Below are positions 1-64,000 of a DNA stretch of 64,000 nt, one piece after another. The notes beneath the pieces are model-generated. The model saw only the letters and a list, made by a program, of their open reading frames with translations. It searched no databases and was not told the DNA's origin. Source of the DNA: Amoeboaphelidium protococcarum X5 (taxonomy: Eukaryota; Fungi; Aphelidiomycota); assembly GCA_023515725.1 (NCBI GenBank), contig JALDTO010000098.1:90615-154614 (forward strand), read 5' to 3'. Position 1 is the first letter of the stretch; each line of letters starts with the position of its first letter. The translations under genes and the position numbers were made by a program.

Positions 1-3000
1 TTGGAGAGTGAGCTATTCAAGCCCAAAAAGCCAGAGTTGCCGTGGAGAAAATGGTCTGATTTGACCGAGAGTGAGTAGCAGACTATCTTTAACAAACGTC
101 TGTCTGATTATTGCCGCAAAATTTACCATAAAGTGAAAGAGGAGCGAGTCATGGAGAAGGAGTCAATTGTCTGCTAAAGAGAGAACTCCTTTTACGTGGA
201 CACTGTTCGTAAATTCCGTGATCGCCGTTATGAGTACAAGGGAAAGTTGAAGCAATGGAAAGGTAAATAAGATCAAGCCGCGTAGTCTTAAGATGTTCTG
301 GCTGTTGATGAGGCTAAGAAGATGGTTGTTCTCATGGACTCTCTACAGTTGGCGCACAAGTGTATTTTGAACTCATTCTACGGATATGTGATGCGTAAAG
401 GCAGTAGATGGTACTCGATGGAGATGGCTGGCATTGTGTGTCTGACAGGTGCGAACATTATTCAGCTGGCTCGTTAAATTGTTGAGAAGATTGGTCGACC
501 TCTTGAGCTTGATACCGATGGAATTTGGTGTATCTTGCCAAAGAGTTTTCCGGAAGAGTTCAAATTCAATCTCAAGAATGGTAAAGGGATCAAGATCTCT
601 TATCCGTGTGTTATGTTGAACCATCTTGTTCATGCGTAGTTTACTAATCATCAATATCAGACACTGGTTAATCCTTAGACTTTAGAATATGAGATGTCTT
701 CAGAGAATTCCATCTTTTTTGAAGTTGATGGTCCCTACCGTGCAATGATTCTACCAGCATCTAAGGAAGAGAATAAGTTGTTGAAGAAGCGATACGCTGT
801 CTTTAACGATGATGGATCTCTGGCTGAGCTTAAAGGCTTTGAAATTAAGCGCCGTGGTGAACTGAAAATCATCAAAATATTTCAATCTGAAGTGTTCAAG
901 TAATTCTTGGAAGGAAGTTCGCTGGCTGAATGCTATGACCACGTTGCTCGTGTAGCCGATAGATGGCTGGATATTTTATTCTCAAAAGGCAGTACTATTT
1001 CGGATGAAGAGCTGATGGAGTATATTTCAGAGAACAGAAGTATGTCCAAGACGCTGGAGGATTATGGTTCTTAAAAATCGACATCTATCAGCACTGCCAA
1101 GAGACTGGCTGAGTTTTTGGGAGACGAAATGGTGAAGGACAAGGGACTTGCTTGTCATTTTGTCATTGCTAATCGTCCTGTTGGCTCTCCTGTGGCTGAA
1201 AGGGCCATTCCTATTGCTATTTTTTAAGCTGAACCGGCAGTGAGAAGACATTATCTGCGCAAATGGCTCAATGACAAGTCTCAGATTGACTTTAATCTTA
1301 GAGACATTTTGGACTGGGGATACTATATTGAGCGTTTGGGTTCAACCGTTTAGAAGCTGATCACTATTCCTGCGGCCATGTAGAATATTCCTAATCCTGT
1401 TGTGCGGCTGCAGCATCCAGATTGGCTTTTGAAGAACAAGAGAAACGGCAAGGATCAGAGATAGGAGAAGCTGACCGATCTGCTCTTTAAAGGAAACTCT
1501 TTGCAGAAGTCTACTCGTGAGATGTTTGATAATTTAAAGGCTAGCAAGTAGCATGGTATTGATATTGAAGATGTTGGAGTGCCGTCGAATCTTCCAGCTG
1601 CAATGAAAAAGGCTCTTAAAAAGACTGAAGATAAGTAGTCTCAACTTTAGCTGCCCAAGGAAATGCCTGACATGGACGAGGACTTCAACGCCTTTGTGAG
1701 TTATCAAAAGATCAAGTGGAAGCTTCAGCGCTTGAGACGAGAAGCTAGACGTTAAGGTGTGAGCAATCCAGACGTAGATGCGCAGTTGAATCAAAATTCT
1801 GTCCAGTAATTTTATGAGAGCAGCTCCAGGAGTCTGTAAACTGGCACTTGGAATATTTTGCAATTTGCTTCTACCGACTCCCCAGGCATTTACACTCTAT
1901 GGACTCTGATTGATGGATATATGCGCAGCGTGTAAGTGCAAATTCCTAAAGTATTCTATGTGAATACCAGATATCCCGATCCTCAGAACAGGTTGCCCAG
2001 AACTAACAAGTTCTTACCTCGGTGTCTTAAACCAGTTCACCTGTATGAAGTATGTACTCAGGAAGCTTCCTTTGATAGTTCCGCCATGTAATACTAGTTA
2101 TTTGCGGCACATCCTGACACCTTGGGCGTGTTTGAGAGCCAGGTGTCATCGAATGATAGAGCTGTGATTGAAGTGGGCAACATCTGTAGACTTGACCCGT
2201 CAGTTGCTCGTCAGTCTGGTATCACAAAGGCCTCCAATATCTACTAGTTGAATCATTTGATGCAGGCGGACGATGAAGGTGTCAATCAGCTGCAGCTATT
2301 TGCTGATTGCAAAGTGTAGTTTGCCTATCTCAATGTTATCTAAAAAGACAGCCGCGGTACATTGGCTTTACTTTTTCCTGCTCGAAATGAATGCTTTGTA
2401 GTTTTTGTGGATCATCATAAGTCGAATAGCTCTTCTCCATTGTCGGCCATCTATCAAGATAGAATTGTGAAATCCACGCTATGCTTAAATGACGAAGTTT
2501 TACCTCTATATGGTCTTCCCAAGCGTATGGACTTCAAGTAGAGTAACGCGCAGTCTTTTGATTAGGCGTTCATGCAAATGAATAATATCGTCAAGTCTAC
2601 CATCAGTTCCTCATAGACTCCGGTATCACTCTTAGTTCAGTCTAATGTTTGTGGGGACTTATTATCCAGATAGATGAGGGTTATGAAAAGTGTGCCGTGT
2701 ATTTCGTTGAGCTCGTCTTCTGTAAGCAATGACCAATTCCCTTCTATTGACTGGCAGAAATACGCGTGTAAAAGATTATTTCAAGGCTTTATAGACTCTC
2801 ATGAGTGGCTTAATGATCGCTTGATGCTGTCCAATTATGCTAATATTCCGCTGGGATGTCTTTGTTCAAATGAGCCAGTCTTGCACGCGATGGATATGTA
2901 GTTGGCAAGAATTCTCAAGTCGAGGGATGTTGTGTTGTGGTATTCTACGTCGAATCGTCCTGATTTGGGCGGTATTGAGAATGATGACAGTGGTACTCTT

Positions 3001-4701
3001 GGCATTGGTACGGATAGTAGTGGAACGTCGCAGTAGATGGAGTTGAACTTTCCGGCGTATTATGATACGGTGTGTATTGAGTATAAGATTCGGAATCTGT
3101 GTCTTAATGCAATTCTCTAGTCTACAGCTATTAATGAGTATGAAGGAGCCCATCCGTATGCTGGACTGGGTAATGCAGACATGCTTTCAATGGAAGAGCA
3201 TATTTAGAAGCTGAAATTGGCCAAAGATTATTAGGATGATTACAATAGCCACAGTGCTGAGACTAATATGCCATCATTTCAGGCGTTTAAAAGTATTAAG
3301 GATCTGCTTCGCAAATGGGTGAAGGATCATCTTCTGACTGAAAATCCTGTGGCATAACTCTTCGCTGATAGTGTTTACCGCTGGATATCGTCACCGTCGT
3401 CCAAGCTGTATGATCCCGCTATTCATGCGTACGTCCAGTAGTTGATGAAGAAGGTCCTGCTTTAACTATTGTCAGAATTTAAAAGATTAGGTGCGAACGT
3501 GATTTATGCCACGTACGATAAGGTTATCATTGTCACTACGAAGACTTCTCATGTGAATGCGAAAGCTTGGAACGACTTTATATTGTAAAATCTTTTGGAC
3601 AAGGACATGTTTGCCGCTCTGGAACTTGGTGATACTGCCTATTGGGACAGTCTCTTGTGGATGGACAAGTACAATTTTGGTGGGTTAAAGTGCGATGTTG
3701 ATGGAGGTGTATAATGCCAGATGAATTGGTGTGTCAAGAGGTTGCTACCTTCTCTTCTTCAGAGCCACCTCGACAAGTTTATCATTCGTTTCTTGGAGCT
3801 GACTAAAGAAGTACAAATCCGTGTGAAAGCTTAGTAGTATGAAGCTGGTCATCCTACTGGTGCCCCTTCTGAGCATCAACAACCACAATAGAAAAGACTG
3901 ACACCAGATGAAATTAATAAGTAGATTGCGGTGGAGCGTGGTAGAATTATCCGCGAAATCTTGTCCCCTCAACTACTTGATTTTGTGTCGGACATCCAAG
4001 CGACTGTGAATGGTGTACTTAGTGAAGAGGAGATGCAACTGCTCAAGTTTCCTCCCGCTTTCAACTTGTGTCATGATCAGAGATCTAATCCCAGCCTGGA
4101 GTTTATAAAGACCATATGTCATCTTCTCTCTCTCTCCTACCAGGTTCAAGATGAAGTGAGAATTATGAAGAAGAATGCATTGAATCTTATCGGTGTTCGA
4201 GAATTTAGTGCGGAGGCCTAGTTTTCCTCAGAGTGGAGCAAGTCTATCGTTGTGAGCCATACCGTTTGCGCGTGCTGTCAAAGCGTCAGAGATCTGGATC
4301 TGGTACATGATGCTCTGCAGTCATCTGATGGTAGTCCTGTGTTGTGTTGTTTAGAATGCTAGATGCCTTACGACTTGCATCAATTGGAAGAATCGCTAAT
4401 TGAGATGCTGACTGCTGGTCTGGTGAAGCATCAACTGCGCGATCTCAAGTGTACTCGCTGTAATCAGCTGAAGAATGAGTTTCTATTTTCCAACTGTAGA
4501 ACTTGTGCCAACCAGTATGCCGTGGTGTATGCTCATGACAGTCATTTGCAAAGTAAGTAGTTTAAAAGCGCCGCGTCTTCATCTGTGCTGCGTACCAAAG
4601 ATGACGTTGTGCATCAGCTGAAGTTGATGAGACAGCTCAGTGTGACTTTCAAAATGCATCTGTTAAATGAAGCCGTCGACTACGCGCTGGAAGACTTGTG
4701 A
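1..4701 (+). CDS. POL2: DNA polymerase epsilon catalytic subunit, 5'-partial, no intron seen in window
   Basis: Frame 1 reads through with TAR=Gln: [51 protein letters not shown], then C-terminal CysA/CysB motifs; ends TGA 4699-4701. Confidence 0.97.
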
Positions 4702-4703
4702 TA

Positions 4704-4730
4704 ATATATATATATATAGATATATATATA
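4704..4730. repeat. (TA)n microsatellite
   Basis: Near-perfect TA run between the POL2 and CDC8 3' ends. Confidence 0.8.
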
Positions 4731-4796
4731 CACTATGTACGTGAGATGTGGAAAAATAAGGATTTTATTAAACTCTTGTTCAATAATATTTTGTCA

Positions 4797-5612
4797 TCAA
4801 TTGAACGGATCAAATAAAAGTTCATCTTCTTACAATTTCGCCATATCCTATTGCATAACACTCCAGATTGATCCATGAATATCATCAATGCTTCTTTTAG
4901 CATCAGCAATAACCCACTGCTGATGAGCTCGAGTAAACGATGAGCTTTTCACACAATTATCCTGCTAATAAGAATTTTCACTCTCTTAGGACGCGTTAAT
5001 TTTGTCAAATCCAGACATGGCCACTCTTTTAAAAGTGTCATTCAATTTTTGTTATAAATCTGCACGTTCATAAAGTTCATCTCCAAATCCATCTCGATTC
5101 TGAATTTAAACTTCTTTTTCAGCACTAGCATAATTAGAATCCATGTAAAAGACAATATCAGGTCTTAAAAGTCCTTTGTCGGGCTGCATGCACCATTACA
5201 AATCAAGTCCAAGTGCAACGTGCGAGTACACAACACCACTATATGCATAGCGGTCACAAATTACATGTTTCCCACTTAAGAGCATCGTTTTCATCTAGTC
5301 AAACTGCTCCCACCTATTTGCACTGAATAAAAGATGCATCATATGCTTATTGCCAATTCCATCCATTAGATCTTATTCTTCATCTACTATTGCTTTAGGT
5401 TTCCTTTAAAGATAAGAATTTATAATCTAACCAGTACTAGTCGTTCTGTCTGGAAATTTTTAAAGTACAGCGCGTTGTTGAATGCCAGTAGAGTCATTAT
5501 CACCACTAGTTTCAGAATTATTGAAAGCATCCACCAGCTTCTAACACTAAGTAGACTTTCCGCTCCGATCACAGCCTTCAAAAACAATTAAAAGTCCCCT
5601 CTTTTACGTCAT
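4797..5612 (-). CDS. CDC8: Thymidylate kinase
   Basis: RGLLIVFEGCDRSGKSTQC P-loop, FPDRTT, HLLFSANRWE, CDRYAYSGV; 272 codons from ATG to TGA in code 6. Confidence 0.95.
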
Positions 5613-5898
5613 GCCAAAATGTAACAACTTACTTCTAATACGACTTCCACCTCCAGATATTATAACACAGTAGTCCTAGTACTTTAGCCCCTTGAAAACA
5701 AAAGTTGAAACGACTCTCCTCAGCTGAACGCGTTAAACGCTTACAGTAAAGGAATTGCTTCACACGCGCGCGACTTTAAATTCAACCTTAACCGAAGCAA
5801 ATCAGATCAACCGTAAAATTCTTCCTTGTTGGATTGGCGCCAATTCTACCGTGGACCTTTATCATAATAACTATATAGTGCCAAAGGATATAATAAAT

Positions 5899-6552
5899 AT
5901 GAAGACTGGATTGGCTGTTGGATTAAATAAAGGCAGAAATGTCGAGCTTCGTGAGAAGAAGCCACGCTAGGCAGATAAGAAAGGAGTAGGATATTATTTA
6001 GCATACACCTCATTGCCAGCCAAGGACGAGACTATTCATAGTTTGTGATGGACGCGTCGAAATAATTAAAAGTCTACTTTTAGAATGAACAACAACATTA
6101 ATGATTATGCGGCTATTAGATGATTATTAAACATAGTTCATGCACCACAACGATGAGACTTTGTCTTTGATCAAAAAGAACTAATGAAATAGCCGCTTAA
6201 TTGTCATCATTAATGTTATTGGACTGGATTATTATTACACGCGTCATGGAACTGAATAGTCTCGCCTCAGCTGGCAATGTGATTGTGTCATCAATTTGTA
6301 CTAATATAATTACGTATTTTATATTTATACTACTGTGTGTAGAGATTAGGAACTCGTACCAAGTTTGTGCGCTCCATCATCCGTGAAGTGGCTGGATTTG
6401 CTCCATATGAGAAGAGAACCATTGAATTGTTGAAGAACAGCCGTGACAAGAGAGCAAAGCGTCTTGCTAAGAAAAGATTGGGCACAATGAAGAGAGCCAA
6501 GTCCAAGATTGAAGAGTTATCTAATGTCATTGCTGAGCAGAGAAGACACTGA
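5899..6552 (+). CDS. RPL36: 60S ribosomal protein L36 (exons 5899-5985, 6343-6552)
   Basis: [12 protein letters not shown]...KKG | [25 protein letters not shown]...; GT..TGTAG intron 5986-6342 with a TACTAAT branch-like site at 6299. Confidence 0.96.
6011..6279 (+). other. Extended imperfect inverted repeat (hairpin) inside the RPL36 intron
   Basis: Six nested complementary blocks of 6-12 bp; coordinates are given in findings. Confidence 0.85.
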
Positions 6553-6781
6553 TCTGGTGGTGTATATTATGCACACAAGTCTCTACATCTCGATTCATTA
6601 TATATATACATTTACTATTACTATATATATGAAGCGTGATTAGTATAAATCTTCATCTTCTATACACTTCTTTCATGACTTAGATTTTATTTATATTAAT
6701 ACACATTTCATTACTAAGCTTAACGATACTGATTAACAATAGAATAAACGCGAACGTAAGACTACCAACATCACGCGACAG

Positions 6782-6878
6782 TCAGAGTAGTTGAGATTAG
6801 AGAAACTCTAGAGTTACTCTATGCTGTGGCCTGCGTTGCTCATTTCCATTTCTCGCCTAGTTCTCAGCATTATTATTA

Positions 6879-6913
<35 letters not shown>

Positions 6914-7785
6914 GCTATTAAGTCTAAGCTAGCTGCTGTGATTGATGAATGATGCGCGATAATGCCAAGGACTCAAGGCCAAGACAGGATCCACACTTCT
7001 CGGGACTGAGCCATTCAGCTGTTAGAGTACCGAATCATAGTCATATTCTTAGTCAACACCATCTTCATCTTAATTATCATGATCCTAATCTTCCTCCTCC
7101 AAATCTGCTGATTGAATGATTGATGTCATCGTTGCTCTTCTCACCGTTTCAACTCGATCGGCTTGACGAACAGCGCCGCGCCGATTGATCGTTTCAGCGC
7201 CGACCAAATTCTCTGCGATATATTCATGATCAATGTCGTTGTCGTTGTGATCATCATTTTCGCCGCCTTCGCTGACATCATTCCGATAATTTGATCCGAT
7301 TTGCGTCTGCTGATTACTGTTAGCGTTAATATAACTGCGGCCGTGATAACGATTAATCATCAATCCATTCTCTTCACTGATCAGCTTTATCAAAGACCTT
7401 TCCAGTACATATTTCCCCACCTTGTACTACTCTGATTAGTTGAAAGCCTTGATATACGTCCAGCCAATAGTTGTACCACACTTGATGCATTAAACGTCTT
7501 GCACAGTGTGGAGACCCGTTCTCAACACACGGTCCTGTGCTTATCCAATCAGTTGAATATTAACAACCCCAGCGATGAGATAAGCCTTACCAGTAGATGC
7601 AGTAAAATTCTACAATAACAATGATAATATTTAAAATATTTGATATGACTACAATCTATATTGAGATAAGTACAGCATACCTTTGAAACAATCTTTGAGT
7701 GTAAAGCCACATGAGCATTACACTTCTTGCACGCGTAGATCTTATCGTTTGGACCGTCGAGGTATTTCAACTAAATGATTCCCAT
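6782..7785 (-). CDS. Yippee/MOH1-family zinc-binding protein with a long acidic, Asn-rich tail (intron 7610-7680)
   Basis: YACKKC...IVSK | NFTASTGKAYL...[30 protein letters not shown]...YKVGKYVLE. Confidence 0.92.
6869..6913. repeat. (ATT)n trinucleotide repeat encoding poly-Asn in the yippee tail
   Basis: Direct inspection; in frame as AAT on the minus strand. Confidence 0.85.
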
Positions 7786-8134
7786 ACTTCAGAATATTCT
7801 TGAAATTAAAGTGATGATAATATGATTATGATTTTAATGAAGAGTGGATATACAGCCCAGTAGAAAATTTCAATAATTCTGAGAGATATTCCAATGATTT
7901 GTAACGCAAATAAAAACATAACAATGTGACGCTCCAAAGTCACAAAAGATGCCGCATCACTCAATCAGAGAAATTCTCAATCAGGTGACGACAATCGGCG
8001 AGATTCGTTTCAAATCGTTAAGCGCGTGACTTCTTAACAGTTATGAGAACAAATCTATCAGTAGTAAAACTAAGAGTAAAGATTAAAAGTGTTATCAAAT
8101 ACAACAACATAGTAAATGTATATCGCAATAAATG

Positions 8135-11100
8135 TCAATCCATTTCTAGAGGATATCCTTCATTCAACAATTTAGAGTAGAGAGCTTTGTTCTTGGTGTG
8201 CGTAAGCAGATGGAATCGGGCTGGTTCATCTGATGATACGCCATCTGTTTAAGTGCAGAATGATTAAACTTGTAAGATCTAGCAGTACGCAAATTCTTCA
8301 TAACGCTAAGATTTCACCTTATATACACTAGTTCCCTTCATCACCACGAGTTATGCTCTAATGCGACCGTGTAACTCATCCATAGAGTCTACTGATGCGA
8401 GTAAGACTTCAACAAGTCCATCAACGAAAAGATTCAACACCATCTATTTATCTTGAGCAGAGAGTTGCCTGTGATACAGCACAATACCGAATGGGAGACA
8501 AAACTTCAACACTTGATCTTTTATACTAACCATATTAGCTTCCAGCTGCGGCTCATCATGAATTCGCAGGAACCTCTTGGGATTAGCGATAGAGGTGGCG
8601 CATTATGACACGAGGCTCTACATAGTTTTAACCAGCTGCTTCTTACTGGGCACAATGACCAAAGTCTAACCACTACCGGAAGAGTGGACCATACTTTTAA
8701 ACAATGGCCTATTCATCGCGCTCTATCGCTGCAAGTGCTAATTGTGTGGGAAGCCGTCAACCTAGATTTATAACTCTATTGATCTAACACCTGGTTTAAA
8801 GTTGAAAGTCTATCCATGATTTGAGCACTAACACACCAGAGATAACTTTTGGGCATTGTATAAGGATTCACAAAAAGCAATTAGTCTTCCAACTGGGTAT
8901 TTTCCAACAACGGTTTTAATTCTATCCAACGAATAAGTATGAGAATTCAGAATTATAAGCGATAGTGGATCTTTATTAGAAGACCGCAAAGATAAATATT
9001 CGTCGGCTGTCAATACTACAACGGCTTTTTGACCAGATATAGAACGGCCATCATTGTATCGACTGCATTACAACTCCAGCAATCCACAGATAGAAGACTA
9101 CAGAACTTGCATCAAATACTCTGCGTAACTTGAGCTGCGACAAATAATTACACAATTACTAATGGCTTGGCGACCAGAATATTACGATTTAAACCGAGCC
9201 AGCGCCAATTCCAACAGAGTCAATTAATCGTCGCATCCAGAAGTACCAATCAGCAAATTGTCATCACTGTGATACAACTTATGAAACACCTACGTCTAAA
9301 TTGGATCAAAGTACTGACATTTCTAGTCAAAATACGCCTCTAAAAGACCATCTTGACAAGCGGAAATCGGTAGAGGCTTCAAATCAAGAAGAGCAGTGTA
9401 TCGAGCTTCGGGGTACTAGAGTCCACCGAGCTCCACAGGATATACATTCTCCAGTCCGATCCATCGATCTGAGATAAATCTCAAATACACCTGAGAACTG
9501 AGAGGGTACTTGACCGGCAAATGGTATTACAGTTAAAGTGACTTTTGCTTGCACTGTTCCTTGTTAATCATGACATGATCAAAGACATATAGCTCATCAG
9601 ATTCCATATCCTCAATCCAGAGCCAGAAGGATTCCATGGAGCCGCTATACTTGTCATTCCACTCAAAATCGGGCAGTATGTCCACGGCGATTCGCACAAC
9701 ATCATGCATGAGCGGGTAGCACTCCACCTTAAAATCGAAATACGGCAGATAACGTATCACCTTGTACAAATGTTCACCTCTACCTGGATGATTTACCAAC
9801 TTTGCCAAATCTTCAACAGATAATCCACGCAACGAGTCAAAATCTGTAAAATCAGCGTCATCCACTTTTCTAAACTCATCCAAGGTAATCAGCAGACTCT
9901 TCTTATGACCAGTGAACAACGACGCATAAGGCATGTATTAGTTGGGTGGAAACAAAAACTAACCAAGTGGGGACTCAAAGCTCCACATCCTCCTCTCCAC
10001 GGCCAGACATAGACTCAACACCACCTGAGATGCAACACTCCATTGACGCTTCATCACTATATCCAGCATTGCGCGAAGTATTCTTGGTACATTTTGAGCT
10101 AGATAAGAAGTATCTGATATCAAGGTGAAGTCATCCAATTGTGCTCTACTGATATAAGCCTACAGCAGAACATTAATCTTCCCCTGTACCGTGTCCAAGG
10201 TGGAAGACATCTCACACGGTGCATAACCACTATCCAACAAGTTTTGCAGCTCCTTGATTTCTTCTTCACGCACTTTAATACCGTCAAATTCATGACAATG
10301 TACCAGAATACTCAAAATATCGGCCTCGGTACATTCTTGCTTTAACTACTGATGGAATACGTCCATAGTCTCGTGCTTGAGATAGTACTGGGCAGCAACT
10401 CGACCCAAATCGCGCGGTGTAATCTCACCAGTCTCCTAATTGTATTAAATCATCTATGAAGAGGCCAAAGTCTTCAAAGCACCACCCACCACTTCTTTAC
10501 GCACCAAAATCATACGAGGATCTATACGCGGATCCCAATCTCTGAAGCCATACAGTTCAGGAAGACTTTTCACGCGCACAAACCAGTAAGTATAGCCAAG
10601 CCATTAAGCAGCTTCATCCACAGTAGACAGAGTTCCGGTGGCACAGATTTCAGCATTCAGATTGTCAATGAGCCGCTTTGTGAACTCGCTTTCAATCGGG
10701 TAAGTCATTGACAAGTGTTAGATGTAATGTACCAATTTATCATGAGTAGTAATCAAATAGGCAATACCGTTGGGCTCAAACTGAGGTCTACCAGCCCGAC
10801 CAAATATCTACAACACGTCAAGAATAGATAGATCGACAAAGGCACCTTTCTCGGAATCATAAACCTGGGTACCTTTGATAATACAAGCATAGGCAGGCAA
10901 ATTGACACCCCAAGCAAGAGTCGCAGTACATACAAGAACTTTGAGTAATCCTTCAGAAAACAGACGCTCCACAAGCAGACGATCTTATCGCAACATACCA
11001 GCATGATGCATACCAATACCCTTCTAGAATAACTATTTCAGCTCCTTATTTCTCGATCGCGCTAAATCCTATACCGCTTTAGTGTAAACGATACCGGATC

Positions 11101-12646
11101 TCTCTTCAGGTGTATGCTCAAATAAATGAAGTTAATGTCCATTCTATGCCATCTGAACCATAGCCTACCCAGTCTTCACAGTGTCCTTTCTACTATGAAC
11201 AAATATCATGGCCTGACGTCGTTCTTTGAGCACATCAACCACCCGATCAAACACGTAATCATTCATGCGTTTACGAGATTCTTAACTACTAGGCTTCCCT
11301 TTAACACCGACAATATTCTAAGCCAATGGCACAGGCCGGAAACTTTAATCAAAATAGAACATCCCCTTCATTGGATTAACAGCCAGAAATTCAGCGACAT
11401 CAGCATAATTAGGCAGAGTCGCACTTAATCCAACTATACGAATCATTGATTACGAACTTTCAACAAGACGCAGAGTTCGTGCCACCAAAGTCTCTATCAC
11501 AGCACCACGTTCATCATGCAGAAGATGTACCTCATCAATGAGCAATAGACGGACCATTGTAGGATCAATAGATGACGTGTTACGCGTAATAACATCCCAC
11601 TTCTCAGGTGTCACTATGAACAGCTGAGCGTCATTCACCTCTCGCTGTGACAATTAAGTGTCTCCAGTCCATTCTTTCACCTTTATACCTAATGGCTCTA
11701 ATCTCCTGCTAAACTTTCGGGAAATCTCAGTAGCCAAAGCTTTCATTGGAGCAATGTACACCATTTTGAAATCATCTTTAGCTATGGTAACTACCGAATC
11801 AACATTTCTCTCCCCATCATCAGTGGCATTCTTTAAATCAGATGTAATAAAATGCCGAATAGTAGATAGAATAGTGAGCATGGCAACATCAGTCTTACCT
11901 GCAGAGGTGGGAGCACATATCAGCAAATTCTCATTGGTAAAATAAGCTGTCGGATAGACTAGAGATTACATCCTATTCAAACTGACATATCCCTTGAATA
12001 CTGAACGAGTCCAAGGTTCCAGATCCGAGATGGGGACCAATCGTTATTACTCAGCTCCACTGTGATCATTCTCCAGCATCGGCAGATTGTACTCTTCATA
12101 TTCAACTGTATTACGTCGCTTAGTACCAGGTGGAAGTGATAGAGCGGATCCTTATAACTTTATGGTGTCAATCTACTAATTCACACTACTACCATAAATG
12201 TGTGGATATTGCACCGCTTTCTTTCTATACTATCCGTAGTCAGAGCTATACAACGGCCGATTCATGGTGTACAGCATTCGTTACGCGTGCACATCTAATG
12301 AATCTTCAAACTACTATAAAGCTTGCAGTGCTTCCACAATCTTCTATCTCTATTGCAGCAGAACGCCCACAAGATCAAAGCCATCCATACCCAGGATATC
12401 GAATAGAGAGTTCTGCAATTCTTCTACAGGCGCATCAGACTCGAGTACCGGCTTAATCGCTTCAAATAATTCAGGATGAGGCAGAAGAGCCTTTATACCA
12501 TCTATCACCTATTAAGGACTGATATTAAGATTCTGAGTATTTTATAACTACTGTTACTCAAACTACACACCAAGTATTCTCTCAATCTACTCGATTTATT
12601 AGATGCTTAACTTGAACCATTCATCTACCAAACTAAAATCTTCCAT
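8135..12646 (-). CDS. SLH1: Ski2-like helicase of the SLH1/ASCC3 type, 1503 aa, C-terminally shortened
   Basis: ORF-track fragments share one frame: [75 protein letters not shown], a Sec63 unit, then a degenerate second cassette. Confidence 0.88.
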
Positions 12647-12899
12647 TGCAGATAAATCTCTATAATACAATATATATATATATATATATATATTAACAAA
12701 AGAACTACCGTACAATTTATATATCTAGAATATTTGAGCAACTCTTGAGATTTCTATCAAAACAAAGTAAGTAAGAGCAAGACGAAGAGAGTTAGAAAGA
12801 GAGAAGAGAAAAAGAGACTTATTAACCGCGTTTGCTTGTAAAGCTGGAGTCTACTCAATTTTGAGAGAAATATCATTGGAAAATTCAGTTATGTCTAAA

Positions 12900-13859
12900 T
12901 CATAGTGAAGCAGTTATAGTATCTCCGATGCGAATCTTAAAGTCTGTAGACCGATGAACTGCATTAACACCAAAAATGGCGTGATACTTGAAGCGCGAAT
13001 CAACACGTCTGAAGGCCATAAGAGTTTTCAGCGGTTCGCCTTCCTCAGAGGGAATACCAGTTTCCGGATCAACATTCGGCAATGCACACCGCGTACAAGG
13101 CTTCACGCAATCCAAAGTAAGGCCGCCTGATACTGACAAAGTCTTCCACTCGTCTTCAGCGAAAGCGGTCGCTGCACCACCGATAACGATGTTGGGTCGA
13201 AAGTTTGTGGATGAGACCCGCTTCAACTTACCTCTTTACTGTAATTCTTCATTGACGCGTTCGATACTTTCTTTGGTGATTATCAACAGCGGAAACCCGT
13301 CAGCCAGAGCTGCCTATGTATCGTATGAATACCCATCCTCGGCGACATACGTTTAATCTAACGTTCTCCTAAAGTTCTAATCCTTAAACACCAGTCGGCA
13401 TTCTACACCAAGAATCTCTGATAGCCAAGCGGAAACTTGATCGCCTTGATCGAAGCAATCTACCGTGTCATCCCACACCTTACACTTCATCACCCAGTTA
13501 GATGTTACCAGTTTTACCGATATTTCAACCTTGGATGCAGACTGACACGCCAGATTGAGTCCTTCAACTTGATCATTTACCAGAATGAACGATGGTGATA
13601 TCAGAGACATTTTAGGATATTTTCGCTGCGTCATAAACTCACCATCAGCATTGACCACCATCCATTGTCGATCCCAAGCGAGACCAGCCGAATGAAACGC
13701 GCTTTCCCTCATTAGAATTCCAGCACAACTTTTGACGGGATAAACCCAAATCTCATCCACCCTCAGCTATTGTCTTTATGCTAATAGCTTTGTCCAAGAA
13801 AAGAGCTTTAATATATAGCGGTACAGTGACGCGATTGAAGCTTATATAGTCGAAATCAT
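12900..13859 (-). CDS. MOSC-domain protein (mARC-like)
   Basis: IWVYPVKSCAG, WDRQWMVV, DGFPLLI, NFRPNIVI, CTRCALPNVDPETG. Confidence 0.93.
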
Positions 13860-13993
13860 AATAAGTGCATAAGGTTTAAAGATCGTCGAACTATCAGGCG
13901 GAAAGTAAAAAGCAAAGTCAGAGTTGATAATACGTAGATCAAAGTAGATTTTGAATAGTTAACATGTCATAAACATCTCTGAATTCCATAATG

Positions 13994-16900
13994 TCAATAT
14001 TCAGTATATCCAGATAGTTGACTAAATTAAGTCGCGTAACCGTCACTCTCTGCATCATCACCATCGGCATATCCGAAATTGAGGTTGCCGCCACCAACCC
14101 TGGATGTGATATTATTATTATTGGTTGACGTGACTGTTGATTGTGATAAATTGACACCAGTACCTTAACTTAACATCAGTCCATCTTGAGACTAAAGCTA
14201 ACTGTTCATTGTGCTAAAAATGAACGAGTTATTGCCGCCGCCACCACCAATGCCAGCGCTATTAAGATTTAGAGACAAGTCCTGACTATTCGGCACGGAA
14301 TACTGACTGCCAATCGACATAATGTCTGCCTTCATACCATCAGTCGATGTTCCTGCAGTTAAATTGAAGTAATCTACGTATTACCGTTGTTGCTACTGCT
14401 ACTAACCATTCTCCTTTCCATCTCTCGATTACAATTCATTATTATTAGCCACAACCCTAGGTGCCGGTAGTTGAATAAAAGACTGTCGAAGATTACCAAG
14501 CGCCCCTTCCACCAAAACTTTCTACTACTTGAAGTGAGTTAACAATTAATGCCACATTGTATGACGGCCTAAGACACGCGGATTACCCAAAATTACCATA
14601 CCAAATTTAGCTCTAGTCAATGCCACATTTAGACGCCTGGGATCATTCAGAAAACCGATTCCTTGATGAGAGTTACTACGTACACAAGTCAATATAATAT
14701 AATCCTTCTCTCTTCCCTGAAAAGCATCAACTGAGGCCACCTCAATCTGCTCATACAAATCACGAGGCATATTACCGCTCATTTTCATGTACTGCACCAC
14801 AAATCCTCTCTAACCTTCATACGGCGTGATGACTCCAATCTAATGCGGCTTTACACCACATCTCAAGAACTTGGTGACAATCTTCTCGACATTCGCAGCT
14901 TCAGTTCTATTCAAGAACGATGTACCGGTCGATGCCGTCTCCTCCTGACCAATATTCACATGGAACATCATCGGAATCGCCTTATTAGGCCATGGAAAGT
15001 CAATATCCTTGCGGATTCTCTAATCTGCGGACACTCCATTCTACAGAGACCCCTCATAAAACAGATTGGATGGAAACTCACTCAAACAAGGATGCATTCG
15101 ATACTGCACCTGCAAACGTATAGGTCGAACACCTAGAAAAACCATTCTCTCAAACAGGGAACGGGTAAATCCAGCACGAGCCGCCTTCTTATTAATTACC
15201 ACCGGACCTAACTGCTAGTGATCTCCAACAAGAATCAACTACTTACATCCATTCACAATAGATACCAAAGCTTCTGGTTCCGTGGCCTATCCGGCTTCAT
15301 CAATCAACACCGTCTTGAACTTCAGATCCTTAAGACGAGGATCAGCAGCACCAATACATGTAGTACATACAACATCTGCCGCGGCCAGGAACATCCTTTC
15401 ATTTTTACGCACCAAACGCTTCAATGTCTCTTCATCTTTCCGAGTCAGTTCTCCCTGCTGCTCTTTCAACTTCCATAAACGATGTAGCTCAGTATCAGCT
15501 TCCAAGTTTCGCACCTGGCTGTGTAGAGTGAGAAACTCGACATTACTTTCAATATTCTCGCGATTACGCGCCGCCAAGCGTACAATCTTCAGACCGGTCT
15601 TGTGTATTTACTCAGCCATTTAATCTACGGCCACATTTGATGGGGCGCACACTAGAATCTGACCACCTCCTTCATTCTATTTCAAATTCTTGTTCAAGTG
15701 ATAGACTAGAGCAGCAGCAGTCATCGTCTTACCTGTACCGAATGGACCTTAAATGAGACATAACGGTCGCTGCATAGCACTTTTAATGGCAAATGCTTGT
15801 GAATGATTAAGATCTCCCAGACCGGGCACTGCGAGATTGCGCGGAATATTCACCTTCAAAGTCTGAGCCTAAACTTCATGGCCCAACAACCGATTGTACA
15901 AGTAAGGACTCACACAGCTGGCATCCACAGCAAACTTGCGCAACGCAGCCACTTGCCGGTCAAATGTGGCACTATTCCATACAATTTCAATGGAGAATAT
16001 AGTGCAGTTAATATTAACATCTGGCCTGCGACACTCAACTGAGATCTCATTCGTATGAGAATTGGGCAACTTTACAATATTTCCTACGGCAGACCATGCC
16101 CTGCACACACCGCCACTATACTTCAATCTAACTTCATCACCAAGAGTGAGACGCACCTCGCCTTCCAGATAGTTGGCAAGATAAAAGCTGGCAGTCCATT
16201 TCATGTTCAATCCCTATTCCCATCTGACAGTCACCTCATCCTGTGTTTATTGTTCTTTCACCGAGCGATCATACTCAGCCTCAAGCAGTACAAGGGGCGT
16301 GTAGACATTCTAGAATTGATATGCATCCTAATACTTCAATTAAACCGGAGCGATATCATCTTACACATCCACTCTATCCAAATCATCTACATCTGCATTC
16401 ACCTGGCCATCACGCCATAACTCTTCCAACTTATTCATCTAAGTAGCGGTTAATCTTCGCGATCTAGAAACATCCTACCCACTAGGTACACGTGCAAGCC
16501 AAGATAGAAAAGATCTATCATCAATCAGCGCCTACCATTAACTAAGATCCCATTCCATATCTTTAGAGGCGGAGATGGACGCGCATGGCTAACGACACAA
16601 TATTACCACCACAGTGTCCGCCTTTGCCGGTATAAATCCAAGTAGAAATACATTTTTACATCCGCACTTGTAACACTCTGGAACAATATCGCCCAATGCA
16701 GAATCAGGATGTAGGTGAACCTATTTATGACGCGACTTTACCAAATGATGAATAATGTGAGACGCGGATGTGCCAGTGCGAGCATTACAGAACCACTTAT
16801 TGCACACCATACACTTTACCACAGAATGCGGATCTGAAATATGACAATATGAGCAAGATGTTGCACTTGCTACCGCAGAATGTTGGTCAAAAGATTAAAA

Positions 16901-17002
16901 TGACACCTGATAATCGCGTTCAGATTCAGCATAGACACTATTCTATTTCAAGTCATCATCTACTATAGCGCTTAAATCATCATTAATTCTCAATGACTCC
17001 AT
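13994..17002 (-). CDS. UPF1: Nonsense-mediated decay helicase Upf1, 1002 aa
   Basis: CH domain [74 protein letters not shown]. Confidence 0.97.
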
Positions 17003-17589
17003 ACCGATTTTAAGTGATGGATCTGTATATGCAGTCATTTATCTAACAGTTTAAACGCCTGATATCCAATGACGTTAAGTTTAGTTAAATCTTCAAGGTG
17101 ATGGAGTCGCGATATAAATGTGGGTAAATAAAGAAGAAGAAGAATGAATTGAGACGATTCCGTCGGGTGACGCGCTGAGATTAACCAACCGGCGCGTTGA
17201 GACTTGTTGCTCAGTTCAATTTCCATATTAAACTACTGTACAGTGAAAATAAGGTTCACTATGCTGTAGAACGTAAGAGATGAGAGTCCTGAGTGCTGAT
17301 CGTTCAACAAGAATATAGAAAGATTCTTATTATTGAACTAGGCAAATCGGAATGTTTTCAAAGCAGAAATCAGCTAATTGGGCAACGTACATATTATAAA
17401 GTATACCTGTACCTTGAAAACCAAATTTAACAGCGAAAACCTCGTAAGACTCTTTGCTCTGCAAGAAGGCAAGTAAGTACTACGATCCGATTATTGAAAA
17501 GCCGGACCAGATACCAAGTACGAGCTCAAAAATAGAAGCCAGACTCTGAAGAGAGGATATCATATCAATTTAAGGCAAATGATTTAAGA

Positions 17590-18146
17590 TGCAATCCAGG
17601 ACGCGTATAATTAATGTTAAATATGAACTGTGGTAACTGAAGAAGGTTTTAGATCTTGCATGACAAGTTAAAAAAAAGGTTAAACATCTGCTGGCTGATC
17701 GTATTATTGTTCAATCAAGTCCTTCAATGATAAGGATTGCCTTATGTAAAGATCTGCTATCTAAACTGTCTGATGATATGAAGAAGTAAAGTGCTTACGT
17801 TTGTGGTTGATAGTAGGAACGGATTAGAAGATAAGTCAAGTGAAAATATTCGTTTTTGTGGGACGCGCCAAGTTGCTATCCTTTGCAGATCAAAGATTAG
17901 TAGCAGTGGCAAGAAGCATCTTTTGAGCTTAAAGACGAATGATAAAGAAGAGATGAGAAGAAGATTGCAGACAATGAGAATAACTATAGATGTTTTAAAT
18001 GTGGTAGAAGTGACCATTTGATAGTTGATTGCTCGTTTCCGGACTATGCGCTTTTACCCGTGTCACTAAGTAAAGTGGACACACTTGAGAAAGAGCGAGA
18101 GAGCTATTGCAGAATTAGAGTATACCACTCACAGTTCAAAGGCTGA
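17590..18146 (+). pseudogene. Decayed retrotransposon gag-like relic with a CCHC zinc knuckle; boundaries approximate
   Basis: CFKCGRSDHLIVDC at 17991-18032, preceded in frame by gag-like sequence broken by several TGA codons. Confidence 0.55.
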
Positions 18147-18415
18147 TACAACTGTGGACAACAACAATTAAGAATTCCGTGGTTTTTGGAATATTGTGCA
18201 TACAAGTTCAGAAATTATAAGTCTGCCGGGAGAATACTACTTTAATGCGTACTTTATCGTGATTTGATAGTTTTCGGAAGTGATGCGCTCAGACTTGTTT
18301 CAGTATTGAAAGTGTCGATCTGCATCCAAACAGTTTTAGTTCAGTTTCGTTTCAATCTTCAATTCCGTACTGACGTTTACCCTATGGAGAATTTGCAACA
18401 AAAAGTTTTACAATC

Positions 18416-18700
18416 ATGATTATACTTTTGGGAATAGTATCGTTTTATCTGTATTACACGGTGTGGCTTCTTATAATGGTAATTCCCTCTCTTAGTCCAG
18501 CCTTTAACTGAATCCTTCTTAGAATATCTTTAGTATGTATGTAGCCTCTAGTCGATGATGACCATCTTCTTCATTCATTGTTTCCGTCATAAGAATATGC
18601 GCTAATGATTCCTATAATACTCTTGATATTGGGCTCAACCGTGCTGCTAACCTTTATATCGTTGGTTATGATTAACTCGAAAGGCTGGAGAAAATAGTGA
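18416..18700 (+). CDS. DPM2: Dolichol-phosphate mannose synthase regulatory subunit (exons 18416-18478, 18545-18700)
   Basis: MIILLGIVSFYLYYTVWLLIM | PLVDDDHLLHSLFPSQEYALMIPIILL...FISLVMI matches the DPM2 YYTxW..P..D..H..H..F....YA..IP pattern; absent from the ORF track. Confidence 0.88.
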
Positions 18701-19381
18701 TCATTTGCTCCTCTGAAGATCTTGACAGCTAGGATACTACGGTATATTAGGGTAACTTTATTGATTGCTACTGCTACAATGGATGCCATTTCTGAAGCAC
18801 ATTAAAATATCAAGAATTATAAAGGACAAGTCTATCAGTATAAACTTTAAAACTATTCTGGTATTTCATTTTCTAGGTATATTTCATAAAGATTAATGGA
18901 AATCAGAGCTGAGGAAAATGATCCAGATTCAGCTGTAGTTTAATCAGGACTATCTTATAGTTTAAATTTGACGCGAGTCTCATTTCGGAACTACTTGTTT
19001 AAGAGATAGGTTATGAATTCATTTCACTTGACTAGCTATCTCTCTGCTACATTATTACCAGCAAATTCACTCTTGCGTTGTCGTATTGAAGATATATTGC
19101 AAATATCTAAGCTCTTAGTGTAAATTGCACTTTTACCGTTTAAGTTTCAGAATATTGTTTGATGCAAGCGGACTGTGTTTGTAGGATGTAAGCACTATAC
19201 GCGTAACACTGTAAAAATCAAAAGAACACTGAGCGAAACAGTTTAAATTTGATCAGAAACGCCAAAGAGATTTCAGCCAACGTCTAACGCGCGCGTGGAA
19301 GATGCCTTGTTTCAACTGCTCAACACAGCTATCTTCAGTGTCTCTACCGACAGCGTTATTAATACTGTCACACAAATCGTT

Positions 19382-22300
19382 ATGAAGTTTACCAAGTTGA
19401 AAGTATTGGAATTGTAATCTCCGGGTAGCTTTCTATGCTGTAATGCCAGCGATGAAAATAAAAAGATATCTCTTGAGTTATAAGGATAATGGTCTGCATC
19501 TGAACTGTAGGCTGGTGATACAATCAATGTCTCTGGCTCTATGAATGATAGTGAAACTCTATTTACCGTCTCTGATACCGCTGGCTACCTTGTTCTTAAT
19601 CCTGATCTTTTGGTTAGTGTCACCGTGCTTTCAGACGTCTTCTAATGCTAACGTCGCGCTGTGCTCAACTCCAAGATATCACAGTACTCAGTCTCATCTG
19701 TCACTTTATTCGGCACTATGCTACACGAGGTTATCTAATCTGCGTTATCTGAGATGAAATTTGATACATAGACTCTAAATCGTTTCATCGACTTGGTAAT
19801 ATCTGATCAGGAAGATATGATTCAAGTTATTGGTGATACTGCGGAAATGGCTCGGGAGAAGCTGAGATCGTACTTACCTGCTGTAAAGAATTTATATTCA
19901 TCTTATATTCAATAATAATAATAATAATAAAGAGGAAACTTATAGATTCAGAATGTCGCTGATATTGAAGAGAATATCTGGTCAGTCAACTTTGGTCTGA
20001 AAGGTAAAATTGACGCGACAGTCTCGTTACTGAATGGGAATAAACACGTCAATGCGGTGCCATTGGAGATTAAAAGTGGTCGCCGCAAGTCTACTCATAA
20101 TGCGTAAGTTCTGCTTTACTGTCTTATGCTGGGAGATCATTACGCCCAAGATGTCGCTCAAGGCTTGTTGTATTATGCCCAGAATCCTGGTGAGATGGTT
20201 GAGGTGTCAATGAAGCGACCAGAGATTATTGCAATCATTATGGCGCGTAATGAACTGTCCAGATATTTGGAATCTAAACCTGGTTCTGGTGCTACTGATC
20301 TGCCTCCTGTTAAATAGTCATCTCAATGCGATAGATGTTATGCCGTTAATATTTGCTCTCTGTATCACAGGGCTCGTAAAGAACAAGTATAGTTCCATAA
20401 TTTGAATCTGTACAATGAGAAGACTGCACATCTCAACGACAGGGATGTAAAGTTCTTCAACAAGTGGAGCAATCTAATTGATTTAGAGGAGGCAAGTCAG
20501 AAGTCTATGCGGAAGCAGATTTGGACCCAATATGTGGCTCAACGTGAAAGTAATGGCAGATGCCTATCTTCTCTACAGATTTAAAGCAATGCTGGACAAT
20601 TGTACACTTTCAAGTCATCAACTGGCCAGGCGCTCTATGCTAAGCTTATCGATGTTGGCGATCAAGTTGTTTTAAGTTCCATGAATGGACAGTATGGAAT
20701 AGCTCAAGGCGTTGTTACTGAAGTGACATCCCACTCGATCACAGCATTGTTAGACCGTGAATTTGATAAATTTAAACGCAAATCTGTGTCTGCTGTTAAA
20801 TAGAAGCTTGTATTTTAGGATCTGAGTCATTAGAGCAAAAGGTAAAAGATTGCTGGTGCATAATAAGTATTGTACCGTTTGGATCGTGAGGAAGTGGCAA
20901 TGGGTCAAGGTATTGCGAGATTCAATTTGGCCAACTTGTTTACTGTATCTGGTGATTTTTAAAGGAGGCAACTTATCATGGGTGAAAAAGAGCCATAATT
21001 CAGCAATGTTGTCTAATCAGTCTCTTGTAATTCCAAGTAGTTGCATTAAGTTGATGGGCTGTTTAAATCCTTATCTCTTAATGATGATCAATAATGCGCT
21101 CTGATGAAAGTTTTAACTGCACAGGACTATGCTCTTATTCTCGGTATGCCAGGCTGTGGAAAATCTACAACTATCGTGCATGCAATTGAGCTACTTCTCA
21201 CTCTTGGCAAAAGTATCCTTATCACCTCTTTTACCCATTCTGCCGTGGATAACATTTTAGTGAAGATGGCTGAGAAGAAGGTGGACTTTGTGCGTTTAGG
21301 TAGCGTTGATAAAGTTCATGTGGACGTTCAAAAGTACGTTACTACAAATTACAGTGCCGTTTAAAGTGCCCAACTTGTGGGAATGACTTGTCTATCCACC
21401 AACAGTCCGCTAATTCAAAACAGGACCTTTGACTATTGTATTGTTGATGAGGCTAGTCAGATTCCTCTTCCCGTGTGCCTTGGTCCACTCCGCTTTGCAT
21501 CCAAGTTCATTCTAGTTGGTGATCCAGATTAGTTGCCTCCAATAATTCAATCAGAAGACGCGCGTAAGGGCGGTATGGAGAAGAGTCTTTTCGAGTACCT
21601 GTACTTATAGCATCCACAGGCAGCATCTTCTCTAAAGATATAGTACCGAATGAATGAAGATATTATGTTCTTATGTAACAATCTGGTTTACAAGAATCAG
21701 TTGACTTGTGGCTCTCATCAGGTGGCCTCTCGTCAGTTACAGATTGACTATTCGCAAATGGATGAAAATACACCGAAGTGGTTACAGGCGGCTTTAGATC
21801 CACGCAGGGGAGTCATCTTCTTTGATATCGATCAGGTGCCTGGTAATTCAGATGAATTGGAGGGAGAGGGGACTGTGAATAAGTTAGAGTCCTCTATAAT
21901 ATCACATCTATGTCGTGAATTCACTGATAAAGGGGTCAGAGAATCTGACATTGGCGTTATATCTCCATTCAAATCTCAAGTTAAGTTGATAAAACGAGGT
22001 CTTTATACCGCTTATTCTCTTATTGAAGTATCTACGGTGGACAAGTATTAAGGACGCGATAAAGAATGTATAATAGTATCGTTTGTGAAGAGTAATCAAG
22101 ATCTCGCCGTGGGGGAACTATTGAAAGATGAACGTCGCTTGAATGTTGCTCTGACCAGGGCCATGTCGAAGCTCATTATAATTGGATCGAGAAGTACTCT
22201 GAGTTCATATAAGTTATTCCAGGACTTGTTTTAATTATTATCAGTTAAATAATGGGTATATCAGCTGGATGATAGCTGTTGTTATGATGTGGTTCCTATC

Positions 22301-22399
22301 GCTATGTCTCAATACTGCTTTGATGAAGACGATGTGGATGATGATCTGTACCATGCTGCTCTGGACAATATTGAAAACACTCTGCAAAATGTCAACTGA
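19382..22399 (+). CDS. DNA2: DNA replication helicase/nuclease Dna2, 1005 aa
   Basis: [79 protein letters not shown]. Confidence 0.95.
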
Positions 22400-22447
22400 T
22401 GAAATGAAATATTTTCAAATGTATTGAATAAATTCTCAACTTAGGTA

Positions 22448-24335
22448 TCAATTCATCTTCAGCTTTTACAAGTGCGAGCCCAATTATTTACTAGCAGCGA
22501 GAATCAAGCCCATAAAAGGTGCAGATGGACGCAAAGGACGACTCAGATACTCTGGATGAAACTAGACTCCGACATAGTACGGATGAGATGGCAGTTGCTC
22601 TTACTCACTCATACCGGTAGCAGCTGAAGCATCAGTATTAACTACATCATCAACTTAAAATTAGCTTCTCAACTCAAATATCTCCATACGACAACCAGTA
22701 TCATCGCGTCCCACAAAGTACATACCCTTCTATTCAAACTAATCAACCAGCTTTGGATTAACTTCGTACCGATGTCTATGACGCTCGTGAACTTCACTCA
22801 CACCGCCATAAAGCTTCTAAATAGTACTAGTCACACCACCACCACCATTAGCGGGATACGGCTTGAAATGAGTAGTTCTACTGCCCAGCCTCATTGTGCC
22901 ACCCATCTGATCTTTAGACACTTCAGGCATAAACACAACTACAGCATCGCTAGCAGTCTTATCTGCAGAGATAGGGGAAGCATCATCAGCACTCTTAGTC
23001 TGAGTAGAAGCAGCTGATACAGAAGGGAATTCTTCGCTATGAGCACCAGTTATTCCACAAACATTACGGGCAAACTCGATAACCGCCAGCTGAAGACCAA
23101 GGCAGATACCAAGGAATGGAATTCTATTCTCCCTGGCATACTTACACGCGATGATTTTACCCTCTGTGCCACGACCACCAAATCCACCAGGCACAATAAC
23201 ACCTTCACAACTGCAAAGTAGTTTCCATGCAGCATGATACTTCAATGGATCATCCAACTTCATCTGATCTTCCAAATCACTAGCCTCAATCCAATTCAGT
23301 ACCAACTTGCGGTCACAAGCCATCGCTGCGTGCTTCAGCGACTTGACAACTGATGTATAAGAATCCTACAAATGAGTATACTTACCCACCAGCACAATAT
23401 TCACCTCCTCGTACATGCGATCATACGCGGCAGTCAATTACTTCCAGCTGGCATAAAACCCATGATTTAGCTACTCATGGTCCAACTGCAGTCTCAATTT
23501 ACTACTCAACACCTCAACAAGACCTTGCTACTTCAATAGATGAGGAACATGCCATACACTCTCACAATCATGCACACCTATAACCTGGCCGGTACCAACA
23601 TGACAGAACATGGAAATCTTCTCCCGCACCATGGCCTCCAACTGACGTTCACTACGACATGCGATAACATCAGGCGACAGTCCAAGACCACGTAGATCTC
23701 GCACACTTGCCTGCGTAGGCTTAGATTTCTGCTCCTGAGAAGATCCAACCTGTGGCACCAGCGAGACCATAATAAGACAGAAATTCTCTGCACCGACTCT
23801 GAACTGAAATTAGCGCAAAGCTTCAATAAATGGCGCACTCTCAATATCGCCGACAGTACCTCCCAGCTCAACAATGCACACATCATATCCCTTACCGACA
23901 GTCTCAATCCAATTCTGAATCTCATCAGTGATGTGTGGCACAACCTGCACCGTCTTACCAAGGTAATCTCCGCGACGCTCCTTCTCAATCACATTGCGAT
24001 ACACTTTGCCAGTGGTGAGATTATTCTATGCCGTCAGCTGAACATCCAGGAATCGCTCATAATTTCCAAGATCCAAATCCACTTCGCTTCCGTCATCCAA
24101 CACGTACACTTCTCCATGATCGAAAGGGCTCATCAGGCCGGCATCGATGTTCAGGTACGGATCAATCTTCAAAGCCGTGACTTTGAGTCCAAAAGACTTT
24201 AACAAGAGTCCCGTAGAGGAAGCGATAACACCTTTACCTACACTATATATAAATATATATCTTTTAGCATTACGTTAAAATAGACTTACCAATGCCAGAT
24301 ATGACACCACCACACACGCAGATAAATTTGACCAT
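22448..24335 (-). CDS. URA7: CTP synthase (intron 24238-24289)
   Basis: [55 protein letters not shown]. Confidence 0.97.
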
Positions 24336-24933
24336 TTTGAAGGTTTTCAAGATGATGCTCGTTCGTGACAAAAAGATGAAATAATTTAAGCGACGATACA
24401 TCGGAAGGTGGAAACAGTTAACACGCGTTCAAATGGCTGAATCTGACGGAGTGAAGTAATATTTTGAGTTCCTGATTTATAAGAAAATAATGAATATAAC
24501 ATATCTAGCATAATGTTTAGTGTCTGATGAAACAAGTAGACAAAAGACCCATTTGTTATCCTACCTCTGACGCGCAGATTGCGTTCACAGAGGAATTTTA
24601 TAGTCGATTGGAGTGAGTTGAGCTTTTAAGTCCTAGTAGTTTCACTTCCTTCATTGCTTTTATCAACTTATTTTATTATATCCGAGTCTAGCCAGTGGTA
24701 TCATATTTATACCCAAATTCCCAGTCTAACAATACTACATATAGAGTAAATGTCGTCATTGTTAGTGTATTGAATGACTTTCGCGTTCTCGACAACAATA
24801 GATACCAGATCAGCGACCAGCCAATTACGAAAGAGCGTGTCATCGGCTCTCATTTACTCCTGCTCAAAACGAAAGAACAAAGAAATTAAAGAAGCACAAT
24901 AAACTGCTAAAAGAATAATACGAATATCACGCT

Positions 24934-27171
<2,238 letters not shown>

Positions 27172-27879
27172 TGTACAATACGCTGAGTGATTACATTATG
27201 GTGTTTACTCACTGCTTCTGCTACGATTGGGGTGAGGATTTATGATTGCTCATAGATTATCTTCTTCGCTAATGATTATATACTACTGTTAAAATTAAAT
27301 ACGATATCTAATATGATTTATTATTTCAACTTTTGAATTTTTATATAATTGTGCTGATCACCATCGTACGTTGCTGAAGATTGGCAAAGCTGTTGCAGAT
27401 CTCACCGCGTGATTGGCTGGTAACAAATTCCGACCTGTCATCATTAGGAACATTTTACAGAACTCTTTCAAGTGTACGCAGAGGATTTGAATGTCTTCAT
27501 CTTTCAAATTGTTGGATAATTTAACAATATAGATAGGTGTAACAGTAATATGATTGAATGTTCTTACAAGAAACTTGTGCAATTCATCAATGATAACGTG
27601 TCAATGTTGAATGTGTCAAAGCCTCGAGTTGCTGTCGTAGTTGAATAATCAAACCATTCTAGAGCTCCATTCGATAATAACGTACAGATAAATCGAGTAT
27701 CTACATGGGAGAAATATGTAAATCACGTTGATTTCTAGCATTAAGATGAGTCTTTAAAGTTTCTGTTTGACATATGCAAATATGAGCAAGAGTACAAGCG
27801 ATTTTAAGGACTTTTGTCCAAACATACGGCAGCTCAAGATGTAGGAGATGTTCCAGTAGACTTAATTAGTGATTAAGAT

Positions 27880-28050
27880 TGTTAAGAAATGATAAGTAAA
27901 ATAGATGATATAAAATTACTGTATTTCTTATCATGAAAAGATTCTCATACTTGACCTTATCTGAGTCCGTTTCACCTCTAACCTTAGTGTGGGGATATTG
28001 TGGCATGAGGCGCAGCGGCTCCATGTGGATGTTTGATCATAAATCTGACA
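27880..28050 (-). repeat. 3' LTR (171 bp)
   Basis: Identical to 32196-32366 by manual comparison. Confidence 0.97.
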
Positions 28051-28061
28051 CGCCGCCGTGA

Positions 28062-31000
28062 TCAAACACTCTGCTCGCCGCCGTGATCCTCCACAGATTC
28101 AGACATTCCCATCATATCACGAAGCGCAAGAAACTTTTGAGTCGGCAGTGGCTTTGTGAGTATATCTGCAAGCATTAGATCAGTAGGGCAATAGACAACA
28201 CGTAGATGACCATCTCGCACGCAAGTTCTGATGAAGTGATGACGCACGTCTATATGCTTTGTTCTTGAATGAGTCTTGTTACCATTAATAACGGCGATAG
28301 CACCTTGATTGTCCTCATGTATAAGTGTGGCGGCGTCCTGTGTCCACCCTATTTCTTGCAGTAATCTTCGCAACCAAATAGCTTCTTATGCAGAGTTGGA
28401 TAACGCGATGTACTCGGATTCACAACTAGACAGAGCCACTATATTTTACAGCTTACTTTGCCAAGATACTGGAGAATTAGCAAGCTTAAACAGATAGCCG
28501 CCAGTAGACTTCCGACCATCGGTATCTCCTGCCCAGTTCGCGTCAGACCATCCTTAAATCACGGTCCCGTGTTCTCCACCTAACTAAATACCCAACTTAC
28601 TTGTGCCCTTCAAATACTTACAAATCCTCTTTACAGCAGTCCAATGCTTTTGACCCGGATTAGAAGAAAACTTGCAAACCTTTCCAACAGCGGCTGATAT
28701 ATCAGGACGAGTTGCACATGCAGTGTATAATAGAGCGCCGACGACTTGTTAATAAGGAATTTCTTACATCAACTCTTGTTCTTCTTTCGTCTAAGGACAG
28801 TCCTATAGTGACAAAGATACTGTAGAGTCCATGGGGGTTGGTGCTGGTTTCACGAGACTCATCTAATAATCCTCCAACAGTTCAGCAATAAATCTGTGCT
28901 AGTGCAACAATATCGTCTTCGCTTATCTGTCACGCTCGATATGAAGTCCAAGGAAATACGATGCCGGACCGAGATCAGTAATCTCAATCATGGCCGCGAT
29001 ATCTTTCTTCAGCTTCTATGCTTGATCAATCCCCTTAATACCAAGTAGCATATCATCAACATGCGCCAGTATGAGGGCATCATCTTCTTTTCTGTAGAAC
29101 AGGCAATGATCAGCCTCTGTTGGAACGAATCCAAGTTATGCTAAACATTGCATAAGGTGATTATACCATTCTGCCGCAGCCTACTTCAATCCATAGAGTG
29201 TCTTGAGGAGTTGAAGTTTAACATCGTCTCCGCAGTCGAGTAGGCCACCTTCCGGGACTTCCATATAAATTTCCTCCTTGAGTTCAGGCACGACGAAAGC
29301 CTAAACGGCATCAACTTGCTCTATCTCGTAATCAAGAGAGGCGCATTTGGATAGCATTATTCTGAGTGAGTTCGTTCTTGCTGTAGGTGCATAAGTCTCC
29401 TAATAGTCCACCCCGGAAACTTGTGAATAGCCCTTCGCGACCAATCTAGCCTTGAATTTAAAATCGCCAGACGCAGTCTTCTTCTTAGTAAATACCCATC
29501 GACACTTGATTACACGGTCTCCCTTTTGTCGCTAGACCTTCCTCCATGTCTTTCGATTCTCAAGTCCATTAATTTCTTTCATCATAGCCTTGTAATAATG
29601 ATCTCTGTCAGGTCCTGATAATGCTTCGCGCACACTTTGCGGATTTCTCTCCAACTTTGTAGTGAGTGCTTTAAATTGCTTTCGCACTCTTTTTCCACTG
29701 ACTATATTAGAAGGATCAACTCTAGACACAATCTCTTTAGGCGCAGATGGAGTAGGGTCTGGGACAACAACATCGGTAGATCCAGGTTAGGCATTGTTAG
29801 GAGAAGAAGAATTCATTGCAGGCGCAGTTGGCTGTGGAGCTTACAGAATGTCAAGATCTTAAGTCGGTTAAGATTAACTTTATGACAGTATCTGAACTGC
29901 GGCCTCTTATGATGAATGATGGTGCACCGGTGACATAAGGGGAACAGTGAACTCTTGCAGAGTCGTTTCTTGACTTGCCGATTTAGAGTTTTAGGGGGAG
30001 TCATAAGCTAAATCTACACCAAACTTCTTTTCTTTAGGAAATGTAAATGCGTTGGAGGTTATCAACTTTTGGCGCACAATATCATAGAACCGCAATATCG
30101 ATGTAGACTCAGTATAGCCCATAAAAATGCATTCTACAGCACGCCGATCCAGCTTGAACCGCTTTTCAACAGGAACATGAACAAAGGAGTGCTGGCCAAA
30201 TATTTGCAAATGACTCGTCTTCGGCAACTTACCTGACCATACTTCATAAGGGCTTTTAGACTATGGGTTGGAGCTAGATGGACTAATATTGCTTAGATAC
30301 ACTGCAGTCAGCGCAGCCTGGCCCCAAAACTACTCTGGAAGCTTTGACTCCATCAGCATAGTGCGCACTTTATTGAATATAGTCAGATTCTTCCGCTCGC
30401 TAACACCATTCTGCTCAGGAGTGTAAGGAACCGTAAGCTCATGCATGATGCCATTGTCCTACAAATATCCAGTGAATTCGTTAGATAGGTATTCCTTGGC
30501 GTTGTCCGATCGCAAAGATTGGACTACAACAGCAGTGGCACTCTGAACCAAAGAGAATTGACTCATTTTATGCTCACCAAATGTCGCTGACTATACACAT
30601 ATTCCTTCATTACGCAGCTTCTAATGCACATATTTAAAACACTTGATAGCCGCAGACCTTCTTTTCATCAGAAAAGCAAGAGTAAATCGCGACTTGTCGT
30701 CAGTGAATGTGATGAGATATTGGTTGCCATTGATGTCTGCAACTAACGGGCCACAGATATCTGTGTGCAGACGCGAACCATTTTTGTCTGCTCTACTATC
30801 CGTAGGATGCATTGAGGGGCGCTTATTCTTACCAATGATACAAGAGATGCACTCAGAGCAATCCTCAGCTTTAATGTTGCCTATCCCGTGATCGTTGCAA
30901 AATTTGACGACATCTTTGACATTAGCATGACCCAGCTTAGAGTGCATATCATCGCATAACTCCTAAGAAGACTGGGAAGTGAGAGAGAGAGCTTGACTGC

Positions 31001-31391
31001 CAGAATTGGATACAACTCTCCATAAGCCGTCTCGTTTAGACTTTACTCCTTGCCATAATAGCTCCTTAGGCAGTTTCACGTGGTCTTTGAAACATGACAC
31101 TGTCTATCCGTCAAACAGAACCTTGTATCCAGAATTGCAGAGCTTGGAAACAGAAAGCAGATTCTCCGATAATGTCGGGCAATACAAGACATTGGAGAGT
31201 TCAAAACCCTGTGAGTTGCTGTTGAAGGTTACACTACCACGCTTGACGCATGTCATTGACGCATTCGCTGTACCAACCTGAGTACGAAAGTTAGAGGAGT
31301 TAAATAAATTATTTTATGTATTAGTGAAGTGATCACTTGCTCCGCTATCAATAATCCAGGACTGATCAGCCTTATGCATCACCAGACTATG
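28062..31391 (-). CDS. pol: copia pol (protease, integrase, RT, RNase H), in frame with gag after a single TGA
   Basis: WIIDSGASDH; HSKLGH..CISC; LHTDICGP, RSDNAKEY, PEQNGVSER; FKARLVAKGYSQ, LYGLKQA, HVDD; SDANWAGD, RTKHIDVRHH. Confidence 0.93.
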
Positions 31392-32174
31392 TCATTCAGC
31401 AGCCTTAGAAGCTTTCTGCTACCCCTTGCAAAACTTACTCCCTTCCGAGTGATTGAATCTCTCCATTCCTGCTGACTTGCACTTCTGACATACCGGTCTC
31501 AAGTGTGGATGACACTTCCAACAATCAGCGCCGCGACATTCTCCTGGATGCTTTGCTAACTTCATAACCTTGGATGCATTGATACAGGCAGCGTCCTCAG
31601 TGATACAGCGCGACATCAGGATGTCGCGTTTGACAAGAGCCGCTTCAGTGCCTGCCACCGCACGCACCACTCTTAGATGTTCAGGCAGTCTGCCAAGTAG
31701 AACCATTGTCACAAGATCGCTGATTTTGATCATATCAGAGCCACCATTTGCGTGGATTAAGGAGCGCTCAATAGCTTCCGCTGCGGTAAAACCGTCCTCC
31801 ACTCGATCACCAAATTCAAACGAGAGAAGTTCTCCAAGGTACTCGAGGCGACTAGCAACAGTTTGTCTAACAAAGTGCTTACTCAGCTACACCCACAAAT
31901 CAGACGCCTTATCGCAATCTATGAATTTGCCAGCAAGGTCCATTGATATATTTGCTTCGATGGCGAAGGCGGCCTGGTCAGTGTCCATCGGGACTTGCTT
32001 CACTTCGTCCCAGGCTTTCAGCAGTTTCAGCAGCACCTTCATTCGTTTGACCCACACAAAGTAATCCGACTGTACTTTCAGCATGCACCAATTGTGAATT
32101 CTGATAGACGCGTCGGCGTCTTGTGCAGCTGTAGCAGCAGGAGTAGAAGAGGATGTTTAAGCACCAGTCGGCAT
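31392..32174 (-). CDS. gag: copia gag, 260 aa, ending in TGA
   Basis: ATG 21 nt after the 5' LTR; DYFVWVKRMKVLL, LLGRLPEH, Cys/His-rich C-terminus; TGA at 31392-31394. Confidence 0.85.
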
Positions 32175-32183
32175 GATTCAGCA

Positions 32184-32195
32184 GTGCTGATAACG
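32184..32195 (-). promoter_or_regulatory. Primer-binding site CGTTATCAGCAC, complementary to the anticodon arm of tRNA-Ile
   Basis: Abuts the 5' LTR; the complement GTGCT-GAT-AACG matches conserved eukaryotic tRNA-Ile(IAU) GUGCU-IAU-AACG. Confidence 0.8.
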
Positions 32196-32366
32196 TGTTA
32201 AGAAATGATAAGTAAAATAGATGATATAAAATTACTGTATTTCTTATCATGAAAAGATTCTCATACTTGACCTTATCTGAGTCCGTTTCACCTCTAACCT
32301 TAGTGTGGGGATATTGTGGCATGAGGCGCAGCGGCTCCATGTGGATGTTTGATCATAAATCTGACA
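32196..32366 (-). repeat. 5' LTR (171 bp)
   Basis: Identical to 27880-28050. Confidence 0.97.
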
Positions 32367-32887
32367 AAGATGATCAAGATCTTGTGATTGATTGCGATTC
32401 GACCAATTCATGCAGTAGTTCGTCTATAATTGGCATATTTTCATCAAGTACGCAAGACACTGTATCTATTAGAAGCAGCATGTAGTAGCCTAGTTCTTAA
32501 CTTACTGTGGCCATTGGGCGCGTAACGTTGACGATCAATCAATCTGTGAGACGCGTTGAAACAAGCGCATCAATTGCCGGCAATAGACTGTAGCTGATGT
32601 TTGAGTAAATTGTGTAAAAGTACCTCTTACCGGGTGTAGCTATGGAATTGAATATTTCATCCAAAGAGAGGCGTCTCATATAAGATCAGCGATTGTCACA
32701 AGGCACCCCAGAACCGTCAATGTTTAGAAAGCTACGCGATGATGTTCTGGTTAGTCTGTATTAGAGTTCATGGCGAACATTTTGGACGTTGCAAAATACA
32801 AAATTTCAAAACTGATGATAAAAAGTAGGTAGAAAGTTGATACATTACCAAACTTTAATCTTTAGACACATTCTTACTATATCAATA

Positions 32888-35384
32888 TCACTACTTACCA
32901 GCCTATTACTACTATGATAGTTTCATGTTCTCGTGCAACTTCTCAGTGACTAGCTTCATCAAATTATCAGTATTCTTTTGCTACTTCAACTACTTGTCTG
33001 CTGCACTCTAATCATCCTCCACAGCGGCAGATCCGCGATCATTCTCTAGACTAAAGACTGGAGTTTCTGCCTAATCCAATCCTCCAGTGGCCAATTCGCG
33101 CATTCCACTCTCGACTTCACTCTTTATGGCCTGCAACTTTGGGCTCGTCGTGGCACTAAACGGCTTTCTTATCTTGCGGCCTTCTACCAGAGGAGACATC
33201 AGCGTTGCATCTTCCTTCTCTATTGGAGTAGTAACGTCCGGATCTTCATCAAGAACTTCTTTCGCATCAACTACTTTATTATAATTGGCACTTACTGATA
33301 CGGGGCCATCAACATTGTCCTATTCTTCTTCCTAATCCTCAATGTCTTCATGAATCTTATCCATCACCTTGTCTTCATAACTCTCGGTATAATCCACATT
33401 GTGTTCACTAGCGTCATCATCGATAGATTAGTGCCACTCACTCTGCTCCTCTTCTTCGCCAACGAATCCCTCAGGAAACCTTCTACGCAGCGCTAATCTT
33501 CTAGCCTTCACGTACTCGAGACTCATCGTATTCCAATCCAAGATATCACTCAACCTCTCCGTACGATTGCGTTGATTAATTCTCTGACGGCGACTCTTCT
33601 AACAGAACTTGAACATTATATCGGCCAACTATTCAATAGATTCATGCGGTGAAATGAGGCGACGATCCAGAATATAGATACCATAGTCGGACGGGTTCTC
33701 AATAGTCTCCTCCATATAACAACCAAAACCAGACAGATTCGTCGTAATACTTGGAACTCCCAACACTGTACACTCTGCTCCGGTGTATCCCCAAGGCTCG
33801 TAGAAACTAGGAAATATTCCAAGGTGACAACCACGAACAAACTCATCATAATCAATGGAGAATAGAGGATTATTACTATTCAAAAACTCGGGGTGGAACA
33901 CAATTTTAACGCGATCGTCCCGGTGATTAAACATTCCCATTCCTCTAATATGGTTCAGAATAGGATCATTGTCATTATCAACCATATTATGCGTGACAAT
34001 TGGAGGCAAAGAATGGTGTTGGGCGATGGTGTAAATTCTTCTCTTGAGAAGAACCATCTCAGACTCCATGACCATATGCTAGCTATCCGGCAACTTGCCA
34101 CTTGCACAACTTTCAAAGATTCTATTACCAATATTCTCCTGAACCTGGTGCACAGTCTCCTTCAACTGCTTCATCACTGCCTATCCCTTTAATGCTTCGA
34201 CAGAATAAGAGTTGGTAGCAGCAGGCATAATGACAAAGGCAACCACTGTGATGGGAGAGTTGAGACGGCGCAACTTCTAATTCAACAGATTCAGAGCATT
34301 CAAATACATATCCACACCCTTATTCCTGTACTCATACCTACCAGCAGTGAAAAAGTACAGTGTGTTATCCAGATCAAAGTCCAAGTGACCATAAAAGTGA
34401 CCTCTCACAAAATCATGAATCTTGGACTTGTACTTGGCGTGGAGATTCTAAAACTCGTGCAGAGCACTTCCCTTCTATCCGACATTAAGACCATTTGGCG
34501 TGATACCATCAGCCTTCTTCTTCAGCAAATGCTCAGCCTCATACGCAGTGATGTGGGATACAGTGGTAAAAACATTGGCACAATTTGCAGCTCCCCTCTC
34601 CACACAGTAGCGGTGATAGATGCCACGTTTACCAGCTTCATAATCGACATCAAACAGGTGCAGAGAGTTGTAAAAGTCAACACTACCAGCACACAAGTAT
34701 CTTCCCAAAAGTGTGGCGTGCGTAGTGAAGACTGTGGCCACCTCAAGATTTCGTTACTATGCCAGAATCAGACCCACAGATGACTACCACTCGTGAAAGT
34801 GTGCAACCACAGCATGCTTCTTATTCTAGTGCGCGTACTCGCCCAAGAACCATGCAACCAGGTAGCCAAAGAGGATAGCATCGTTCATCTCCCAATCATT
34901 CTCCGGACTAGGAATCTAACAAGACTAGTACAGATCCCCTCTCCACTCCGCAGTACGGTGTCTCACGCTATTGATGTCCAGCAGAATCACGTACGGACTT
35001 CCCTCAATCAACCACTTGCCAAAGACAACGTTAACACCGTGTGAGCGAAGAGCTTTGATCGCCGTGCGCAAGTGAAACAACTGAGACGGAGCGTCTGGGG
35101 CATTCTCAACTGGTTCCACCTCGAGACTAGCAGATTTGCTATTGTACGGTCCAATAAGGAAATACCTCTTCTCAGAATACTCTTCCAGCGTCACTGGAAC
35201 CTTGGTCTTGATGACTGTGTAAATACCACCAACTACACTCACTCTCACACGTATTTATAATCAATTTACAGTCACACAAGAGAATAAACTAACCTTTATT
35301 AGCCACCTCCCACGCAATTTCAAACAAAACTGGTCTGTGAACATTTCTGGACTTGACTTACTTCTACGACACATCACCACTCAT
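32888..35384 (-). CDS. GSY: Glycogen synthase, GT3 family (intron 35233-35293)
   Basis: [10 protein letters not shown]|[45 protein letters not shown]. Confidence 0.96.
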
Positions 35385-35745
35385 CTTTCAACAACGTGAC
35401 AATAATTAGTGTATATAAGTGTTATTGTTAACAAGAGGCGCTACAAAATGGAGAACTAACACTAAGAGGTGATCAATCAGTTTAACAGAACTGAGAGCGA
35501 GATCGGGAAAGAGCGACGAGCGTGTTAACGCGACCGTGGGCCTTCGTGGGTAAAAGTCTTGCGTTGATGAATGATGATTGATTGAATAAATTGATCAACA
35601 TGTGATTCACTCATTGTACACGTTGATTGCACTAACACTCTCTTCAAAAGCTTTACTGCTTATTACGAGTTATGTGAATATCATCTCATTAACTAAATTC
35701 CAATGTATTAAAATCATCTTTTCGTCTATTTGTTAATCAGTTCAA

Positions 35746-37302
35746 TCAGTCAATCAATTTCATCTAAAACTCATCAAGTTGAGCCTACTTTTCTACGATC
35801 CCTCGCGATTTACGCCTTCTTCCCAGAATCCACTTCATAGACTCTTCGTAGGTGACCGGTATGATCTTTCTCACTTTGCCGATTCCAGCTCCGATGAGAT
35901 CTCCGTCCACCTTGTCCGTCTCTGAAGCATCACAACGGGCGAACGTGAAGAAGAACGTATTACTCACCTGTGATTTATAGTGATTATCCGGTGACAAGAC
36001 TTCGGCAATGACAGACACTTGGAATGTGCGGTGCGGTTCACCTTCGGCGTATACCACTTCACTGCTGAATTTCAGAATAGATCCAATGGGAACCGGTTTC
36101 TTAAAGGCGATCTCATCCATCGCCACGGTGAGAGGACGTGCCTTGATGTACAGAGTCGCCGTGGCATAAGCCAATTCAAACGCTTCCCTCATCAGAAATC
36201 CACCAAAAACAGAGCCGTGCATATTGCGCTCTTGAGGAAAGCAAATTCTCATATCAGTCTACCTGGTGTCTTTCATCAGGGCAACACTACTAAGATCTCC
36301 AATTAAACGTCCTTATAACTCGCCGTCACTGTTCAATTTCATATCTCTGCCCTGAATCCATAACTTGTGAACCAACTAACTCTCAGCCTGTGTTGGAGAC
36401 TCCTAGCCATCCAGAAGATCAGTCTTTCTATCCTCCAGCCGTCTCTATTTTCTCTCAAGGCCCATGCGTATAAACTTTTCCTCTTCAACACTAGATGGCA
36501 CCAAATGATTAATTTGCGCAAGCGGCTTATTACTGAATGGATCTTTGGCTACCAATGTAAATTTGCACAATAGCAGTGGTGTCCACTAGTTCTAACCATC
36601 AGGAAGCGGCTGGCCAGACTCATCAATCATCTGATTAACCATATGCGCAGGATCGCCACGAGAGGAAACTCTTACAGTAACCTCAATCGATGATCTTCCA
36701 GCATAAGTAACACATCCATAGCACTTGAGATCTAGATCGGGACGAAGAATGTTCAGCAGATCCATTCTATCCATAGAAGCAGTAACAACGTTCAGCGGTA
36801 CGATATCAGCCAATGCCATCAGTGCATTCTCATCCACACTGGGACCAATCTCCCGATCAACTATACTCAGATCCTCACCTGGTAGACAATGCTTAAGAGC
36901 TATAGTGGCAGCCAGAGCATCCAGATCCTCCAAAATTTTGCCCACACGGACAGCCTTAAAGAAATTAATGTACTCTTCACGGAGCGATAAGTCTTGTCTA
37001 AACGGCAATATAATCTCGCAATAGCTATCCTTCATCTTTCTATTAACTGGCTTGTATACAAAATTTTAATCATATTTACCAGCGATAGACTAACTCTTAC
37101 TGTGATGATAATGAGGACCCAAAATCTTATCATTAATATCAACCTGACCCTTTGCATATCGCTCTCGCCATAAAAGATTAGTAAGTCTGGTTCTATGATG
37201 GTGTGATTTCATTTTATCATCTTTCAGAGGCGGCATAGTAACACATATCTATCGCCTCTGACATCTCAGGCTTATAGTAGAGTATCGCTGAATTGATATC
37301 AT
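35746..37302 (-). CDS. Double hot-dog acyl-CoA thioesterase (ACOT9-like)
   Basis: GKILEDLDALA, VVTASMDR, GRSSIEV, FPQERNMHGSVFGGFLMREAFELA. Confidence 0.9.
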
Positions 37303-37945
37303 ATCCTAACAGATTTCTAAGCAATTTAGGAATGTTTATGCACAGAAAGGTGCTCAGTATTGGATTGATAAATTATGCGCGCGTGATAATACAGTTCACC
37401 ACAAACAGAGAAAACCACTAATAAAGATTAGGGTCGAGATATATTCAAGTTTCAAATCGTCGTAACTTACCAAGTTTAACAATTATCAGTACGCAGATTT
37501 ACACAACGAAGTATATAACTACTAAGATTTAATTGTATATCAAGGCGAAGTATGTGCTGAACTCGAGGGGAACGAGCAAGCTTCAAGCGCCTAACTTATC
37601 AAATCAGGCGGAGTCTCTACCTTAGAACGAGAGAAGATCCAAATGACGCGCTTTTTTATTTTCCTGCTACGCTCCCATAAGAAATCATTAGAGAAAAGTC
37701 ACTGAGCGATCGTAGCTACTGTTTCTCTCTCCTTTTCAATGTTTTTTATTATAAACGCCGCGTTCTTTACCGGGCGCTCTCTTTCCCCTTTTGTTAATTC
37801 ATTCTTTAGAGTTTAGTTGAGTGTGGGTGTGTGCTGCTTTTAAATCTCAACTTTACACCTTTAGTTTAGATCATCTTACCTCATCTACTTTATACTTTCT
37901 CACATATTGCAGTGTATTTATATTAAACAAGAGAATAGACTATAA

Positions 37946-38639
<694 letters not shown>

Positions 38640-38842
38640 AGTTGCCGACTTGTTATAAGCATTGTCTGAATATACTTTAATTATTACTACCTACTTAGTT
38701 GTCTTTGTACCCTTTTAATTATTATATTATTTAATATCTTTCAAGTCGAATCATTAACTGATACCTGTACAATGAGAAGTAATAGACTGTAGTCATACAG
38801 GAGATCCTATCAAGATATGTAATATTATGAACATAAATCTAT

Positions 38843-39505
38843 TCAGAGAGAGGACTTGGAAGATTTGACGCGGAGGAAATCGTCCTTAACGCGCAGTATT
38901 TCATTAAGCCATGAACGTACCATACCATTTAGTCGAAGGTTCTTCTTTTTATTATTATTATCGATATCATCATATGACGAAGGAGACGTGGAGTTGAAAT
39001 CCGTGTCATGACGGCTCAAACCGCCTGGTGACGTGTATGGCAAAGTCTAATCTCCAGCACTGAGTGAGATGAAGAATACAAAGGGAACTAGCCAGACTAG
39101 AAAGGCAAATACGGAGCATATTTCACTGAATTCAAAGTATTTAGACTATAGTAGACCAAAATAATGGAACCACCAGAAATGATTCGCAATGACCATGACC
39201 ATACTAATGACAAAAGACACGTCAGTCATATTAATGTACGGGAACTTGGGAAGTAAGAGCAGGGCATATACAAGTTGACACAGTAGACTAAAGGATAGTT
39301 GGATCAATGGTAGACTGCCAGAAATCATTAACAATATATGAAGCAGTATTATAGACACCTCAATCCTCTGTAGTATCTTCCTAGTCTGAACAGTATACTC
39401 CTCAATCAACTCTGTCAAATAATACAATCCACAGGCCAGACAGAGTAAGAAGAATGCTCCACCGCCTATAATGGTGAGCCATGACATTATCCATAACATC
39501 ACCAT
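38843..39505 (-). CDS. SVP26: Svp26/TEX261 ER-Golgi cargo adaptor
   Basis: LCLACGLYYLTELIEEYTV, FPYI, ANHFWWF; two ORF-track pieces share a frame. Confidence 0.88.
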
Positions 39506-39749
39506 ACTTAGTTGTTATCTTTAGGCTAATTTACAAAATTAAAACTATGTGGGGTGTAATAATACAGTAAATAAAGAAGGGTTGATACAGAAAATAAAAC
39601 GCGTCAATTGCAAGTTTAGATCTATCGTCACTTGACCAATTTTATAGTTAAATCATTTTTGTTACTTTTATTAAATAGAGTCATTATTTATTTTATGATA
39701 CAGTAGGTAAACACTCGCAATATAAGGTATAATTTTACTTCAAGAATAT

Positions 39750-41495
39750 TCATATTAGAGGTATAGGAGACGCGGTGCATAGAGGAGATAAAGCGGATAG
39801 CCATCGCATTAGCTATTGCCGATCCAAACATTGAAACTGATATCTTCTAGCTATCGGATTGGTAAGCTATTAATTAATGAGAATGATATTAAACTAGAGT
39901 GCGTAATTATCACCTACAACAGCAGATTATTATGCGGGTTCCAGTAGACAACAACTAAGTGGAATCGATCCTAATAGTTTCAACCTACTCTCATCAAAGT
40001 AATACAGAGAATCACCAAAAAGTTTACAGTATCGTTCTCTAAATTTTAAAGTGCTATCATTTCCTTGCTTTAACATTACTCCTTCCGTAGATGGTGGGCT
40101 AGACAAAAATGCAGCATCGATAAGATCCTTTTCCGTCAGAGATGATTTAGCGGTTTCCAGGTCAGATTCGCATCGTATCATGCGCACCGCCACTCCAGAG
40201 TACAGTTCCAATGCACTTACCCAGTCATTAAAGTCACTCTCCAGAGGCGTACTGAAGACGTAGTTCCGACCTGCCGTTCTTATCCTCAGTATACAGGATT
40301 TGACATTAAATTCTGCATGTTGACGCAATTCTCCGTAGACTTGACTACCATGCAAATTGATCCATCCAGCAAGACAGTAATTAGCATTCTTTAAATAGTT
40401 TCCTCCTGAATCACCATCTGGACGCGGTTTAAAATACCACATAACTTGATGATTTATCACACAGAGTCTGGTACTCATTAAACTATTGCCGTGGCCTTTC
40501 TTGTATAGCAGTCCAACAAAATCTCCATAGATTTTGTTAAAATTTTGATCTGGACTATTCAAACAGGAATATTGACGTGATCTTTGATCGATACTACCAA
40601 GTGCGATGTCAAGGTCCAGGTGATCGAATGCTGCATCATTGATGCTATCGTTATCATTGTTCTAGTCACTGGTGTAATTAAACAAGTCTCTTTCGTGAAC
40701 GCAATCAGCCATATCCATAGGCAAAGTATCACTACTACAATCGCCGACATCGCCGCTATCCTTAAAGTCTGTACAAGCATCTATAACTAATTAAGAAGTA
40801 CCAGCCTTAATAGATTCCAACGTTTGTCTCCATTATTCAAATTCAAAGACAGAGTAGGCTTTGAACTTGTAGCATTTTTCGGATGTTCGAATATAAAAAG
40901 AAAGCGATTGGTAAGACTTGAAATTAACCGCCACGCCGTCTTACGAAAGATCGATAGTGCCCAATGGTGCATAATAATCATGCTACGACCCGTAATATGA
41001 TAAACGATGTTCACGTAGAATAACGTAACGCTTCTTCCACTGTAATGATTTAAATCCCTTTTTCATAAGAAAGCCTTCATAATATACCCGTCGGCAGTAA
41101 ACCATATTTGACGCGTCATGTAGAAGAATCTCGGGAAAGTTAGCAGCTAACTAGGAAGCATCCAATACAATATGAAGAAAATGATCAGCATTATCAACGC
41201 GACCATCCATCACCTCCATTGTCAGAGAATCTTGCAATAGATAGTTTCGATCAACATATTATTATCTATGAAATATTTCATTTAATTCGGTCTTACTTTG
41301 ATGGAATAACGCGTCCTAATCACTGATTAAACATGCATCATTTCCAGTATCAGGTGGAGTCACATCTTATCTCAACAAAATATTATACACAAGTTCAATC
41401 AATTATCTCCCTGAAAAGCCTCTTAATCTATCAATCTCTACAAAAGTGCATAAATTCTTTGGTACATATCTCAATTTTACAAGCCGGCTATCCAT
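39750..41495 (-). CDS. Protein with three PH domains; start uncertain
   Basis: EGFLMKKGFKSLQWKKRYVIL; GLLYKKGH; EGVMLKQG..FRERYCKL, each followed by a W-containing helix. Confidence 0.8.
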
Positions 41496-41636
41496 TCTAT
41501 TTAATTGATCCAACTATAGAGAATTGAATAAGAAAAAAAACATCAATACAGATCCTTAGAAAAATCAGCCCCTTGGCAAAGAGACCTTTCCATATTATCA
41601 TTAAAATGAGACTATACTTTATTTTAACATCATTAT

Positions 41637-42731
41637 TCAAACTTTAAAACAACTCTTGCCATTATAACATTCATCAACTTGATACATTTTAATCTTGGGA
41701 ACATAATGAATTGTTAATGCGCTTTAGATTACTGCATAGTTCAAAGTAGACCACGACTCGAACGCCCGTGTCCCTGAAAACATCAATTCATTTAGATGTA
41801 TAGTTGGTATCTGCAGGCGAGATAAACATTAACCCATAGTCAGATCATTCACCCTGTCAAATGGACAAACAGTGTATAACGCCTTGCCTATAAGTTCAGC
41901 TGCTGGTTTGGAAAGAATCATTCCACCTCCACCCGACAGCCATCCCAAGCTGTGATTAATGTTATCATCGTAATGAAAACGCGTCTCACAGTCACCTTTC
42001 CGATACTTGTAACATTACCGAATCAATGGACGTATATCCTCAGTGAGATACTTTGGAAAAACATAACCAAACGCCATCGGTACCTAGCAGTTGTATCTGA
42101 TTAAAAATTGCCCCAAGTTCTTAGTATTCACCCAAGTATCATCGTCAACCAAAATAACCCAGTCTGACCGTGTCCATCTCCTTTTGGCTTTCTAGTATAC
42201 ATGATCATCCTGGTAGCTGCCCACATGATTGGTAGCAAGTCTGCGTAGGAGAGAAAATTACCGATGTTGAGCATCAGCATATCCAGTCTTATTCTCAAGC
42301 TCTTGAAACGTGAGAACGTTGAGCGATGAGTTGGCGCGATCTGAAACAAAGTAGACGGAGTCCATTGTTCTACCAGCCCACGTTTCAGCTACGGCCACCT
42401 GCCTCTCCTCAGCCAGACTACCAGTCATGACAATGTACATCAGCTTTGATTTTGAGATAGTATCCAGTTAGGTAGAATGTGATCCAATCAGACAAGGATA
42501 TTCCAAACTTTCTTACTTTGTCAGATACGAGTCAGGAGACAGTTGATGACTTGGATTACTGCCGTACTTCCAATCTTGAAGACATTTTAAATTACCATTC
42601 CTACTACCACAATTGACAGTGAACACTCTCTTCTTATTGCATACAACATCAGCAAAGAAAATGATAAACACAGTAATGAGAGCAATCAGAGCCCATATCA
42701 TATATCGCACCATTGTTCTCTGTGAACGCAT
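41637..42731 (-). CDS. Fringe-like/GT31 glycosyltransferase, type II membrane
   Basis: N-terminal TM segment, ETWAG, WVILVDDDTWVN, LSGGGGMILS, TIHYV. Confidence 0.88.
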
Positions 42732-42933
42732 TGTTCGATTAATTGTTCGTTTCAGATTGGTGTGAATGGGAATGAAAAAGACGATAGATGGCGTGGATAT
42801 AAAAGTTGAAACGTCACGCGTGTAAGGTGAAACGAGAACTTGAAACGATCGGCTAACCGTCTGCAAATACAAACATTAGATCACATTCTGATAATTTGTC
42901 ACATACTGCTAGTACTGCGCATATCATAAATAA

Positions 42934-44170
<1,237 letters not shown>

Positions 44171-44960
44171 CTTTCTACTTGTTGTAATTTATTATTAAAG
44201 ATAACGTGAATAAAGCTGTTATTCTCGAGTGAACGAACGGACAGGGAAAGAGGAAGGAACTGAGGAAAGTGCGAACGAGTTTCATTTCGTGGCACTACGA
44301 ACGATCGTTGGAAAGTCTGTAAAATTCAATGCTACTCTGGCATTGCTGAAACCAGGAAAATTGTGAAGATATCTTGAGTTAATATATAGACTGTGCAAAA
44401 GGGTTAGAGGCTATTATTACCAATAAAGCTAATGACTCGCAATGTAGAAAACTAATCATTTAACAGTGTGTCCGATATCAAATCAATCGTGCATAAATTT
44501 TGCATATCGACGAATCCTGCAGATAGGTAGTTGATATTCTGAAGTATACCTTCTACTCAGTTATCTAAACTAAAGATGTGCTTGATTGAGAGTACTACAG
44601 TACAATATAAAGATGTCCAAGTGAAACGAAAGAGAAGAGCCCAAGAATAACTATCCTCCGTCGCCTCGCCTCGTCGCTCGATCATCATCATCAACTGAAA
44701 TCAAACACAGAGCAGAGCAGAGCAGAAGAGAGAGAACAACGTTCTGTTTCAGCGTTACTTCTTATCTTTCTCCTCCTCTCCCTCTCCGTTCTAAAACAGT
44801 CACTTAACTCTGTAATTTGGTTATCTCAAGTTTGTGTTCTTTAGTACTCTATCTAATAATTATCTGAATTAAATAATCGTTGGATCTACTCGGTTCTTAA
44901 TCAGTTCTTAATTCTTTATTTACATATCTATCCCAGTGTACCGTACTGATTTCTGCAAAA

Positions 44961-46049
44961 ATGGATACAAGCAGTTCTGACTTTAAAGTTGAAAAGACCA
45001 CGTCGCAAGCCAAGATCACTGGAGTCCATGAGTCTCTGCTCCAAGAATGTGAGAAGGATATCATCTGGTATAGGGACAACTTTTTTGGAAAGTCTCACAC
45101 TAATCTTCTGGCTGCTGAGAGCCCGAATGGTCCTCTTGCTGTATCGATAATAAAGGATGACTAGCATTACAAAGTTTTGGTTAGAAGTACTACTGGCTCT
45201 GACAGACTCATGGTCAAGTCTGACTCTGTACAGGCACCTCTTTTGAGAAAAGTTCTTGGTCTAGGCCCTGCACCAAGAGATATTGTTACTGCTGCTGCAC
45301 CGTCGCTGCCTGTAGATTATTTAAAGGTTTGCAAGGATCCTCTGCTGCCGAATGAATTACTTTCCATGGAAGAGCGTCAGGTGATTAGAAGTTACAAGTT
45401 TGGGCTATTGTACCTGAAAGATGGTCAGAGCACTGAGGAGGAGATGTACAACAATAGCTGGGAGACGGCATCTCCAGCGTTGAAGAACTTTATGAGCTTC
45501 CTCGGTGAGAAGATTGAACTGAAGAACTGGAAAGGATATCGTGCCGGCTTGGATGTTAATGAAAATCAGACTGGTACTCACTCGTACTATACAAAGTGGT
45601 AGGGATACGAAGTGATGTTCCACGTTAGTCTTCTGCTGCCCATGAAGTCATCTGATAAATAGTAGCTGGAGCGAAAGAGACACATTGGTAATGATATTGT
45701 GGTCATTATATTCCAAGATGGATCCGGTGCAGATTAGAGTGGACCACCAAGTGTGCCAGTCAAGATGTCAACCATCACGAGCAAGTAGAATCATGTGTTT
45801 GCCGTTGTCAGACCAAAAGGTGAAGGCTATGCATTTGAGATTGCTAATAAGAGCGGGGTTGTCCCGTACCAGCCTGAGATTCCAGAGCCAGCCTACTTCG
45901 ATAAGAATGCCACCTCTAGAGATTATTTCCTGCACAAGTTGGTGAATGCTGAGCGAGCCAGTTACAAAGCGCCAGGATTTGCGCCAAAGATTTCACGAAC
46001 CAGGTCAGTGCTGTTGTATGATGTTGCAGAGCGATTCCTGCTCAAGTGA
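44961..46049 (+). CDS. Rap GTPase-activating protein domain protein
   Basis: YKFGLLY..GQSTEEEMYNN, YRAGLD, EVMFHVS, ERKRHIGNDIV, KLVNAERA. Confidence 0.92.
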
Positions 46050-46314
46050 TTGTGATACTGTTTGTGTACTTTAGTATGATGCTAAGAAGAAGAAGAAGAG
46101 GATTAGCCAGGACTAGTTTATGAGTTTTGAGAGAGAAAATCTAGCTTTTGTTGAAGAATAAAAATTCTTATATTTTGGTATCAACTTTCCAATTGTATTT
46201 TATTTCCAAGTCTCACTCTATATTACACATGCCCTTTTTCTTAATAACTAAAACCCTCAAGCAAGATTAAGATCGATTAGCTCTTATTCTCATTCACTAT
46301 TGACTACAGTTAAT

Positions 46315-47418
46315 TCACCGCACATTGGGAGGAGGTTAGCACTCTGGTATTTTACCAAATTCAAAAGGTCGCGTCCACACTGCGGGATCAACAGGTTATT
46401 ACGACTTGGACTCTAAAGGGAGATTGTTATAACCTTAAGATATCAAAAGCTGCTAATTAGACACATTTTGCGGTACAGACTGTGCAAATGGACTGCTAGT
46501 TAAAGATTACTATTATGCAGCTTATGGGGGCTAAGCAATTGGACTCTACGACGACGTTAGCATGAGAGGTTACGACGGCTACTACGTAAGAGATTACTAC
46601 AACGGCCCATTACCCCCAAATATACTCTATTGAGGCTACGAAATCTGTGCAAATACACTAGTACCTCCTTGTGGCTACTGAAATGATGTACTTTAAGAAA
46701 AGACGCTCTACTTTTGAAATGACTACTACTATTACTATGATTAGGACGATGACAATGACGCGAATACAGACTGGCCACCAGAAGCCGGCTATACAGCTGT
46801 ACCAGATTAAGCAAAAGCAGACTATGAAGAGAATACAGACTTGGTGGGAGCAATCAGTTGACGTGTATAATCTTCAAATGCTAACGTGACATTACTGAGA
46901 ATCTATTACCGCTTCTACTGTATCGATTGCACCAAGGAATTCACATTGGATATATATTATTATAATGCATTACTACTACTGCTACTCCTCGTTCCCGAAT
47001 AATATTACATTCTAACCTCATCAGGAGATACATCAACACCGGCAATTAAATTACAGGGAGGATACGTGGAGTAATCAGGACCATAACAACTGATAGGCCA
47101 CATATTAGCCCAAGATAACTCCACCTTTATAGTATCTGCAGTAAACGCTAAATTTCCAAGCGATCCACTTCCACTGCCAGCTTTAGTGGTTGTAGAAGTA
47201 GAAGTAGAAGAAGACGCAAATGCAGAGTGCTAGGCAAATACACTCAAAGACTATTGACTACTACTACTGCTCCTCTATAAATTATTATTCACATTGGACG
47301 ACCGACCACCAACAAAAGATGCCTGCTTCATCTCTACAGGATGCCTAAACTTGCATCTATCTCCAAATTTACATTAGCCTTTCAGATAGAAATTACACAC
47401 CGGTCTATTATCAGCCAT
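46315..47418 (-). CDS. NUP42: CCCH zinc finger nucleoporin, Nup42/NLP1/Amo1-like
   Basis: CNFYLKGQCKFGDRCKFRH, WPISCYGP..DVSPDEVR, S/F/Q-rich repeats, C-terminal FEFGKIPECQPPP. Confidence 0.85.
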
Positions 47419-47509
47419 ATCGTCGTAAGTGGATCTGTTGAGTGGATCTACTGTAATAACACGTACTTGAGTTGATCAAAGAAGGACTCAACAGACGAGA
47501 GACGTCCTC

Positions 47510-47510
<1 letters not shown>

Positions 47511-47553
<43 letters not shown>
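47511..47553. repeat. (CT)n microsatellite in a divergent promoter region
   Basis: Direct inspection. Confidence 0.9.
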
Positions 47554-47557
<4 letters not shown>

Positions 47558-47882
47558 TCTCCGCCAAAACTAGGAAACTTATCCGAGAGTAAGACCACGT
47601 GATTGAGGGAAAAGTGCAAGGGAGAGCAACAGCAGAAGAAGAGGTATTACTAGAAATAGAGAGAGAGAGAAAGCGATTGAAGAGCTAAGTTTCGCGCAGT
47701 CTTATCTAGTTGCTAATGCCCATTGTTTGATCATCATCGTCATTCTAAAAACTTGATTTCTCACATTTATTTTTATTTGAGCCATTCGCTTGGTTTTAGA
47801 TTAGCTCTCAATTGTTAGTCTATCGTCCTTTGTGTTGAATTAGAAGGGAAAAGTATTATCGGGCGAGACGATATTAGTAATA

Positions 47883-48914
47883 ATGAGTGCAAGAATCTTG
47901 AATGGTGGACGGCTGGGATGGTTTGGGTAGAGAACGGCGACATTGGACTGGTGTGAAGAGAACTACATGGTGTCTTTTTATATTGCAGAATTTTGGAACA
48001 CGCTGAGTAATATGGCTATCGTAGATTTGGCACTTCTTGGTCTCTACCTCACCTATATCTACCGGTTCTAGATCAGGTATTACTGGGCATACGTCTCTCT
48101 GGTCATTGTCGGCATTGGATCATGGGCGTTTCACATGACTCTGATCTACGAAATGCAACTATTAGATGAACTTCCCATGCTGTACTGCGTCAGTTTCCTC
48201 TTATTCTGCAGCGTGTAGATCGATAGGAAGCCCAGGTACGGCGCATGGTTCCCTATCTGCATCGGGCTGTATGCTCTGGTGGTCACTGTGTCATACCTGT
48301 TTCTTAAATTTCCTGAATTTCATCACACTGCGTATGGTCTATTCACCGTGTTTGTAATGTACGAAGCTGTGCGATTGAGCTGGGTTGAAAAGTACAAGAA
48401 GCACAGGAATCTGTTGTATTTTGGATTGTTTTGTTATATTGCAGCGTTCACTCTGTGGAATATCGATAACTTGGCTTGTGATTATATTCGATCACTTCGG
48501 AATTACATTAATGCTCAGTTGCCCAAGGTGTTAATTAAATAAATTCAGAAATGGACGGGCGTTAATCTGCGCAATGGCCTGGTGGAAATTGTGATTACAA
48601 CTTGTCTATGGCTGAGTACTGGCGTATTGTAATTACACGCTTGGTGGCACATTTTATCCGGTCTTGGATCGTATTGTTCAATGCTGTTCTTATAGTATTG
48701 CTCTGCCACGAATGGTCTGTTTGATCGTCCATCTCCATCCTTAAATATTAGGGCTAATCAAGATGTTTAAATTGTTCAATATGGTGCTGATCAATCGAAA
48801 TAAGCCGCAATCTATGTCTAGTGGAAGCTAAATGTTCTTCCGATATTGTATTGTGTGGAAGTGAATGGTGAGATGGATACGAATGCCTCAGGAAACGGTA
48901 AAAAATAAAAGTGA
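47883..48914 (+). CDS. Alkaline ceramidase (YPC1/YDC1/ACER3 family)
   Basis: [43 protein letters not shown]. Confidence 0.94.
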
Positions 48915-48993
48915 TTCCCTTATTACTATAGTCAATATTCAAAATCGATCATCTCTTTTTAACTTCTCTAATCCACTAGTCATATCAAAAAAA

Positions 48994-51198
48994 TCAAAAT
49001 GGATACATGTCCATCTATCCCTTCTTACGCAATGTATCCCATAAATCACACTTCTCTGCACGTAAATCATTGCTGAATGTCACTTGATTACGAGGGTGTC
49101 CAAAGAAGGCCACTTGACGGTTGGATGGAGTGAATGGTTCCCACTTGGGAAGGGCAGATTTACACTTGTTAGTCTTTTAGTAATCAGACTCAGTACCATT
49201 CCTTTTCAATTCATCATTGAATGCCAGGGACTGAGGAGTGCACTGATTCTAGACATCACCCGAAGCAAATGCGGTAAAGTAATCTGCGTACATGCTACCC
49301 AATGGTTTTCCACTACCCAAATCAACATTATAATTCCAGAAATTAGGTAAATCAAATCCATGCGGTACAGACTCTGACATGACAAACCTACCATCTCCGA
49401 AGATTGGCTAGGCCCAGTCCGGAATCTGAACCCAGTGATACATGTGCATAGATTGGACGTACTTCTCAGAGTTGAGTGCAAAATTTCTTGATGGACATAC
49501 AAACATGAAATCAGTCGCTGCCTGAATGTACTGATATAGAGCATCTTTCTTGGTATACTGTACCGGATACAATTTCAGCAACTTCTTCACCACCTCATAA
49601 TCTGTAAATGTAGCATACATGGTGTTAATATAAGCTCTAGCGTGATGATTCAACTTCAGACCCAGTTCATTGGCCAGTTGATCAGCCACAGAATCAGAGC
49701 CAACGTTAAACGCCCAACTCTTCCAGAAATCCCAACTGGACCACTAGCCTCTTACAAAGTAAAATGTACCACCACGGAATAGACCATACATCTCAGTGAT
49801 ACCGGCGAACAGTGCCACTTCATCCCGGCTGGTACCAATCATAATCTCCATCTTGGATAGGCGTTTTTTCAACTATGGAGATGCCTCAGCCACAAGTTCC
49901 AATGGCCTATTCTTGACATGATGGCCATCATAGGTAGGCATCCATTTGAGTGGTGATCCAAGAGGAGTCTCCAGCCAGCCATCGTTGATTCCGTACGCTC
50001 CCTTGTATATCTGTAGCGGATGTTTCTATCTAAGACAATCCAAATCGTCACACTTCAGACTGTGCATCAGCTTCTTGCCCAACTCAACAGCCATGGTGGT
50101 ATTTCTAGGCTTAAGCGACAATGGTGGGCTCATTGAAATTATGCGCTTTGGAGCAGGTAAAAGTTCCACATCCAAGGCTGCGAGAACGGCATTATAAGCA
50201 CCAGAAGACATTCCAAACACAGTGATATCATCAGCATCACCACCAAAATCACCAACATTATCAGCAGTCCATCTGTAGGCGGCCTTCACATCTTCAATAC
50301 CATTATTACTGATATTGTCCGCATCTGTATGAAGAAATCCAAACGGTCCGACACGATGATTAAAAGTCACAATGATCACATCCTTGTGCTCGTTAATATA
50401 CGCACCATTGTACAATCCAAAACTATTAGCATCAGCAAAACCAGCACTGCCAAATGCATAAGCTCCACCAAATATCCAAAACAGTACCGGTATCTTCTTA
50501 TTCTACTTCCTCAACTGCTTTAATCTAGCAGCTGGAGGAGTGAACACGTTCAAATACAGACAATCCTCACTCAAAAACCACGGCGGAAGACCAAAAATTT
50601 ACAGACATTGCGGACCATACTTGACAGCTTTCAGAGAATCATGACCGTAAGCATCGGACCAGCTACGGGACCATGGCACAGGATCAGAGAAGCGGAGTTC
50701 ATTCTATGGCTTCTCCGCAAATGGAATACCCAGGTATCCAACAGGCCACTTCTGCTTAATCTCAGCCGGCACCTTACTGCCTTGCTTTGCATTCAATCTA
50801 ACTGGAGATACGAAGACACCTTCCACAGGCCCGAATTTGGTGGTAACTACAGCATCAGAACTATTAGCCTTGTAAAATCCAGCAGCGTCATCATAGATCT
50901 CAATATCTTGATCACCTTCAGATAGTAAACCAGCGGTCTCAGTAGGATGCTACCACACTTCGACAAATCGCGATTGCAGCGCCTGATCTATAACCTTGGG
51001 CAAAGCTTCATAACCACTTTAAATTCCAAATAACTAAGAGGTTGTGGATGAAGATCCAATCAGCTAAAGTAAATAATACGCCAAGAGCATCACAATGAAC
51101 ACCGCGATCGCCCAGTTCTAATTCAGTAAACGAGCCTTCACTGGCGCTCTCTTTGAGGAGTACTCGCTCTTCATTATATTACTATTATTATGGTGCAT
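48994..51198 (-). CDS. Type-B carboxylesterase with an N-terminal membrane anchor (alternative ATG at 51174)
   Basis: YLGIPFA, SEDCLYLNVFTP, FGGAY, FGMSSGA nucleophile, GTSRDE, PHGFDL, CDLWD. Confidence 0.9.
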
Positions 51199-51878
51199 AA
51201 TTATCGGCAAATCTAACTAGAGTATAGCTGACAATGAGTCAGAGTGTCCTTATCAATAGATGGAAAAAGTATAAAGCTGCAAAATGATGATGATAAGCCC
51301 CAGTGCTTACGAAATTTTGATTGAATCATCGGACAAACCGTCAAGCCACGCACACTCTTTAAAAGCGCGTGTTTCTTCTAAAATTCAACAATGATCGATC
51401 GATTGCTTTCAATGTACTTTAATTAGATAATGCATGGGATGTTGATTATTAATGTAGCCAGTGTTTTTAATTATCTCGTCAAGAGAGTCAATTCGTCAAA
51501 CCATAAGTAATCATCTATTGATAATTGATAGAATATCGAAACCTTTATTTAGTTTGGTGATTCGATTACGTGCGAGAGGTTAGAGCGCGTTCTAACGTTG
51601 AAACGAATACGTCAACTCACACTTGCTTTCGCGTTCAATATAATCTCCCTTATAAATTCCCAATAGATGGATGTCGCGATGCTTTAAATTTAATTTCGCC
51701 GCCAATTCACATCAGTAATTCTTGCACTTTTCGATTTACTTGGTGATATTTGGACAAACTGTGAAAGAACTTCTTGAGGCTCTTTTCAAATCATTCAGTC
51801 GGAACCGCACTTGTCAGCTTACGCATTATACTGTAGCACCGTAGTTCTCTGATCAGAGATAAGAACTCACGCAAAAGT

Positions 51879-52781
51879 ATGGATTCAATTATACCACCTG
51901 AATTGCTCAAGTAAGTCCTTCTAGAGTACTTGAAAGAAGACATTCCCAGCTTTGACTTTGGAGCTTTCGCTGTTGGTACTGAATAAAAATAAGCGTCATT
52001 ACTTTGTAAAGCTAGCGGAGTGGTGTCTGGGCTCCCAGTGGTTCAGTGTTTATTCACATAGATCTTGAATTGCCAGTTTGAGGCTTTCTACTCCGATGGT
52101 GATTATATAGACGTGGACACTGTGAGCGATGCGTAGAAAGGACATGGAGATAAAGCTGGTCGCATTGTAGTTGCCAAAGTGTGTGGAAGAGCGTGTGATC
52201 TACTCCGTGGTGAACGTGTTGCGCTGAACCTGATGGCACGTACTTCGGGTATATCTACATTGGCACATTCGATTATGAGCCGAGTAAAGGAAGTCCACCC
52301 ACAGTGGAAGGGATGTATCGCCGGGACACGTAAAACCACTCCAGGATTCAGATTGTTTGAGAAGTATGCCTTGCTTGTCGGAGGTGCTGATTGTCATCGA
52401 GTGGATTTGAGTAGCATGGTAATGTTGAAAGATAATCACATATGGAGTTGTGGCTCTATAAGTAAGGCTATTCAGCGAGTGCGACAGGTTTCGGGATTCT
52501 CCTTGAAGGTGGAAGTTGAGTGTCGCAGTTACGATGAAGCCGTGGAAGCTATTCGTGATGGCGCTGATGTGGTGATGCTTGACAATTTCACGCCTGCTGA
52601 TGCAAAGATCGCCGCTGATAAGATCAAGAAGGATCATAAGCACATCATAATTGAGGTGAGTGGTGGCATTACTAAAGATTCTGTGCTGGAATATGTATGC
52701 GACTCGATTGATGTTCTCAGTATGGGCAGTTTAACTCAAGGCGTTCCTCATGTTGACTTTTCAATGAAGATTGATCATTGA
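51879..52781 (+). CDS. BNA6: Quinolinate phosphoribosyltransferase
   Basis: LKEDIPSFD, GERVALN, GTRKTTPGFR, MLKDNH, VMLDNF, EVSGGI. Confidence 0.96.
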
Positions 52782-52877
52782 ATATGAAAGTAAGTATTAG
52801 CACTACTGTAAGCACAATTCCTGCTTTCAAAAAAGGCCAATTTATTACGGTATAAATTTAATTCAACACCAAATTCG

Positions 52878-54560
52878 TCATAATTTTCTATTCTGTTGCT
52901 ACTACTATTCGCGATGAGGTTTATCGTATGAAGTGACAAAAGACGCAATGGCAGCGTCTTCCAGACTTTAAACGGAGCTCTAACGACTTGCCATTTTCTA
53001 TTCTTTTTTGCTGGAATCGCTGTTAATAGCAACTAACTGAGTCTATTCTTAAATGACATTCTATGCATCTAAATTACCATTGGTGTTAGTTTGATCAAAA
53101 ATGGAAAGCAACTGTGCACCAATAGCCTATCCTAACGCGGTATTTCCAATAAATGCAAGCGATCCAGCGCCTAAAATTACATAGTTCCACGCGATAAACT
53201 TGTATAGCAGAGCAAGTATCAAAGCAGATCCCAGAGTCAATTTCAATACCATCATTGTGAACCATTCATCAGACCAATCAATGTATGTATTATAGTAGCG
53301 AAGATGCTCATAAACGTCACTATACATTCCCATAGTGTTCTGAATGAACTACATGTTGTGCTTGTAATCAATGTCATCAGGCTTGAATGAAGATGGCTTC
53401 AAGTTCTTTTTCTTCTTATCCAGAACAACCTGATCAGCTTATAAATGCTTCTTCTGCATCTTCCGTGCGCGGCGCTGTTCCCTAACAAAATAGTTATTCC
53501 ACAGCACTGTCAGCATTATGACATGAGGGATGAACATTATGAGGAAGGGATTCAGGCAGAGAACAGTGAATATCAACCACGCAGCAATAGTCTCACTCTA
53601 ATTCTTCCATAGAAACAGATCTTCAATTTTATCTTGAAAACTGGCCAATGGACCAACTTTCATCGTAAAGCGAAAGTAATTTCTGGGCAACGTGGTGAAT
53701 ACGTTCAGCTTTGGAGATCCACGATGAACCTTGTCCATTTCATTAGCTTTAGATGCGGTACGTAAGATTATAGATTGCAAAAGGCCATTAGATTACTTGC
53801 GACGACGAGCGGCAGAGGGTATAGGATAATTGACAGGTGTGTTGAGTTCATCCGCACTTTTCGTCTCCGTAATAGGAACCAGCGTGGGTGCCGATGACTG
53901 TCTACTTCGCAGTGAACTAGCAACTCTTTTCACCGCCATATTATTATTATTACTATAGTTATAGTGATTACCAGTATTCTTGGTAGAAGCAAAAGTGGAA
54001 GACTGGCCACTTGGCTCAACAGAGTCATAATTATCGCCGTCAATCGATTAATGTTCAACGCTATTGATTTGAGCCACGCTTTGAGGCACGACAACTTCCT
54101 GTTCAGATTAAACAGAAGTGGCGTCGGCAACCGTCTCTAGTAAGGTTTCTTCCTGTTGCAATTCTTGAGCGACTTGAGCCAATTTTAACGCGACATTTTC
54201 CACTTCAGCCTTTTCCATTTAAGGAGGAGTCATCAGACCGAGATTACCACTACTCATATTCAAATCAATCTATTGCGCCATCAGTTCCTCTTCTAAGTTC
54301 ACATCCGACTACTGGATGGCGGCAATAAATTGCCCTTCTTGATCGTGCAGAGAATCATGAGAACAGATGCTTCCATCCAGCGGCTGACACGGCACATTCT
54401 CCAAGCACGCATTAAAGCACTTTTGATGAATGTCTACACCGCAATGAACGCAGTGCATTCCCTGCTTTCTCAGGCCCCAGATGAATTTTCCACACAGATC
54501 GCAGTATCGCGGAGAGTGAAAGGTTACAACACGCAGATCATGAGACGCTAGCTATTCCAT
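52878..54560 (-). CDS. C1 zinc finger plus Pex28/Pex29-like (Pex24p) membrane domain protein
   Basis: HDLRVVTFHSPRYCDLC..QGMHCVHC..HQKC; NYFRFTMKVGPL..FQDKIEDLFLWKN..LCLNP; NMQFIQNTMG. Confidence 0.8.
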
Positions 54561-55277
54561 TTTACTCTCTTCACTCTGCATAATTTATTGCTTGTATTTC
54601 GCTTAAAATGATTTATATCAACTACCGAAAGATCTAAAAAAATCGAGTTAGATAAAAGCAAAGTACTGAAAGAGGAGTTGGAAAACAGGCGGGAAAACAC
54701 GAGTGGGAAAACACGAGCGGTAACTACAAATGGTGAAAATTGTGAATGTTACGGCTGAGATCAATCAATCAAACAGTATTTGAAAAGCGTGCAAAAGCGC
54801 ACCGAAGCTCCTGTACACGCGCCTATTAGTGGCGCCAACAGTACGTCTTAAGTGGTGGAAATGGAATAGGCAATAAGTAATTTCGAATTATAACATCATG
54901 CATTTCCTGGTTAGGTGATGATTCAAGAAAAATGGTGTGCCGAGAATACTATCAAACATCTTTGAATGGGAGTTCAAAAGCGTTAGCGAAATCGACGGCA
55001 TGCAATGATTTACGCAATTACATACAAGATGTGTAGAATTAAAAATCTACCATCTGCAGACATTATTGCGATTTATGTTTAAATAAGAGCTAGCACGGTA
55101 TTATTTTTACGTGTCGCGCTCTTAGTTGTTCGGATAGATCTAGCAACCGACTAAAGTAGGTCCAACTACTAATGCACAGGAAATCGTTGGAAAGAGGATT
55201 CTTCACAGAGAAAAACCAATTAACGCTCGGCTATAAGGTTGATACGGCCACAAATGGCGCGGAAATTTAAACATTGT

Positions 55278-55861
55278 TCAATTATTCAATTACATGATGT
55301 GCTTAAAGTCTTGTAATTCGACGCGTCCTACACAAATAATATACAAGTAAGATCGTAAGAGTATTGAGTAGCCACACGATAAATTACCGTCTCCGTCATT
55401 ATCTGCCACGGCAATCATCTCCTGGATTTCTTCATCAGTATATTCCTCACTAAGTTCCTTCAACAGTTTTCTCAAACTATCATATGTAAGGAAGCCTTCA
55501 CCATCAACGTCAAACAAGCGAAATGCCTTCTCATAAGCTTCAGTTTAGCTTTGATCATTCTACAACAATACGAATATTCTTACAAAAGACACGTCATACT
55601 AATAAAACATACCAAGAATGCTTTTAAGCTGGATATAAATTCCTGTTCACCAACCACATTACTTTTGAAATTGTTGGTCATATAATCCTCCAAAGATTTG
55701 TCTGACAATTCGTAATGAAGAGCCTTCAAAACCAACGGGACATCACTTCTGGAGATAAAACCATCTTGCTCTTTATCAAAAAGCTTAAAGGCCTCTTTAA
55801 TCTAAAGAGTAAATTCTTTATCTGCAGCACTTGATGATTTCGACTGTCTCCGTCGCGTCAT
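55278..55861 (-). CDS. Centrin/calmodulin-like EF-hand protein (introns 55560-55612, 55328-55387)
   Basis: IKEAFKLFDKEQDGFI, KAFRLFDVDGEGFL, EIQEMIAVADNDGDGRVELQDF. Confidence 0.88.
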
Positions 55862-56032
55862 ATTGATAAATTGTAAAGAGTGTCGTATATGGTTTCAACG
55901 AGCAGACAGAAACGCGACTTCCGTTCAGTGAGCGATTACATGAAATGAAAGAAGTTTCCGTCTGTTCGCTCAAGATCTGCATTCCTTTCAGAAGAGAGGG
56001 TGAACAGTGAGTATTCTATTAGTGTGTAAACT

Positions 56033-58021
56033 ATGGATATAAAGAAATATGTCAAAGTTGATGCCAAGTAAAAGAAGGGGAACTCTATCGAGAGAGAATT
56101 TAAATTCATGTTGCGGCAAGACTTGAAAACTGCAGAATCGCAGTATGCACAAGGCAACTTTGAACAAGCACTGGCATCTTTCTACACTGTAACAATCATT
56201 TACAAATTGATAAGACTATTCATACACTTACCATCCATGTAGATATATAGATAATCTTGGAATTACAGAACTGTGCCAGAAGTATCGTATGGTGTTGCTA
56301 AATGTCTTGTCAAGTTGAAACGTCATCAAGACGCGGTTAGATATCTGAATGTGGCTAGATATTACAATCCACACTTTGCACCTGTAATATTTGACTTTAA
56401 CTTATTTTCAAAGCTTCTCTAATATATTGAATTGATTTGTAGAGTTATTTGCTGAGTACCAAGGTGTATTTGTATCTGAAACAATGGCCTCTCTCTCTAG
56501 ACATTCTTGATGTTGGATTGGACAATGTTTTAAAAGAAGACTCTCTGTACCGGGTATACTTATCTTATAATCTGTGTGTTAATATTCTTAAACTGATAAG
56601 CTGATGTGTAGGAATTGCTTTAAATGAAGTCGATGGTGCACACTAAACTCAAAGGGAAGAATATCGACACGAAGCAACGCGTCGCGCGTTTCAAGAATCA
56701 CTAGATGGACATTATCAATGTATTCCCTGCAGAGATTGTCTAGGAAATCTTTTAATATATTGGCAAGAAGGACACATTATTTGCATGTCTGGTTTCAAAA
56801 TCTTGGTATAAGTATTTCTCTAAATGTCCAATTGTCTGGAATAACTTGGCTTTGAAGTCTTCTCGCGTTGGTGATATATCGTCTCTGGACCGATTTTTCT
56901 AGCGTTTCAAAGATCCTTGGCTTAAGCGCTTGAATTTGTAAACTGATAACTCTCATGTTCAGTCATCTGCTCTCAAATTACTAAAGAAGACTGGGATCCG
57001 ATCAGTAGTGGACTTAAAGCTAAATTTGACACCTTGCTGTTTACCGCTGCTAAATGAGTGGGTTCGGTAGGCAGATTTCATGAGTCGTTTAAAGACTGTA
57101 TTTCTTCAGTCGGATTTAGGGAATTTACAAGACTGGGTCACTGTGTTCAAGTGCAATAATTTAGAAAATTTCTCAGTTGTTTTATAGTAGTATAGTGTGA
57201 GTAAAAATGTTATGAATAGCCTGGCTGATGTAGCTGACCTGTAATAGTTGCGCAAATTTGAGCTCATATCCCCCGGTAGTCGAATTACTGCTATTTCATT
57301 ATCTCTAATCATTGAATTTATAACATAAAAGACGAAGAATTTGGAGCATTTATCTTTTGCAATGTAAAATGAGGAGTTCCGTCTTCCTTAGGTAATATAA
57401 TCTCTGCCTCGATTAAAATCTTTGATGTGGCATCAGAGGATTGACCATAGACCATTTACTAGTTCTGTGATTGATCTATTACTAAGTGTTTAAACTTTAG
57501 AATGTTTAGATGTTGGCGGTTGGTTTAGTGATAGACATGCCGAGATATAACACGAGTAGACTTAAAGGCTTTAGTAACTGATATCGAGACTTTTTGCGCT
57601 GAGATTAGCTCACTGTGATTACTTGTTCTTGAGATGCTTTGATACTCTGCCATCAAATTATCTGACAAGGCTGTAATCCTTCTCAATAGATGGTTGTGTG
57701 AATGTACGGGCGAATGTAATAGTAAACCTGGTGTTGTGCAGTCCTGGTTTAATCGCTATAAGTATCAAGGATTAGCCAGATGTTGAAGATGGCCATTTAA
57801 AATCTATTGTAAACGCTGCTCCTTATTTAAACTCTATAACACTATCAAGATTACCGCAAATCACGTCTATTGGCGCATACTATCTTACTACGCTGGAATA
57901 CGTGAAAAATGTCAAGTTGATTTAGTGTGACAAGGTAGCATCTGCAGCTATCAAGGATCTATCGACATTCTTTACTAATAATCTCGGCGCATCCTTTGAG
58001 TCCAAGTTTACAATTGCATGA
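56033..58021 (+). CDS. TPR + F-box + LRR protein, Dia2/Pof3-like architecture (introns 56189-56242, 56384-56442, 56554-56611)
   Basis: TPR-like exons join in phase 0; F-box DIINVFPAEIVQEIFQYI..LVSKSW; many LxxLxL repeats; entirely missed by the ORF track. Confidence 0.82.
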
Positions 58022-58149
58022 TGTATATATAAAGTATTATTCACTTTAAATATGCTGATGTTGTCATTGACTGTATGATAAGCATTTATTTTTTCGACTT
58101 GACCATTTATTGCGAATCTCTCAATGCCGATTTTCACTCTTGGTTAACG

Positions 58150-59034
58150 ATGTGGAGACCAAAAAGGCGACTTTTGCGTGTAGTCGCGTCCGGCACAGCT
58201 CTGGCTCTACCTGCTTGGTATGCTTATTAGTACAGCAGCAATAATGGCGTATTTAATAAGAAAGAGAGTCTGTCTCCTTACAATAAATTCTACACTCCAT
58301 GCAAGATAATATCGAGTCAGCGAATATCACCATCAACTAAACTAATACGCGTCAGAGTACCAGCTGGAACTGATTACCCACCGAATAAAATTGTACACTT
58401 CAACATTAAAGAGCCGCATTCTCAAGGCTATCGGCCATTCACTCCTGTAAGTTTAGGTACTGATTACGTGGAGTTTATCGTAAAGAATTATCCAGCTCCC
58501 TTCGGTGAAGTTGCGCGATACATTAATTCATTGAATGAAGGGGATTCACTGGATTTACATGGCCCTCATATCACTGCCACTATTCCTGACGAACAGAATC
58601 TCATTGCAATAGTTGGAGGCACGGCAATAGCTCCTATAATGTAATTCATTTAGACTTTGCATTCTAAATAAAGCGATGAACGGAAGAGATCTCTCACTAT
58701 TCTGTATGGCAGTAAGAACCAGCAGGAGATTCTATTAAAAGACTCGCTAGACGAAATGATAAAGTCCAAGACTTTGGATATGCGCGTCGTTTACTTTGTC
58801 GATCAAATGAGTGGCAGCAAAGATGATCACATTAAAGAAGGATTCATATAATTAGAGGATATCCGATAGTATTGTCCATCACCAGCCACCACTCGAAACG
58901 GTGATGTGAAAGTTATTGTCAGTGGGAATGAGCAATTTATGAAGTACGTTTGTGGCGGCAATGTTTAGATTAAGCACATTGGTGGATTGCTTGGTGTTTT
59001 AGGATACATAGATCAAGAAGTGTTGAAATTGTGA
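58150..59034 (+). CDS. NADH-cytochrome b5 reductase-like flavoprotein (CYC2/MCR1-like)
   Basis: RPFTP, FIVKNY..GEVARYI, HGP, VGGTAIAPIMQ, GGLLGVLGY. Confidence 0.88.
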
Positions 59035-59379
59035 GTATTGTCTCATTGTTGACAAGAGATCTTGTCATGATGCTTTATTAGCTTCGACTTGATTTGACTC
59101 CAAAGTCAGATTTAGGACGCGTTCCATTTTATACAAATTTGCTAAATCTTAAGGTGACCTCTTGGGATGATTAGTCAATTTTAGATTATGTTCTACAGCG
59201 TAATGTACCTTTACACTATTGCAGTACCCCAGTGCCATCATCGTTGCAGCAAGGAATCGATCGTGACTTATCATCAAAGTTTGAAACCGCGAAGCTCTAA
59301 CTAATACAGCACAGCAATCGTTTCACTTTCTTCTCCTCCGAACTCAAATCAACATAATTTATAGTCCATTTAATCATTT

Positions 59380-59985
59380 ATGGATCGTTATCGCGATAAT
59401 TATTCGCGTTTGAATGCTGTGCCTGACGAAAATACTGATATGAACAGAGATACTGTAATCAATGAAGGTGATATCAAGGACATTGCTCATGTTGCACAAT
59501 CTGCTTAAGATGTCAACAGACGTCTTATGGTACAAGATAAGTTTGGTGAAAGAGTGTGCTCTGATGATGATGTTGCTCGTGCTTAAATTAGAGCAAATTC
59601 AATTTGTATGGAGCACATAAGACAAGAGAACCCTCGTGCTGAGGCACCAGATTGGTTTGCTGGAGCCTTTGCTGCGGCCAATGCACCAACTGTGGATCTC
59701 CTGAAACAACTGCTGATTGGACAACGCAAGTTGCATAACAAATCTTGTGGAGATGGAGTGACTGATCCTTGGGAGGAAGTTCCAACACCCAATGGCCAGA
59801 TGCCTCGTTAAGTTAATGATCAATTGCCAGAATTGAGCTCAGTAAATGACATAATTGCATTGACTGATGATCAGCTGGACTCCTATTTGGACTTGTACCA
59901 ACAACGTCGTTACCCACGCGAGTTGCCACCGAGCAAACGCAAAAAGCTGTTGAAAGCTATTGGCTCCTCTATCGTTCTGAACTGA
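59380..59985 (+). CDS. Hypothetical protein, Mug135-like family
   Basis: 201 aa; APDWF, N..GDG..PWEEVP..G..P..LP.L.SV..I..L..QL..YL..Y..RK..L..IG resembles the fungal Mug135-like C-terminal domain (from memory). Confidence 0.65.
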
Positions 59986-60277
59986 CTTTAAAATGAAGCA
60001 AACATGATCAAATACTGAATTAATATCACAAGGCATTAAACTATCATTTCCAGTTCTGCACTTAAATTCACAAGAAACGGGAGATCGTTGAAGACGATTG
60101 TGAGCGACTTACAAGTGAAGAAGGAAGTCTGTGGAGTGAGACACATGATTGAATTTGTATAAATAAAATTTAAGTTGAGTTCATATATAAAACATTATCT
60201 ATTATCTACTTTTTGATTCATTAAACAACAAATCATCAACCTTCCAAACCACCAATTCTAAAGACATCGTACTCACT

Positions 60278-61579
60278 TCAATCAACTTCACGTGAGAGTA
60301 ATTCTAGTTGATATCCTGTGTAAGACGCTTAAATTTTGCTATCAATATAATCTTTTAGCGCATAGTTGCTACCCAGTTTGCGTATGAACATGTATCTTTT
60401 GTCTACCAAATAATCCAACAACCAAGTGTCATCATCTTGAAAGGTTCTTGGACGCGTGGGGAAGAGACCAAAATCTGTGTACATGAAGTGGGTGCGCAGT
60501 ACCTTGTCAGAAGGCATAAGCCCAGATATCGTTGGATAATACACTTCATCTGGGATCAACATAAACTCCATCTGTGCCAGTTAAATTATCGCCTCTTACG
60601 AATTACGCATCATCCTAACAAAACTATTGGATAAAATCTACCACTGATCAGCTTTCCACGGAACCAGATCGCGGGATTGATATGACATCCACGGAGCTTG
60701 AAGAAGATAGCCGGCGAAATCGCCATTTTCAGAGGATAACGTATGAGGTCCTTTGAGGCGCGTCCATTTGTCATCTGCAAAGGTCCATTGTCTGAACCAA
60801 GATGTGCCTCTATTCCAGCGGAGTCTAGATATTATCTCCTCATTAGCTACCAATGGATAAGAATCACCACTAAGATTGATGTAGAACTCGCACGGTCCTG
60901 CATCTTGGAGCATAAAATACCCCGCGTGCTATGCCATCACAATGGACGAATGGCCCCAACGAACATCCTGCACAGACATGACAAAGATATTCTAATCGTT
61001 GGCATAATAAGACTGTAGCTCCTGAAACATTATTTGATTCTTTGCATCAACATGAATCACAAATAGAGTAGTTGGAGTCGTCAAGACTTTAACCAAACGC
61101 TTGACAGATTCGATATCATAGTGAACGAGCATATTGTAACCAATGGTGCACTAGTCCTTGCGTTATTGCAGCAACTTCTGATTAGACCCAAATGGTATCT
61201 AAGGAAAGTAACGCGAAGCGTCTATAGAGACTATGGTAGAGCCAGCTGAATTTATAGCTTGATAACACGTCAAACGCTTAATTTCAGATTTTTAGGGACA
61301 CGCACGATGAAACACATTAATCACGCCTTTAAAACTATTAACACATTCGCTGATTTTTAGGCCATTGTACTTTTTATTAAGGCGATATGCCTTATGGTCT
61401 AAATAAGTGGAGATATCCATAGACGATGCAGCGGCTTCCTTAAGTAATTAAGAGTTCACATCAATCTACGTACCTTCAAGATGAATACACCATTCCATGT
61501 GGCGCAAGGTGGCAATTCTCGCGCTCATCAAATATTGCAGCACTGATACTAATAGTAGACGTAGCGATATGAAATTCAT
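60278..61579 (-). CDS. GT14 (core-2/I-branching or xylosyltransferase-like) glycosyltransferase
   Basis: YNMLVH, IHVDAK, WGHSSIV, INLSGDSYPL, ADQW, IPDEVYY, FIRK. Confidence 0.87.
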
Positions 61580-62081
61580 TACGAGTATCAAGATATACAA
61601 TCTGGTGTTAAATCGAATGAAAAAATCTTATCAATTCTTCAACAATTGGGCCCTATTGCCCCTGATTTACGATAGAAGACCAAATTTCATCTAATTCAAC
61701 TGGATGATGTGGAGATTTCTAACGCTGCTGTATTAAGGTATTCATTACTTTAATAAAACAGCTTAATTTCTAGTTGTGGTATTGTTGATACGTGTCATTT
61801 ACTAATTGGCTTATCAATAACGTGGACAACTATGATTGGATATCATACAAGGTCAACAACAGTAAGTGAATAATCTATACAAAATCCGAAAAAACCAAAC
61901 TTAGATATGTTCGAATATCTACAATAACATAAGGAGTTGTAGATGTTGCGCATTTGATACGCACATACAGTAATTAACTGACATCTAGGCTTAACAAATA
62001 ACGCAGACAAAAGAATTAAACTCTGATAAAAGCCTCCAAGTTGAATTATATAACTTAATAACATCAAGATCATGTTAAGAA

Positions 62082-64000
62082 TCATTGTTTCTCATCCGTG
62101 TCAGATTCTTCTCCTTCAGTCCATTCGGCCATATTCATCTGCTCAACTTGTTCATGCAGAGCCGTCAACTCTGAAACTTTCTCGGCCAATTTAGGATTTA
62201 TCAGCACAGATATAAGGAATTAAATGCCACTCTACTGGTAAGCTTCAATCACCTTCATACTACACGCTGTACATTTATCATAAGCTCGGCCATCTAGAAA
62301 TACAGCTTGTCCGTAACGCAGGTAATATCTCACAGTGTGAGGCAGAATGCCCAGCTCTGATCCGCGAATCTCCTCATTAAGACCCACAACCCGGTGTTCA
62401 CTTGAACCAGCTGGCTATCTTTACTACTTCTACTATTAAAGCAGCGATATAAACAACTCCACTGCCTAAGCTGAACACATTGGAGCTAAAGCAGGACGTG
62501 TCACTGTACACTCTTAGTCTAATGAGCGAGCAGTCATGGAATTTGATGGTCCCACTACATCGTTGCAGAAATAACATCCCAGATTCGAATCTCTAAGACC
62601 ATGCCTCATAATCAAATAGGAATCGAATCCAAGTGCAGCATTTATACACAGCTTATTATGAAATTTTGCCATCAATGTGGGAATATATCGACTTTCTCTC
62701 GAGTCAGTCAGCAGAAAAATGACATTACATTCTTTAATCAGATTCTCTAATCGGCCAAGATCTCGTTGAAGTTAAATGATATCCTTATCCTGTAAACTCT
62801 ACTCATTCAAAGGAAGCCGGTCCCGTAAATGATCATAATGTCCTGGGCATGGAATTGTAAGCTGTTCAGCTCTGACTTTATACGATGGATTGATAGCAAG
62901 AAGATTAGTTCTGGCAACATCAACCTTATTCCTACCATAATCTGCAAAAGTATACAGAGGCTAACGTGGAAGATTGCTATAAGATACTTTGCCATTATCA
63001 ACAATTAAAAAATCTGTCACATTCCATCCGATCAAGGTGCGAACCACATTGCATCCGAGAGTACCCATTCCTAGCACTAGCACCTTCTGCTGTGCAATTG
63101 TGTCCAAATCTAGCTGTTGAACCATTCTCCATTTCATTAGACGCAAATTCAGGTCAATAGATTGATTACACAACAATGATGGATCGATACTATCAGAGAT
63201 ATCGACTATGCTAACTTATGCCTTCTCCCACCGAATTGCTTTGTATGACTTACTGCCATAACCGTTAAGCAAAGGCAAATTCGCGTGATAAAGGGTGTAT
63301 TGTTGAAGCTGATCATTCCATACATATATTTTAATATATTCCAACTTATATCGCACTTGCAGATAACTTAGGAAATTTCGCAACTGCCAGCACAATTCCA
63401 GCTGACTATCTGTAGTAGTTTAACTAATATGATTAGATCTTTACTTTACAACAAGGCTATATCCAGTCTACCACCCATGGCCTGCTTAAATCAAATTCTT
63501 TCCAACTTCATCATAGAAGCATACATTGGCTGACTGCTCATGTAAATACTCGTCAAATAGAGGCTATAAAGATGCAAGTTCTTGTGATTAATGTTCAATA
63601 TTAGAGACCGACGGCAGATAATTCACATCGAACAGTACAACAGGGTACGCAACAAAGTAATAAAACTTGTACTTTTTAACATCTGCAAAAGTCACCATTA
63701 AGAAACGACACGGATATTTAAAGAAATTCTAATTCTATTAGTTCGGAGCTGACATTTCGTTATAGATGGAGTCAACATATTCCAGCAGAAATTTTTACTT
63801 GTTAAACTCATTGAATTCTTTCAGTGTATTGAGATTCTTACAGACACCAACTGCCTATGCAAAAGACAGGGAATTCTATATGCTTTCATCATCAGTCTTC
63901 TCTACTTACTCCACACTATTATTATTGAGACTGGTATGGTCAAATATGACAGCATTAGCAGATATTTGAGCACTTATAGGAATCACTTCATCATTAAGTT
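62082..64000 (-). CDS. ATG7: Autophagy E1-like enzyme Atg7, 5'-partial
   Basis: [65 protein letters not shown]. Confidence 0.96.

Follow-up and report, generated by a model that had tools for sequence, protein, structure and literature searches.

In murine leukaemia virus, gag and pol are separated by an in-frame UAG codon, and a downstream pseudoknot is essential. Among copia elements, the closest precedent for the junction described here is Tca2 (pCal) of Candida albicans, which carries gag-UGA-pol in one frame and translates Pol from the full-length RNA; when tested in S. cerevisiae, however, its 300-nt junction did not raise readthrough above background, and how the stop is bypassed has yet to be settled (PMC2194720). 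The fission-yeast gypsy elements Tj1, Tcry1 and Tosmo1-3 have a conserved GAA-TGA-CT at the end of gag with no required structure (PMC10085805), and Tj1 loses its activity when the gag stop is removed (PMC4600332). Short-context UGA readthrough is, according to PMC10085805, also known from Sindbis virus, from fungal and animal peroxisomal enzymes and from four mammalian genes.

Amoeboaphelidium protococcarum, which has a genome of 24.7 Mb with 40.5% GC (PMC10608142), belongs to the lineages in which UAA and UAG encode Gln (PMC5304391, PMC11687900). The constraint added by this host is that UGA is the only codon able to serve as a leaky stop. Here, we analysed a copia element located in a 64,000-nucleotide stretch of its genome (the window), in which gag and pol occupy a single frame interrupted by one TGA at 31394-31392. 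Judging from the comparisons described below, this TGA probably works as a leaky stop in a Ty1/copia element capable of transposition, with readthrough driven by its sequence context. The features of the element are as follows:

32367..32371, no strand, partner 27875-27879: 5-bp target-site duplication AAGAT flanking the LTRs
32196..32366, minus strand: 5' LTR of the copia element, a 171-nt repeat identical to 27880-28050
31395..32174, minus strand: gag ORF, codons 1-260 (code-6 translation), with a Cys/His array near its end
31392..31394, minus strand: single in-frame TGA, codon 261, candidate leaky stop in the context GAA-TGA-CAT-AGT
28062..31391, minus strand: pol ORF, 1109 codons plus the terminal TGA-T, in the same frame as gag
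31338..31358, minus strand: protease active-site motif WIIDSGA (code-6 translation)
31107-31313, minus strand: Pol_BBD (Pfam E 1.1e-8), adjoining WIIDSGA
30828..30977 (C98:121442-121591), minus strand: zinc-finger region at the N-terminus of integrase (HHCC, gag_pre-integrs), after which the rve core begins
28830..29552 (C98:119444-120166), minus strand: reverse transcriptase RVT_2 (E 1.2e-50), with 9 TAA/TAG codons within the match
27880..28050, minus strand: 3' LTR of the copia element, the identical repeat, with TG..CA ends

With TAA and TAG read as Gln, the frame 32174..28062 on the minus strand spans 4113 nt, that is, 1371 codons including the terminal TGA, and it contains 17 TAA and 19 TAG codons (36 in all). 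Our recount of this frame agrees with the initial annotation that a lone internal TGA interrupts it at the gag/pol boundary; the other two frames of the same strand contain 33 and 52 TGA codons over the same stretch. The placement described there holds as well: the TGA is the 12th codon past the last Cys of gag, the W of WIIDSGA is the 12th codon past the TGA, and an ATG is the fifth. The LTRs, likewise reported as identical, are 171-nt direct repeats with 100% identity, accompanied by the AAGAT duplication. Past the TGA, the Pfam domains follow one another as Pol_BBD, gag_pre-integrs with rve, and RVT_2, so the integrase precedes the reverse transcriptase, and this order, the TG..CA ends of the LTRs, the 5-bp duplication and the RVT_2 match identify a Ty1/copia LTR retrotransposon of the Pseudoviridae. 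The central 155 aa of gag have no Pfam match at E <= 0.01, and the name gag is given solely for the position of this ORF and its Cys/His array. The active-site box of the reverse transcriptase is A-H-V-D-D instead of the Y-V-D-D usual in copia elements; because it is kept both here and in a second family of the same genome (family B, below), it is probably functional.

The element resembles Tca2 in being of the copia type and in having gag and pol in one frame with UGA between them. In Tca2, however, a pseudoknot is predicted 3′ of the UGA, while MFE folding gave no sign of a structure here, and the Tca2 host uses UAA and UAG as stops, both of which encode Gln in A. protococcarum. The likeness to the Tj1 group lies in the bases around the stop, since GAA-TGA occurs in the family of the window element and in three others, one of which (family D) has the complete GAA-TGA-CT, and in the proximity of the gypsy families of this genome to tRNA genes, which Tj1 shares. 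The Tj1 group, on the other hand, belongs to the gypsy superfamily and lives in standard-code hosts, whereas the window element is a copia element in a host where only UGA terminates translation. With murine leukaemia virus the element would have in common an in-frame stop that sets the ratio of Gag to Gag-Pol, as we propose here, but the viral UAG would be a Gln codon in this host, and the viral pseudoknot contrasts with the lack of structure seen at this junction. Finally, the short-context cases share with the present elements a signal confined to the bases adjoining the UGA, with TGA-CT present in five of our families and the full TGA-CTAG in one (family E); those cases are viral or cellular genes of hosts with three stops, whereas ours are gag-pol junctions of retroelements in a host with one.

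We searched the genome (23.6 Mb in 346 contigs, GC about 40%) for further copies of the window element, referred to below as family A. Two more copies are identical at the junction and both have the TGA, one at C264:1510328-1514110 and the other at the end of contig C318. The remaining relatives (n=3) are diverged and all decayed, with frameshifts, truncation and extra TGAs. One of them, on contig C235, is 90-92% identical to the window element and has TGG at the junction site, while the two others (C264:668k and C212:731k) are about 80% identical to it, one with TGA and the other with TGG. The latter two represent one old truncated insertion beside the same host gene in two duplicated regions, spanning C264:666500-674500 (L009) and C212:726500-734800 (L010). 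A search for eRF1 returned two eRF1 loci (C264:1263764 and C207:970221) and two Pelota-like loci in the genome, and, taken together with the paired decayed insertion, these suggest large duplicated or homeologous regions. The neighbourhood of the intact copy on C264 is a nested or tandem cluster (C264:1500500-1510499, L015, together with C264:1510328-1514110), in which a family D element lies within repeated partial family A copies that include one pol segment twice, with a 3′ end at a distance of 5 kb.

A sense codon in sibling copies had been named by the initial annotation as a finding that would speak against a programmed stop. Such codons do occur, as TGG in two copies, but both copies are decayed with frameshifts, and sense codons at the junction site are found in dead family A copies only. 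Given that two decayed siblings have TGG, Trp can at least be reached from the junction codon in one step. Considering that removal of the stop abolishes transposition of Tj1, an element that lost its stop would be expected to die.

Family B, a copia family with two near-identical copies (L013, L014), allows the junction to be compared over a much longer distance. Its protein identity to the window element is 41% in Gag and 56% in Pol, and synonymous sites are saturated (pS 0.83-0.85), with pN of 0.43 in gag and 0.31 in pol. Family B nevertheless has a single in-frame TGA at the homologous ..A-E-TGA site, 12 codons ahead of DSGA. Because pN is much lower than the saturated pS, both sides of the TGA appear to have been under purifying selection; the TGA is thus conserved across divergent copies in the way that the initial annotation had proposed to look for.

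Using the RVT_2, gag_pre-integrs and Retrotrans_gag profiles, we found that the same layout extends well beyond these two families. Seven copia and four gypsy families, whose independence as samples is incomplete, show exactly one in-frame TGA apiece in an otherwise open polyprotein frame, always in frame 0:

copia A: TGA between gag and protease, GAA-TGA-CAT
copia B: TGA between gag and protease, GAA-TGA-GAT
copia D: TGA between gag and protease, GAA-TGA-CTT
copia H: TGA between gag and protease, AAA-TGA-CGC
gypsy G1: TGA between gag and protease, GAA-TGA-CGT
gypsy G2: TGA between gag and protease, CAA-TGA-CAG
gypsy G3: TGA between gag and protease, GGG-TGA-CTC
gypsy G4: TGA between gag and protease, GGA-TGA-CTA
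copia C: TGA past protease, separating HH from CC in the integrase zinc finger, CCA-TGA-CTT
copia E: TGA past protease, separating HH from CC in the integrase zinc finger, GTG-TGA-CTA-G
copia I: TGA past protease, separating HH from CC in the integrase zinc finger, TTA-TGA-CAA

In families C, E and I (loci on contigs C233, C314, C164, C207, C136, C212, C249, C264, C253 and C169), Pol_BBD lies upstream of the TGA, which falls 4, 11 and 10 residues, respectively, past the GH of the zinc finger. Two decayed copia families, F (L023) and K (L032), have it 4 and 10 residues past the GH, and the gag_pre-integrs profile match spans the TGA uninterrupted in E, I and the decayed K. The position of the TGA within the integrase zinc finger implies a split of the products into Gag-PR versus IN-RT-RH, and, because the TGA lies inside the HHCC domain, a working integrase in these three families needs continuous translation across it. 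The Pol tree places family I with A and B and joins C and E to D, a grouping which indicates that the stop has shifted position at least twice. One gypsy family (L038, C290:1-2162) runs continuously from the CCHC knuckle of gag to the protease without a TGA; the in-frame TGA is therefore common but not obligatory in this genome. A further candidate, L012, with an apparent in-frame TGA between long open frames, was rejected, as it consists of host genes and spurious frames with no retroelement; such spurious open frames are common in this genome because only TGA stops.

Several of these families bear marks of recent activity. LTR pairs are 100% identical and flanked by target duplications in families A, B, D and I, and D, E and I are each represented by three or four copies with the same ORF layout and junction sequence, the directly compared copies encoding identical protein. 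Identical LTRs, target duplications and identical copies show that elements carrying the TGA transposed recently. Two copies of gypsy G1, separated by dS of 0.12-0.17, gave dN/dS of 0.35 and 0.20, and both have the TGA. Elements of gypsy families G2-G4 are found beside tRNA genes (Met, Pro, Gly, Gln, Lys) that point the opposite way and lie about 130-250 nt ahead of the beginning of the gag frame (L042:860-933, L044:788-859, L045:722-792, L047:2428-2502 and L048:767-839), an adjacency reminiscent of Ty3 and Tj1, whose insertion is directed by Pol III.

The bases flanking the junction TGA are strongly biased. The following base is C in 10 of the 11 families, the exception being B (TGA-G), and the preceding base is A in nine. 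As a host sample we took 48 non-overlapping ORFs of at least 300 codons without similarity to the elements, in which the base after the terminal TGA was T in 19, A in 17, C in 7 (15%) and G in 5, and A preceded the terminal TGA in 9. The excess of the following C at the junctions (10/11 versus 7/48) is significant by Fisher's test (p = 3e-6), also with related families collapsed (7/8 lineages, p = 1e-4), and so is that of the preceding A (9/11 versus 9/48, p = 1.5e-4). The terminal TGAs of pol in the copia families (n=7) are followed by T or G, once by A, and by C in none of the seven. UGA-C, UGA-CU, UGA-CUAG and a 5′ AA are all cited as readthrough-prone contexts in PMC10085805. The A-UGA-C context is not exclusive to the junctions, as two long host ORFs in the window terminate with TGA-CAT, a caveat already raised by the initial annotation that stands.

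The RNA downstream of the stop, where a search for a stem or pseudoknot had been suggested as a further check, showed no sign of structure in MFE folding. Folding of 60, 90 and 120 nt past each of the 11 TGAs gave no signal (z from -2.2 to +1.6, mostly positive), and the 123 nt downstream of the TGA in the window element gave z = 0.15, with no structure.

Metagenome contigs, scanned with a conserved C-terminal piece of pol, revealed relatives of the window element in standard-code hosts. Two of them have gag-TGA-CTG/CTA-protease (Ga0114978_10020249, L070:928, and Ga0194133_10039270, L122:1086) and one has protease-TGA-CTC-integrase (Ga0307507_10040689, L077:1154), while many others consist of one uninterrupted ORF. 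As standard-code relatives possess it, the layout is a trait of retroelement lineages and is not tied to the code of the host.

Several other explanations of the junction TGA have to be considered. A dead element, with the TGA created by a recent nonsense mutation or by faulty assembly, is extremely improbable: decayed siblings with TGG do exist, yet the TGA is common to three assembled copies, which makes a local assembly error unlikely, and the LTRs are identical. A chance nonsense hit, judged unlikely from the window alone, becomes more so with the homologous TGA kept in family B over saturated divergence and with the same layout in ten other families, as a random single hit within the 24-codon linker is expected in about 2% of cases per family. 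It is also quite unlikely that the UGA is read by a dedicated factor, be it a suppressor tRNA with a UCA anticodon, selenocysteine insertion, or a position-dependent sense reading as in ciliates without a dedicated stop. In favour of such a factor, two stop codons have already been reassigned in this host, and TGG stands in place of TGA in two decayed copies. Against general sense reading, Trp in the window element is encoded by TGG 19 times and never by TGA outside the junction, nor is there a second in-frame TGA in any of the other ten families; as for selenocysteine, a search of the genome for tRNA-Sec returned no match, and an Rfam search of the window element returned no family and no SECIS.

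Some of the RNA might have the TGA spliced out with an in-frame intron, which would generate a gag-pol fusion mRNA. Splicing is among the possibilities left for Tca2 (PMC2194720), and the window element does have a suitable pair of sites, GTATGT 99 nt upstream of the TGA and CAG 33 nt downstream, delimiting a 132-nt in-frame intron (31493..31362) that ends just ahead of the protease motif. We nonetheless consider splicing very unlikely, as a consensus donor is missing from the 400 nt upstream of the TGA in 6 of the 11 families, the closest relative B among them, and genomic RNA that had been spliced would lack the segment at the next round of replication. Another donor-like motif, GTAAGT at window positions 31433-31438, 44 nt upstream of the TGA, is kept in all family A copies and falls in conserved coding sequence (E-G-S-K-F-C); it offers no intron that spares both the frame and the protease site, and since no in-frame acceptor downstream spares that site, the motif is probably coincidental. 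Pol might also be made independently of gag, by reinitiation, from an IRES, or from a subgenomic RNA driven by a promoter in the junction as in Tca2, where a weak one has been described (PMC2194720). The ATG five codons past the stop, which the initial annotation had offered as a reinitiation site, is in frame in the window element, but a downstream ATG is not conserved, being found at +10 in B, at +20 in D and at no fixed place elsewhere. Nothing in independent translation calls for a common frame, yet frame 0 is kept at all 11 junctions (a chance of about 1.5e-4 for eight lineages), and in C, E and I, where the TGA divides the zinc finger, only continuous translation can rebuild that finger. 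Free Pol would, moreover, need another route into particles. We regard independent synthesis of Pol as unlikely; the family comparison, with the homologous site in B and the A-UGA-C bias across families, favours the programmed in-frame UGA put forward by the initial annotation.

Under programmed readthrough, most ribosomes would stop at the junction TGA and release Gag, while a minority would decode the UGA by a near-cognate tRNA, most plausibly tRNA-Trp(CCA), and, remaining in frame, would produce Gag-PR-IN-RT-RH. Readthrough would thereby set a low ratio of Gag-Pol to Gag, and its signal would be the immediate context, with A before and C after the UGA, rather than a downstream RNA structure. 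What the sequences show directly is the architecture and its conservation, together with the bias in context and the elements' recent activity; from these we infer the readthrough itself, its rate and the inserted amino acid. A wider proposal, which we put forward tentatively and hold to be possible rather than probable, is that a bare A-UGA-C may suffice for regulated readthrough in a lineage where only UGA stops, that nearly all LTR elements of this genome may depend on it, and that the stop may have moved repeatedly, with sites between gag and protease and at three different codons of the integrase zinc finger.

The gag-UGA-pol strategy is already known in retroelements, and A. protococcarum is a newly described setting for what appears, from the sequences compared, to be a real and well-supported candidate. 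Our literature search returned no paper linking retrotransposons to Amoeboaphelidium or to readthrough in hosts that read UAA and UAG as Gln, and no description of a stop between protease and integrase, or inside the integrase zinc finger, in copia elements. For annotation of such genomes, gag and pol should be joined across the TGA, and not treated as separate or broken genes. The gag-stop-pol strategy appears to persist in a host with a single stop codon, which provides at least 11 natural in-frame UGAs with a common A-UGA-C context and no RNA structure detected. This panel of junctions may reveal how efficiently a release factor restricted to UGA terminates translation and which tRNA competes with it. 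If the bare A-UGA-C is indeed what is read, these elements would constitute a natural system in which to measure a UGA-only eRF1 against near-cognate tRNAs.
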